52,421 nucleotides of DNA from Candidatus Iainarchaeum sp. (GTDB taxonomy: Archaea; Iainarchaeota; Iainarchaeia; Iainarchaeales; Iainarchaeaceae): assembly GCA_043812975.1 (NCBI GenBank), contig JBDRLP010000001.1:1-52421 (forward strand). Reading direction: 5' to 3'. The position numbers and the translations under genes were made by a program. The notes beneath the pieces are model-generated. The model worked only from the letters and a program-made list of their open reading frames with translations, was not told the DNA's origin and did not search any database. This document shows positions 1 to 52,421 of this stretch, piece by piece; position 1 is the stretch's first letter, and each line of letters starts with the position of its first letter.

Positions 1-1631
1 GCTTTTGGTCTGCCTTCATCAATTGAATCAATTATGCAGTATCCTTTCTTTTCCAAGTATAAGTATTGGCCTTTTTTCAGGTTTTTCTTTTCAATAGCCC
101 CGACTTCTCTTTTCCCATCAGGCATTAATAATTCCAAATCCATTGTTTCGCGCAGCCATTGAACCACTTGTTTTCCTGTTGTGTCTTTACCAACAAATTG
201 GCCATTCAAAAGCAAACCTTTCTTATTCTCAACCCTGATATTTCCAATATTCCGAAGCCTGAATACAGGCTCTTTGATTTTTTTTATTTCAGATTCTGAA
301 ATCATAAACTCCTGAATTCCCTGTTCAAGAGAAAAACTCTCATTCTCTTTTTCAGCTTGAATTGCTTCCGGAATATGAACTTCTAATTTAATAGGGTCTA
401 TAATGTATGTTGTTCTTTCAGCTTCTTCCTGAATTAATTCTTTATTATATGCCCCGAGTTTTTCAATAGAAATATTTGCATCACTTGTTGTTAACCCAGA
501 ATCAGTAATAATTTTTTTAAGCGCCTCAGCTTTGAAACCACGCCTCCTCAGAGCTTTAATAGTTCCTAATTTTATGTCATCCCAGTCAGTATATTCACCA
601 TTTTCAATTCCTTCTTTAATTTTTGAAGTACTGAGAACCATTTCTCCGATTTTTAATCTGCCAAAATGAACTGCATGAGGATACTTCCATCCTAAATACT
701 TGTACAAAAATTCCTGTTTGGTTTGATTCTGTGAATGTTCCTGTCCTCGAAGAATAAATGTTATTCCCATTTCATGATCATCAATTCCGCTTTGGAACAT
801 ATAACTTGGCCATACGTGATAAATTTTTTTAACTCTTGGATTATCGGGGTTATCAACAATACGTGCCAGCCACCAGTCTCTTATACTGGGGTCGTTGTGC
901 CCCAAATTAGTTTTAATTCTTAAAATTGCTTGTCCTTCTTTTAGTTCGTTTGAAATCATTTTTTCAAATTCTTTCAGCTGAATTTCACTAGGCTGTTCCC
1001 TGTGCTCACAGGCTTTTTTTTGGGTTATAAGTTCTCTCCAGGATTCAGATTCACACTTGCATACATATGCATTTCCCTGTTCAATGAGTTTTCTCATGTA
1101 TGAATAATAAGTTTCCATCCTGTCTGAAGCAAAAAAAACTTTTTTAACTTTAATTCCCAACCATTCCAGGTCTTCGCGGAAAACTTTTTCAGGGTTATCA
1201 ATAGGCTTTTTTATCTTAGGGTCTGTATCTTCAAACCTCAGAATAAATTCTCCATTATACTTCTCAGCATAAGCATAGCTCAAATAAGCCGCTCTTGCGT
1301 TTCCCAAGTGAAATGGGCCGTTAGGGTTTGGAGCATATCTCGTAATTACTTTCTCGTTCTTAGCCCAATCCAGTTCAGGAAGGCCTTCTCTTTCAGGCTT
1401 TGGCTTTAATTCATAGCCTTCCTGAAAACCAGTGAATTCTTCTTCAATTTCCTTTAAGGGCATTGAATTAACTTTTTTGACAACTTCAATAACAATCGGC
1501 ATTAGTTCAGGCACCGGAGTATCCTTGTGCAGTGCCTTGAGTTTTCCAATAAGTGGCCCTATTTCAGATTTTCCTGCATGCTCAAAAGCATTCTTTACAG
1601 CGTATCTGTAGGCGTCTTCTTTAATGCTCAT
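1..1631 (-). CDS. gltX: Glutamyl-tRNA synthetase, archaeal type (3' end runs off the window)
   Basis: Not in the ORF track; translated by hand from ATG 1631: MSIKEDAYRYAVKNAFEHAGKS...RYAPNPNGPFHLGN...ILRFEDTDP...VLSTSKI. HIGH-like and archaeal KMSKS-equivalent motifs. TTTTAAG box about 25 nt upstream suggests a leaderless transcript. Confidence 0.95.
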   Translation of the reverse strand, partial: MSIKEDAYRYAVKNAFEHAGKSEIGPLIGKLKALHKDTPVPELMPIVIEVVKKVNSMPLKEIEEEFTGFQEGYELKPKPEREGLPELDWAKNEKVITRYAPNPNGPFHLGNARAAYLSYAYAEKYNGEFILRFEDTDPKIKKPIDNPEKVFREDLEWLGIKVKKVFFASDRMETYYSYMRKLIEQGNAYVCKCESESWRELITQKKACEHREQPSEIQLKEFEKMISNELKEGQAILRIKTNLGHNDPSIRDWWLARIVDNPDNPRVKKIYHVWPSYMFQSGIDDHEMGITFILRGQEHSQNQTKQEFLYKYLGWKYPHAVHFGRLKIGEMVLSTSKIKEGIENGEYTDWDDIKLGTIKALRRRGFKAEALKKIITDSGLTTSDANISIEKLGAYNKELIQEEAERTTYIIDPIKLEVHIPEAIQAEKENESFSLEQGIQEFMISESEIKKIKEPVFRLRNIGNIRVENKKGLLLNGQFVGKDTTGKQVVQWLRETMDLELLMPDGKREVGAIEKKNLKKGQYLYLEKKGYCIIDSIDEGRPK

Positions 1632-1672
1632 AAGAAATAGTTGTGTTTGCTAGAACTTAAAAATAGTGGTTT

Positions 1673-1855
1673 TCAGGCAGCTTTTTTCTTGTCTCTAATT
1701 CCGCCTGCAGCGCCGCCTCTTATTGCGGTTGTTTGGGATTCTGTGCTTTTATTGTCCTTACCAAATCTTCTTGCCCAACCTAAAAATCTTCTTACTTTAT
1801 GTGAGCCTTTAATCCTTTTCACTAAACTTGGTTTTCGTTCAACAGGTCTTGCCAT
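1673..1855 (-). CDS. Small basic hypothetical protein (about 60 aa)
   Basis: GAGGG SD 6 nt before ATG 1855 (alternative ATG 1861). Co-oriented and fills the trmB-gltX gap. Arg/Lys-rich; no family recognised. Confidence 0.55.
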   Translation of the reverse strand: MARPVERKPSLVKRIKGSHKVRRFLGWARRFGKDNKSTESQTTAIRGGAAGGIRDKKKAA

Positions 1856-1869
1856 AATCATCCCTCAAA

Positions 1870-2628
1870 TTAAATTTCTTTTCCCTTTTCCCAAGTATGG
1901 TCAAAGTGCTTTTTTAATGCATCGGCCATTGGTTTGTTTTCAGGCCAGATTGTGAAATGATATTCTGGTTTTTCTAATTGGAAATCACTCAAAGCCAGAA
2001 CAACTTTTTTTTCATCAATAATATAAGCATTCATTCCGTGATCAAAATCTCTCATACTAACCCCAGAATTTTTTAATTCATTCGCAAGTTTTTTTGTATC
2101 AGTATTAACCTTGCTTATTAGTTTTATTTCAACGTTTCTTCCATTGGCCTTTTTTATTGAATCTTTTATAAGGCCGTGTTCTTTTCCTAATGGAGCTAAT
2201 CCTATTACTGATTTATCTGCTGAATCAATCTGTTGGCCAAGAATTTTCATGAAATCGTTTTTGTCTTTTACTTTCATTACTTTTTCGTGTTTTCCGTTTG
2301 TTGAATCAAAAATAATTGTATCTTTTAATGAATTGGCTTCTGTTTCAAGTGTCTGTAATTCGGTTTTCTTTTCCTGGATAAGTGTGTTGAAAACGTTTTC
2401 AGGTTCAATAGCCATGTATCTTTTTGGTCTTCCGTGGATTTCAATAATGAGTGTTTTTTTTGTCAGTCTGTCAAGTACATCATAAACTCTTGTTTTTGGT
2501 ACTTGTGCAGTTCTTGATATTTCCGGAGCTTCAGCTTCCCTTAGTTTGAATAGTGCAGAAAGAGTTTTAGCCTCGTATTCAGTCAGACCTAATTTTTCCA
2601 AAAATATATTAATGTCATATTCGTGCAT
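1870..2628 (-). CDS. TrmB family transcriptional regulator
   Basis: N-terminal LGLTEYEAK...VPKTRVYDVLDRL winged HTH plus C-terminal effector/PLD-like domain. Confidence 0.9.
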   Translation of the reverse strand: MHEYDINIFLEKLGLTEYEAKTLSALFKLREAEAPEISRTAQVPKTRVYDVLDRLTKKTLIIEIHGRPKRYMAIEPENVFNTLIQEKKTELQTLETEANSLKDTIIFDSTNGKHEKVMKVKDKNDFMKILGQQIDSADKSVIGLAPLGKEHGLIKDSIKKANGRNVEIKLISKVNTDTKKLANELKNSGVSMRDFDHGMNAYIIDEKKVVLALSDFQLEKPEYHFTIWPENKPMADALKKHFDHTWEKGKEI

Positions 2629-2845
2629 CTAATCAACTCTGGATATTTTTCCCGAATTACTATATATTATACTAAAACTCATTATTAAATTTACTGTTTA
2701 CAGTTATTCAATTATTTTTGCGATTTTAGGTAGTGTTAAACATCAATATTATAGTGTATAGAGGGTAAAAATAGGTAGTTTTTTGGCAAAAAAGCCAAAA
2801 AAACACTATTAAATCGCTTTTTTTAGGTTTATTTGGTTAATTTAG

Positions 2846-3775
2846 TTATCTTCGGCTTCTTCCTCTGCTACTACCGCTGTCTCTTCTTTGGGAGTCTCTG
2901 CCAAAGCTTCTGAATGGTTTTTTTCTAAAACCCTTTTTTTCTTCTTCTCCTTCTTTCATTTTGTATTCGAAGTCTTCTGGGGTTTTTGAGAAATCATCAT
3001 CTGCCTTAATTTCTTCTCTTGCTTTGAGAATTTCTTTAGATAAAATCCAATAACCTAATGCTAGGCTCTTTTTTCCTTTATTGTTGATTGGAATTGCCAG
3101 ATCAATGTTTCTTAATGAATTATTAGTTGAAGCTAATGCAACTACAGGAACTCTTATTATTGAAGCTTCTTTAATAGCTTGTAAATCAGCTTCAGGATCT
3201 GTAACAACAACTACTTTAGGTTCAACAAAATGGTTACTTTCAGGATTTGTAAATGTCCCCGGAACAAATCTTCCGGTTACTGCGCTAGCTCCGATTGAAT
3301 CTGCAAATGCTTTTGCAGGAGTCTGTCCGTAAACTTTTCTTGAAACAACAACAACCTGATTTTTAGGAAAGCTTGCAATAAACTTTGAAGCATACCCAAG
3401 CCTCTGGTCAAGTGTCTGAACATCCAAAACATTCAAACCATCTTTTCTTACCTTATAAATATATTTTTTCATATCTCCTGACTTGAATTTTGTTCCAATA
3501 TGCGAACCGGTATTCAAATATTTTTCAGTATCTACAAGATTTGTTTGTTTGACTTCTTCTTCATCAGTTTTACTCTTTTTTTCATGCTTAATCTTTTCTT
3601 CTTTAACTTCATGCTTTTCTTTTTCATCTTTGGGATTTTCTTTTGTCGCAGCTTTCTCTTTTTTCTTTGCAGGTTCTTTCTCAGGCTTAGCTTTCACTTT
3701 ATCTTTTTCTAAAGTTTTTGCAGTTTCCTTTTTAGGCTCTGATTTTTTTCCAGCCTTTACTTCTTTTCCAGTCAT
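2846..3775 (-). CDS. rps2: 30S ribosomal protein uS2 with Lys/Glu-rich N- and C-terminal extensions
   Basis: YLNTGSHIGTK, GRFVPGTFTNP, VVTDPEAD motifs. Confidence 0.97.
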   Translation of the reverse strand: MTGKEVKAGKKSEPKKETAKTLEKDKVKAKPEKEPAKKKEKAATKENPKDEKEKHEVKEEKIKHEKKSKTDEEEVKQTNLVDTEKYLNTGSHIGTKFKSGDMKKYIYKVRKDGLNVLDVQTLDQRLGYASKFIASFPKNQVVVVSRKVYGQTPAKAFADSIGASAVTGRFVPGTFTNPESNHFVEPKVVVVTDPEADLQAIKEASIIRVPVVALASTNNSLRNIDLAIPINNKGKKSLALGYWILSKEILKAREEIKADDDFSKTPEDFEYKMKEGEEEKKGFRKKPFRSFGRDSQRRDSGSSRGRSRR

Positions 3776-3779
3776 ATTT

Positions 3780-3980
3780 TCACGTTTTGTAATTTAGTAT
3801 TGTATCCATGAAATCTACATGTGAGAAGATCATTCTTCTGCAACAATATTTTTTTACCCCTAAATCATCCATTACTTTTTCTGGGCTTTCTCCTTTCTCT
3901 ACTCTTTCCTTGAATTTTTCGTAGTGTTCTCCTACAATACTTCCACAACTAAAACATCTTACCGGTACGATCATTTTCAA
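3780..3980 (-). CDS. rpoN: RNA polymerase subunit Rpo10 (N)
   Basis: PVRCFSCG...YCCRRMI motif. Confidence 0.97.
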
Positions 3981-4439
3981 TCACCTCTTGCTTGCCTGTT
4001 TCTTTGCTCTTGCTTTAGGTCCTAATTGTTTTTTTGGTTCAACGCGTCTTGCGTCATCAACTAAAAGCATTCTATCGTATGCTAAAAACTTTTTCTTAAG
4101 CTTTTCATCGCCTCTTCTGAACTCCAAAATTGCTTTTGCAATTGCAGCTCTTGAAGCAACACTTTGCCCCATAAATCCTCCGCCTTTAACAGTTACTTCT
4201 ACATCAACTTCAGATGCAACTGATCCTGCTAATTCAAGCGGTTCTTTGATAAATTCCTGAACATAATCTGGGCTGATGCTGTCAATAAGTCTTTTGTTTA
4301 TTCTGACAGTTCCTTTTCCTTTTCTTATTACTGCATTTGCCGTAGCATTTTTTTTCTTTGCTTTTGAGGTTATTCCTTTTTTCTTCTTTTTCTTTTTTAC
4401 TACGTCAACTATTTTTTCTTCTTCGACCATTTTTACCAC
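3981..4439 (-). CDS. rps9: 30S ribosomal protein uS9
   Basis: VKGGGFMGQ, YDRMLLVDDARRVEPKK, KQASKR. Confidence 0.96.
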   Translation of the reverse strand: MVKMVEEEKIVDVVKKKKKKKGITSKAKKKNATANAVIRKGKGTVRINKRLIDSISPDYVQEFIKEPLELAGSVASEVDVEVTVKGGGFMGQSVASRAAIAKAILEFRRGDEKLKKKFLAYDRMLLVDDARRVEPKKQLGPKARAKKQASKR

Positions 4440-4855
4440 TTAGCCCCTAAGTTCTTGCTTAATTGTTCAACTGTTAAAAATCCTTTTTGTTTTTTATTAA
4501 TTGCAGTTTCTATTTTTTCAGTTTTTACTTTTTCAAATTCGTCAGGAATTCCAATATGAGCTCTGAAGTTCTTGAATGCTGTTTTTCCCTTAGCTTTTTT
4601 CCAAGGAACCATTCCCCTTACTGCTCTTTTCACAATTCTGTCAGGCATTCTTGAATACTTTGGACCCTTATGAGGGTTTCCTTTTTCTCCAAGTTCCCTT
4701 CTTGTTTTGTATTTTTCTAGAAGATTTTCTTTTGTACCTGTAAAAATCATTTTTTCAGCATTAATAATGTCAATTCTCTCTCCTTTAATCAGTCTTTTTG
4801 CTATTACGCTTGCTGCCCTTCCAACCACTAAATTTGATCCGTCTATGATGCTCAT
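4433..4855 (-). CDS. rpl13: 50S ribosomal protein uL13
   Basis: IIDGSNLVVGRAAS, PDRIVKRAVRGMVP. Confidence 0.96.
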   Translation of the reverse strand: MSIIDGSNLVVGRAASVIAKRLIKGERIDIINAEKMIFTGTKENLLEKYKTRRELGEKGNPHKGPKYSRMPDRIVKRAVRGMVPWKKAKGKTAFKNFRAHIGIPDEFEKVKTEKIETAINKKQKGFLTVEQLSKNLGAKW

Positions 4856-5217
4856 TGTACTATCACCATTTCTGATTCTTTCGGTTTTGCTTCAATTAAT
4901 TCAGTAAGTGAAAGAATTTTTCCTTTATGTGCTTCAATTTTTTTCCTTGCTTTTTCAGAATAATCAAGACATGCAACTTCTATTTTTGTGTTAATTTCCC
5001 CCATTGAAAGAACTTTCCCCGGTACAACAAATATCTTATCTTTTTGCTTTTTTGCTAATTTGTTAAGTTTATCAACATTAACTTTGGCTCTTATTCTGGC
5101 TGGTTTTGCCAGCCTTTCAGCTATGCTTTTCCAAACAGCCTTTTTGGTTTTCTTTCCCTGTTTTTCTAGGGAAACAATTAATTTTTTTGTTGATTTTTTT
5201 GCCATTGTTTTTCTCAT
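4852..5217 (-). CDS. rpl18e: 50S ribosomal protein eL18
   Basis: WKSIAERLAKP, VNVDKLN, VVPGKVLSMG. Start may be ATG 5205. Confidence 0.95.
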   Translation of the reverse strand: MRKTMAKKSTKKLIVSLEKQGKKTKKAVWKSIAERLAKPARIRAKVNVDKLNKLAKKQKDKIFVVPGKVLSMGEINTKIEVACLDYSEKARKKIEAHKGKILSLTELIEAKPKESEMVIVQ

Positions 5218-5236
5218 TTCAAACCACTTTTTTTAA

Positions 5237-5320
5237 TGCAGGAGGGCGGATTCGAACCGTCGAAGGCGCTGAGCCACAGGATCTTAAGTCCTGCCCCGTT
5301 GACCGCTTGGGTACTCCTGC
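5237..5320 (-). tRNA. tRNA-Leu(TAA), intronless, CCA not encoded
   Basis: GCAGGAG/CTCCTGC acceptor stem with discriminator A; CAGGA-CTTAAGA-TCCTG anticodon arm; long variable arm; GGTTCGAATCC T loop. Usual rpoD-rpl18e position. Confidence 0.97.
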
Positions 5321-5341
5321 AGTCAAATAAATTGGGGGTTA

Positions 5342-6028
5342 TCAGCTTAAAACCTTTAATTCTTCTCTGAAATCCTTAGATTTCTGTTTTAAGACCTCCG
5401 TTGCATTTATGAATAATTCTTTTGCTTCTATGTTGCCGAATGATTCGACAATAAATACGAATGTTGTAGGATCATACTCTAATTTTTGATCTTTTTCAAC
5501 AATAATGTCTCTTTGTTTTTCATCAAGAATCATTTCAATTACATCTGCTTTGTAACTTTTCTCTGTTCCTGAAATGATTGGTAATTCCTGATAAGAAGCT
5601 ATAGCGGGTTGCCATTTTGCGTGTTCTTTTCCCAAACCAACAAGAGCATCCATTTCAAGCTTTATTTTTTGTCCTTCAATAAGTTTTGTAATAGGGACAT
5701 TAAGCTCTGCAGGTTCTATTTTTGGATCAGTACTCTTAATGTCTTTGCTGTAAACTGTACAAGGCCCGTCTTTTTCAAGAACTAACTTTACTTTGTCTCC
5801 TTCTTTGTATTTTACTGAATCCATTTTAAGCGGGATAAGCGCGAGTCTGTGTGCCAGCATTTCATCAGTCATTGCTCCGTTATTCTGATAAAAGTGAACA
5901 TCCTCAACAGCTAATACAGGAATGCCTGCCATGATTTGTCTTCTCAAACCATTTACAAAAGCGTGGTTTGTTCCTTTTAAAAGCAATTTCAATGTTTTTC
6001 CTTTACTATCCAAAAGTTTTATATCCAA
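5342..6028 (-). CDS. rpoD: RNA polymerase subunit Rpo3 (D), short form
   Basis: NGLRRQIMAGIP, DEMLAHRLALIP, GKEHAKWQP. TTG start with GAGGTG SD. Confidence 0.96.
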   Translation of the reverse strand: MDIKLLDSKGKTLKLLLKGTNHAFVNGLRRQIMAGIPVLAVEDVHFYQNNGAMTDEMLAHRLALIPLKMDSVKYKEGDKVKLVLEKDGPCTVYSKDIKSTDPKIEPAELNVPITKLIEGQKIKLEMDALVGLGKEHAKWQPAIASYQELPIISGTEKSYKADVIEMILDEKQRDIIVEKDQKLEYDPTTFVFIVESFGNIEAKELFINATEVLKQKSKDFREELKVLS

Positions 6029-6040
6029 GTTTTAACACCT

Positions 6041-6424
6041 CTAGTCCTTTTTACTCCTATGTCTTTTCTTTCTTCTGCAGCCATCATGTGGGGTAGGGGT
6101 AACGTTTTCTATTGTTTTTATTCTAACGTTATTTCTTGTTAATGAAAGTATTGCTGCTTCAGCCCCTTGTCCAGGGTTCTTAGGCCGTATTCCTCCCTGG
6201 CCACGTACTTTTACGATTACTTCATCTATTCCTTTTTCTCTTGCTTTTTCTGCCACAATTTCTGCAACTTTCATTGCAGCATAAGGAGAACCTTCTTTGT
6301 GCTGTGCTTTTACAACCATTCCTCCTGAACATTTTGCAATTGTTTCAGAGCCTGTAATATCTGTTAACAAAATAATTGTGTTATTCCTTGAAGCATAAAT
6401 GTTGATTATTCCTGTTTTAGTCAT
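6041..6424 (-). CDS. rps11: 30S ribosomal protein uS11
   Basis: YASRNNTII, SGGMVVKA, SPYAAM, ENVTPTPHDG. Confidence 0.97.
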   Translation of the reverse strand: MTKTGIINIYASRNNTIILLTDITGSETIAKCSGGMVVKAQHKEGSPYAAMKVAEIVAEKAREKGIDEVIVKVRGQGGIRPKNPGQGAEAAILSLTRNNVRIKTIENVTPTPHDGCRRKKRHRSKKD

Positions 6425-7296
6425 TCTGCAGCCTCCGCTTCCACAGTTTCCCCCTTCGGGGACTTCGCGTCTGTGGGCTGCGATGCACCCTGCTTTGCAG
6501 GGGGCTGCTCTTCAGTTTTTTCTGAAGTTTCCTCTTTCTTAGTTTCTTTTACTTCTTTTTTCTCTTCAGCTTTAGGTTTTTCTGGTTTTACTTCTACCTT
6601 AGGTTCTTCTTTTTCTTTCTTAGCTTCCGGCTTTTCAGTTACTTTTTCCTTTTTCTCTTCAACCCCTTTACCCTTCCCTTCGGTCAGGGCACCTTTGGCG
6701 GGACTCCCTTTGGTCGCAGGGGCATCTTTCTTTTCGCCTGTTTGAGTTTCTGCATCTTTTCCTGCTGATTCCTCAAACTCTTTCTTTAAATCTTTCTTTG
6801 GTTTTTCATTTTCAATCTTTAATGGTTTTCTATGCCAGCCAAGTTCTGAAACCTCATCTATATGAACCAAATAACCTGGTGCTGAAATTCTTTTTCCTTT
6901 AAGTGAAATATGTCCGTGAACAATGAACTGCCTTGCCTGCTTTGAAGTATTTGCAAGACCTTTTCTCAGGATTATTGTTTGTAATCTTTTTTCAAGTAGT
7001 TCCTCAACTTTCAATCCTAAAACATCATCTAATATAGCGTCAGATTTTACAAGATTGATTTTTCTCAAACCACTCATTAGTTCTTTTTCTCTTACCATTC
7101 TTGTTTCAAGAGGTAATGCCAAAAGACTTCTAGCAATTCGTCTTTTATTCCTTAACCAGGTTGTGTGTTTTCTCAATTCTTTCTTGTTTTTCAAACCATA
7201 AAAATTAACGAGTTTTCTCTCTGATACAAGTAATTGTTTATCCCACTTTTTTCTTGGGGTGCTGTATTGTTTTCTTCTTTTTTTAGGATCGCCCAT
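6421..7296 (-). CDS. rps4: 30S ribosomal protein uS4 with about 120 aa Lys/Glu-rich C-terminal tail carrying two repeat insertions
   Basis: MGDPKKRRKQYSTPRKKW, LEKRLQT, ARQFIVHGHI. Confidence 0.97.
   Translation of the reverse strand: MGDPKKRRKQYSTPRKKWDKQLLVSERKLVNFYGLKNKKELRKHTTWLRNKRRIARSLLALPLETRMVREKELMSGLRKINLVKSDAILDDVLGLKVEELLEKRLQTIILRKGLANTSKQARQFIVHGHISLKGKRISAPGYLVHIDEVSELGWHRKPLKIENEKPKKDLKKEFEESAGKDAETQTGEKKDAPATKGSPAKGALTEGKGKGVEEKKEKVTEKPEAKKEKEEPKVEVKPEKPKAEEKKEVKETKKEETSEKTEEQPPAKQGASQPTDAKSPKGETVEAEAAE
6441..6508 (+). repeat. Palindromic element copy, in frame in the uS4 tail (encodes QPPAKQGASQPTDAKSPKGETV)
   Basis: CCACAG/CTGTGG stem with nested CCCC-TTC-GGGG hairpin, plus CCCTGC-TTT-GCAGGG. 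Confidence 0.85.
6676..6719 (+). repeat. Palindromic element copy, in frame in the uS4 tail (ATKGSPAKGALTEG)
   Basis: GGCGGGACTCCCTTTGGTCGC, near-identical to the copies at 21444 and 36326. Confidence 0.85.
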
Positions 7297-7302
7297 TTTT
7301 CA

Positions 7303-7923
7303 TCACTTTTTTTTGTCCTTTTGTGTATCCTTCTTTGTTACTCCTACAGTAGTACCTTTATTCCTGTGAGTAGACTTATTTCTCTGGCCTCTTACAGGAA
7401 GCTTCCAAGTATGCCTTAATCCTCTGTAAGACTTGATTTCCCCAAGCCTCTGAAGGTCAGTTCTCAGGCCAAATTCAAGTTCACCCATAATTCTGTGAGT
7501 GTCTTCTCCTGTTGTAAAATCATTTTGTCTGTTAAGGCTCCAAGCAGGAATATTAAATTTTGTTGGGTTAAGCACAATCTGTTCGAGCTTTTTTACTTGT
7601 TCTTCTTTAATCTTTCCCAGTTTTTCATTTCCTGAAATTCCGGTTTCTTTTTCAAACACAATAGTCATGTTCTTAGCCATTCTCAAGCCAATCCCTCTGA
7701 TTTTAGTCAAAGCTCTTACTATTGTTGAGCTTCCGTTTAAATCATTGTCAGCAACCCTGACTATAAGTTCAACCTCTTCTACTGGTTTTTGAAATTTCTT
7801 TTCTGCAACCGTTGCGTCGGTGGATGCCCTTTGGGCGGCGTCCGCCTTCGGTAGGACTGCCTTGTCCGTAGCTTTTGCTTCATTTTCGTTAGCTTTTTCT
7901 TGTTCTTTTTTTTCTTCAGTCAT
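7303..7923 (-). CDS. rps13: 30S ribosomal protein uS13 with N-terminal extension
   Basis: ALTKIRGIGLR, SYRGLRHTWKLPVRGQRNKS. Confidence 0.97.
   Translation of the reverse strand: MTEEKKEQEKANENEAKATDKAVLPKADAAQRASTDATVAEKKFQKPVEEVELIVRVADNDLNGSSTIVRALTKIRGIGLRMAKNMTIVFEKETGISGNEKLGKIKEEQVKKLEQIVLNPTKFNIPAWSLNRQNDFTTGEDTHRIMGELEFGLRTDLQRLGEIKSYRGLRHTWKLPVRGQRNKSTHRNKGTTVGVTKKDTQKDKKK
7807..7860 (+). repeat. Palindromic element copy, in frame in the uS13 N-terminus (AVLPKADAAQRASTDATV)
   Basis: ACCG-TTGCGT-CGGT plus GTCCGCC-TTC-GGTAGGAC; matches the copy at 13703. Confidence 0.88.
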
Positions 7924-7927
7924 TTTA

Positions 7928-8143
7928 TCACTCTATTTTTACCAGTTCTTCTTTTGTAATTTTTTTTGCATCAATGGTTTTTCCCGTAGGAAACAAATGT
8001 AAAATATTACATTTTCTCTTTTTCACTTTTGCTCCTTCAACCAAAACATAATTATCATCAACTTTTTTAATCACTACAACCTTTTTCCCGGCTTCTCTTC
8101 CGGCTGTTTTTACACAAATGCTTCCAATGATTATTGAACTCAT
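7928..8143 (-). CDS. rpl14e: 50S ribosomal protein eL14
   Basis: GSICVKTAGREAGKKVVVI, KRKCNILHLFPT. Confidence 0.93.
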   Translation of the reverse strand: MSSIIIGSICVKTAGREAGKKVVVIKKVDDNYVLVEGAKVKKRKCNILHLFPTGKTIDAKKITKEELVKIE

Positions 8144-8475
8144 TTAGATTCCTCTTTTATTTTTATGAATTTTTTAAGTTTAATTGGAACGTCTGTAATG
8201 TCTTTTTTTCCTGAGTCAACAAGAGCATAATTTTCCCAAACTTCTCTCCTAGTTTTGCTTCCAAGAATACCGCCAAAAATTACACTAGGCCTTCTCTTGC
8301 TTTTTGCAAGTTTTCTAACACTTGCTTTTGACTGATTTCCTGTTCCTGGTAATGGTTTTCCTGTAATGCAATCCCTAGCTTTTGAATTTTTTTTCCTGGT
8401 GTACTGGACAACTGTGTTTGCTCCAGGAGTTTTCCTGAACTTTTTTTTCTTAACTCTTGTTTGTCTATCAACCAT
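8140..8475 (-). CDS. rpl34e: 50S ribosomal protein eL34, Zn ligands largely lost
   Basis: FRKTPG, GKPLPG, SKRRPSVIFGG; conserved position next to rpl14e. Confidence 0.85.
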   Translation of the reverse strand: MVDRQTRVKKKKFRKTPGANTVVQYTRKKNSKARDCITGKPLPGTGNQSKASVRKLAKSKRRPSVIFGGILGSKTRREVWENYALVDSGKKDITDVPIKLKKFIKIKEESK

Positions 8476-8974
8476 TTAGTACACCAAAATTTTTCAATAA
8501 TTTTTCCCCGACATTCATTACTATTGTAATTCCAAGATAAACCAAAATATACCAGCCGTACCAGTTTGTTTGTTCATAAAAATCAATTCCCCATGTTCCT
8601 AAATTGAATAAGTCAAATCCGTTTGCAAGCCAAGGGATTGCAAATGGTAAGTCAATGATTGCGTCTCCATAGAAGAAACCTAATATTGCAAATGCCGGAA
8701 TAAAAATCACAACGGAATATTTCATTACTTTCATTGTGCCTCCCATCATTTCCTGCATGTGCTGCATCATTTCTTTTTCCAGTGCTTCCAGTTTGTTTCT
8801 GGATTTTTGATCTTCTTTTCCCATTAACTCCTTCATCTGTGATTGTTTTTCTTTTATTAATACCTGTTTCTTTTTCATTTCATCTCTGTTACCGAACTTT
8901 TTCTGAATTATCTGACTCAGAGTTACCAATACAAGTGATATCAATGCGATGTCAATCATGGTGCTAATAATCAT
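8468..8974 (-). CDS. DUF106 / EMC3-TMCO1 (Oxa1 superfamily) membrane protein
   Basis: TM, cytosolic coiled coil, TM, then WYGWYILV. Conserved location downstream of secY. Confidence 0.88.
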   Translation of the reverse strand: MIISTMIDIALISLVLVTLSQIIQKKFGNRDEMKKKQVLIKEKQSQMKELMGKEDQKSRNKLEALEKEMMQHMQEMMGGTMKVMKYSVVIFIPAFAILGFFYGDAIIDLPFAIPWLANGFDLFNLGTWGIDFYEQTNWYGWYILVYLGITIVMNVGEKLLKNFGVLNG

Positions 8975-8988
8975 AAATAAAACCTCTT

Positions 8989-9026
8989 AGAGAGAAAAAA
9001 GGGAGTATGAAGATTACATAATCTTC
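8989..9026 (-). terminator. Candidate terminator or hairpin after secY
   Basis: GAAGATTA-CA-TAATCTTC inverted repeat (9009-9026), followed on the minus strand by CTCCCTTTTTT. Confidence 0.4.
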
Positions 9027-9038
9027 CACCGATTCCTT

Positions 9039-10463
9039 TTAAAAGCTCCCTCCCTGTCCGAATATTCTTCCAAGCATTGGGTGCATTTCCATTAATTGTT
9101 CCTTAGCTAATTCCTCATACATCCTGTAAACTATTCCTACTGTTAGTAAAATTCCAGTTCCTGAACCTATTGCGCCTGTCAAATCAGCAAATCCTGCTAA
9201 TATTCCGACAAATGCAGATCCAAGGATTGTTATTGTTGGAATATACCTGTCCAAAACCTGTTTTATTACTCTTGGATCTCTTCTAAAACCAGGGATATAC
9301 ATTCCGGCTTTTTGTAACTGGTCAGCAACCTTATCAGGTCCCTGGCCTCCAATTTCAATCCAAAGTCTTCCGAATATTATACATCCAACTGTAAGAATAA
9401 TAAGGTATAATAGTGCGTGGATTATGCTTCCGCCCAAACCAATTATTTGTAAAGTCGTAATGCTTTGAATCATCTGGTCAAACACTAGCGGACTTAATCC
9501 CTCAAGCAGAACCTGAGAAAATAAACCATATGGCGGAATAACTATTTGTGCAATTCCGTTCAATATGTCTCCAAGTATTGGTACGCCTTTTGCTAATGCG
9601 GCCCATATGCTGAAGTTAGCAAATAATGCTACTGCTAATATTACTGGCATGTTGGAAACGTAAAGGAACTTCACAGGATATCTTCCGCCTGTTCCTCTTC
9701 TTCCCATGGTTATTGGTATATTGACATGTATGCCCTCTGCATAAACAACTACAAAGAAAACAATTAATGTAAAAATTATTGGAAGTAAAGCAACAATGAA
9801 TGCGCTTGCAATATTAGTTCCGATTTCTCTGAAGAACAAGAAGAACAATCCTGATCCTTCAGTTAGTGAAATGTTCATTGCTAAGTCTAATGGCGAGAAT
9901 AGTCTCCAGATTATTCCTCCTGCAACTCCCCCTGCAATAAATAATCCTACTCCAGAGCCGATTCCGTACTTTGAAACAACCTCATCGAGATATAGAAGAA
10001 CTATTGATCCTAAAGCAACCTGTACTATAACAAATACAAACATTCCTTCTGCCGGAGCCAAAAAACCTGTAAGAGTGTAAACAATTGCTTCAAAGAAACT
10101 CAAAATAATTGTTAATAACTTTTGAACACCACTGAACTTTGCTTTATCTTCTTGATTTGAAAGATCTAATTTTACAATGCCTCCTCCAATCAGCAATTGT
10201 AATACAATTGATGCAAGTACAATAGGGCCGATTCCTACTGTTATTAATGAACCAATTTGTGATGCAAGTATAACCTGTAACTGTTCTAACTGGCCAGCGC
10301 TTTGTGCATTTAAACCAATAACAGTGATGTTTCCCATTATGAAAAACACAAGCAGAACTATTCCTGTCCAAATAAGTCTTTTCTTTAACGGCTGTTTTTC
10401 TTCAGGCGCCTTTACTTCAGGCAATAAACTGTAAATAGGCTGTAAAACTTCAAATAAACCCAT
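9039..10463 (-). CDS. secY: Preprotein translocase SecY
   Basis: GIGPIVLASIVLQLL, SKYGIGSGVGLFIA, YPVKFLYVSNMPVIL, IPGFRRDP, GTGILLTV. Confidence 0.98.
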   Translation of the reverse strand: MGLFEVLQPIYSLLPEVKAPEEKQPLKKRLIWTGIVLLVFFIMGNITVIGLNAQSAGQLEQLQVILASQIGSLITVGIGPIVLASIVLQLLIGGGIVKLDLSNQEDKAKFSGVQKLLTIILSFFEAIVYTLTGFLAPAEGMFVFVIVQVALGSIVLLYLDEVVSKYGIGSGVGLFIAGGVAGGIIWRLFSPLDLAMNISLTEGSGLFFLFFREIGTNIASAFIVALLPIIFTLIVFFVVVYAEGIHVNIPITMGRRGTGGRYPVKFLYVSNMPVILAVALFANFSIWAALAKGVPILGDILNGIAQIVIPPYGLFSQVLLEGLSPLVFDQMIQSITTLQIIGLGGSIIHALLYLIILTVGCIIFGRLWIEIGGQGPDKVADQLQKAGMYIPGFRRDPRVIKQVLDRYIPTITILGSAFVGILAGFADLTGAIGSGTGILLTVGIVYRMYEELAKEQLMEMHPMLGRIFGQGGSF

Positions 10464-10945
10464 TAAGCGACCTCTTTTTCAGTTTCTTCCATTTCTTCAG
10501 CCTCAGTTTCTTTTGCTTCAAAAGGATCTTCTTCTGAAACACTTCCGCCTGCTTTTTGGATTTTTTCTTCTGCCATTTTGGAAGCATTTGCATTTTCAAT
10601 TTTTATTTTGTGTGCAATAATTCCGTTTCCAAGGACTTTTCCAAATCCAAGTGCTTTACCATCAATTACAATAATGCTGCCATCTTTCTTTATTTTTCCA
10701 TTAGCCAACCAGTTTTCAATATTATCATTGATATAAGCGAGGCTGATTGTATTTTCTTTTTTTCTTGGTTTTAATGTTCTCTTTACTCCAAAGTCAACGT
10801 AATGTTTGCTAAACTTATGTTTATGTGAACCGGCTTTTCCTACTCCGCCTCTTGAGCCTGCACCTCTTCTGTTTTTGGTGCCTCCGCCTCCGTGAGTTCT
10901 CTGGCCTCTTAATTTATTTTTCTTTCTTCTTCTTCGTACAACCAT
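10463..10945 (-). CDS. rpl15: 50S ribosomal protein uL15 with acidic tail
   Basis: RGQRTHGGG, RRGAGSRGGVGKAG, GKVLGNG. Confidence 0.96.
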   Translation of the reverse strand: MVVRRRRKKNKLRGQRTHGGGGTKNRRGAGSRGGVGKAGSHKHKFSKHYVDFGVKRTLKPRKKENTISLAYINDNIENWLANGKIKKDGSIIVIDGKALGFGKVLGNGIIAHKIKIENANASKMAEEKIQKAGGSVSEEDPFEAKETEAEEMEETEKEVA

Positions 10946-10953
10946 TTTTTCAC

Positions 10954-11415
10954 CTAGTTCATACTAATTATAAGTTTGTTAATTTCTTCTCCTCGATAGC
11001 CAAGTGCTCCACCTACTGTGAATGGCTTTTTTATACCTGCTCTCTTGTGTCCTTTTCTGGGAGGATGTAATCTTATCACAGGAACAATTCCTAAATCCTT
11101 AAGTTTTACTTTTCCTTCGATAACACTTTTAGCTAATTCTTCAAAGCTGTTAATTTTCTTTTCTTTTAAAAATTCAAGTATAATTTTCTTTTTGCCTTCT
11201 AATCTTCCTCTTTTTGCAAGAACCTTTGTAAGAGTTTCTTCGTTTATTTCCCCGAAAGCAACGTAATCTTTTATTTTTTCAACCATTTTTTTGGAAGGGT
11301 TATCATCTTTGACCAAAACCATGTGGTTTGGTCTGAACAATCTTAAATTTTCCATAGTGTATGTTAAACTAGGGTTAACGTTCACAGTTCCTCTTATTCT
11401 AATAACTGCTATCAT
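10954..11415 (-). CDS. rpl30: 50S ribosomal protein uL30
   Basis: IAVIRIRG, RLHPPRKG, GALGYRGEEINKLI. Confidence 0.96.
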   Translation of the reverse strand: MIAVIRIRGTVNVNPSLTYTMENLRLFRPNHMVLVKDDNPSKKMVEKIKDYVAFGEINEETLTKVLAKRGRLEGKKKIILEFLKEKKINSFEELAKSVIEGKVKLKDLGIVPVIRLHPPRKGHKRAGIKKPFTVGGALGYRGEEINKLIISMN

Positions 11416-11501
11416 CTTTTAGCCTCCAATTCAACAGTTGCGTCTGTTGGGTACGCATACGTCCACCCTATCTGCGATAGGGTATAAATATTCAAATTCA
11501 T
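11412..11501 (-). CDS. Bridge mini-ORF, 29 aa (MNLNIYTLSQIGWTYAYPTDATVELEAKR)
   Basis: ATG overlaps the uS5 stop (ATGA); its TGA overlaps the uL30 ATG. Translation is inferred, not shown. Confidence 0.5.
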   Translation of the reverse strand: MNLNIYTLSQIGWTYAYPTDATVELEAKR

Positions 11502-11517
11502 CTTTTAGCCTCCAATT
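11412..11517 (+). repeat. Junction element (11432-11497) flanked by a 20-bp direct repeat of the uS5/uL30 junction
   Basis: TCATCTTTTAGCCTCCAATT at 11412-11431 and 11498-11517. Hairpins CAACAG-TTGCGT-CTGTTG and ACCCTATC-TGC-GATAGGGT. Confidence 0.92.
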
Positions 11518-12211
11518 TAGTGCTAATGTCATCTGAAACTCTGACCCTGCTTGTTGCAGCCAAAGCATCAATTGCAGCCTGAACAAAGTCTAAAGTTGAA
11601 GCAGTGTTTCCTTCACTTTTACTCCAAACATCTCTGATTCCAGCAAACTCTAGAACTGCCTTAATGTTATCCCCCGCAACCAAACCAGTTCCTTTTGGAG
11701 CTGGTAAAAGTTTTACTCTTACAGAGGATGATTTCCCTATAACATTAAATGGGACTGAGTGACTTTCTTTACATCTGCACTCCCAGCTTCCGCATGCTTT
11801 TCTTACTTTTTTAATGTTTAATTTTGCGTTTCTTGTTGCCTTGTTTATTGCTGGAAACTTTTCCTTGTCCTTAGCTGTACCTAAACCAATGTAAGATTGC
11901 CCGTCCCCGATAAGAACTGCTGCTCTGAATGAAAAATTTCTTCCCTGTCTTGTTACTTTTGTAGTTTTCTTAAAGTCAACCATTTTGTCTTTCAAATCAG
12001 GTACTAAAACATCAACTATTTGAGGTTCCATTATTCTGAAACCTTTTTTAAAGAAATCATCAAGGTTTGTTATTTTGTCTGCTTTAACTAATTTTCCAGC
12101 TTCTGTTTTTGGAACCCAGTCTGAAACAACCTTTACCCTGTCTTCTTCTTTTCTTATAAGTCTTTCTTCTTCAGTTTGTACTCTTCTTGGTCTTCTGGCC
12201 ATTTTACTCAC
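11498..12211 (-). CDS. rps5: 30S ribosomal protein uS5
   Basis: WVPKTEAGKLV, CGSWECRC, RVKLLPAPKGTGLVAG. Confidence 0.97.
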   Translation of the reverse strand: MSKMARRPRRVQTEEERLIRKEEDRVKVVSDWVPKTEAGKLVKADKITNLDDFFKKGFRIMEPQIVDVLVPDLKDKMVDFKKTTKVTRQGRNFSFRAAVLIGDGQSYIGLGTAKDKEKFPAINKATRNAKLNIKKVRKACGSWECRCKESHSVPFNVIGKSSSVRVKLLPAPKGTGLVAGDNIKAVLEFAGIRDVWSKSEGNTASTLDFVQAAIDALAATSRVRVSDDISTKLEAKR

Positions 12212-12713
12212 CTAGCTCCTTATCAATATTATTTTTTGTTTCTTCAAAATTTTTCTCAACATCCTCGCTAATATGTTTTCCGCTAACTCTGCCTTTTTTC
12301 GGGAACACCGTTTCATCAGCAGGAATATTTAATCCAGCATCAATTGCTCCTTTTAATGCACCAAATATTCTTCCGCCGTGGACAGGGGTTACTAAACCTA
12401 AGTCCAGAACTGCTTCTCCAACCTTTTCCTTCATTGCTTTTTTTGCACAAACATAACCTGTCAAGTACGCTGCAGGAATGTTTCCAGTGTGGCCTTTCCA
12501 ACCGAACTTTTTCAATGAACTTGTTGTAAAGTGAGATCTAACAACGTCTCCTTCTATTTTGTAAGTAACAATTTCACAGATAGTTGAGTTGTTGCTTTTT
12601 CTTACAACTAATCGGTCCTTGTTTGATTTTAACAATCCAAGTCTTTTCTTGTAATTAGTTTTGGATTCTCTTCTTCTTCTGAACTTTACTTTATAAGTTG
12701 GGCCTGAACTCAT
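12204..12713 (-). CDS. rpl18: 50S ribosomal protein uL18
   Basis: GPTYKVKFRRRRESKTNYKKR, NIPAAYLTG, KGAIDAGLNIP. Confidence 0.97.
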   Translation of the reverse strand: MSSGPTYKVKFRRRRESKTNYKKRLGLLKSNKDRLVVRKSNNSTICEIVTYKIEGDVVRSHFTTSSLKKFGWKGHTGNIPAAYLTGYVCAKKAMKEKVGEAVLDLGLVTPVHGGRIFGALKGAIDAGLNIPADETVFPKKGRVSGKHISEDVEKNFEETKNNIDKELGE

Positions 12714-13150
12714 TTTTTAGCCTCCCCTACCATTGCTTGAACATACTTCTTTCCCTTGAAGTATCCTCCTTTAATCATCAAATAAATCTGTCTTGCTGGT
12801 TTTTTCAGTTTAACACCGCTTTCTTTCATTTCTTTCAGAACTCTTCTTTGAGCTCTGACATTCTTAATCCATTTTTCTTTCTTGTTGGATCTTGCGTTTT
12901 TCTTTCCTGTTCTTTTACCATGGCCTTTTTTTCTTCCTTTCTTTTTCTTTGCTTTTAAGACTCTGGCCTTTGATTTGCTCTGAAGATTATCCTTTCTTTT
13001 TTTGATAACTCCATCTTTGATAAGTATTCTGACATCCTCTTTTGTCATGGCTTCTTTAACTTTTTGTCCTTCGCTTGGACTGATGTATACTTTGGTTTTC
13101 CCAATCTTGAGGAGTGCTGCTGTGATTGTTTTTGCTTTTTTGTTATCCAT
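12710..13150 (-). CDS. rpl19e: 50S ribosomal protein eL19
   Basis: AMTKEDVRILIKDGVI, GHGKRTGKKNAR, KWIKNVRAQRR. Confidence 0.96.
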   Translation of the reverse strand: MDNKKAKTITAALLKIGKTKVYISPSEGQKVKEAMTKEDVRILIKDGVIKKRKDNLQSKSKARVLKAKKKKGRKKGHGKRTGKKNARSNKKEKWIKNVRAQRRVLKEMKESGVKLKKPARQIYLMIKGGYFKGKKYVQAMVGEAKK

Positions 13151-13265
13151 TAACGGACACCTCCGTTAGCGAGGTGTGCACCTCATTGCAAAACCTTCGG
13201 TTTTGCGATGCCCCGTATCCGAAGGATACAAGGTTGGTAGCACATACATAAAGTTTCAAATTCAT
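13143..13265 (-). CDS. Bridge mini-ORF, 40 aa (MNLKLYVCATNLVSFGYGASQNRRFCNEVHTSLTEVSVNG)
   Basis: ATG overlaps the eL32 stop; TAA overlaps the eL19 start (ATGGATAA). Confidence 0.45.
   Translation of the reverse strand: MNLKLYVCATNLVSFGYGASQNRRFCNEVHTSLTEVSVNG
13151..13261 (+). repeat. Junction element with SD-containing hairpins between eL32 and eL19
   Basis: CACCTCCG...GAGGTGTGCAC...GTAGCAC shared with the copies at 39044 and 40958. Nested GCAAAACC-TTC-GGTTTTGC and GTATCC-GAA-GGATAC hairpins. Confidence 0.85.
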
Positions 13266-13897
13266 GGGTTTAACACCTTGATTCCTTTTTCTATTGCCTT
13301 GTCAACTATTGCCAGTTTTTTCTTTCTTCCGAGTCCTGAAGCAACTCTTATTGCGTGTTTGTCAGGAACATTGTTTATTTCCTGGATTGTTTTAACATTA
13401 AATTCTCTATATCCGCTTGGGTGAATGTCCCTAATTTCTTTAGGCGTCCTGAAACCCTCTTTTGGGGTATAACCATCACACATTTCGTGCTTTACGTCAA
13501 TTCCTCTTGGGAATCTCCATTTGTTCCACTTCGGGTTACTTTTCTTTCTAAGGCTTCTTTTTCCAAACCTTCCTCTGAAAGTAGGAGTTCCCTGTTTCTG
13601 GTTAACTTTTCTTCTTGTTTTAGCAACCGCAGCGTCGGTTTTAATTTGAACCTTTCTGCTCTTTTTCACTTTCTTTGGTTTTGCTTCTTTTGAATCTTTA
13701 ACTACCGTTGCGTCGGTAGGGTGCGCGTCCGCCTTCGGCAGGACTGCTTTAACATCTTTTTTAGCATCAGTTTTTTTTGTTTTAGTTTTAGGTGCAGCTG
13801 CTTTAATTTTCTCTTTAACAGCAACCTTTGCTTTAGGTTTTTCTTTTACTGTTTCTGCTTTTTTAGTTTCTTTTTTTTCTGTTTTCTTTTTAACCAT
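13262..13897 (-). CDS. rpl32e: 50S ribosomal protein eL32 with about 95 aa Lys-rich N-terminal extension
   Basis: PTFRGR, KWRFPRGID, IRDIHPSGYRE. Confidence 0.95.
   Translation of the reverse strand: MVKKKTEKKETKKAETVKEKPKAKVAVKEKIKAAAPKTKTKKTDAKKDVKAVLPKADAHPTDATVVKDSKEAKPKKVKKSRKVQIKTDAAVAKTRRKVNQKQGTPTFRGRFGKRSLRKKSNPKWNKWRFPRGIDVKHEMCDGYTPKEGFRTPKEIRDIHPSGYREFNVKTIQEINNVPDKHAIRVASGLGRKKKLAIVDKAIEKGIKVLNP
13696..13753 (+). repeat. Palindromic element copy, in frame in eL32 (AVLPKADAHPTDATV), flanked by 7-bp direct repeats
   Basis: CTTTAAC at 13696-13702 and 13747-13753; insert plus one repeat is 51 nt (17 codons). CTACCG-TTGCGT-CGGTAG and GTCCGCC-TTC-GGCAGGAC hairpins. Confidence 0.9.
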
Positions 13898-13907
13898 TTC
13901 AATTCAC

Positions 13908-14447
13908 CTAAATTGTTTTCGCTTTCTCCGTAATGTAAATTCCGTCAGTGTAAACTCTAATATCTTTTCCTTTGATTTTTGTAGCTTGTTCCATGTTAGC
14001 TGCGGTCTGGCCAACGTGTTCTTTATTCTGTCCTGATACTGTAATGTCTTTTCCTTTTATCTCGACTTTTGTATTTCCAACAATCTTTGCTTTTCTTTGT
14101 TTTTTTCCGCCTGCAAGATTGTTTATTTCAATAATTCCGTTATTTACTTTTACTGTCATTGGGAAGTGACTGTAAACAACTTCTAATTTGTAAACAAAAT
14201 CTTCTTGTAATCCTTTCATAAGGTTTTTGACGTGAGATCCTATTGTTTTGCTTTCCGCCAGAACATTTTTTCTTTCGATTTTTATCCAGACTTCGATTTT
14301 TGAATCCGCTTTTTTAAGCAAAACTTCTGTTGATCTGAAGTGTCTTATGTTTTCTTTCCCGTTAGCACTTACTTTAATGTCGTTTCCATTAAGCTCTACT
14401 TGTATTCCTTCAGGAATTTCAATTGTTTCTACTAGTTTTTCTGCCAT
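13908..14447 (-). CDS. rpl6: 50S ribosomal protein uL6
   Basis: YSHFPM, VGQTAANMEQ, KDIRVYTDGIYI. Confidence 0.97.
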   Translation of the reverse strand: MAEKLVETIEIPEGIQVELNGNDIKVSANGKENIRHFRSTEVLLKKADSKIEVWIKIERKNVLAESKTIGSHVKNLMKGLQEDFVYKLEVVYSHFPMTVKVNNGIIEINNLAGGKKQRKAKIVGNTKVEIKGKDITVSGQNKEHVGQTAANMEQATKIKGKDIRVYTDGIYITEKAKTI

Positions 14448-14457
14448 TTTTAATCAC

Positions 14458-14850
14458 TTAGTAAACGTATGCTAACAGCCTTCCCCCGGTCTGCATTTCT
14501 TTTGCTTTGTTGTGTGTGGTTACGCCTTTTGGAGTTGAAACTATTAATGTTCCTATATCGTAGGAAGGCAAGTATCTTTTTTCGAACTTTTCATACTCTG
14601 TTTTTTTTACAGCATATCTTGGTTTAATTGCTCGGCATTCGTTTATTTTTCCGACTAATTCAACCTTGAAAAGACCTTCTCTTCCGTCATCAATAAACTC
14701 AAATGTTCCGATGTAACCTTTTTCCTGCAATATTTTCAGGATTTCTTTGAGTAGTTTTGACGCTGGCCTGATTACGCATTCTTTCTTTGATGCGTTCTCT
14801 GTATTTTTAAGGTTTATTAGTGCATCTGCTATAGGGTCGTTTCTACTCAT
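14458..14850 (-). CDS. rps8: 30S ribosomal protein uS8
   Basis: [28 protein letters not shown]. Confidence 0.97.
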
Positions 14851-14865
14851 CCAAAATCATCTCCT

Positions 14866-15024
14866 TTAATCATACTTCCTGAATCCTATTTTTTCTGCAT
14901 TTTCTTTGAAACATCTTCTGCAAAGTTGTAAATTATATTTTCTAATCACGCCTTTGTGTGAACCACATCTTTTGCATATTTGTGGCTGTACTTTCCATGG
15001 TTTTATTATTTTATTTTCACTCAT
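14866..15024 (-). CDS. rps14: 30S ribosomal protein uS14 (52 aa)
   Basis: Below the ORF track cutoff; manual translation [55 protein letters not shown] overlaps the uL5 stop. Confidence 0.95.
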
Positions 15025-15533
15025 TCTACTTCAACCCCGAACTTTTCCTTTACAAAATCTATTGCCTCGTTTTGATGAATCAAGTGTGAATGTAAAATCT
15101 TTGACTTGCCAATTTTTCTTCTTTTAATCCTGTAACCAGGTCTTTCCAAAGTAACCAATACATCAAACCCCTTGATTCCGAGCTTTGGATCATACTTTGC
15201 TTTTGGTAAATCAATATATTCTTTTACTCCAAATCCGAAATTTCCCTGTTTGTCAAAACTCTTTTTCTTTATCTTCTTATCTTTTGCAAGGAATGCTTCA
15301 GTAAGGAATATCTCTGCTTTGTTTCCTCTAAGTGTAACTTTTGTGCCGATAGTTAATCCTGGTCTTAAACCCCAGTCAGGTTGTTTAACCTTACACTTTG
15401 TTAGTGTTGGCTTTGCTCCTGTAACTTTTTCGAGAATAGTCGTAGCTTTCTTTAATTCTTCACCTTTCTGACCAACACCCATGTTGATTGTGACTTTCTC
15501 TACTTTGATTTTTTTCATTTTATTATCCGCCAT
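15021..15533 (-). CDS. rpl5: 50S ribosomal protein uL5
   Basis: [36 protein letters not shown]. Confidence 0.97.
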
Positions 15534-15680
15534 AATAATCACTCTGCTTCCACCGTTGCGTCACCCTTGCGGGTACTCCCTTCGGTCGCGGCGGAGTACG
15601 CGTCCATCTCGCCCGTTAGGGATGGACTCGGTAGGACTTGCTCATTTCGTTTGCATTTCACCATAATAATCACTCTGCTT
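15530..15680 (+). repeat. Composite junction element (15550-15660) flanked by a 20-bp direct repeat of the eS4/uL5 junction
   Basis: CCATAATAATCACTCTGCTT at 15530-15549 and 15661-15680; contains several family modules. Confidence 0.92.
15539..15664 (-). CDS. Bridge mini-ORF, 41 aa (MVKCKRNEQVLPSPSLTGEMDAYSAATEGSTRKGDATVEAE)
   Basis: Starts at the ATG of the upstream repeat copy and ends exactly at the duplicated eS4 stop. Confidence 0.5.
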   Translation of the reverse strand: MVKCKRNEQVLPSPSLTGEMDAYSAATEGSTRKGDATVEAE

Positions 15681-16398
15681 TAAGTACCTCTACTTCTGAT
15701 TTTGATTTTCCGACAACCATTACGTTTCTGGTTACTGTTTGGAATCCTGTTTCTTTATCTCCTAAACTTACAAATTTCTTTTTCTGCAGACTTCCCTTAT
15801 CAACACTTTCAACTGTGTTTGTTTCTCCAACGTGTGTTCCCCCGGTCAGGAATACTATGTATCCTTTTTCCATTGGATAAATTTCTTCAATCTTTACTTC
15901 TGGTAAGGAAACCTTGATTGAGTCATCCACATTTATTCTTTCTTTTTCAATTGCAATTGTGAAACCGTCATTTGTGGTTATCCATGTTTTGCCGCCTTTT
16001 ACTTTTCTTTTGTTGACTACTTTACTTATCTTGAAATCTTTTCCTTTTGCGTCAACTTCTTTCATAACAATTCTTCCTTTTTTGTCAAAAATTGCTCTGT
16101 ACTTTTTCTTTGCATCATCCATTGCAACAACATCAAATAATCCTACAGGAAACCGGTGGTTTTTTCTTACAGAACCATTAACTTTTACTTTTCCCTCTGA
16201 AATAATCTTCTTTGCTTCTTTCATGTTTCTTACTGCTTCAAGTAAGTGTTTTAAAATAAAAGCTAAAGGGACCGAGGTTTCTTTGGTGTGAGGTCCTGGC
16301 TTGCTTTGGATAGTGAATACGTTTTCTTTTCTCATAAAGTACCTTGCTTTAGGTGCTGATAAGCTCTTTTGTGATTTTGTTTCTCCTCTATTTGCCAT
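15670..16398 (-). CDS. rps4e: 30S ribosomal protein eS4
   Basis: KPGPHTKETSVPL, FPVGLFDVV, TGGTHVG. Confidence 0.97.
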   Translation of the reverse strand: MANRGETKSQKSLSAPKARYFMRKENVFTIQSKPGPHTKETSVPLAFILKHLLEAVRNMKEAKKIISEGKVKVNGSVRKNHRFPVGLFDVVAMDDAKKKYRAIFDKKGRIVMKEVDAKGKDFKISKVVNKRKVKGGKTWITTNDGFTIAIEKERINVDDSIKVSLPEVKIEEIYPMEKGYIVFLTGGTHVGETNTVESVDKGSLQKKKFVSLGDKETGFQTVTRNVMVVGKSKSEVEVLKAE

Positions 16399-16837
16399 CT
16401 TCTTTCACCTTCTCCTTTTTATTTGCTTTAACTTCTGTTTTTGCCCCTGCACCCTCACGGGTATTCCCTTTGGTCACAATTTTTTTACCTTTTAATCTTC
16501 TGTCATCTTTATCCTCAATATTTACAATCATCAAATTACTCGCTTTGAAAGGAATCTGAATTTCAGTGCCGTCTAATCTTTTTCTTGTTATTCCTTCAAT
16601 AAGCACCTGTCTTTTTTGTCTTAAAATTGCAGTAATATGCCCCTGCTTTCCGACAAACTTTTCATTCCCTCTCATTATCTTTACTGTGTCTCCTTTTCTT
16701 CCATCCAGACTTCTTTTTCCAATGCTTTCCTTCAATTCCTTGCTTAAGTGCATTGCGAATTCTTTTTGCTGTAAGTGTAATGGTTTGGTGTAATGCCATT
16801 TTCTCTGTTTTTTTGGTTTTGAACTTGTTAATGTCAT
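16388..16837 (-). CDS. rpl24: 50S ribosomal protein uL24
   Basis: SSKPKKQRK, RKGDTVKIMRG, PFKASNLMI. Confidence 0.96.
   Translation of the reverse strand: MTLTSSKPKKQRKWHYTKPLHLQQKEFAMHLSKELKESIGKRSLDGRKGDTVKIMRGNEKFVGKQGHITAILRQKRQVLIEGITRKRLDGTEIQIPFKASNLMIVNIEDKDDRRLKGKKIVTKGNTREGAGAKTEVKANKKEKVKEDGK
16444..16477 (+). repeat. Short palindromic element copy, in frame in the uL24 tail (VTKGNTREGAG)
   Basis: CCCCTGCACCCTCACGGGTATTCCCTTTGGTCAC is the 21444 copy lacking its middle hairpin. Confidence 0.8.
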
Positions 16838-16838
16838 T

Positions 16839-17240
16839 TTATGCAACTCCTGCGCTTATTCCTGCTATTTTTGGAAACCTTTCACCGACTTCCTTTGCAA
16901 CTACTCCTTTAACCTCTGATCCTTTTGGTAATCCTTTTTCATCAACCAAAACAACCGCATTGTCCTCAAACTTTACTCTTGTTCCATCAGGTCTTCGGTA
17001 TTCTTTTTTCTGCCTGATTATAACTGCTTTTTCAACTTTCTTTCTTATTTCAGGTTTTCCTTTCTTAACAACAACATTGCACATTTCCCCGACTCCGCCT
17101 CTTGGGTGTGTGCCTTTTCTTCCGTGATACTTGTAAACAGTAATTATCCTTACTTCTTTTGCACCTGAATTATCTGCACAAATACACCTGCTTCCAAAGC
17201 CCAATGCTCTAACCGGTGATGCGCTCATTGCTTTCATCAT
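16839..17240 (-). CDS. rpl14: 50S ribosomal protein uL14
   Basis: [27 protein letters not shown]. Confidence 0.97.
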
Positions 17241-17530
17241 TGTTCACCTTTCTTAACTATCTCTAAAACTACAAAACTTTTTGTTTTGGAAATTTTTCTT
17301 GTTTCCCCGATCTTTACCATATCTCCTTCATTAACTTCCATTCCTTCAGGGATATGTGCACTAATTTTGCTTTTTGATTTCTTGTATCTTTCGAACTTCC
17401 TAATGTACTGGGTTGTTTTTCTTTCAATTGTAACTGTTTTCGGTGCTTTTGCACTGACAACTTTACCGATAAAAATACTGCCTCTTACACTGTGGCCACT
17501 GCTTACTGGTTTTGTTTCTTTTTCACTCAT
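17237..17530 (-). CDS. rps17: 30S ribosomal protein uS17
   Basis: [33 protein letters not shown]. Confidence 0.96.
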
Positions 17531-17825
17531 TTTTCTTCCTCCAAAGTACTTTTACTCGTTGCTCTGGTTTATACAAAATCTTTTTTCCATCAACTTTTAC
17601 TTTTTCTTTTCCAAGTTTAAACTCAAATTCCGCTTCATTTTTTGGAACTATTTTTTCAATGCCTTTGCTTTCAATTACTAAAGTGTTCTTGGTCTCATCA
17701 ACAACTATTCCTTTCAGGTTTTCCCTGCTTGCATCACTACTTCTTGAAACTCTTGCTTCCAAGCCTATTAGCTCGTGGCCAAGGATATTTTCAGGCGTTA
17801 TGCAGTAATGTTCTGTTTTAAGCAT
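17523..17825 (-). CDS. rnp1: Ribonuclease P protein component 1 (Rpp29/Pop4)
   Basis: HELIGL, GIVVDETKNTL, VPKNEAEFEF; conserved position. Confidence 0.93.
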   Translation of the reverse strand: MLKTEHYCITPENILGHELIGLEARVSRSSDASRENLKGIVVDETKNTLVIESKGIEKIVPKNEAEFEFKLGKEKVKVDGKKILYKPEQRVKVLWRKKNE

Positions 17826-18120
17826 CGATTTGTTCCTCCTTGTATCCATCTTTCAATAAAATTTCCTTAACTTTCATCGAATGTTTTCCTTGTAATTCAA
17901 TTACGCTTTTTTTGACAGTTCCGCCGCAGGCAAGTTTCTTTTTCATTTCTTTTCCAAGCCTTTTTGCTTCCTTATCGTCTTCGAATCCTGAGACTATTGT
18001 AACTATTTTACCAAACCTTCTTGCTATTCCTCTTATCTTGATTTTTTGAGTTTCTTTTGTTATTTCCCCAAAATCAAGAAGGTCTTTTGGTAATCCGGTT
18101 ATCTTATCAATCTCAACCAT
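17818..18120 (-). CDS. sui1: Translation initiation factor aIF1 (SUI1)
   Basis: RRFGKIVTIVSG, KKKLACGGTVK, IELQGKH. Confidence 0.95.
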   Translation of the reverse strand: MVEIDKITGLPKDLLDFGEITKETQKIKIRGIARRFGKIVTIVSGFEDDKEAKRLGKEMKKKLACGGTVKKSVIELQGKHSMKVKEILLKDGYKEEQIDA

Positions 18121-18122
18121 TC

Positions 18123-18335
18123 TTACTTTTTCACCCCTATTTTTTTCTCTGCAACTATTGTCAAAATCCTTGCAATTTGTCTTCTGGTATTTTTTATTTT
18201 TGAAGGCTTTTCTGCCCTTGTTCCAGAAGCAACCATTGCTTTTTCTTTTGAAAGGTCATTCTTCAGGTCAACAAGCTTTCCTTCAAGCTCCTCAACTGAA
18301 TTATCCCTCAAAATTGCGAGTCTTTTTTTACCCAT
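18123..18335 (-). CDS. rpl29: 50S ribosomal protein uL29
   Basis: EKPSKIKNTRRQIARILT. Confidence 0.95.
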   Translation of the reverse strand: MGKKRLAILRDNSVEELEGKLVDLKNDLSKEKAMVASGTRAEKPSKIKNTRRQIARILTIVAEKKIGVKK

Positions 18336-18340
18336 AAAAA

Positions 18341-19198
18341 TCACTCTTTTTTATCCTCAGCTTTTTCTTCTTTAACTTCTTCCTTTTTTTCTTCAGGCTT
18401 CTCTTCCTTTGCTGGTTTTTCCGCTTTTTTCTCTTCTTTTTTAGGTTCTTTCTTTTCCTTAACTTCAGTTTTTTCTTTAGTTTCCTTTACTTTTTTCTTC
18501 TTTTCTTCTTCTTTTGAAATTTCTTTAGTTGCATCTTTTGTTTCTTTTTCAGTTTCCTCAGTTTTTTCTTTTTGTACTTCGGAAGCTTCTTCTTTTCCTT
18601 TAATATAATCTGTAATCTTTTCCTTATCCGGGAAAACCGTGTCAGGATGCACAATTTTAATTTTAATCCCGATTGCTCCTACTTTAGGGTAAGCATCTGC
18701 TTTACCATAATCAACAAGTCTTGCTTGCTCTCCGACTTTTTTCAAATAACCATAAGCAATTCTCTGTTTTCTTTTTCTTCCCGCTTTTCCAGCAATCTTT
18801 CCGCTTAAAATAATTTCTAACCCCTGCGCTCCGGCTTTTTTGGTTTCGTTTACTGATTTAAACACAATACTTCTCCATGAGAATCCTCTTTCAATAAGAG
18901 CTTTCATCTTGTTTGCAACAGCTTGTGCATCAAGTTCAGGATTTTCAATTTCTCTAATCTCTAATTGCGGGTTATCAATGCCAAATCTGCTTCCGATTGT
19001 TTCTGTTAATTGTGTAATGTTGGAACCGCTTTTTCCGATTGCAAGCCCTGGTCTTGTAACATTAACAACAATTCTTGTTACTAATGGGGTTTTCACAATC
19101 TCTGATTTTGTAAAGCCGGCCCTTTCAAGTTCTTTTGAAAGATAATCGTCCAGTTCAAGTTTTTTTAATCCCTGTTCAATGAAATATTTTTCTATCAT
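18341..19198 (-). CDS. rps3: 30S ribosomal protein uS3 with Lys/Glu-rich C-terminal tail
   Basis: KTPLVTRI, RPGLAIGKSG, ERGFSWR; start at 19198 overlaps TAATG. Confidence 0.97.
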   Translation of the reverse strand: MIEKYFIEQGLKKLELDDYLSKELERAGFTKSEIVKTPLVTRIVVNVTRPGLAIGKSGSNITQLTETIGSRFGIDNPQLEIREIENPELDAQAVANKMKALIERGFSWRSIVFKSVNETKKAGAQGLEIILSGKIAGKAGRKRKQRIAYGYLKKVGEQARLVDYGKADAYPKVGAIGIKIKIVHPDTVFPDKEKITDYIKGKEEASEVQKEKTEETEKETKDATKEISKEEEKKKKVKETKEKTEVKEKKEPKKEEKKAEKPAKEEKPEEKKEEVKEEKAEDKKE

Positions 19199-19394
19199 TA
19201 TTTGGCCTCCATCCACAGTTTCGGCTGTGGGCTACGATAACCCAAGCTCCTTTCAGTCGCATGGGTTTGGCTCACTCCGTTCGCTATAATCATTATTTGG
19301 CCTCCATCCACAGTTTCGGCTGTGGGGTGCACGTACCATCTTCGCTTGTGCTCGATGCTACTTAAAATATTAAAAATCATTATTTGGCCTCCAT
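19194..19394 (+). repeat. Two tandem junction elements between three copies of a 19-bp uL22/uS3 junction
   Basis: ATCATTATTTGGCCTCCAT at 19194-19212, 19289-19307 and 19376-19394. Both inserts begin CCACAGTTTCGGCTGTGGG. Confidence 0.93.
19198..19380 (-). CDS. Bridge mini-ORF, 60 aa (MIFNILSSIEHKRRWYVHPTAETV...KLWMEAK)
   Basis: ATG overlaps the uL22 TAA; reads through both inserts; its TAA overlaps the uS3 ATG. Confidence 0.5.
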   Translation of the reverse strand: MIFNILSSIEHKRRWYVHPTAETVDGGQIMIIANGVSQTHATERSLGYRSPQPKLWMEAK

Positions 19395-19850
19395 TACAAC
19401 TATTTCCAAGTGGGTTGATTTACTCTGCCTTCTTTTACCTGAAATTCTCCCCTGACTCTGGTATGAAGCCCTCTGGAAGCCTTGGGATGCGAACATGTGT
19501 GTTATCAAAAGATTTTCTGAATCAAGACCTTTGTAATCTGCATTAGCCTGTACTGATTCAAGTAACTCAACAAAAGCAGCTAAACATCTTTTTGGATATC
19601 TCCCTATTTTTGTGAATCCTTTTGAGTCTCCTTTTTTGTGTCCGATTTTTTTGTTATATTTTCTTAATGGTAAGAATTCTTCTTCGTTAATTATTCTCTG
19701 TAACCATGCTAATGATTTGTCAACCCTTTTTCCTTTAATATTGCTGATGATTTCCACACTATATTTTAACGAAACCGGCTTGTTTTTCATCATAGCCTGT
19801 GCGGTTTTTTTGGAATTGATTTTCTGCACTTGCATTGTTTTCTTTACCAT
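19380..19850 (-). CDS. rpl22: 50S ribosomal protein uL22
   Basis: GRYPKRC, NADYKGLD, THLEIVV. Confidence 0.96.
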   Translation of the reverse strand: MVKKTMQVQKINSKKTAQAMMKNKPVSLKYSVEIISNIKGKRVDKSLAWLQRIINEEEFLPLRKYNKKIGHKKGDSKGFTKIGRYPKRCLAAFVELLESVQANADYKGLDSENLLITHMFASQGFQRASYQSQGRISGKRRQSKSTHLEIVVMEAK

Positions 19851-19854
19851 TTCA

Positions 19855-20256
19855 TCATCTCGCTGTTATTGCAGTTGAACTTCTTGTTGCTCCTATTCCT
19901 GCTTTTCCATGTACCAATCTCTTTCTTGTAAGAACCAATTCTCCTAAATAATGACCCAGCATTTTTTCCTTAATTTCTACATTCACAAAATCTTTTCCAT
20001 TATGAACTGCAACTGTAATTCCAACCATTGAAGGAACAACAAGATTGTCTCTGTTGTGTGTCTTTACTGGTTTCGGGTATTTTCCTGCTGTCAGTGTTTC
20101 CTGTGCTTTTGTCACTTTTTTCAGGAAGTGTTCGTCAATTCCTTTTAACAATGATCTTTTTGCTCTTGAAGGGCATAATTCTGCGAACTGTACGATTGAT
20201 AGTTCTTTCAGTTCTTCTATTGTTTTTCCTCTGAATGTGAATTCTTGTTTAACCAT
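19855..20256 (-). CDS. rps19: 30S ribosomal protein uS19
   Basis: FTFRGKTIEEL, KTHNRD, MLGHYLGE, GATRSS. Confidence 0.97.
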   Translation of the reverse strand: MVKQEFTFRGKTIEELKELSIVQFAELCPSRAKRSLLKGIDEHFLKKVTKAQETLTAGKYPKPVKTHNRDNLVVPSMVGITVAVHNGKDFVNVEIKEKMLGHYLGELVLTRKRLVHGKAGIGATRSSTAITAR

Positions 20257-20268
20257 GATTTAACCCCT

Positions 20269-20988
20269 TTACTTTTTTCTCCTTCCTGTTCTTGATGATG
20301 CAATGTCTCCAACTTTTCTTCCCGGAGCAGCCCTTCTTGAAGTGGACTTTGATTTTCCAGGGTGATGGTTAGCTCCACCAAATGGATGGTCTTTAGCGTT
20401 CATTGCAATTCCTCTTACTGTTGGGTATTTCTTGTGCTTTGCTTTCATTGAATGATATTTATTTCCTGCCTTTACAAATGGCTTGTCTCTTCTTCCTCCG
20501 GAACCAGCACAACCAATTGTTGCTCTGTTCTGTGGATTTAATTCCATTGTTTTTCCTGAAGGCATTTTAACATAAACTGTTTTTTTATCTTTAGTAATTA
20601 TCAAAGCGTAAGTTCCCGAACTTCTTACAAGGCTTCCTCCATCCCCTGGGATTTTTTCAACATTAAATATTGGGCATCCTTCTACACAATTTCCAATTGG
20701 TTTAACGTTTCCTATTTGTAAATCAGCGTCTGCTCCGTACTCAACTTTCTGGCCTACAAACATACCCTCTGCTGCTACACTATGCTGTTGTGAACCATTA
20801 TCAAACTCTATTTTTGAGAGAACTGATGTTCTTGCAGGATCATGAATAAGTTCAACAACTTCTCCTTTCAAAGTTTTTTCTGTCATTTCTGTATAATCAA
20901 CATACTGTGCTGGAGCTATGCCTCTTTGTGTTGCCACGAATACCGGGCTTCCTTTTCCTCTTCTCTGGGTTTTTAGTCTCTTAGGCAT
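20269..20988 (-). CDS. rpl2: 50S ribosomal protein uL2
   Basis: QRRGKGSP, HDPART, VRGIAMNAKDHPFGG, PGRKVG. Confidence 0.97.
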   Translation of the reverse strand: MPKRLKTQRRGKGSPVFVATQRGIAPAQYVDYTEMTEKTLKGEVVELIHDPARTSVLSKIEFDNGSQQHSVAAEGMFVGQKVEYGADADLQIGNVKPIGNCVEGCPIFNVEKIPGDGGSLVRSSGTYALIITKDKKTVYVKMPSGKTMELNPQNRATIGCAGSGGRRDKPFVKAGNKYHSMKAKHKKYPTVRGIAMNAKDHPFGGANHHPGKSKSTSRRAAPGRKVGDIASSRTGRRKK

Positions 20989-20989
20989 T

Positions 20990-21067
20990 TTATCTAACTC
21001 CAACGCCGTTTGCGATCGGCGGTACCGCGCCCACCTTTGGTAGGGCAGATGTATTTTTTATAGCCAT
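20990..21067 (-). CDS. Bridge mini-ORF, 25 aa ([25 protein letters not shown])
   Basis: ATG overlaps the uL23 TAA; its own TAA lies 1 nt before the uL2 ATG. Confidence 0.5.
   Translation of the reverse strand: MAIKNTSALPKVGAVPPIANGVGVR
21001..21047 (+). repeat. Junction element between uL23 and uL2
   Basis: CGCCG-TTTGCGAT-CGGCG plus GCCCACC-TTT-GGTAGGGC; closely matches the copy at 34207. Confidence 0.85.
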
Positions 21068-21546
21068 TATATTACACCTAACTTTGTAGCTATATCATCA
21101 GCTTTATATTTTTTGTCAATTGTAACAATTGCTTTCTTTCTTGATTTCATATCCTTAATGATGTTAACTGCGTTGACCTTAACTTTGTAAAGTCCTTCTA
21201 TTGATTTTTTTATGCTGATTTTATTAGCTTTTTTATCAACAATAAATGTAAGTTTGTTTTCTGCTTCAATCATGTTAACTGCTTTTTCTGTAATTAAAGG
21301 ATACTTAATAATTGTCAAACCTTCAATTTCTGCTTCAATTTCTTCTAAAGTTTTTTTCCCTTTCTTAACTTCCTTTTTCTTTTCTTTCTTTTCCTCTTTT
21401 TTATAATCTTCTTTTTTTGCTTCGGCTTTATGTGTGTGCTTTTCCCCTGCACCCTTACGGGTACCTTCGGCGGGACTTCCTTTGGTCGCAGCTTTCTTAG
21501 CTTCCTTTTTTGTTTTTACTTTTTTTTCTGTTTTTTTCTTAGCCAT
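21067..21546 (-). CDS. rpl23: 50S ribosomal protein uL23 with Lys/Glu-rich N-terminal extension
   Basis: [30 protein letters not shown]. Confidence 0.96.
21444..21491 (+). repeat. Palindromic element copy, in frame in uL23 ([16 protein letters not shown])
   Basis: GCACCCTTACGGGTACCTTCGGCGGGACT identical to the copy at 36326. Confidence 0.92.
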
Positions 21547-21556
21547 TTCAATTCAC

Positions 21557-22459
21557 CTAAGCTTTTGCCTCACCCGAGCGTGCTCTTCCTCTGCGAGGAC
21601 CTAAGGGTCGGGAGGGAGCGTCCACCTTCGGTAGGACTTCCTTTTTTACTTCTTTCTTTTCACCAGCTAATTGTTTAATTGCATTCTCTGACCAGAGAGT
21701 TAATCTTCCCGGTAGAGTTCCTGGTGCTAAAAGATCAGCATTAATATTAACCGCACTTATAATGTCAACCCCTTCAAGGTTTCTTGCTGCTTTGTAAACA
21801 TTCTCTGGGTTTTCAACTACAATCAAAACACTTTTTCTTTTCTTGTATTTTCTTCCTCTCTTTTTTCCTTTTCCAGGTCTTAATTGTCTTTTACTCAAAG
21901 CCTTTTCTACATCCTGATAAACATCAATTGCTTTCAAAGCATCTCTAATATCTTTTGTTTTTGCAAGGGTTTCAAGCTTTGCTTCAACAACAATCGGAAA
22001 CTCTAATTTTTCTCCAAACTTGTGGCCTCTTTCTTTTACTAATTCTTTTTTTCCTGTTGCTGCGATTGCTGATTCAGTTGCCTGTCTTTTTTCTTTTTTA
22101 TTTATTTTTTCTTCCCATTCTTTGTTTGGCTTTGGAGGGTGTGCTTTTGGGCCTCCAACAACAGCCGGAATACTAGCAACGTGTCCTGAAAGGATTCCTC
22201 TTCTGTTTTTCAATCTTGGCTTTCTAGCATGGCCAACGTTAATTGTTCTGTGAATATTAGGTTTGTGCCTAGCTCCGATATATTCCGCAGTGTTTGCCCT
22301 TCCTGCTTCAGGTTTAGGGAAACTGTTTTGAACACCAGCAGACTGAATTGCCTGCACTGCTCTTTTAATAAGTGCTAGATTAATATCCGCAGAGAACTGC
22401 TTTGGTAAAGTAATATCAGGACCTTTTGTCCCATCCAAACCTAAAACACTAGCTTTCAT
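21557..22459 (-). CDS. rpl4: 50S ribosomal protein uL4
   Basis: VVGGPKAHPPK, KINKKEKR, RPGKGKKRGRKYK, LLAPGTLPGRLT. Confidence 0.97.
   Translation of the reverse strand: MKASVLGLDGTKGPDITLPKQFSADINLALIKRAVQAIQSAGVQNSFPKPEAGRANTAEYIGARHKPNIHRTINVGHARKPRLKNRRGILSGHVASIPAVVGGPKAHPPKPNKEWEEKINKKEKRQATESAIAATGKKELVKERGHKFGEKLEFPIVVEAKLETLAKTKDIRDALKAIDVYQDVEKALSKRQLRPGKGKKRGRKYKKRKSVLIVVENPENVYKAARNLEGVDIISAVNINADLLAPGTLPGRLTLWSENAIKQLAGEKKEVKKEVLPKVDAPSRPLGPRRGRARSGEAKA
21571..21638 (+). repeat. Palindromic element copy, in frame at the uL4 C-terminus (EVLPKVDAPSRPLGPRRGRARSG)
   Basis: GCGTCCACC-TTC-GGTAGGACT module plus CCTC-TGC-GAGG hairpin. Confidence 0.85.
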
Positions 22460-23634
22460 TTTTTAGCCTCCTTAGGTTCTTTCTTTACTTCTTTTTTCTC
22501 AGAATCTTTCTTTAGCTCTTCTTTTTTTGCCTCAGATTTGTCTTCTTTCTTTTCAGATTTAGGTTTTTCTTCCTTGTGTTCAGGCTTTTTTTCTTTCTTT
22601 GGTTCTTCCTTAGTTTCTGCTTTTTCTTCTGTTCCAAATGGTAATTGTAAATCAGTGTACTTTGCTAGATTAAGGTCGCCTTTTCTGATTGCATGTCTTA
22701 ATGCAATTGTTCTTTTTGCAGGCCCTGGAACTGAACCAACTACAACAATAAAATCACTTTTCAAAACTCCGTAGTTTGTTAATCCTTGTGGTGGGCTTAT
22801 TGTTTTTGGATCGTTTTCAACAAAAAGAATCCTCTTGTTGTATTCTGTTCTTGTATGATATCCCATTTGTCCTGGTCTTGGAACCGTCCACATTACTGTT
22901 GCTGGATGCCATGGTCCTATTGATCCAACAGCCCTGTGTTTTTTTGCTTTAGGCCTCTGGATTTTAATTCCGAATCTTTTTACTGGCCCCTGAAATCCTT
23001 TTCCTTTGTTTACTGCTTTAACATCAATAAATTCCTGTGCTTCAAAAACATCATTAATCCTGATTTCTTTTCCAAATTTTTCTTTTGCAAATGCTAATTG
23101 CTGTTCAACAGTTCCGTTAAGATTAAGTTCTGCAACATCTGCTTTCTTTTTTCCAATCCCTGTTTGGCTTGGTTGTAATTCTGATAAAAGTACGACTTTT
23201 ACTGTTTTTTCCTTGAATTTTTCAAGGTCTTCAAATTTAGAATAAGTTTTCGCTTCTTTCTTCTTTTTTCCTTGTTTTTTGAAAGCTTTTATTTTTTCTC
23301 TTAAATGCTTTCCTGGCTTGTCAATAGTAGCTTCTCCTAAAACTTTTAAGCCATCGATTGTTTTCTTGTAAGCCCTAGCTCCGATGATTTTGATTGGCGG
23401 ACATTCAATAATAGTAGCAGGAATTGCTGTATCAACCCCGAAATTTACGCTCTTTTCGTGTGAGTTCTTGCCAAAAATAGTGATCATTCCTGCTTTAAAT
23501 CCAAAGAAATTGATTGGTTTTGAGGATTCTGTTTCGATAGTTGGATAAGTAGAAAAATTAGCTAATTGCCTCTTAGCCCTCACCCTTGGGTAATAAGCTA
23601 AGCTTCCTGATCTGGGTTTATGTCCTCCGGCTAT
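22456..23634 (-). CDS. rpl3: 50S ribosomal protein uL3 (start codon problematic)
   Basis: HKPRSGSLAYYPRVRA lies upstream of the tracked GTG 23583; GFKAGM, KGKGFQGPVKRFG, PRPGQMGYHTRTE. Best in-frame start candidate is ATA 23634. Confidence 0.93.
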   Translation of the reverse strand: MAGGHKPRSGSLAYYPRVRAKRQLANFSTYPTIETESSKPINFFGFKAGMITIFGKNSHEKSVNFGVDTAIPATIIECPPIKIIGARAYKKTIDGLKVLGEATIDKPGKHLREKIKAFKKQGKKKKEAKTYSKFEDLEKFKEKTVKVVLLSELQPSQTGIGKKKADVAELNLNGTVEQQLAFAKEKFGKEIRINDVFEAQEFIDVKAVNKGKGFQGPVKRFGIKIQRPKAKKHRAVGSIGPWHPATVMWTVPRPGQMGYHTRTEYNKRILFVENDPKTISPPQGLTNYGVLKSDFIVVVGSVPGPAKRTIALRHAIRKGDLNLAKYTDLQLPFGTEEKAETKEEPKKEKKPEHKEEKPKSEKKEDKSEAKKEELKKDSEKKEVKKEPKEAKK

Positions 23635-23789
23635 TTTTGATCCATCCTAAAAACTATTTGGCGTTCTAATCCCTCTCACCAAAGGATTCCCCTGCTAAAT
23701 TCCGAAAAAAATAGACTTTTTCGGCATTTATATCCCAAAAAGATTTATTTGGAATACAGTGTGCACCAATCTAATAATCTGCATTGAAA

Positions 23790-23805
23790 GCCTTTAAAAA
23801 GGTAT
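23790..23805 (-). promoter_or_regulatory. Candidate TATA box for the uL3 operon
   Basis: TTTTTAAA at 23793-23800, about 160 nt upstream of rpl3. Confidence 0.45.
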
Positions 23806-23885
23806 TTGTCCGACTTTAATGCTCACTGCAGTAAACGTTTGCCCAGACTGGTTGTGTATTGGGTTGGCGTTTATCTGTATTGGTA

Positions 23886-23903
23886 TGTATTTATAGGTTT
23901 CTT
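23886..23903 (-). promoter_or_regulatory. Second candidate BRE/TATA
   Basis: AAGAAACC-TATAAATA on the minus strand. Confidence 0.4.
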
Positions 23904-23914
23904 AGAGATTAGAT

Positions 23915-25762
23915 TTATTCTCGTGAAACAAGAAATATTCCTATTAACAAAATAAGCAAAATTATCCCTAACAATAAACCATTATCGCTTAAGAATGAAA
24001 AACCAGTTGCCAAAAAACTATTATCCGGTTCTACTTGTTCGTTTCCGCCATCTATTGGAATGTGAACTTCAACTGTTTGAGGTTCTGGTCGGAAAGGTTC
24101 AGAAGCAACCTGAATAACATTAGTATACTTTTGTAAGTATTCTCTGTCATCAGCTTTAACATCAAAGAAGATTGTTCCGTCTTCATCCAAACCATTAATT
24201 GTTACAATTCTTTCACTTAATGTTTTTGGACTAATAGTAAATTCTTTTGGAGAAACTAAAACGTCATTAGAGTAAACTTTTACAGTAATAACTTCGTTGC
24301 TTGGATTATCTACTTCAAAACTCACAAAACCTGCTTTGCCCTTTACTTTAACCTCTGCAGGATTGTAAAGTTTAACCTGATCAAGTCCTGGTTCGTTTTC
24401 TAATCCATTAACTCTCACATAAAAAGTATCTGACGATAATGCGCAATTCATACCTGAATTAAAATGACCATTAATTGTAATGTAAGCACTTCCAGTACTG
24501 TCTTCCTCTGGGTCAGAACCATGAGCTCTTACTTTTATTGCAGTTGTCTGTCCTGAATAAACAGTGCTTAATTCTCTGTAAGCTTCGATTCCAAAATCAG
24601 GGCTGTAATCAACAGCTTCAATATTATCTATGTGGAAGTTTTCTGTTGAATAATTCCTGAAAGTAAAGTAAGCTGTTTTGTCATCATTTGCTTCAACGAC
24701 AAAGTTTTCTTCTCCGATTGAAAGAGAACTACAATTAGCTGTTGGAATCTGAGGTTCTTCATAATAAGTAACAATTGTTTCTGGCAATTCCTCTACATGA
24801 ACTGGAGTAGGAGTAACTTCTACCCATTCCTGTTGCGACTGAAAGGAGTCTCTTGCTACGTTGAAAGAAGTACTTCCCTGTGAATTACAATATGCTGTGC
24901 TTCCATTTACACAATCCTGTACGTAAGGTCGTACATTGCTTACTCCATTTACATTAACATAAAAGTCTCTTTCAAGATCAGAACCAGTACATCTGACTCC
25001 GTCTCTGAATGTTCCTGTAACATTAATAGTGGCCCTTCTTGCCTGACTTGTTACGTAAGGTTCAGCACTCAAATAAAACTCGATTCTTTCAGTTGAATTG
25101 CTTCTTACAACTCCGTCATGTCTTATGTTTGAAATATCAACATCAAAACCATCAACGTAAATGTAAACATTCTCCAAATCCATATCCATTGAGGAATAGT
25201 TGTTCACATAAAAAACAACGCTTCTTTCAGTTCCTGAATTGATAGTAACATTGTTCACATTCAAACTTGTTTCTCCGCAATCAGTTCTGACTGTAGGGTG
25301 ATAATTCTGTCCTGTTAGGGTAGCATTTCCAATGGCATAATTCCCCTGAGGCGCGTAATAAGTATCGTAAACCGTTGGAGGATAATAGTAAGCTCCGTAA
25401 TAACTTGGTGCGTAAGAATCAATCCATCCAGGGTAATAATTCCAATAATTGTTGTAATAGTAATAATCAGGTCCGTAGTAAGAGTAATAATTTGAATAAG
25501 GGTAATTTACAAAGCCGTCATCAAAAGTATACCATCCTGGTTCAAAGTAATGATAATCTCCGTAAGAGTAAACCCTGTACGGGTAATCAAAGTAGTACCA
25601 GCCGTCATAGTTGTATGAATAAGGTGTGGCTGAGTAATGGTAATTATTTCCTTTTGAAATTTCGAAATAAAAATTGTCGCTTTGATAGCTCAAGAAAAAC
25701 CCAGCACTTACAGTGCTTATCATGAATAGTAATGCTATTGCAAGTAATCCCCAAGCTTTCAA
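23915..25762 (-). CDS. Secreted, membrane-anchored surface protein: Tyr-rich N-terminal region, beta-rich repeated domains, C-terminal TM
   Basis: Signal peptide MKAWGLLAIALLFMISTVSA; Tyr/Asn/Pro-rich first 130 residues or so; C-terminal GLLLGIILLILLIGIFLV. Ig-like fold is inferred only. Confidence 0.8.
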   Translation of the reverse strand: MKAWGLLAIALLFMISTVSAGFFLSYQSDNFYFEISKGNNYHYSATPYSYNYDGWYYFDYPYRVYSYGDYHYFEPGWYTFDDGFVNYPYSNYYSYYGPDYYYYNNYWNYYPGWIDSYAPSYYGAYYYPPTVYDTYYAPQGNYAIGNATLTGQNYHPTVRTDCGETSLNVNNVTINSGTERSVVFYVNNYSSMDMDLENVYIYVDGFDVDISNIRHDGVVRSNSTERIEFYLSAEPYVTSQARRATINVTGTFRDGVRCTGSDLERDFYVNVNGVSNVRPYVQDCVNGSTAYCNSQGSTSFNVARDSFQSQQEWVEVTPTPVHVEELPETIVTYYEEPQIPTANCSSLSIGEENFVVEANDDKTAYFTFRNYSTENFHIDNIEAVDYSPDFGIEAYRELSTVYSGQTTAIKVRAHGSDPEEDSTGSAYITINGHFNSGMNCALSSDTFYVRVNGLENEPGLDQVKLYNPAEVKVKGKAGFVSFEVDNPSNEVITVKVYSNDVLVSPKEFTISPKTLSERIVTINGLDEDGTIFFDVKADDREYLQKYTNVIQVASEPFRPEPQTVEVHIPIDGGNEQVEPDNSFLATGFSFLSDNGLLLGIILLILLIGIFLVSRE

Positions 25763-25773
25763 GTTTTCAACCC

Positions 25774-26151
25774 CTAGCTAATCCATGAAGGATAATCGTA
25801 GTATCTGGTGTTGTAATTATATCCATTATTACTGGCGTAGTAGTAATAGTCTGGATAATAATCGTTGTAATAATTTGACCCGTAATAGTTCCCGTAATAG
25901 TTAGGGTAATAGTTGTTGTATCTCCCGTAATAGTCAGGAGCATATGACCAATAACTATCAGGGTAATATGAATTGTAATAGTAGCTGTCGTACTGGTATG
26001 GGGCTACATAGTAGTCCACGTAATAATCGTAATAATTTCCCGCATAAACTGTGTAGTGGTTTCTGTAAGCGCCATCATACACGTATGGGTAATAAGCACT
26101 TGCCTGTGCTGCAAAAAGAATTATTAATCCAAGAATCAACCATTGTTTCAA
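25774..26151 (-). CDS. Secreted Tyr-rich low-complexity protein (125 aa)
   Basis: Signal peptide MKQWLILGLIILFAAQASA; 44 Tyr in 106 mature residues; TTG start with GGGGG SD and upstream TTTATATA. Confidence 0.8.
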   Translation of the reverse strand: MKQWLILGLIILFAAQASAYYPYVYDGAYRNHYTVYAGNYYDYYVDYYVAPYQYDSYYYNSYYPDSYWSYAPDYYGRYNNYYPNYYGNYYGSNYYNDYYPDYYYYASNNGYNYNTRYYDYPSWIS

Positions 26152-26237
26152 AGTATATTCCCCCGGCTCTCAGAGCCTATACCTATTGCTGTTGAACACA
26201 TATATAAACCTTTTCCTTTGTTCACGGGATTAAGTTA

Positions 26238-27395
26238 TTAGTGATTTTTTTGCTTATTAGAACCTTTCCAATTAATCAAGGGTTTTAGCTGTTTTACTGT
26301 CTTTACAGAGTCCTTTTGAGCTTCCATTACTTCGTAAATATTCTTGTAAGCCATAGGAGATTCATCAAGAGTTCCCTCTTCCACAGTGCCACGAATCCCT
26401 TCCATGCTTTTCTCAAATTGAGCCATGGAAATGTTTTCTTTAGCTTCTGTTCTGCTCATTATTCTTCCGGCTCCGTGGGAAGAACTTTCCAAAAATTCCT
26501 TGTTCCCTTTCCCTTCAACCAAAAAAGAACCATCGCGCATATTAGCAGGAATAACTCCTCTTTCTCCTTTCTTTGCAGGAGTAGCTCCTTTTCTATGGAT
26601 AAATAAACCATTTTCTTCTATTGCATGATTGTGATTTTTATTAACCCATAATTCGTATTCAATTTTTTCTTCAAGAACATCTTCTATTGAACTTATCACT
26701 TTTCTAATAATTTCCATTCTGTTTAGTAAAGCAAACTCTAAACCAAAATCAAGAATATTCAGATACTTTTTCCCAACATCGCTGTCTTTATGAATCGGAA
26801 ATGTTTGTTCAAATTCTTTTTCTTGTCCTGCACTTGCTTTCATGTATCTTGTTGCTACTTTGAAACCAACTCCTCTGGAGCCGGAATGAACAACAATCCA
26901 GGGTTCTTCTTCAAAAAAACCTATTTCCACAAAATGATTCCCGTGTCCCAAAGAACCTAAATGCTTTATTCCTGTTGTTTCTAAAAATTGCAAAACATCT
27001 TTCTCATAAGGGCCTTCCTTAAATTTTTCTAATAATTTTTCATACTCTGCTTTTGTTTCTTCAGTAATATTCTTTACTTGATTCACATTTCCTTTTCCCA
27101 TTGGAATTTTCTCATTAACCTTGTCATAAATCTTTTCCTTTTTTTCTTTAATCTTTTCCAATAATCCTTTTCCTTTAATGTGCACTGCAGTCATTCCACA
27201 TCCAATATCAAAACCAACCCATGAAGGAACAACATAATCCTTAGTAACCAAAACAGAACCAATCGGAGCCACATACCCTACATGAGCATCCGGCATCAAA
27301 GCAGCTTTTTCAACAAATTCCTGTTCATAACAATGTTTGAATTGCTCTAAAGTAACTTCATCAGGATCGAGTGCGAAATTGTTTATTTTTTTCAT
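26238..27395 (-). CDS. rtcB: RtcB family RNA ligase, short form
   Basis: MPDAHVGY, VGFDIGCGM, GSLGHGNHFVE, VHSGSRG, NHNH, HRKGAT, SSSHGAGR. TTTTAAA about 25 nt upstream suggests a leaderless transcript. Confidence 0.95.
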   Translation of the reverse strand: MKKINNFALDPDEVTLEQFKHCYEQEFVEKAALMPDAHVGYVAPIGSVLVTKDYVVPSWVGFDIGCGMTAVHIKGKGLLEKIKEKKEKIYDKVNEKIPMGKGNVNQVKNITEETKAEYEKLLEKFKEGPYEKDVLQFLETTGIKHLGSLGHGNHFVEIGFFEEEPWIVVHSGSRGVGFKVATRYMKASAGQEKEFEQTFPIHKDSDVGKKYLNILDFGLEFALLNRMEIIRKVISSIEDVLEEKIEYELWVNKNHNHAIEENGLFIHRKGATPAKKGERGVIPANMRDGSFLVEGKGNKEFLESSSHGAGRIMSRTEAKENISMAQFEKSMEGIRGTVEEGTLDESPMAYKNIYEVMEAQKDSVKTVKQLKPLINWKGSNKQKNH

Positions 27396-27450
27396 AAGTA
27401 TAAAGTATTAGGTAAATTGTTTAAAACAAAAATTAGTTATGTAGAAGAAA

Positions 27451-27765
27451 TCAGTTCTTTTCTTTTAATTCGATTTCTAAATGTACATTTTCAGGAATTT
27501 CAACTCTCATAACTCTTCTGAGTGTTGTCTCATCTGCCTGAATATCTATAATTCTTTTGTGGATTCTCATTTGCCATTTTTCGTAAGATTCAGTTCCTCC
27601 GCCACAAGGACTTTTTCTTGTTGGTATTAACATTTTTTTTGTAGGTAAAGGTATTGTTCCTGAGTGTTTGGCACCTGTACGTTTAGCTACTTCTTGTATT
27701 TTACCGCAAATATCTTCCAATTCGGTGTAATCTCCAGAACTCAGTTTTAATCTTGCGGTCTGCAT
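27451..27765 (-). CDS. rps10: 30S ribosomal protein uS10
   Basis: IPLPTKK, RKSPCGGGTESYEKWQMRIHKRII. Confidence 0.97.
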   Translation of the reverse strand: MQTARLKLSSGDYTELEDICGKIQEVAKRTGAKHSGTIPLPTKKMLIPTRKSPCGGGTESYEKWQMRIHKRIIDIQADETTLRRVMRVEIPENVHLEIELKEKN

Positions 27766-27773
27766 TTTTCATC

Positions 27774-27808
27774 ACTAAAAAAAAGAATTTTTGGGGAAAA
27801 AACCCCAA
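27774..27808 (-). terminator. Candidate hairpin plus T-tract after tuf
   Basis: TTGGGG-N6-CCCCAA followed on the minus strand by a long T run. Confidence 0.45.
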
Positions 27809-27819
27809 TTGTTATTCAG

Positions 27820-29085
27820 TTACTTTGGAGTAACACTTAGAATTACTCCTGCTGCAACTGTCTGCCCCATGTCTCTGATTGCGAACCTTCCTAACTGCGG
27901 GAACTTCTTGTATTCTTCCACACATACAGGTTTCAAAGGAACAACCTTGATGATTGCTGCGTCCCCGGTTTTCAAAAACTTAGGGTTCTCTTCCTTAACT
28001 CCGCCTGTCTTAGGATCAAGTTTCTTCTGTATTTCAGTAATAGTACAGCTTAATTGTGCTGTGTGCATGTGGAACACCGGAGTGTAACCAACAGGAATTG
28101 CTGTTGGGTGTGATAGCACAACGATTTGTGCAGTAAACTCTTTTGCAACGGTTGGCGGGTTAGTAATATGACCTACAACGTCTCCTCTTGCGATGTCTTT
28201 CTTTTCAAGACCTCTGACGTTGAATCCAATGTTGTCTCCAGGAATTGCTTGTGGCAATTGCTCGTGGTGAGCTTCAACTGATTTAACTTCTCCAGTTTTG
28301 CCTGATGGCATTACAACAATTTTATCTCCTGGTTTTAGGATTCCTGTTTCAACTCTTCCAACAGGTACTGATCCAACTCCTTTGATGTTATAAACATCTT
28401 GGATTGGAAGCCTTAGTGGCTTGTCTGTTGGTAAAGATGGAGCTTTAAGATCATCTAATGTATCAACAAGTGTTTTGCCTTTATACCATGCCATTTTTCC
28501 TGTTGATTTTGCAACGTTTTCTCCTTCCCATGCTGAAATTGGTACATAATTAACCTGATCGTCTTTGTATCCAATTCCGGTCAAGAGCTTTTTCATCTCA
28601 TTCTGAACAGCTTTGAATTTAGCTTCATCGTATGAAACTTCATCCATTTTGTTTATTGCTACAACAAGTTGTTTCAAACCCATTACCTGAGCTAAAAATG
28701 CGTGTTCTTTTGTTTGTGGCTGTGGTCCTTCTTTACAAGCAACAACCAAAACACCAGCGTCAGCCTGTGAGGTTCCTGTAATCATGTTTTTTACAAAGTC
28801 TCTGTGGCCTGGTGCATCAATTATAGTAAATTGATTCTTTTGAGCAATGAATTTTTTATAAGCAACGTCAATGGTTACTCCTCTTTCTCTTTCTTCCTTG
28901 AGGTTATCCATTGCGTACGCAAATGCAAATGTTCCTTTTCCTCTTGCTTCAGCTTCCTGCTTGAGTTTTCTGTACTCCTGCTCTGGTAAAGCCCCGGTAT
29001 CATAAAGCAGTCTTCCGACTGTTGTTGACTTACCGTGGTCAACGTGTCCTATGAACACTAAATTAAGATGTGGTTTTTCTGCCAT
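27820..29085 (-). CDS. tuf: Elongation factor 1-alpha
   Basis: [39 protein letters not shown]. Confidence 0.98.
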
Positions 29086-29181
29086 TATAATTCCTCCTTA
29101 AATAATCTAAAAATCCTAAAAACGCGTCAAACCCGCTTTTAAATGCTAAATACTACTAATAAAAAACATTTATAAAACAAC

Positions 29182-29236
29182 CTTTTCTTTTCTCTTGGAC
29201 AGAGAAAAGAAAAGCTTGACCAAAATAAAAGAGAAC
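29182..29236 (+). repeat. AT-rich palindrome plus tail, second repeat family, copy 1
   Basis: CTTTTCTTTTCTCT-TGGAC-AGAGAAAAGAAAAG perfect 14-bp inverted repeat, then ACCAAAATAAAAGAGAAC; related to 45351. Confidence 0.7.
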
Positions 29237-29363
29237 CTATTCATGGTTATTTGGCTGTATTTTCCCTTATTCTCTTGCTATTAGCAATATAACCATTAGA
29301 GCAATAAATATTATAAATATGAGGCGTATTTTTGGTGTTGCTGTATTTTTAATTTCAGCAGAA

Positions 29364-32300
29364 TTAGTCCATGAAAAATGAAGCAGGTTTTACTTCAGGA
29401 TCCATTCCTTTTCTCTTTCTTATTTCTTCAATAGTTGATTTTTGTAACTCACGTGGCAGTAACTCGTATCCTGCGTATTCAGCAGTCCAAAGAGCTCTTC
29501 CTTGAGTAGCCCCCCTGATGTTGCTTGAGAATCCGATTAGTTCTTTTACTGGGGCTTTTCCGATTATAATACTAGAATCTCCTTCAGTCCTCATTTCATT
29601 AATTTGAGTCCTTCTGGAGCCTAGTTCATTACTTACTGCGCCCAGGTAAGTTTCTGGAACTGTAATTGTAAGTTTTTGTTTTGGCTCATACAACACAGCA
29701 TCTGCTGAAAGCATACAAGCATAGCATCCTCTTGTTACTGTTGGCAACATTTGCGCAGGTCCCCTGTGAATTGCATCTTCGTGTAATGTAGCGTCTTCAA
29801 TTACAACTTTTACTCCAAAGCATTTTTCTTTTGCTAATGGTCCCTGATCCATTACATCAGTAAAACCCTGAATAACCAATTCTCTGATTTCGTGTAAAGC
29901 TTCAATTCCTCTTGTTGCATCAACTAAAACACAGTTGTTGTGTACTGCCCAGATTTTTTTGGATTCTTCTCTTCCAAAACCCATTTCCTGGAACATTGTA
30001 ATCTTTTCTTTATCTTTTGGCTTAACTTTTCCATCAAAATGTGACTTGATAAGATTCTGTCTTGTTTCCTCATCAATTAATTCAACGTGCAATTTCAGCT
30101 TGTTGTGTTTGTTAGGGCTTTTTGCCTCAACTGTTGGTGAATCCTTTCCAATAGTTTCACGGTAAACAACAATTGGCTGTGAAACTGTAATTGGAATGTT
30201 GTGGTGTTTTTCAATTCTATATTGAGTAATTTCTAAGTGTAATTCCCCCATTCCTGAAAGTAAATGTTCGCCGGTCTCCTGATTGATTGTGGCTCTTATG
30301 TTAGGGTCTTCTTTGGTAATTTGTCTTATAGTTTCAATTAACTTTGGTAAATCTTTTGTGCTTTTTGCTTCAACTGAAATTGTTATTACTGGTTCTGCTT
30401 CACTCATAAAACTTTCGAATGGTTTTATTTCTTCTGAAGCAATTGTTTCTCCAGCATAAACTTCTTTCAAACCTACAAGTGCTACAATGTTTCCTGCAGG
30501 AACTTCATTAGCTTCAATAAAATCCGGGCCCATAAAAATCCCGACTTTCTGAATCTGGATTTCTTTTTTTCCGCCGACCAAATAAACTTTACTTCCTTTT
30601 TTTACTTTTCCTGAATAACATCTTCCTGTTGCAATATCTCCTGAATGTTTATCAACACTAACATCAGTAACCATCATTGAGAATGGACTATTTTCATTAC
30701 AAGTAATCATTCCTTTTCCCATTTCGCTTTCCTTTTCCCCTTTCCAGATTATAGGCATCCTGTATTTTTGTGCCTCAATAGGATTTGGCAAATGAGTAAT
30801 AACCATTTCAAGTACAGCGTCACTTAAATGACTTTTTTCAGCAAGTGATTTTTGATCTTCATTTTTTAAGTATTCGTAAACCTGTTTGAAATTAATTTTA
30901 GTAGCTTCCATTCTTGGAACTGATACTGCCCAGTTATTGTAAGCTGATCCAAAGCACACAGAACCATCCTGGACTTTTACAGTCCACTCGTTTTTGAATC
31001 CCAGAGGACAGTTTTTTGAAATTAAATTATTAACATTAGCAATAACTTTCACAAACTTTTCCTGCATCTGCTGTTCAGTAACCTGCAGTTCGTTAATAAG
31101 CCTGTCAACTTTGTTAATATACAAAACAGGTTTTACGTATTCTCTCAAAGCCTGCCTTATTACTGTTTCTGTCTGCGGCATTACTCCTTCAACAGCATCA
31201 ACAACTAACACAACTCCGTCAACAGCTCTCATTGCTCTGATTACATCCCCTCCAAAGTCAACATGCCCCGGAGTATCAATAAGGTTGATTAAGTGCTCTG
31301 TGTCTTTGTACTTGTGTAATAGTGAAATGTTTGCAGCATTAATTGTTATTCCTCTTTCCTGTTCCTGATCCTCAGAATCCATTACAAGTTGCTTTCCAGC
31401 TAACTCTGAACTCATTAATCCTGATGCAGAAATAAGGTTATCTGTCATCGTGGTGTTGTGAACAACTATTGTTTCTGCTACAAAATTTTTTGTTTCTGGA
31501 ACACTAAAATCATAAATTGTTTCCTCAAAACCATCTTTTATTCCAGAAACCTCGATAAAAGCTAATTGACTAACATCTATTGCGGAGTTAATCCCTTTTT
31601 CTTTTAGTTTTAAAACCATTTTTTGATAAGTGTTTCTTGTCGGTATATAAATTTCGTTTTCGTATTTGTAATAATGTTTGTCTATTTCATTTTTTGATAA
31701 TTGTTTTCCTTCCCTTGATTCTTTAAATCCATTCATGGGTATTAGATCACATACCTGGCTTCCAACAATGGTTTTTTCCAGTTCTTTTGCTTTTTTCATT
31801 TTTTCCGGCAAAAAGAAACCAATATTTTTAACAAAGTTTGAGAATGATTCCCCGCTGATGGATATTGTATTGTCTTTTTCCTTTATTGCTACACATCCGA
31901 ATCTGTTTAACAATAATGGCAGCTCATCAATCATTTGATTGCTGGCACTGCTAATTGTGATTGCTTTTCTGCCTGTTTCAACGCTTCCATCAGTATCGAA
32001 GTAGCCCTTTAAAAATTTGGTAACCAACTCAGATGGAGACTTTTGCAGGAATTTTGATATTTTTACGTTGTGTGATTTTTTCTTTAAAGGATAATCAAAC
32101 AGTGCTTTTAGAATGTTTGTTAATGTTTTACTCACGCCTATTTCCGGTGTTTTTCCTTCATAGTTTCTGTTGTGTGTTTTTAATCCAAATTCTTTGCATA
32201 TTCTTTTGAATTCTTTTCCGAGTAAAGGTTTCCCGACAACAAATTTGCTTTCAGTTCCGTCCCCTATCATTAATCCCGCTAAATAAAATAATTCTTTATA

Positions 32301-33086
32301 GTTTGGTTCCCATTTTAAGTAATCGCTTCTTCTTGTTGCAATTCCACCAATCCAATTAACAATCGCTTCTTCTTCAAACTCAAAGTAATTAGATATTCCG
32401 AATAAATCAGTTAGTTGATATTTCCCGTTCCAAATACAATGATAGAATGATTTTTCTTTTAGGTTAGTTTTAATGTTTTTATAAATTTTATCAATTCCTT
32501 CTTCTAAAATTTTGTTTTTTAAATTTTCAGAAGAGTCTTTTTTTAACTTTGCATAAAAATTGTTTTTTGAAAGTATTTTTAGTAATTCCAGTGAAACATC
32601 CATTTCAGCTATTGTTTTTGTTTCTCTTGCCGTAACAATTCTTTGTCCTTTTTGTATTTCCTCTGCTTTCAAATAAGATAATTCTTTTCCATCAAAAGTA
32701 AGGAACTTGTGTTCTGGTGTTGTGGAAATACTAGATCCGTTTCTTAGGGTAATTTCTTTTGTGTTTCCGCCCTTTAGTTTCCATGCATGGGAAATTTTTT
32801 TTGTGACTATTTTACCTGTTTTTGTATCTACAGAAAAAACTTTGATGTCTTTATTTAAAGCGTAAACAATTTCCGAATTGTTTTCTTTTACTTTTTCACC
32901 ATAAAGAGAAGAGTCATTAAATAATTCTCTTGCGGTTATAAAATTCCCGTTTTCTAATTGTATTCTAGTGTCCGGGGCAACACATTTACCATGGTCAATG
33001 TGGGCAACAATCCCGATGTTTCGGATGTTTTCTCTTTTGTTCATCAGCTGTGCAGCTAATTTTACAATATCTTCTTTTTTTACCAT
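29364..33086 (-). CDS. fusA: Elongation factor 2 precursor with intein (mature protein 730 aa)
   Basis: AHIDHGK|TTMTDNL, ERGITI, DTPGHVDF, NKVDR; diphthamide site DAIHRG. Confidence 0.97.
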   Translation of the reverse strand: MVKKEDIVKLAAQLMNKRENIRNIGIVAHIDHGKCVAPDTRIQLENGNFITARELFNDSSLYGEKVKENNSEIVYALNKDIKVFSVDTKTGKIVTKKISHAWKLKGGNTKEITLRNGSSISTTPEHKFLTFDGKELSYLKAEEIQKGQRIVTARETKTIAEMDVSLELLKILSKNNFYAKLKKDSSENLKNKILEEGIDKIYKNIKTNLKEKSFYHCIWNGKYQLTDLFGISNYFEFEEEAIVNWIGGIATRRSDYLKWEPNYKELFYLAGLMIGDGTESKFVVGKPLLGKEFKRICKEFGLKTHNRNYEGKTPEIGVSKTLTNILKALFDYPLKKKSHNVKISKFLQKSPSELVTKFLKGYFDTDGSVETGRKAITISSASNQMIDELPLLLNRFGCVAIKEKDNTISISGESFSNFVKNIGFFLPEKMKKAKELEKTIVGSQVCDLIPMNGFKESREGKQLSKNEIDKHYYKYENEIYIPTRNTYQKMVLKLKEKGINSAIDVSQLAFIEVSGIKDGFEETIYDFSVPETKNFVAETIVVHNTTMTDNLISASGLMSSELAGKQLVMDSEDQEQERGITINAANISLLHKYKDTEHLINLIDTPGHVDFGGDVIRAMRAVDGVVLVVDAVEGVMPQTETVIRQALREYVKPVLYINKVDRLINELQVTEQQMQEKFVKVIANVNNLISKNCPLGFKNEWTVKVQDGSVCFGSAYNNWAVSVPRMEATKINFKQVYEYLKNEDQKSLAEKSHLSDAVLEMVITHLPNPIEAQKYRMPIIWKGEKESEMGKGMITCNENSPFSMMVTDVSVDKHSGDIATGRCYSGKVKKGSKVYLVGGKKEIQIQKVGIFMGPDFIEANEVPAGNIVALVGLKEVYAGETIASEEIKPFESFMSEAEPVITISVEAKSTKDLPKLIETIRQITKEDPNIRATINQETGEHLLSGMGELHLEITQYRIEKHHNIPITVSQPIVVYRETIGKDSPTVEAKSPNKHNKLKLHVELIDEETRQNLIKSHFDGKVKPKDKEKITMFQEMGFGREESKKIWAVHNNCVLVDATRGIEALHEIRELVIQGFTDVMDQGPLAKEKCFGVKVVIEDATLHEDAIHRGPAQMLPTVTRGCYACMLSADAVLYEPKQKLTITVPETYLGAVSNELGSRRTQINEMRTEGDSSIIIGKAPVKELIGFSSNIRGATQGRALWTAEYAGYELLPRELQKSTIEEIRKRKGMDPEVKPASFFMD
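31455..32984 (-). mobile_element. Intein (510 aa) with LAGLIDADG homing endonuclease, in the EF-2 P-loop
   Basis: Begins CVAPDT after GK; ends NFVAETIVVHN before T; TTPEHKF block B; LAGLMIGDG and FLKGYFDTDGS endonuclease motifs. Confidence 0.96.
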
Positions 33087-33102
33087 GTTGAATCAAACCT
33101 AG

Positions 33103-33726
33103 TTATCTGGATGCTTTAGCAATTCTCTCTACTTCATCTCTTCTTCTTACGCCAAAGCTTGCATTATCTTCATTTGCTGCTGCTATAAGCTCGTTAGCAA
33201 GCGCTTCTGAAGCATCAACTTTGTTTTTGAATGAACTTGAAAAAGTTGCTAAAGCTAAATTTTTTAGAGCTTCGTCCACTTTTTTTAGGGGTGCAACATC
33301 AACAGAAATCGTATAAGAAACCCCGCCTTTTTTTAGTCTTGTAGTGTCTTCTCTTGGGCCCGTGTTCTGAATTGCTTCAATCAATACTTGAATCGGGTTT
33401 TTTCCTGTTTTCTTTTCAACTAATTCAAAAGCATCCTCTACAATGTGCATTACGTGGATTTTTTTCCCGCATACATATCTTCCTCTTACATATTTTCCAG
33501 ACAATTTTCTTTTTCCCTGTCCTGACCTCATCAGCTTGTTGATGAGTCTTTCAACAATGTTTACTTTTGCTTTATCAAATCTTTTTCTTGTTCCTTTCCC
33601 GAAAGTGTGCGGAATTTTTTTTGATTCAAGACTTACAGTGTTCATTAAACTTGGGTCATTAATCCTGACTTCTGCAGAATCCCATTTTCCGAAAATAAGC
33701 ATTTTTGTATCTTTAATTTCTGTCAA
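33103..33726 (-). CDS. rps7: 30S ribosomal protein uS7
   Basis: IVERLINKLM, NPIQVLIEAI, GPREDTTR, RDEVERIAKASR; TTG start. Confidence 0.96.
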   Translation of the reverse strand: MTEIKDTKMLIFGKWDSAEVRINDPSLMNTVSLESKKIPHTFGKGTRKRFDKAKVNIVERLINKLMRSGQGKRKLSGKYVRGRYVCGKKIHVMHIVEDAFELVEKKTGKNPIQVLIEAIQNTGPREDTTRLKKGGVSYTISVDVAPLKKVDEALKNLALATFSSSFKNKVDASEALANELIAAANEDNASFGVRRRDEVERIAKASR

Positions 33727-33731
33727 TTCAA

Positions 33732-34169
33732 TTACCTCTTAATCTTCTCTTTCTTTCCTGTTCTAAGCATTTCCATTGAAATTCCATTAACATGAGTAAC
33801 TCTATATTTTACTCCCCAAAGGTCTCCTTTTGGGCCTCCCTGAGCTCCTCCGATTCCTTCAATAGTAACCTCGTCGTGTTCATCAATAAATTTAATTGCT
33901 CCGTCCTTTGGCGCTAAAGCAGTTACTTGTTTTCCATTTTTGATTAACTGTACTCTTACACATTTTCTGATTCCTGAGTTTGGTTGTTTTGCAGTTACTC
34001 CTCTTTTTTCAATTACAATCCCTCTTGCCTGAGGCGCAGCTTCAAGTAAGTCTTCTTTTTTATCCATTCCCATTTTCATCTTTATTTTTCTCTGGTGCTT
34101 TCTATCCTTTTTTCTCCATTTTCTCCTCTTTTTTTCGAGGGATTTTGCTGCAAATTCTCCTTCTGCCAT
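33732..34169 (-). CDS. rps12: 30S ribosomal protein uS12
   Basis: [35 protein letters not shown]. Confidence 0.97.
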
Positions 34170-34186
34170 AAACATCAACCTTTTTT

Positions 34187-34342
34187 TTATCTGATTCTTA
34201 CTTCTTCAACGCCGCTTGCGATCGGCACCCTTACGGGCACATGCGGTACCGCGTCCACCTCACTTTGTTCGGTAGGACTTAGTTCCTTGTTCGCAAACTT
34301 TTTCTAATAATTCTTTTCATCACCTAATTCTTACTTCTTCAA
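34187..34342 (+). repeat. Composite junction element (34207-34294) between nusA and rps12, with a duplicated NusA C-terminus
   Basis: ATTCTTACTTCTTCAA at 34194-34209 and 34327-34342; modules shared with 21001 and 21444. Confidence 0.88.
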
Positions 34343-34733
34343 TATTATAATTTCTTTTTGCTAATTCTTTTATCTTGTTCAATCTCCCTAAATTTTGTAA
34401 TATTACACTTTTGTTTGCATTATCTGTTTTTACTATTGCAATATTTCTTTTATTCATTTTTTTTATTTTTACCCCTTCAACACTCGCCTTGTAAAAGGCT
34501 TTGCTGAAGAACTCTTTCGGATTGGAAGAATACTCATAAAGCTCAATATTTTTTCCAAGTTGTTTTTTTACTTTTTCTATTGTGGAACCATTCTTTCCGA
34601 TTGCCTTTCTCATACCTTCATTAGGAACAAGATACACAATCGTATTTTCTTCCACGAAGCAGTCTTTAGCGCTTACTTTTGCTATTGAATCCAATGCATT
34701 GATGAGTCTTATTTCGTCAAATCCGATTTTCAA
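34320..34733 (-). CDS. nusA: Transcription elongation factor NusA, archaeal KH type
   Basis: KAIGKNGS, IELYEYS; conserved position between rpl30e and rps12. Confidence 0.93.
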   Translation of the reverse strand: MKIGFDEIRLINALDSIAKVSAKDCFVEENTIVYLVPNEGMRKAIGKNGSTIEKVKKQLGKNIELYEYSSNPKEFFSKAFYKASVEGVKIKKMNKRNIAIVKTDNANKSVILQNLGRLNKIKELAKRNYNIEEVRIR

Positions 34734-34739
34734 ATAATA

Positions 34740-35048
34740 TCACTGTTTTGCTATCTCAAGTACTTTGCTCTTACCCTGATCTTGTATGACCATAGTACTG
34801 ATTGTGAATGGTTTTCCGCAAACACCGCCCAATTCAAGGCCGCTTCCATCAAAAATGTAATGGGGTGTATTGCCAATTTCAGCAAAAGAAACGAGTTTTT
34901 CCTTTACTAGTTTTGGAGCATTGTTTGCTATAATAATTAACCTTCCAGAACCGTTTTTAAGGCTTTTCTCTGAGTTTTTTGTGCCAAAAATTACTTTTCC
35001 CGTGTCTACTGCACGCCTTATTTCTTTTAAAACATCAACTTTAGCCAT
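34740..35048 (-). CDS. rpl30e: 50S ribosomal protein eL30
   Basis: AVDTGKVIFG, IIIANN, LELGGVCGKPF. Confidence 0.96.
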   Translation of the reverse strand: MAKVDVLKEIRRAVDTGKVIFGTKNSEKSLKNGSGRLIIIANNAPKLVKEKLVSFAEIGNTPHYIFDGSGLELGGVCGKPFTISTMVIQDQGKSKVLEIAKQ

Positions 35049-35063
35049 TTGCTTTCATTCTCC

Positions 35064-36425
35064 TTATTTTTTCATTACAAGAGTTACCCTGCCTGTTCCA
35101 ACCTTAATAGGCTGACCAACTATAATGTTTTCAACAACACCTTCAAGAGTTTCTATTTCTCCCTTGAATGCTGCGTCTAACAAGTGTTTTACTGTTTCCT
35201 CAAATGCTGCTCTTGCGAAAGGACTTGCTTTTCCTCTTGTGATTCCTGTTCTTACAATTCCTCTGATTTCTCCGTCAAAGCACATTGAATCAGCTAATAG
35301 CATTATATGTCTTATGTCAACTGCAATACTATTATCCTTCAGAACTCCAGATAATTCATTTACAATCGCCATTCTTCCTGCTTCAATTCCCAATACTTTG
35401 CTGATTTCTTTAATGTCATTAGTGGTTGTTTTTGAACCATTAATTTCCGGCAGTTTCACAATTGCTTTTAAGTTAGTGCCTCTGGTTTTAATGACTTTCT
35501 CGTTGTTCTCATCTATAAGAATAACTTTTTCAATTCCTCTGATTCCCTGAATCCTTGTTGATTTCAGTTTGTTCATGGTTCTTCTGATTTTTAAAAGTGC
35601 TTCATTTTTGAAAATAAAATCAAGCAAATACTTGTCTTTTCTTTTCCCCTCCATCTTTATGTGCTTATTGATTTTTGCAACAAGCTCATCAATATCAACA
35701 TTTCTTGATTCGATTGCTTCCTTATCAAGTTCAATTGTAACTTTTCCCTTGAATAAATCTTCATGAATTTTAATAACATCATCAATTCTTACATCAATTA
35801 ATGTTTTTGCAAAAGCATCAAGTTTTTTCTCATCTTTATTTAATTCTTCATCATCGATGTAAATTGTCATTATAGGATATTTAGCTTTTAATCTCCCGTC
35901 AACAATTTCTTCAACCCTCTGGATTCCTGATCCAACACTTACTTCTGCAGAACCCGCATAGTGTTTTGTTCTAAGTGTCAATTGTGTTCCTGGTTCCCCA
36001 AGACTTTGTGCAGTAATAATTCCTACTGCTTCTCCAGGTTCAACCATGCTTTTTTCATATCTTTCTTTAACTTGTGAAAATAGTTTTTCTTTTTCCTTGT
36101 CATTAATTTTTAATTCATTAGCGACTGTTTCAAAATCCATTAATACTTTTTTAGGAATTCCTTCTGTTTCAAAAAGATCTCCTTGTACAAATACTCTTTC
36201 AACTTCCACTACTTCTTTTTTGGTTGTTTTTTTTGGTTTCTTAACTGTTTTAGTGGTTTTTTTAGCTGTGGGTTTTGCCTTTTCACTCTTATCTTTGGTT
36301 GTGGTCTTTTTCATAGTTTTCTTAACCCCAGCACCCTTACGGGTACCTTCGGCGGGACTCCTTTTGGTCGCTGCTTTTTTTGTTTCTTTCTTTTCTTTTT
36401 TCTTGGTTTCTTTTTTTGCAACCAT
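35064..36425 (-). CDS. rpoA2: RNA polymerase subunit Rpo1C (A'') with Lys/Thr-rich N-terminal extension
   Basis: [38 protein letters not shown]. Confidence 0.97.
36326..36372 (+). repeat. Palindromic element copy, in frame in Rpo1C ([16 protein letters not shown])
   Basis: Near-identical to the copy at 21444. Confidence 0.92.
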
Positions 36426-36430
36426 AAAAA

Positions 36431-39043
36431 TCACTTACTCCTCATTTTTTCGAGTTCCCTCTGAACTGAAATGCTTCTTCCCTTGAATGTTTTCTCCGGG
36501 AATATTCCGTCTTCACCATACTTGTACTGTATAATGTTCTTGTTAGCCGTCCTTACAGTTGAATCATTGTTAACAACAAGATCTTTCAGACTGTTTGCAA
36601 GTCTTCTGTATAAGTAACCAGAAACTTTTGTGGATACTCCTGTGTCTACTTCTCCTTGTCTTCCGCCCATTGCGTGGTAAAAGAATTCAAAGCTTGTCAT
36701 TCCTTCCATAAAGTTGTGGTAAATAAATCCGCCTGCGTCAATTCCTACATCGTTCTTATGGTTTAAAGCAATTAATCTGTTGGCGAATCCTCTTTTTGGT
36801 CTTCCTTCTCTTACAGAAGCCTGTCCCCACATTCCTGAGAGGTTTACAAGGTTGATTATGTTTCCTCTGGAACCTGAAAGTATCATCACATTGCTATCGT
36901 ACTCTGGTTCATCTATCAGGACACTGTCAACAATTTCTTTTTTGATTTGTTTTTCAAGTTTCCCTTTTGCTTCAGAAGCAGTTCTCATCATGCTAACTTC
37001 GAAACTCTCTTTTAGTGTTCTTCCCGGGATAAGTTCTAATGTTCCTTTTTCGTATTTCTTCACGTGTTCTTTTGCAATTTCAGCCATTTCTTCAACAGCT
37101 TTTTCTCTGATTTTCAGAACCTTTTGAGTTGGCTTGTATTCTTCTAAACTATTTGTCATTCCAACTTCAGTTATTAAAGTTGCAACCATTTTTGAAAGTG
37201 AATCATAAAAGTTTGTGATTACTTCAGGAGGATAATCCCTTGCTAAAGCATCAACAAGTTTTCCTCTTCCTTCTCCAAGGCTCATTGAGTCAATTACTCC
37301 TGATTTCAAAATGCCGTTTTCAATCTTAACAATAAGATCGTTCTTGTAAAGGTCCTTCAGCAAAGGGTGATTCTTATCAAGATCAGTTATAATTCCCATG
37401 AACTTGCTTTTGTATTCCATGTTAAGGTTTTTTGGAAGTAACTGTGAGAAAATAAGTTTTCCTGAATACTTGTCCTTACCAACATCCGGTTTTGGAATAT
37501 CCTTTAAGCCCATAATCTGGAAAAATCTGAATGCCCTGTCTTTATTGAAAACGGTTTGTTTCATTGTTAAAATGAAACTTGCTGAAACACCATCCTCATC
37601 CAGGATAATTACTGGTCCACCGTGTCTTGGTGAAATAATTTGTTTTTGTACAATCATTAGTTCTATTGCTTCTGAAATTCCTTCAGGAGTCTGTGGAACG
37701 TGCATGTTCATTTCGTCTCCATCAAAGTCTGCGTTGTATGGTTTACAAACAATAGGGTTCATCCTGAAAGTCTTGTCATCCATTATTCTTGCCCTGTGTG
37801 CCATCATTGATAATCTGTGCAGTGAAGGCTGCCTGTTAAACAAAACAATATCTCCGTTTCTGAGTTTTCTGTCTAACCTGTAACCAACATCAAGTTCTTC
37901 ATTAATCAGATCTATGTTTGTTTCAGCAACTTTTCTTCTCATCCCATCAGGTCTTGAAACATAAATTGCTCTTCCATCTTTAATCATTTTTTTAGCTTCA
38001 ACAATGTTGTTTTTTGTTACAATTTCAGGAACTGTCATTGTTTCTGCAATTTCGCTTGGAACACCAAGTTCGTTAATTGAAAGCATTGGGTCAGGAGTAA
38101 TAATAGACCTAGCCGCAAAATTAACTCTTTTTCCTGTTAAATTATATCTGAATCTTCCTTTCTTTCCCTGTAACCTTTGAACAAGTGTTCTTAGTGCACG
38201 TCCTGATCTGTGCTTTGCCGGCGGAACTCCCGCAGTGTTGTTATTGAAATAAGTTGTAACATGGTATTGTAACAAATCCCAAAGATCCTCAATAATAAGC
38301 TGAGGCGCTCCCGCATCAATGTTATCTTTTAATCTTATATTGATTCTGATAATATCTACAAGTTTGTGTGTTAAATCATCTTCACTTTTGATTCCTGATT
38401 CAAGTGTAATGCTTGGTCTCAAGTTTATTGGCGGAACCTGCAGAACAGTCATGATGAACCATTCAGGTCTTAAATCATTAAAGCCGTAACCAAAGAATTC
38501 AACATCTTTATCAGGAATTTTTTCCATCCATTCTCTGATTTCAGTAGGGTATATTCTATCTTTTTCCAAGTAAAAGTTGGTTGGTTTATCAAGGGTCACC
38601 AAGCCTCTTTCAACATTACAATGAGGGCACTTTTTTACCTTCTTGGTTCTTGTCAGGATTTTTTTCCCAATATCCATTGAGTCATCATCTATAAATGGCC
38701 TTAATTGTTCAAGTTTTTCTTCAGGAATAACTATTCTTCCACAATTCTGGCAGCTTGCCTGCATTAATATTTCCAGTTTTTTTCCAAATTCACTGTGAAT
38801 AATTGGTCTTACAACTTCTATGTGTCCAAAGTGACCTGGGCATTTTTTCATTGTGTTTCCGCAGGTCTTACATCTCAAACCTGGGTTTATAACACCTAAA
38901 TGATTATCCATTAATCCGCCTTCCATTGGGAAGCCATCTTTGTCATAAGTTTCAGGGCTTTTGATGTCTATTGCTGACATTTTCCTGATCATTTCAGGGC
39001 TCATAATGCTAAATTCAATTGATTTGATTCTTTTTGTCATCAT
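36431..39043 (-). CDS. rpoA1: RNA polymerase subunit Rpo1N (A')
   Basis: [25 protein letters not shown] catalytic motif. Confidence 0.98.
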
Positions 39044-39129
39044 TACGCGGTCACCTCCGCGTGTGAGGTGTGCACTTCGCTTGGGCTCAGTAGCACTGGC
39101 TCACATCCGTTCGCAAAATCATTTTTCAT
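39043..39129 (-). CDS. Bridge mini-ORF, 28 aa (MKNDFANGCEPVLLSPSEVHTSHAEVTA)
   Basis: ATG 4 nt after the rpoB' stop, with GGTG SD; its TAA overlaps the rpoA' ATG. Confidence 0.5.
   Translation of the reverse strand: MKNDFANGCEPVLLSPSEVHTSHAEVTA
39044..39115 (+). repeat. Junction element with SD-containing hairpins between rpoB' and rpoA'
   Basis: CACCTCCG..GAGGTGTGCAC..GTAGCAC plus CTCACATCCGTTCGC module. Confidence 0.85.
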
Positions 39130-39133
39130 ACAA

Positions 39134-40957
39134 TCACACCTTGTCATCCAATATAAGTTTTGGGTATACTCCCAGTGCTTTTAATTCATCTAATAATAAT
39201 TTGAAACCGTAACTCATCTCAACAGGATAAATCTTAGAATCATTTACTTCAAGAACTCTTTTTGTTTTTCTTAACTGATCCTCAAATCCAATTACTCCTG
39301 CGGTTTCTGAAACCCACATTGTTACTTTGTCAGAATCATCAATGAACTTTTCCTGCAATAACATTGCAGCTCCATGTCCTACTAATGTTTCACCTTCCAT
39401 CTCTCCAAACCTTAATCCGCCTTCTTTTTCTTTTCCTTCAGTTGGTTGTCTGGTTAATATCTGTACCGGGCCTCTTGCTCTTCCCTGTATTTTGTGTGCA
39501 GTCATGTGGAATAGTCTCCTGTATGAAACCATTCCTGTAAAAATTTCTCCGTGCATTCTTTGTCCGGTTGTTCCGTCGTAGAAAACTTCTTTTCCGTTTT
39601 TCTTGAATCCTGAGGTCTCAAGCATTTTTTCAATTTCATCCTCATTAACTCCTCCAAATGGAGTTCCGTCTATTTGTTTTCCTTTTATTGCTGCTGCTTT
39701 TCCGGCAAGCATTTCTAGTAAGTGTCCAATAGTCATCCTTGATGGGATTGAGTGAGGGTTCAAAATTAAATCAGGTTTAATTCCGTCTGGAGTAAATGGC
39801 ATGTCTTCCTCAGGAACAATTAATCCAACAACCCCTTTCTGGCCGTGTCTTGAACTGAACTTATCTCCTAATGCAGGAATCCTTTCACTTCTGATTTTAA
39901 TTTTAACAAGTTTATTTCCTGAGTCAGCTTCTGTAACAAATATTTTTTCAACATGACCTGCTTTTCCTTTTCTGATTGTAATGCTTGCTTCTCTTCTTTT
40001 TTCCTGAACAACACCAAATTCGTTAATCTCTTCTAAGAATCTTGGTGGTGAGGTTTTTCCTATAATAACATCACTTTCGGTTACGTAAGATTCAAGCTGG
40101 ATTAAACCATCTTCTCCAAGTTTTTTGTAATAATCCTCTCCTAAGTGTCCTACGGTGTCCTCAGGGGGTATTTCAAACTTGTCAATCTGTCCACCAGGAT
40201 ATCTGTTTTCTGAACTTTCGTAAGTTCTGTAGTAACTGCTTCTTCCCAGACCTCTGTCGATAGCTCCTTTGTTTAGGATAACAGCATCCAGAATATTGAA
40301 TCCATAGTACGGCATTATCGCTACTACGAAATTCTGGATTTGTGGTCTTTCATTCAAACCAATCATATCCATTGTTTTTGTTTTTACAAGTGACTTTTGC
40401 GGGTAATGAAGTAAATATCCTTCTGTATCTGTTCTTAATTTGTAATTGGCTGCACCAAATCCCTGGGCTTGTTTAAACATTTTTGCACCGTGTAATGCTT
40501 TTCCAGCCATGTTGTGTTCCAAGTATGGAATCATTGAACTCACAATACTCAGAATTACAGCTCCGTCAATTTCCAAATGAGTGTGTTCTTTAGTTAACTG
40601 ATCTTCAGTTGCAGCAATTAGTGCGTTTTCTTCTTCCTCTGAATCAAGGTATTCTATGTAACCTTGTTCAACGACATCATTCCAAATAAGCTTCCTTTCA
40701 TGGACCTGTTTAACAATGTCCTCTGTGATTGTTGGTTTTCCGTTTTCAACAACAAGCAGTGGCCTTTGTACACGTCCGGCATCTGTGTTGATGTAAACTT
40801 CATTGGTGTCTTCGTGGAATGCAACATTAACCTGTTCTGAAATTTTTGATTCTCTTCTTCTTGCAATTATTTCTTTTGTAAGTTTTATAGGGTCAGGGTG
40901 GAATCCGATTAGTCTTCCGTTAATGTAAACTTTTGCTTTTTTTGCTTCGCTAACCAT
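39134..40957 (-). CDS. rpoB1: RNA polymerase subunit Rpo2C (B')
   Basis: GDKFSSRHGQKG, PSRMTIG, GGLRFGEME; start at ATG 40957. Confidence 0.97.
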   Translation of the reverse strand: MVSEAKKAKVYINGRLIGFHPDPIKLTKEIIARRRESKISEQVNVAFHEDTNEVYINTDAGRVQRPLLVVENGKPTITEDIVKQVHERKLIWNDVVEQGYIEYLDSEEEENALIAATEDQLTKEHTHLEIDGAVILSIVSSMIPYLEHNMAGKALHGAKMFKQAQGFGAANYKLRTDTEGYLLHYPQKSLVKTKTMDMIGLNERPQIQNFVVAIMPYYGFNILDAVILNKGAIDRGLGRSSYYRTYESSENRYPGGQIDKFEIPPEDTVGHLGEDYYKKLGEDGLIQLESYVTESDVIIGKTSPPRFLEEINEFGVVQEKRREASITIRKGKAGHVEKIFVTEADSGNKLVKIKIRSERIPALGDKFSSRHGQKGVVGLIVPEEDMPFTPDGIKPDLILNPHSIPSRMTIGHLLEMLAGKAAAIKGKQIDGTPFGGVNEDEIEKMLETSGFKKNGKEVFYDGTTGQRMHGEIFTGMVSYRRLFHMTAHKIQGRARGPVQILTRQPTEGKEKEGGLRFGEMEGETLVGHGAAMLLQEKFIDDSDKVTMWVSETAGVIGFEDQLRKTKRVLEVNDSKIYPVEMSYGFKLLLDELKALGVYPKLILDDKV

Positions 40958-41015
40958 ATGCGGAGACCTCCGCATTCAGAGGTGTGCACCTGCGGTAGCA
41001 CCTATTAAAATTCAT
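40950..41015 (-). CDS. Bridge mini-ORF, 21 aa (MNFNRCYRRCTPLNAEVSAYG)
   Basis: ATG overlaps the rpoB'' stop; TAG overlaps the rpoB' start (ATGGTTAG). Confidence 0.45.
   Translation of the reverse strand: MNFNRCYRRCTPLNAEVSAYG
40958..41000 (+). repeat. Junction element with SD-containing hairpins between rpoB'' and rpoB'
   Basis: ATGCGGAG-AC-CTCCGCAT and GAGGTGTGCACC..GTAGCAC. Confidence 0.85.
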
Positions 41016-42478
41016 TTAAGTTTCACTCCCATGTCGTTCAATAATTTTTCAACTGGGTCTTCTTCAGTTTCAGTTGTTACTTCTGCAAGCATTGCCAAAT
41101 TTTTTACCAAACCACATTGTGGTCCGTCAGGAGTTTCTACAGGGCATAGTCTTCCCCAGTGGGTTCCGTGAACGTCCCTTGCTTCATAAAGTTCTCTGTT
41201 TTTGTCAAGCGGGCTCTTAACTTTTCTCAGGTCAGTTAATGGAGATAAATAATTAACTCTGTCCATGAACTTTGAAACCCCAGTAGCCCTGCCAATCCAG
41301 TTTCCTGTACTCATAGCAAACCTGATTCTTTCTGATACTGCGCCCGGCCTTACAATAGTTGAAATGTTAAGTTTTCTTCTTCTTGTAACAGTTCTGTCAA
41401 TCTGGAATTTCAAATCTTTAATGAAATATTTGAACGAGTACCTGAATAAGTGTTCCATTAATTTTCCTGACAATTCCAGTCTTTTGTTAGCATAATGGTC
41501 CTTATCATCTTCTTCCCTTAAATCATAAGCTCTTTCAATTGCCTTAGTTGCCATCATAACCAAGTAATATGCTTTAGCAAGCCTGTCTTTTGAATCCTGT
41601 CCAATGTGCGGTAACAGGAAAGCATCTATTACTTCCTGTGCTCTTCTAAGCCTGTACTCTTCCACCTGCCCTGGTGCGACAAATTTCCCGATTTTGTCAA
41701 GAGCTTCTTTTTCAGATTTTACTAATAAATTTTCATTATTAATCAGAACATCATTTTGTACTTCCATTTCATCAACAAAAGCATCCTTAATTGACTGTGA
41801 TGTTTTGATTCCGAGTGCTTTCAGTAAAACAAATAGTTTTAATTTTCTTGGTGAAGCCGGGAAGGTAACATGCAGGAGTCCATCTGGGCTTCTTAAGATT
41901 CTTACTCTTCCTTTGAAAGCGCCTTTAGTTGAGATAACTTCTGCAACAATTTTATCTGTCTGTTCTGAAACAATAACTCTGTCAGAAGCTAAAACTTCCT
42001 GAGTCATCAAAGCTTTTTCAGAACCATTTACAATGAAGTAACCTCCAAAGTCCATTGGGTCTTCTTTTAATTCAATTAGTTCTTCTTTGGTTTTTCCGTT
42101 CAACCAGCAAAGATGACTTTTAAGCATTACGGGTAATTCGCCGATGTAAGTATCTTTCCGATCATGCTCAACATCTCTTCTCAGAAGTTTCATGGTTAAG
42201 TTAATAGGGCTTGAGTAGGTTCTGTTTCTCAGCCTTGCTTCTATTGGGTAGAATTCGTTTCTGGGTGAACCGTCAGCTTCAACAATTCTTGGTTTTAAAA
42301 TACTAATCTTGTCAAACTCAACTTTTACTTCCTCAATCTTAGGAACAACTTCTTTGTTTTCAGCAACAATTTCCGGAAGTTTCTTTTTAACAAACTGGTT
42401 GAAAGAATCAATTTCCATCTGGGCAATATTTCTGTCTCTGAAATAAGAATTGATTAGGGTCCAGCCGTTAATAGCCAT
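41012..42478 (-). CDS. rpoB2: RNA polymerase subunit Rpo2N (B'')
   Basis: IDSFNQFV, EARLRNRTYS, GYFIVNGSEK, HWGRLCPVETP; start at ATG 42478 with GAGGTG SD. Confidence 0.97.
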   Translation of the reverse strand: MAINGWTLINSYFRDRNIAQMEIDSFNQFVKKKLPEIVAENKEVVPKIEEVKVEFDKISILKPRIVEADGSPRNEFYPIEARLRNRTYSSPINLTMKLLRRDVEHDRKDTYIGELPVMLKSHLCWLNGKTKEELIELKEDPMDFGGYFIVNGSEKALMTQEVLASDRVIVSEQTDKIVAEVISTKGAFKGRVRILRSPDGLLHVTFPASPRKLKLFVLLKALGIKTSQSIKDAFVDEMEVQNDVLINNENLLVKSEKEALDKIGKFVAPGQVEEYRLRRAQEVIDAFLLPHIGQDSKDRLAKAYYLVMMATKAIERAYDLREEDDKDHYANKRLELSGKLMEHLFRYSFKYFIKDLKFQIDRTVTRRRKLNISTIVRPGAVSERIRFAMSTGNWIGRATGVSKFMDRVNYLSPLTDLRKVKSPLDKNRELYEARDVHGTHWGRLCPVETPDGPQCGLVKNLAMLAEVTTETEEDPVEKLLNDMGVKLK

Positions 42479-42600
42479 TAAACAACCACCTCGCCGTTTT
42501 CCCACTTCGTGGACTTCGCGACCGGCGGCACCGAAGCACACTGCTTCGCAGTGGGCGTGCTCGCTTCGCTCGCAAAATAATTGCCGATTATACAACCACC
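42477..42600 (+). repeat. Junction element (42492-42573) between rpoH and rpoB'', flanked by a 14-bp near-perfect duplication
   Basis: ATTA(A/T)ACAACCACC at 42477-42490 and 42587-42600. Hairpins CCAC-TTC-GTGG and CACTGC-TTC-GCAGTG; CTCGCTTCGCTCGC module. Confidence 0.88.
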
Positions 42601-42830
42601 CTGTAGTAAACGCTTATGCCTGCGGTTTGGCTTGATCTTGTTATTTTAATGAAGTCTCCTTTTTTACCGCCAATTTCTTCTACTGCGGGATCGTCTTTCA
42701 GAAGTTGCGGGAATTGGTCAGCAGTAGAACCGAATTTTTTAAGTATTTCTTCAACTTTTTCCTCAGGCACGATTTCGTGTTTAGGAACTAAAAAATGATT
42801 GCCAACTTTCTCCAAACCAGACTTTTCCAA
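42588..42830 (-). CDS. rpoH: RNA polymerase subunit Rpo5 (H); start uncertain (TTG 42830 or 42815)
   Basis: HFLVPKHEI, QFPQLLKDDP, KITRSSQTAGISVYYRVV. Confidence 0.94.
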   Translation of the reverse strand: MEKSGLEKVGNHFLVPKHEIVPEEKVEEILKKFGSTADQFPQLLKDDPAVEEIGGKKGDFIKITRSSQTAGISVYYRVVV

Positions 42831-43055
42831 ACCCAAATGAACCAAACTCCAAACTAATTCCTCTTCTAAGCGGGCAAAAACACGTGTATCGGGATAAAAC
42901 ACGCAAAAATCATGAAAATTTAAGCTGCCAAACACCTAGAAAAATCGATAAACCCAAAGATTACTACTAATCTATCATAGAAAGGAATTTAAAGCTTACA
43001 TTAAAAATGAGGAAATCGGGATAACTTTTAATAAAGTATGCTATATTTTTGATGC

Positions 43056-44135
43056 ATGGTTCTAGAAGGATTTGCAGGAGGGACTTATTTTGGCTCCAGT
43101 GTTATCCAATACGCTATGTTTGCAGGTATAGTATTAGGAGCTACAATTCTGACTAAAATCCTTTATTTTTTTATTAAAAAGTACGGTACTATTTTAACAT
43201 CCAAAACCAAGAACGAATTTGATGACCTTATTATTGAGGCTATTGACAAGCCAATGACGTTTATTGGTTTTATTATTGGTTTGGGTGTTGGTTATCAGTT
43301 CTTAACTCCTGATGCTCCTTTTATTGTTGATAATTTTTCCAAGGCAATAGAAGCCCTATTAATCCTTGATTTAATCTGGCTTGCTTTGAAACTGATTGAT
43401 GGTTTTATTGCACATATAGTAATTCCGCTTTCATCAAAAACAGAATCAAAGTTAGATGATCAGTTAATCCCGATTTTAAAGAAAATCGCAAAAGCATCAG
43501 TTGTCTTAATGGGCGGAGTAATAATTCTTTCAAATTTCGGCATAGATGTTCTGCCATTAATCGCTGGTTTAGGTATTGGTGGATTAGCTGTTGCTTTTGC
43601 TGCTCAGAAAACAGTGGAAGATATGTTCGGCGGGATAAGCATTTTTACTTCAAAACATTTCGTTGTTGGAGACGCGGTAAAAATTGGTTCTGTTGAGGGA
43701 ACTGTTGAAGCAGTCGGAATCAGAAACACAAGAATCACCGATTGGGACGGAAGAGCAAACATAATGCCTAACTCTAAAGTTGTTGGAGATAACGTCCTGA
43801 ACATTTCTTCAGAACCAACAAAAAGAGTTTCAATGACTTTAGGATTAACTTATGGTACTTCTTATGCAAAAATGCAGGAAGCAATGAAAATCCTGAAAGA
43901 TATTGTGAACAAGCACAAGGACTGTGAAAAAGACCCAAGAGCAATTTTCAAAGAATATGCTGATTCTTCTCTGAATCTATGGTTTGTTTATTTCATAAAA
44001 AACAAGGACAGAAAATTTGATGTTATAAGCGAAATAAACATGGAAATCAAAAAGCAGTTTGAGAAAGCAGGGCTGAACTTCGCATTCCCATCACAATCAG
44101 TGTATGTTGAAACAATGCCTAAAGTAAAAAAATAA
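43056..44135 (+). CDS. mscS: Small-conductance mechanosensitive channel MscS family
   Basis: GLGIGGLAVAFAAQKTVEDMFGG, VGDAVKIG, VEAVGIRNTRI, FAFPSQSV. Confidence 0.94.
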   Translation: MVLEGFAGGTYFGSSVIQYAMFAGIVLGATILTKILYFFIKKYGTILTSKTKNEFDDLIIEAIDKPMTFIGFIIGLGVGYQFLTPDAPFIVDNFSKAIEALLILDLIWLALKLIDGFIAHIVIPLSSKTESKLDDQLIPILKKIAKASVVLMGGVIILSNFGIDVLPLIAGLGIGGLAVAFAAQKTVEDMFGGISIFTSKHFVVGDAVKIGSVEGTVEAVGIRNTRITDWDGRANIMPNSKVVGDNVLNISSEPTKRVSMTLGLTYGTSYAKMQEAMKILKDIVNKHKDCEKDPRAIFKEYADSSLNLWFVYFIKNKDRKFDVISEINMEIKKQFEKAGLNFAFPSQSVYVETMPKVKK

Positions 44136-44151
44136 TAGTAAAAACTTTAAT

Positions 44152-44182
44152 TACTCAAATTTGGTATGCAACCCATTTTTAA
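44152..44182 (+). promoter_or_regulatory. Candidate operator plus TATA for the riboflavin operon
   Basis: Near-palindrome TACTCAAATTTGGTA (44152-44166) just upstream of TTTTTAAG, about 25 nt before ATG 44205. Confidence 0.45.
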
Positions 44183-44204
44183 GTAATTCTCATAAAATTC
44201 TTGT

Positions 44205-44852
44205 ATGAAGGAAGAAAACTTTGCCTTAGCTTTATTGCTCGCGAAAAAAACGGATTTATTCAATACTGCGTTTGTTTCTACTTCTTCTCTTGCAGAACTA
44301 ACTGGGTTTTCACAGCAATCAATTTCCAGAAAACTAAGAGAACTTGAAAATGCTGGGCTGATAGAAAGGAAGGTTTCCAATTCAGGCATAGAAGTTTCAT
44401 TCACTGAAAAAGGAAGAAAAGAATTAGAATCATTTTACTTGGAACTTAAAGAACTTTTTTCAAAAAAAAGTAATTCACTAAAAGGAAAAATAGTACAAGG
44501 AATCGGAGAAGGGTCTTATTACACTTCGCTTCCGCAGTACAAAAAAAAGTTTAAGGAACTTTTTGGTTTTGAACCATTTCCCGGAACACTTAACCTCATG
44601 GTTGATATTGAAAAAAAGAAATCTTTCTTTTCAGGAAAACCAAAAATAATTGCAGAATTCAAAACCAAATCAAGAAGCTTTGGAGGCATTGATTGTTGGC
44701 CATGTAAACTTAACAAAAAAGCAGAAGCAATAATAGTTCTTCCTCACAGAACAAATCACCCAGAAACTATTGTGGAATTAGTTGCACCTTATAATTTAAG
44801 AAAAAAACTAAACCTGAAAGACGGTTCAACAGTAGAGGTGAGCTTAGAATGA
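44205..44852 (+). CDS. ribK: HTH plus CTP-dependent riboflavin kinase (RbkR-like)
   Basis: N-terminal wHTH SQQSISRKLRELE; GIGEGSYY, FEPFPGTLN, PHRTNH, VELVAP. Confidence 0.93.
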   Translation: MKEENFALALLLAKKTDLFNTAFVSTSSLAELTGFSQQSISRKLRELENAGLIERKVSNSGIEVSFTEKGRKELESFYLELKELFSKKSNSLKGKIVQGIGEGSYYTSLPQYKKKFKELFGFEPFPGTLNLMVDIEKKKSFFSGKPKIIAEFKTKSRSFGGIDCWPCKLNKKAEAIIVLPHRTNHPETIVELVAPYNLRKKLNLKDGSTVEVSLE

Positions 44853-45343
44853 CTAGTGAAATAATGAAAACCAAAATAGCAGTTGTAGATACAATGTTCG
44901 CGCGTGGTGACCTGGGAAAAATAGCTATTGAAATAATGGAAAAAAATGCAAAAGAAAACAATTGGGAAATTGAAATAATGAGAAAAACAGCCCCCGGAGT
45001 GAAAGATATTCCTGTTGCATTGTTACAGTTGCTTGAACAAGGTTGTCAGGCAGGAATTGTTCTTGGAATGCCTGGTTCTGCTAAAGTTGACAAGACCTGT
45101 GCACATGAAGCCTCGCTAGGAATTCAGGAAGTACAGTTAATGACTCGTAAAACAGTGCTTGAAGTTTTTGTGCATGAAGATGAAGGTAAAGATGATGCTG
45201 AACTTGCAGAGGTAATGCATAATCGAGCTTCCAAACATGCATTGAACTTGTTGTGGATGATTTTCAAGCCGGAAGAACTTGAAAAACGTGCTGGTTCTGG
45301 TGAAAGGCAAGGCAGAGAAAACGCTAAATCAGTGGGGCTGTAA
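44849..45343 (+). CDS. ribC: Archaeal riboflavin synthase
   Basis: IAVVDTMFAR, TAPGVKDIPVA, LGMPG, VFVHEDE. Confidence 0.94.
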   Translation: MTSEIMKTKIAVVDTMFARGDLGKIAIEIMEKNAKENNWEIEIMRKTAPGVKDIPVALLQLLEQGCQAGIVLGMPGSAKVDKTCAHEASLGIQEVQLMTRKTVLEVFVHEDEGKDDAELAEVMHNRASKHALNLLWMIFKPEELEKRAGSGERQGRENAKSVGL

Positions 45344-45350
45344 AAACCCC

Positions 45351-45404
45351 TTTTTCTTTCTCTTTGAAAGAGAAAGAAAAATCGGTACCAAAAAGAAAGA
45401 GAAC
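45351..45404 (+). repeat. AT-rich palindrome plus tail, second repeat family, copy 2
   Basis: TTTTTCTTTCTCTTT-G-AAAGAGAAAGAAAAA perfect 15-bp inverted repeat, then ACCAAAAAGAAAGAGAAC. Confidence 0.7.
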
Positions 45405-45438
45405 AAAAAAAGAAAAAAGAGAATGAGGAGTTGTAAAA

Positions 45439-45831
45439 ATGAACATTGGAATTGTAGTAGCTGACTTTCATAAAGAGCTTTCAGAAGAAATGTTAAATCA
45501 TGCGAAAAGAACTGCTAAAGAAAATAATTTAAATATAGTTGAGATTGTGAAAGTTACTGGTGCTTATGATGTTCCTTTGCCTTTACAAAGAATGCTTGCA
45601 AATCCAGCCATTAACGGAGCAGTGGTTTTAGGGGCTGTTGTTCAGGGCGAAACAAGTCATGATGAAGTAGTTGCCTTTACTTCTGCTGAAAAAATAACAG
45701 AACTTTCTTTGAAATATGATAAACCTGTTGGATATGGTATTTCAGGCCCAAGAATGACCCTAGAACAGGCCAATGCCAGAGCCCAAGAATTTTCTGTAAG
45801 AGCAGTTGAGGCAGTTGCAAGAGTTCTTTGA
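45439..45831 (+). CDS. ribH: 6,7-dimethyl-8-ribityllumazine synthase
   Basis: IGIVVADFH, VTGAYDVP, LGAVVQGETSH, KPVGYGI. Confidence 0.95.
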   Translation: MNIGIVVADFHKELSEEMLNHAKRTAKENNLNIVEIVKVTGAYDVPLPLQRMLANPAINGAVVLGAVVQGETSHDEVVAFTSAEKITELSLKYDKPVGYGISGPRMTLEQANARAQEFSVRAVEAVARVL

Positions 45832-45837
45832 TGTCTT

Positions 45838-46473
45838 ATGAATCCGAATAAATTAATTTCTGAAATTACTTTGCTGAAAAATAATTCTATTGGTGAAAAA
45901 GTTAATTCCCGTTATTCTGAGTTTCAGGAATTTAAAAACAAAAGTGAAGAAGATTGGTTTTCTGAATTGTGCTTTTGTCTTCTTACTGCTAATACCAGTG
46001 CTGAGATGGGAATCAGAATTCAGAATGCTTTGGGTTTTGATGGTTTTTACAACTTGCCTGAAAAAAAGTTAGTGCAAAAATTGAAAGAACTGAAGTATCG
46101 TTTTTACAATAGAAGGGCCGGGTTTATTTGTGAGGCAAGAAAATATTTTGGGATTAAGGAAAAATTAAATGAATTTGAAAATGATCGTTTTGCCAGAGAA
46201 TATTTAGCTGAAAATATTAAAGGTTTTGGTTTCAAAGAAGCATCTCATTTTTTAAGAAATACAGGGAGCACTAATGTAGCAATTTTGGATAAGCACGTCA
46301 TTAATGTTTTGGATGAAAATTCCATTATATCAGAAAAACCAAAAATCATGAATAAAAAAAATTATTTAAAAATAGAAAACAAATTAGATTCTTTTGCAAA
46401 AAAAGTTAATCTGAACCATTCAAAACTGGATTTGTATTTGTGGTATATGAAAACAGGTAAAGTATTGAAGTAA
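45838..46473 (+). CDS. ogg: 8-oxoguanine DNA glycosylase/AP lyase (Ogg2 type)
   Basis: ELCFCLLTAN, IKGFGFKEASHFLRN, AILDKHV, LDLYLWY. Confidence 0.94.
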   Translation: MNPNKLISEITLLKNNSIGEKVNSRYSEFQEFKNKSEEDWFSELCFCLLTANTSAEMGIRIQNALGFDGFYNLPEKKLVQKLKELKYRFYNRRAGFICEARKYFGIKEKLNEFENDRFAREYLAENIKGFGFKEASHFLRNTGSTNVAILDKHVINVLDENSIISEKPKIMNKKNYLKIENKLDSFAKKVNLNHSKLDLYLWYMKTGKVLK

Positions 46474-46480
46474 TTGAGAT

Positions 46481-46711
46481 TTATTGACACCCAATTCCTG
46501 CTACACATGAATTAGTTTTTGAGTTCCAGTAACAATTTATTGGTTCAAAGTGATATTCAGCATTATAAGAATTTTCTGAACAAGTATTGATATTAAATTG
46601 AGAGCAATACTCATATGCATCTTCAACACCGCAACCATCAGGAGTTACACTTTTTTCTATACATCCACTAATTATTATTGTTAAAAAAATTATGAGAATC
46701 ATTAATTTCAT
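46481..46711 (-). CDS. Small Cys-rich lipoprotein-like secreted protein (76 aa)
   Basis: Hydrophobic leader ending ISGC (lipobox-like); six further Cys. Confidence 0.7.
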   Translation of the reverse strand: MKLMILIIFLTIIISGCIEKSVTPDGCGVEDAYEYCSQFNINTCSENSYNAEYHFEPINCYWNSKTNSCVAGIGCQ

Positions 46712-46761
46712 ATTTTATAATTAGTTTTAACTATTATTAATTAGTTTGTTTTTTGTTAGTT

Positions 46762-47493
46762 TTATTTTCCCTTTAATCTTCTTGATTCTATAAAGTATTC
46801 CCATGCGTTGTTAAAATCTTTTTCCTGAACTTCAGGCCAGTATTTAGGAATATGATAATACTCTGAGTAAGTGCTCTGCCATAAAAGAAAACCGCTTTTT
46901 GCCTCCCTTCGTGCTTCTTCTTCTCCTGTTCTTATCACAAAATCACATTCGTTTTTCACACCTAAGTGTTTTGAAATATCTTTCTCATTCAAACCGAATA
47001 AAAGATTCTTCACTCTGTTCATTGGACTGCTTACTGATTTTAGAATTTCTGACTGTCCAGTATAACCAATTAATATGTTCAGCATTTTGTTTCCGTAATA
47101 TTTTGTTTCACTTTTCAGTTCTTTACATACAGCTATAATGTTTCTTGGAACGTTTTCTGTACTGGTTGAAATAAGATTAACATTCACTTTATTGTCGTGT
47201 ATTGCTTTGGATCCTATTAATTCAGATAGTCCTTTGTAATATATTTCATATAAATTTGAGAGTTCTTTTGGGTTTCTTTTGAAGTTTTCTTCGCTTAAAC
47301 CATAAACGCTTATTTCGTTTATTGCTGGGTTTTTGATTGCCCAATTGACAAACAATTCCATTGATTTAGCTCCCTTTTTGTGCCCCTTGCTTGGGAGTAA
47401 ACCATTTTTATTTGCCCATCGCCTGTTGCCGTCAGGAATAACCCCGACATGATAACCAGAACTTTGCATGTTTATATTAGTGAATATAACCAT
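46762..47493 (-). CDS. uppS: cis-prenyltransferase (UppS family); start 47493 or 47469
   Basis: HVGVIPDGNRRWA, LSEENFKR, DFVIRTG, SGFLLWQSTYSE. Confidence 0.92.
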   Translation of the reverse strand: MVIFTNINMQSSGYHVGVIPDGNRRWANKNGLLPSKGHKKGAKSMELFVNWAIKNPAINEISVYGLSEENFKRNPKELSNLYEIYYKGLSELIGSKAIHDNKVNVNLISTSTENVPRNIIAVCKELKSETKYYGNKMLNILIGYTGQSEILKSVSSPMNRVKNLLFGLNEKDISKHLGVKNECDFVIRTGEEEARREAKSGFLLWQSTYSEYYHIPKYWPEVQEKDFNNAWEYFIESRRLKGK

Positions 47494-47504
47494 TAAAAAG
47501 AAAA

Positions 47505-48674
47505 CTACCAACCATAGGATTTGGCTTGAGAGTATGCCAATGCTTTCATTGCAGGTATAAAATTTTTGGTTAGAATATTGGGTTTTTTCAGTATTATTTT
47601 TAGTCCGAATTTGATTTTTGCGATTGAATCAAATTCATCAAAGTTCCTTGGGAATTCTTTTGCGATAATATTAAGTTCCTCATCAGTAAAACCATAAATT
47701 GCTTTTTTTCCTTTCACGAGTTTTTCATAAGCAGGAAATTCATTTTTCCACCTGCTCTGGTAATTTGAAAACATTTCTTTTGAAAAATCATTTTTATCAA
47801 CAGCTTCCTTTGCAACTTTAGCAGCCATCTGACCGCTTTTCAAACCTAAGTGAGAACCTCCTTCAAACAATGGGCTTGTGAAACCCGCGGCATCTCCTAT
47901 TAACATTAATCCTTCGCTGTAAGTATTTTTTACAGGCCCTGAAGCAGGAATCAAACCACCAAAAGTTTTTATCTTAACTTTTTTATCCCACTTCATTATC
48001 TTAACAAATTCTTCATTGTATTCTCTTGCTTTGTTTCTTTCAGTTGTAACCAAACCTACATTAGCTCGTGTTCTGCTTTTTGGAATCATCCAAAGATAAC
48101 CTTCAGGCGCTAACTTTGGCCAGAGGTAAAAATCTAAATAACCATCTCTCGGAATATCTTTCAGTTCATACTGTATCCCAATAACAGATTCAAACCTTTC
48201 ATTTAATTTTAGCAACCTTGATGTTACTGAAGCAACTCCGGAGGCATCAATAACAATTTTTGAACTAATGTTTCCTTTGCTGGTTTGCAGTTCCCACAAA
48301 TTATTTTTTCTTTCCATGTTTTGAAGTTTTGTTCCGAGTTTTATTTCTGCTCCTTTATTTTTTGCTTCTTCACTTAACCATTGTTCAAACTTTTCCTTTT
48401 CAAGGACATACCCTTCTTCGTTAAAAACAGAATTTGTTCCATCAGGAAAAATAATCCTTACTCCTTTTACGTGTTCAGATATAACACTTTCAGGAAGTTT
48501 AATTCCTATATTTTCTACCGCGTATTTACTCAGGCATTCCCCGCAATGTACTGGTTCACCTATAACTTCATGTTCTTCAATTACAAGAGTTTTCAGTTTG
48601 TTCCTTGCGCAGTGTATTGCTGCTGATCCTCCTGCAGGACCCGCCCCAATAATCACAATATCATAAATACTCAT
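47505..48674 (-). CDS. Geranylgeranyl reductase family flavoprotein
   Basis: IGAGPAGG, PVHCGECLS, YLWMIPK, LIGDAAGFTSPLFEGG. Confidence 0.92.
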   Translation of the reverse strand: MSIYDIVIIGAGPAGGSAAIHCARNKLKTLVIEEHEVIGEPVHCGECLSKYAVENIGIKLPESVISEHVKGVRIIFPDGTNSVFNEEGYVLEKEKFEQWLSEEAKNKGAEIKLGTKLQNMERKNNLWELQTSKGNISSKIVIDASGVASVTSRLLKLNERFESVIGIQYELKDIPRDGYLDFYLWPKLAPEGYLWMIPKSRTRANVGLVTTERNKAREYNEEFVKIMKWDKKVKIKTFGGLIPASGPVKNTYSEGLMLIGDAAGFTSPLFEGGSHLGLKSGQMAAKVAKEAVDKNDFSKEMFSNYQSRWKNEFPAYEKLVKGKKAIYGFTDEELNIIAKEFPRNFDEFDSIAKIKFGLKIILKKPNILTKNFIPAMKALAYSQAKSYGW

Positions 48675-48783
48675 GTTTTTCACTCTAATAAGGTAGAAAT
48701 TAATACTTATAAATCATAGTGGGGGTTAATCGGCGTTCTATAAGTTTTAAAATCTTGAAAGATGATAAAGTATAAGTGTTAAT

Positions 48784-49677
48784 ATGGAATTACCAAAAGT
48801 AAGCCCCAAAGTAAAGGCAATTAAAGCAAAATTGGCTTCTGCAAAACTACTCGGGATAGTTGTAAAAAACTCTTTACAATTCAAACTCAGAAGAAAAGCT
48901 CTACGACGTTTTAAAGCAACAGAATTTGACACTATTGTTGTCGATATGGATGGTACGCTTTACAAGAGCGATGCAAACCTGGAAGCCTTGAAAGTTGTTT
49001 ATCCTGAATCTGAAAATGGGTTAGTAAAAGGCGAGGAACTTTACGATTCTATTCTTTCAAAAATAGCTTCCGGAACGTATAGTGTTGAACAAGCTATTGT
49101 TGAGGGAAATAAACTTTTGATGAAAAAAAACATGAAAAAGAAGGATTTTTCAAAAGTACTTGATAAAATAAAGTCCGGGATAAGAAAACCTTTGGTGAGG
49201 TCTCTTAAGAAAATGAAAAAATCAGGAAAAACAATTGTGTTAGCAACACTTTCATCAAAAGAATTCGGCGAACTTCTGAATTCTTATCTGAAAAAAGAAT
49301 TTGATTTTTCTTTTGATTTAATTGTAGGCACACAACTTAAGTATGATGTTCAGGGAAAAATTATCGGAGTTAAAAGCATGGTAAGTACAAAAGACACAGT
49401 ATACAAAAAAATCTATGTTAAATCAAAACTCTCAGCTATTCGTGCTGCTCTAGAAGAACAAGGAAAAGAACTGAATTTAAAAAAATCAATCCTTATTACT
49501 GACAGTTATTCTGATATTGACCTTGCAAAAATGTTTGTAACTGTTTTAATACAACCAACAAGATCAACCACTCCGCAAAAAGTTTCCCAAAGATTAAAAT
49601 TAGCTGATTATATTTTCCCTGAAAAATATTTGCAGACTAATTTAGAATCACTTATTCTAGGTCCAGAAATAGAGTAA
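48784..49677 (+). CDS. HAD superfamily hydrolase (SerB-like) with basic N-terminal extension
   Basis: Motif I DMDGT; LATLSS; KLSA; ITDSYSD. Confidence 0.82.
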   Translation: MELPKVSPKVKAIKAKLASAKLLGIVVKNSLQFKLRRKALRRFKATEFDTIVVDMDGTLYKSDANLEALKVVYPESENGLVKGEELYDSILSKIASGTYSVEQAIVEGNKLLMKKNMKKKDFSKVLDKIKSGIRKPLVRSLKKMKKSGKTIVLATLSSKEFGELLNSYLKKEFDFSFDLIVGTQLKYDVQGKIIGVKSMVSTKDTVYKKIYVKSKLSAIRAALEEQGKELNLKKSILITDSYSDIDLAKMFVTVLIQPTRSTTPQKVSQRLKLADYIFPEKYLQTNLESLILGPEIE

Positions 49678-49679
49678 CT

Positions 49680-49856
49680 AAAATTCAATTTTTTCCAGTT
49701 CTACACCGGCTTCTTTCAGCACCACAGTTGCCCCCTTCGGGGATCCCTGTGGGACGGCTGTGGGGTGCGCGTACCATCTTCGTCACGCCTAGTAGGCGGG
49801 ACTCGATGCTACTCAAAATTCAATTTTTTCCAGTTCTACACCGGCTTCTTTCAGCA
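49680..49856 (+). repeat. Palindromic element (49722-49814) flanked by a perfect 42-bp duplication of the dCMP deaminase 3' end
   Basis: AAAATTCAATTTTTTCCAGTTCTACACCGGCTTCTTTCAGCA at 49680-49721 and 49815-49856; core matches 19308-19375. Confidence 0.93.
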
Positions 49857-50814
49857 TTTTAAGTGCGGTTTCTCCAAGAGGATATTCTGCATTGTAAATA
49901 ACTTTTTTGATTCCGGAATTTATAATCATTTTACTGCAGGTTAAGCACGGACTGAAAGTAGTGTAAATAATTGAACCATTAATCGAAGTTCCGTGATAAG
50001 CTGACTGTACTATTGCATTTTCTTCAGCATGGCTGCACAAACATTCATCTAGTTTTGTTCCTCCTTTTGAAAAGGAATTACACCTAGCACAGCCTCCTTC
50101 ATTACAATTTTTTACTCCTCTTGGAGTTCCATTATACCCTGTGGAAATTATTCTCTTATCCTTAACAATAACCGCTGCAACTTTTCTTTTTACACAGTTG
50201 CTTCTCATTGCTACTTCTTTTGCAATGTTCATGAAGTATTCATTCCATGTAGGTCTTTTGAAATCCATCGGTGTTTGTAATAGCAGCGTATCCACTTTTT
50301 CAAACAATTCAGCCATAGATTCGTTATTTTCGATGGCATGTTCTGCCATTTCTGCACACTTGTTCAGTTGTTGTGCACTTTTGTTATCTGAGCCGGACTC
50401 TTTTTCCTCAAGAGCCTTAAATTCTTCCAATGTTTTAGGGTCACCTTCTCTTTTTCTTTCAAGAATCCTTTCAAATCTTTTTTCTTCAGGAGCCACAATA
50501 TTCCACAAATGGAAAGTTCCTAACTCTTGAAAAGCCTTAATTTCATCAGGATTCCTAAGGGAGTCAATAACATAATTCTTGTCTCTTTCAAGGTTATCAA
50601 TAAGAATTTTTGAAAGCACGGCATTGCCCTGTTTTTCTCTTAGTTCATTACCTTTAGCTATCATGTTTTCCCGTGTTTCAGGGATTCCTTCCTTTTTCAG
50701 CACTTCTCTAAGAACATCGGATAATGATTTGTAGTAGAAGCTTTTGCTCTTTAAGTAATCACAAACAGTGCTTTTTCCCGAACAGTATTTTCCAGTCAGA
50801 CCAATTAGAATCAT
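49813..50814 (-). CDS. P-loop nucleoside monophosphate / dephospho-CoA kinase-like domain fused to dCMP deaminase
   Basis: IGLTGKYCSGKST and DSLRNPDE; then RPTWNEYFM, STGYNGTP, HAEENA, PCLTC. Start 50814 with GGGG SD (track start 50856). Confidence 0.9.
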   Translation of the reverse strand: MILIGLTGKYCSGKSTVCDYLKSKSFYYKSLSDVLREVLKKEGIPETRENMIAKGNELREKQGNAVLSKILIDNLERDKNYVIDSLRNPDEIKAFQELGTFHLWNIVAPEEKRFERILERKREGDPKTLEEFKALEEKESGSDNKSAQQLNKCAEMAEHAIENNESMAELFEKVDTLLLQTPMDFKRPTWNEYFMNIAKEVAMRSNCVKRKVAAVIVKDKRIISTGYNGTPRGVKNCNEGGCARCNSFSKGGTKLDECLCSHAEENAIVQSAYHGTSINGSIIYTTFSPCLTCSKMIINSGIKKVIYNAEYPLGETALKMLKEAGVELEKIEF

Positions 50815-50852
50815 TTTTAACCCCAAGAATGAGTGTTTGGAAGGTTTTATAT

Positions 50853-51650
50853 TCAATTAGCCTTTTGCTCTGAAACAACAGGCTTTTGGTAAAAATGCAG
50901 GTACACGAGCACAATTCCAATTCCTATTATAATCGCCTGAATTCCAATTGTTTCAAATGTAGGATATAATCCCAAATCCTTGATTTTTGGAACTATTGCA
51001 AAAGTAGTTTCTGACAAAACCCCTGCTTCCTGTAATTCGTGGATTCCTTTTCCTGCAAACTTCAATGAAAGTAAAAACAGGATTGTACTTGTTATTCCAA
51101 ACACAATATTTATCGGTAATTTCTTTTCAATTTTTATAATCAAATAAAACAATATTGCCAGAACTAAAAATCCAAGAACAATTCCTATGATTATTCCGGT
51201 CATGTCTGTTGTACCTACAGTTAATGCCTTGAAGAACAATACTGTTTCAAACCCTTCTCTGTATACTGCAAAGAACGATACAATGCCTAATGCGAAAGTG
51301 TTTTTGCTTGTTAATGCATCGTCAACTTTTCTTTTAATGAATTTTGCCCATTTTTGTGCCCGCATTTTTCCAAGGAACCAGTTGGTTACATAAAGCATAA
51401 CTGCAGCGGCAAGAAGCATTGTGATTCCTTCGAGTAATTCAGTCTGTGTTTCTGTCGCTATAAAAATTTGATCTAGCAAAAAAGCAGTTGCAAAACTTGC
51501 TAATATTGCAAGCCCAGTCCAGAGATAAACAGTATTAATTTTATCTTTGTGTTTTGTGGTTACAAGGTATGCAATTATTGCGGCTATGATTAGAATAGCC
51601 TCAAGGCCTTCCCGAACTATAATTGTAAATGCATCTAAAAATTCAGGCAT
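50853..51650 (-). CDS. FTR1/EfeU iron permease
   Basis: Two REGxE motifs (VREGLEA, YREGFET); multiple TM segments. Confidence 0.93.
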   Translation of the reverse strand: MPEFLDAFTIIVREGLEAILIIAAIIAYLVTTKHKDKINTVYLWTGLAILASFATAFLLDQIFIATETQTELLEGITMLLAAAVMLYVTNWFLGKMRAQKWAKFIKRKVDDALTSKNTFALGIVSFFAVYREGFETVLFFKALTVGTTDMTGIIIGIVLGFLVLAILFYLIIKIEKKLPINIVFGITSTILFLLSLKFAGKGIHELQEAGVLSETTFAIVPKIKDLGLYPTFETIGIQAIIIGIGIVLVYLHFYQKPVVSEQKAN

Positions 51651-51725
51651 TTGCTCACCGAAACAAATGTGTAAGGGAGTGCTTTAAAAATATTAACAAG
51701 TGTTAATTTTATTGTTAATTCGGTT

Positions 51726-52421
51726 CTAATTTTCCAAGATAGTTATTCCTTCTTTTGTAATTGTATAAGGAGTCATTCCTTTTTTGTGAGAACTGCTTCT
51801 AAGTTTAAGTATCTCGATTGCATTTTCTCTTTGCCCATCTTTTTTTATGTTATAAAGAACAATAACCCCGTCAGCTAAAAATTCTTCAACCCCTGTTCTG
51901 CTGTACACTTTCGGATCCTGTTCGGTTTCCGTGATTACATAAGAAGTACAATTTAACTTTTCCATTGATTCGAATAGTTCCCTAATGTATTTTCTATAAC
52001 TATCTTCTTCGTTAAAAGCAATTGACAATGCAGATAAACTATCTACTACAATTTTGTCTGGCAAGAATGGCAATTCAATTTTTTTCATATCAATTTTCAA
52101 TTCACCTTTTCTATCCATTAATACTTGTTCTACTGATCTAGAAATATCGACAGGGTCAATTTTTATTATTGCAAACAGTCCCTTTTTCTCAAGTGCATTT
52201 AAATCCCAACCGAAGTTTTTTTTCATATGCAACTTTATTTTTTCTGGTTCCTCTTCAAATGAAAGATAAATTCCTTTTTCCCCTCTATTGATTGCAGAAT
52301 GATAAATTGACTGAATTGAAAAAGTTGTTTTTCCTGTTCCTGCTCCGCCGGAAATGAGTATGCTTGAATTTTTTTCAAGTCCTCCATCACTTATTAATTT
52401 ATCAAATTCTTTGATTCCTGT
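51726..52421 (-). CDS. KaiC/RecA-like ATPase (5' end outside the window)
   Basis: Frame open to the window edge: TGIKEFDKLI..SGGAGTGKTT..LSFEE..IVVDSLS..EEFLADGVIVL..EILKLR. Confidence 0.92.
   Translation of the reverse strand, partial: TGIKEFDKLISDGGLEKNSSILISGGAGTGKTTFSIQSIYHSAINRGEKGIYLSFEEEPEKIKLHMKKNFGWDLNALEKKGLFAIIKIDPVDISRSVEQVLMDRKGELKIDMKKIELPFLPDKIVVDSLSALSIAFNEEDSYRKYIRELFESMEKLNCTSYVITETEQDPKVYSRTGVEEFLADGVIVLYNIKKDGQRENAIEILKLRSSSHKKGMTPYTITKEGITILEN

Follow-up and report, generated by a model that had tools for sequence, protein, structure and literature searches.

A probable GC-rich two-hairpin mobile element behind a kinase-deaminase gene of Candidatus Iainarchaeum, and the reading frames of its copies at gene junctions and gene ends

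Introduction

Rickettsia palindromic elements (RPEs) are bacterial repeats of 100-150 bp that are tolerated in frame in the coding genes of an AT-rich, reduced genome; we know of no report that ties them to long target duplications. REPs, to our knowledge, do not duplicate tens of target bases and are not read as ORFs, nor are we aware of an organellar hairpin element that makes 20-40-bp duplications rebuilding gene ends. In the mitochondria of sponges, repetitive, hairpin-forming, GC-rich elements are found in an AT-rich organelle genome (PMC2800124). Mycobacterial interspersed repetitive units (MIRUs) are short repeats that insert at start codons, at gene junctions in operons, with an internal ORF that is coupled to the downstream gene at a -4 spacing, limiting the damage done by insertion (PMC12548453).

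We analyzed a window of 52,421 nucleotides, the whole of the stretch under study, from Candidatus Iainarchaeum sp. (contig JBDRLP010000001.1). Positions 49678-49856 probably represent a recent insertion of a non-autonomous mobile element, a GC-rich pair of hairpins of ~93 nt, which is frame-filtered at gene junctions and whose stop codons at this site were inherited. The insertion lies at the end of a kinase-deaminase gene, and its family bears likenesses to each of the systems above.

Junction copies of this hairpin family insert as MIRUs do and would couple in the same way, in a comparison of function; sequence homology is not to be expected between two domains of life and two such different structures. 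Unlike MIRUs, the family is archaeal, consists of GC-rich double hairpins in an AT-rich genome, makes variable duplications of 7-47 bp, also lies inside genes, at convergent gene ends and beside tRNAs, and forms no tandem VNTR arrays; its deaminase copy, moreover, is without a bridge ORF. As with RPEs, the copies inside genes are palindromic and are read in frame in an AT-rich, reduced genome, whereas the deaminase copy lies behind a stop codon and is predicted to be untranslated. Stable hairpins at gene 3' ends, often between convergent genes, recall REP/BIME sequences, but the Y1/RAYT transposase (Y1_Tnp, PF01797) was absent from this 94%-complete genome in a search whose controls were positive. 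With yeast mitochondrial GC clusters, the sponge elements and 'byp' elements the family shares short GC-rich hairpins that invade an AT-rich compact genome, coding regions included, and growth by nesting one hairpin in another. The sequence prerequisites of bypassing, as in 'byp' or gene 60 (matching take-off and landing codons and a stop after take-off), are trivially given by the 42-bp repeat at the deaminase gene. The family is also like MITEs in its small size, its lack of autonomy, its many copies, the direct repeats on its flanks and the empty sites seen in relatives. It differs from them in lacking terminal inverted repeats (its ends lie in separate, non-complementary hairpins) and in a duplication length that is not fixed (about 7 to 47 bp), and we found no cognate transposase. 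Variable duplication length is the sole resemblance to a SINE-like retroelement, and a profile search for the reverse transcriptase RVT_1 (PF00078) found none in the genome.

An archaeal host, a two-hairpin modular build and long, variable target duplications set the family apart from all of the systems compared. We found no description of it in the literature on repeat elements of DPANN archaea or Iainarchaeota. It appears to represent a mode of life of selfish DNA not described before, in a very small archaeal genome dense with genes: long target duplications restore whichever signal the insertion splits, at gene ends, stop/start overlaps, promoters and tRNA ends alike. What the present analysis adds is a census of junction and terminal copies, an empty and a re-struck site in sister species, and the inheritance of the stop codons.

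Results and Discussion

The end of the kinase-deaminase gene is duplicated around a GC-rich insert

The host assembly (1.24 Mb in 68 contigs, 35% GC, 94% complete) carries archaeal markers, including L19e, L5, split RNA polymerase subunits of the Rpb1/Rpb2 type, a geranylgeranyl reductase and a cis-prenyltransferase. The minus-strand gene at 49813..50856, assigned from the ORF list, Pfam and orthologues, specifies a fusion of a P-loop kinase with a dCMP deaminase (AAA_18, AAA_17 and dCMP_cyt_deam_1), and its orthologues in genomes of the same genus are 93-94% identical. An exact-protein look-up with the deaminase found no other contig encoding it. Converging on this gene from the plus strand is a gene for a HAD-family hydrolase (48784..49677; ORF list and Pfam).

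The last 13 codons of the kinase-deaminase gene, together with the first base of its stop codon, form the proximal copy of a 42-bp target duplication (49815..49856, minus strand). The distal copy is at 49680..49721 on the same strand and in the frame of the gene. Read on the plus strand, the two segments are identical at 42/42 bases, with 135 nt (45 codons) from start to start; an exact repeat of 42 nt rules out chance. The gene ends with KIEF followed by TGA (49813-49815, minus strand), at the 5' edge of the insert. In the distal copy KIEF is followed by TAG (49678..49680, minus strand), which would be the relic stop of the former gene end and which the TAA stop of the HAD gene (49675-49677, plus strand) directly adjoins. 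The first-pass annotation had described the 42-bp duplication, the 135-nt period, the two versions of the gene end, the in-frame stops and the convergent HAD gene, and on re-examination it was correct on each.

Between the two copies lies the element proper, a GC-rich insert of 93 nt (49722..49814, minus strand) delimited by its GC island, its fold and BLAST clustering. It is 63% GC, as against 35% for the genome, and neither Rfam nor ARAGORN gave a match at the insert site. The predicted structure consists of two compound hairpins, each with a smaller nested hairpin (RNA fold of -45.9 kcal/mol, z -3.7; z -2.5 when folded as DNA). Hairpin 1 (49769..49812, minus strand), defined by the fold and by alignment to other copies, contains a nested palindrome that holds both in-frame stops: a TAG in its loop (49789..49791, minus strand) and a TGA at its 3' foot (49783..49785, minus strand). 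Hairpin 2 (49722..49768, minus strand; also from the fold) has the stem CCACAG/CTGTGG and carries nested hairpins in its loop. The deaminase copy thus fits the build of the family, in which hairpin 1 is followed by a short linker and by hairpin 2 with a CCAC(A/C)G...C(G/T)GTGG stem. The 5' edge in the family is usually TAA or TAG and then GT. It reads TGA at the deaminase copy, indicating that the element itself supplies the new stop codon.

With TGA preceding the insert and two more stops inside it, the insert is not expected to be translated as part of the host protein. No co-oriented gene follows, no start codon lies near the stop, and the copy has no bridge ORF. Past the TGA at 49783-49785 the frame of the gene meets no further stop in the element or anywhere in the distal copy. 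Of the remaining sense frames of the insert, one contains a single stop and the other none.

The element family in the genome and its relatives

The genome carries ~70 oriented copies of the element, and in BLAST clustering of GC islands the deaminase insert grouped with about 70 others, 16 of them in the window. By alignment its closest relatives are C68:3405-3510, an intergenic copy and the closest overall, and C21:18215-18320. Twenty-seven copies of the present genome have the hairpin-2 motif, which also occurs in 18 of 22 other genomes of the family; the reversed control pattern gave no matches. Direct repeats of local sequence, 12-47 bp long, flank at least 26 of the copies in the genome; over all copies, those of relatives included, duplication lengths range from about 7 to 47 bp. 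Duplications of 7-47 bp match no known transposition chemistry. The genome encodes one TnpB-like ORF (Cas12f1-like_TNB; C9:1277-1474, ~408 aa), whose contig bears two copies of the element as well.

To class the copies by setting, genes were called by a simple ORF and codon-bias method, the copies were oriented and inspected singly, and the classes were curated by eye. About 24 copies lie at tight co-oriented junctions, and 16 follow a gene end whose neighbor converges or is distant. A further ~10 are read in frame inside genes, including copies read through in the tails of ribosomal proteins; seven adjoin tRNA genes and a few are antisense or in 5' regions. At 22 of the 24 junction copies elsewhere in the genome, an internal ORF overlaps both the upstream stop and the downstream start, and junction copies carry ATGA overlaps at both ends.

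The deaminase site in sister species

In G001, a genome of the same genus with 94% protein identity, the site is empty: KIEF is followed by TGA, and the stop of the convergent HAD gene comes one base later. A third genome of the genus, G003, has a different element subtype at the end of the same deaminase gene, with a duplication of ~24 bp. The empty site and the different subtype together indicate that the deaminase copy is a recent insertion with target duplication, and that this gene end has been struck at least twice, independently. The loci compared at the deaminase end were window positions 49678-49856 and L002/L018 (G003), which differ in subtype and duplication length, and L003 (G001).

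A second convergent gene end is occupied in three sister species (C27:49341 in the present genome, G000, L041 in G003 and L028 in G005), with duplications that vary in length. The recurrence at the same convergent ends points either to a target preference for gene ends or to very few tolerated sites.

We also considered whether a strain-chimeric assembly could have produced the duplication and rejected it; dozens of copies have duplications and sharp element boundaries, and the empty site and the independent insertion come from separate genomes.

Reading frames at junction and terminal copies

Each copy with a clear duplication was scored in the frame set by the distal duplicate of the upstream gene's stop codon, and it counted as open if that frame had no stop from the real stop codon as far as the distal repeat. 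Relatives were sampled through a simple hairpin-2 motif, and 66 of its 111 matches, having no duplication with a score of at least 12, were left unclassified. Two loci were left out, L097 because it contains an N and L102 because its repeat lies between two tandem hairpins. On inspection L120 was reclassified as terminal and L049 as an uncoupled junction.

In this genome 10 of the 12 junction copies are open by this measure; of the other two, one extends the N-terminus of the downstream gene in frame, and the second is broken. Seven of the eight terminal copies are open as well (p 1.0), the deaminase copy being the sole closed one. The relatives added seven junction sites, all open, and six terminal sites, two of them open. 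This gives small totals of 19 junction and 14 terminal sites, among which some of those of the relatives may be non-independent, with 17-18/19 open at junctions and 9/14 at gene ends (p 0.11-0.06). The first-pass annotation had named equal openness of terminal and junction copies as the outcome that would speak against its reading. Equality was found within the genome, and the pooled sites lean toward a difference that by itself is not significant.

The other two frames of the same inserts, taken as a neutral baseline, are open in 16/40 cases (~40%). Against it the bridging frames at junctions are enriched for openness (17-18/19, p 5e-4), while terminal copies do not stand out (9/14, p 0.13). 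Length tells the same two classes apart. The insert plus its duplication measures 2 mod 3 at 16/19 junction sites (binomial p 7e-6), whereas at the 14 terminal sites the period modulo 3 takes the values 0, 1 and 2 in six, three and five cases (junction vs terminal, p 0.009). A length of 2 mod 3 is the one that puts the duplicated start in frame with the duplicated stop where genes overlap as ATGA or TAATG. Between orthologous copies at junctions the length differences are 30 and 45 nt (C57:13086 vs L013; L081 vs L086), since nested hairpins are added in multiples of three and the bridge ORF stays in frame. At one convergent gene end that is occupied in several species, the copies differ in length by 5, 8 and 13 nt.

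Part of the openness is intrinsic. The hairpins are GC-rich and poor in stops, and the stop codons of the host are AT-rich. In the GC-rich cores ~2.3 of the three sense frames are open, compared with ~1.9 in shuffles, a figure that serves as an indication of stop-poor cores because core-only scoring cut the elements to 20-80 nt and lost their AT-rich 5' filler.

Whether bridge frames are selected or automatic therefore has a double answer, and both hold: the elements are stop-poor by composition, and a filter for length modulo 3 and an open frame operates only at junctions. At junctions, selection acts as a filter on an element that is poor in stops to begin with, and a single terminal copy shows little. 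The initial claims had been that frames stay open solely at sites that require coupling, and that this favors selection over an intrinsic property of the element. The junction filter and the excess over baseline bear out selection at coupled junctions. The first claim is not supported, since most terminal copies are open (seven of eight in the genome), and the second holds only in part, as the cores themselves exceed their shuffles. In the same way the idea of a natural control holds for the terminal copies as a class, which behaves like the neutral baseline, and fails for the deaminase copy alone, since most other terminal copies are open; a single element copy is unsuitable as a control.

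The stop codons of the deaminase copy

The nested palindrome module, with the same TGA, is shared with C21:18192, another copy at a convergent gene end. No junction copy carries this stop-bearing module, as expected of a filter acting at insertion or on survival. As the 42-bp duplication is without any substitution, the stops were present when the element arrived. Alignment thus argues that both extra stops were inherited from the source lineage, not acquired at the deaminase site. The deaminase copy is properly described as tolerated where no particular frame is required, and not as having lost an ORF that it had ceased to need.

Proposed course of the insertion and alternatives to it

We propose that the element entered the last 13 codons of the kinase-deaminase gene and duplicated 42 bp of its target. 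The upstream copy of the duplication would have kept the complete C-terminus, closed by the stop at the element's 5' edge, and what had been the end of the gene would be left farther downstream, no longer translated and hard against the stop of the convergent HAD gene. The palindrome nested in hairpin 1 of the source lineage would have brought both extra in-frame stops, which would be tolerated because nothing beyond the insert requires ribosomes to traverse it. On this proposal the hairpin cores are intrinsically poor in stop codons. At tightly coupled junctions an insertion would survive only with the right length modulo 3 and an open frame from duplicated start to duplicated stop, and at convergent gene ends it could survive in any frame provided that the duplication covers the gene end. 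We infer that the filter acts through translational coupling. The junction copies may thus offer comparative evidence that coupling by termination and reinitiation is under strong selection in the ribosomal-protein and RNA-polymerase operons of DPANN archaea.

The stops at the deaminase site could instead be a footprint of relaxed selection, with an open frame kept by selection only at junctions and decaying elsewhere. This copy does have two extra stops in the gene frame, no junction copy has stops in its bridging frame apart from the broken C1:34190, and in the pooled sites closed frames are more frequent at gene ends (5/14) than at junctions (1-2/19). We nonetheless consider decay quite improbable, because a duplication identical at 42/42 positions leaves almost no time for it, the stops sit in a nested palindrome common to other non-junction copies, and 7/8 terminal copies of the genome are stop-free in the equivalent frame. 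The hairpins might also be kept at convergent ends for their use as 3'-end stabilizers or read-through barriers, in the manner of REP/BIME sequences, in which case their coding capacity would be irrelevant. A very stable structure, at least 15 copies in the genome that follow a gene whose neighbor is converging or distant, and the presence of elements at the same convergent ends in sister species (G000 and G003 at the deaminase gene; G000, G003 and G005 at the second end) are all consistent with such a role. However, G001 keeps both genes without any element at the deaminase site, copies are equally common at junctions, inside genes and beside tRNAs, and the recurrence fits as well with a target preference or with few insertion-tolerant places in a compact genome, making this explanation unlikely.

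According to a further alternative, ribosomes hop from one repeat to the other, or the insert is removed from the RNA, so that the distal copy encodes the real C-terminus. Identical take-off and landing sequences around a stable hairpin that starts with a stop codon are arranged as in known bypass elements, and third codon positions account for 16/22 of the differences between terminal duplication copies, which are thus mostly synonymous. At the deaminase gene, though, either route yields the same protein and skipping is not required. The element ends do not pair and the fold has no apparent bulge-helix-bulge splice motif, the periods at terminal sites are not multiples of 3, and the synonymous pattern has simpler causes, either change in the coding copy only or recombination with element-free alleles. 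Skipping is accordingly a highly improbable account of the locus. An archaeal bulge-helix-bulge intron was rejected separately, as the insert forms two independent hairpins with unpaired ends. Recent insertion of a two-hairpin mobile element remains the reading that we prefer.

Synonymous differences between terminal duplication copies

Where the two duplication copies of a terminal site mismatch, the codon position affected in the upstream gene is 1, 2 or 3 in 4, 2 and 16 cases, respectively. These mismatches come from C44:44763, C21:14377, C44:14641, C21:18192 and C27:49341 in G000 and from L018, L040 and L084. Stop codons are interchanged among TAA, TAG and TGA at these copies. A dead, freely drifting relic does not predict such a bias toward third positions. 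Possibly changes occur in the coding copy alone, the relic being constrained by its neighbor's terminator; it is also possible that the relic recombines with element-free alleles. Expression of the relic is much less likely as a cause.

It is very unlikely that the duplicated gene ends are not dead relics and that the insert is skipped between identical repeats by ribosomes or by excision at the RNA level, although the near-absence of non-synonymous differences, and a frame that is usually open on the way into the distal copy, would fit such skipping. Were this true, the family would be an archaeal counterpart of the mitochondrial 'byp' elements and of the bypassing in phage T4 gene 60, and the long duplications that accompany every insertion would be accounted for.

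Copies in other settings

Two junction copies in the window depart from the common pattern. The copy at 42469-42590 has an open bridging frame of the right phase (period 110), and either the duplicated start is now ATC or the downstream gene is extended from a TTG. Among the junction copies of the window, only the one at 34190-34295 (C1:34190) is clearly broken, with a period of 133 (1 mod 3). Its 14-codon ORF ends at the TAA of the element's 5' edge, and the downstream gene has a Shine-Dalgarno-like motif of its own.

Antisense copies at C65:2720 (G000), L022 (G003) and L027 (G004) have an open mini-ORF that begins at the duplicated start codon and ends in a stop located at the real one; the L027 site has no upstream co-oriented gene. 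That bridge ORFs arise from antisense copies (C65:2720, L022) indicates that the ORF is created by duplication of the stop and start and not by a gene borne on the element.

Several copies are flush with the 5' end of a tRNA gene or have the 3' end of the tRNA duplicated (C20:34902, C42:1346, C52:226, C25:51415, C12:19214 and C23:18002; L036 and L017). The 47-bp duplication of the copy at C14:21894 spans a TATA-box-like motif and the start of the neighboring gene, so that here a promoter region, and not a gene end, was duplicated.
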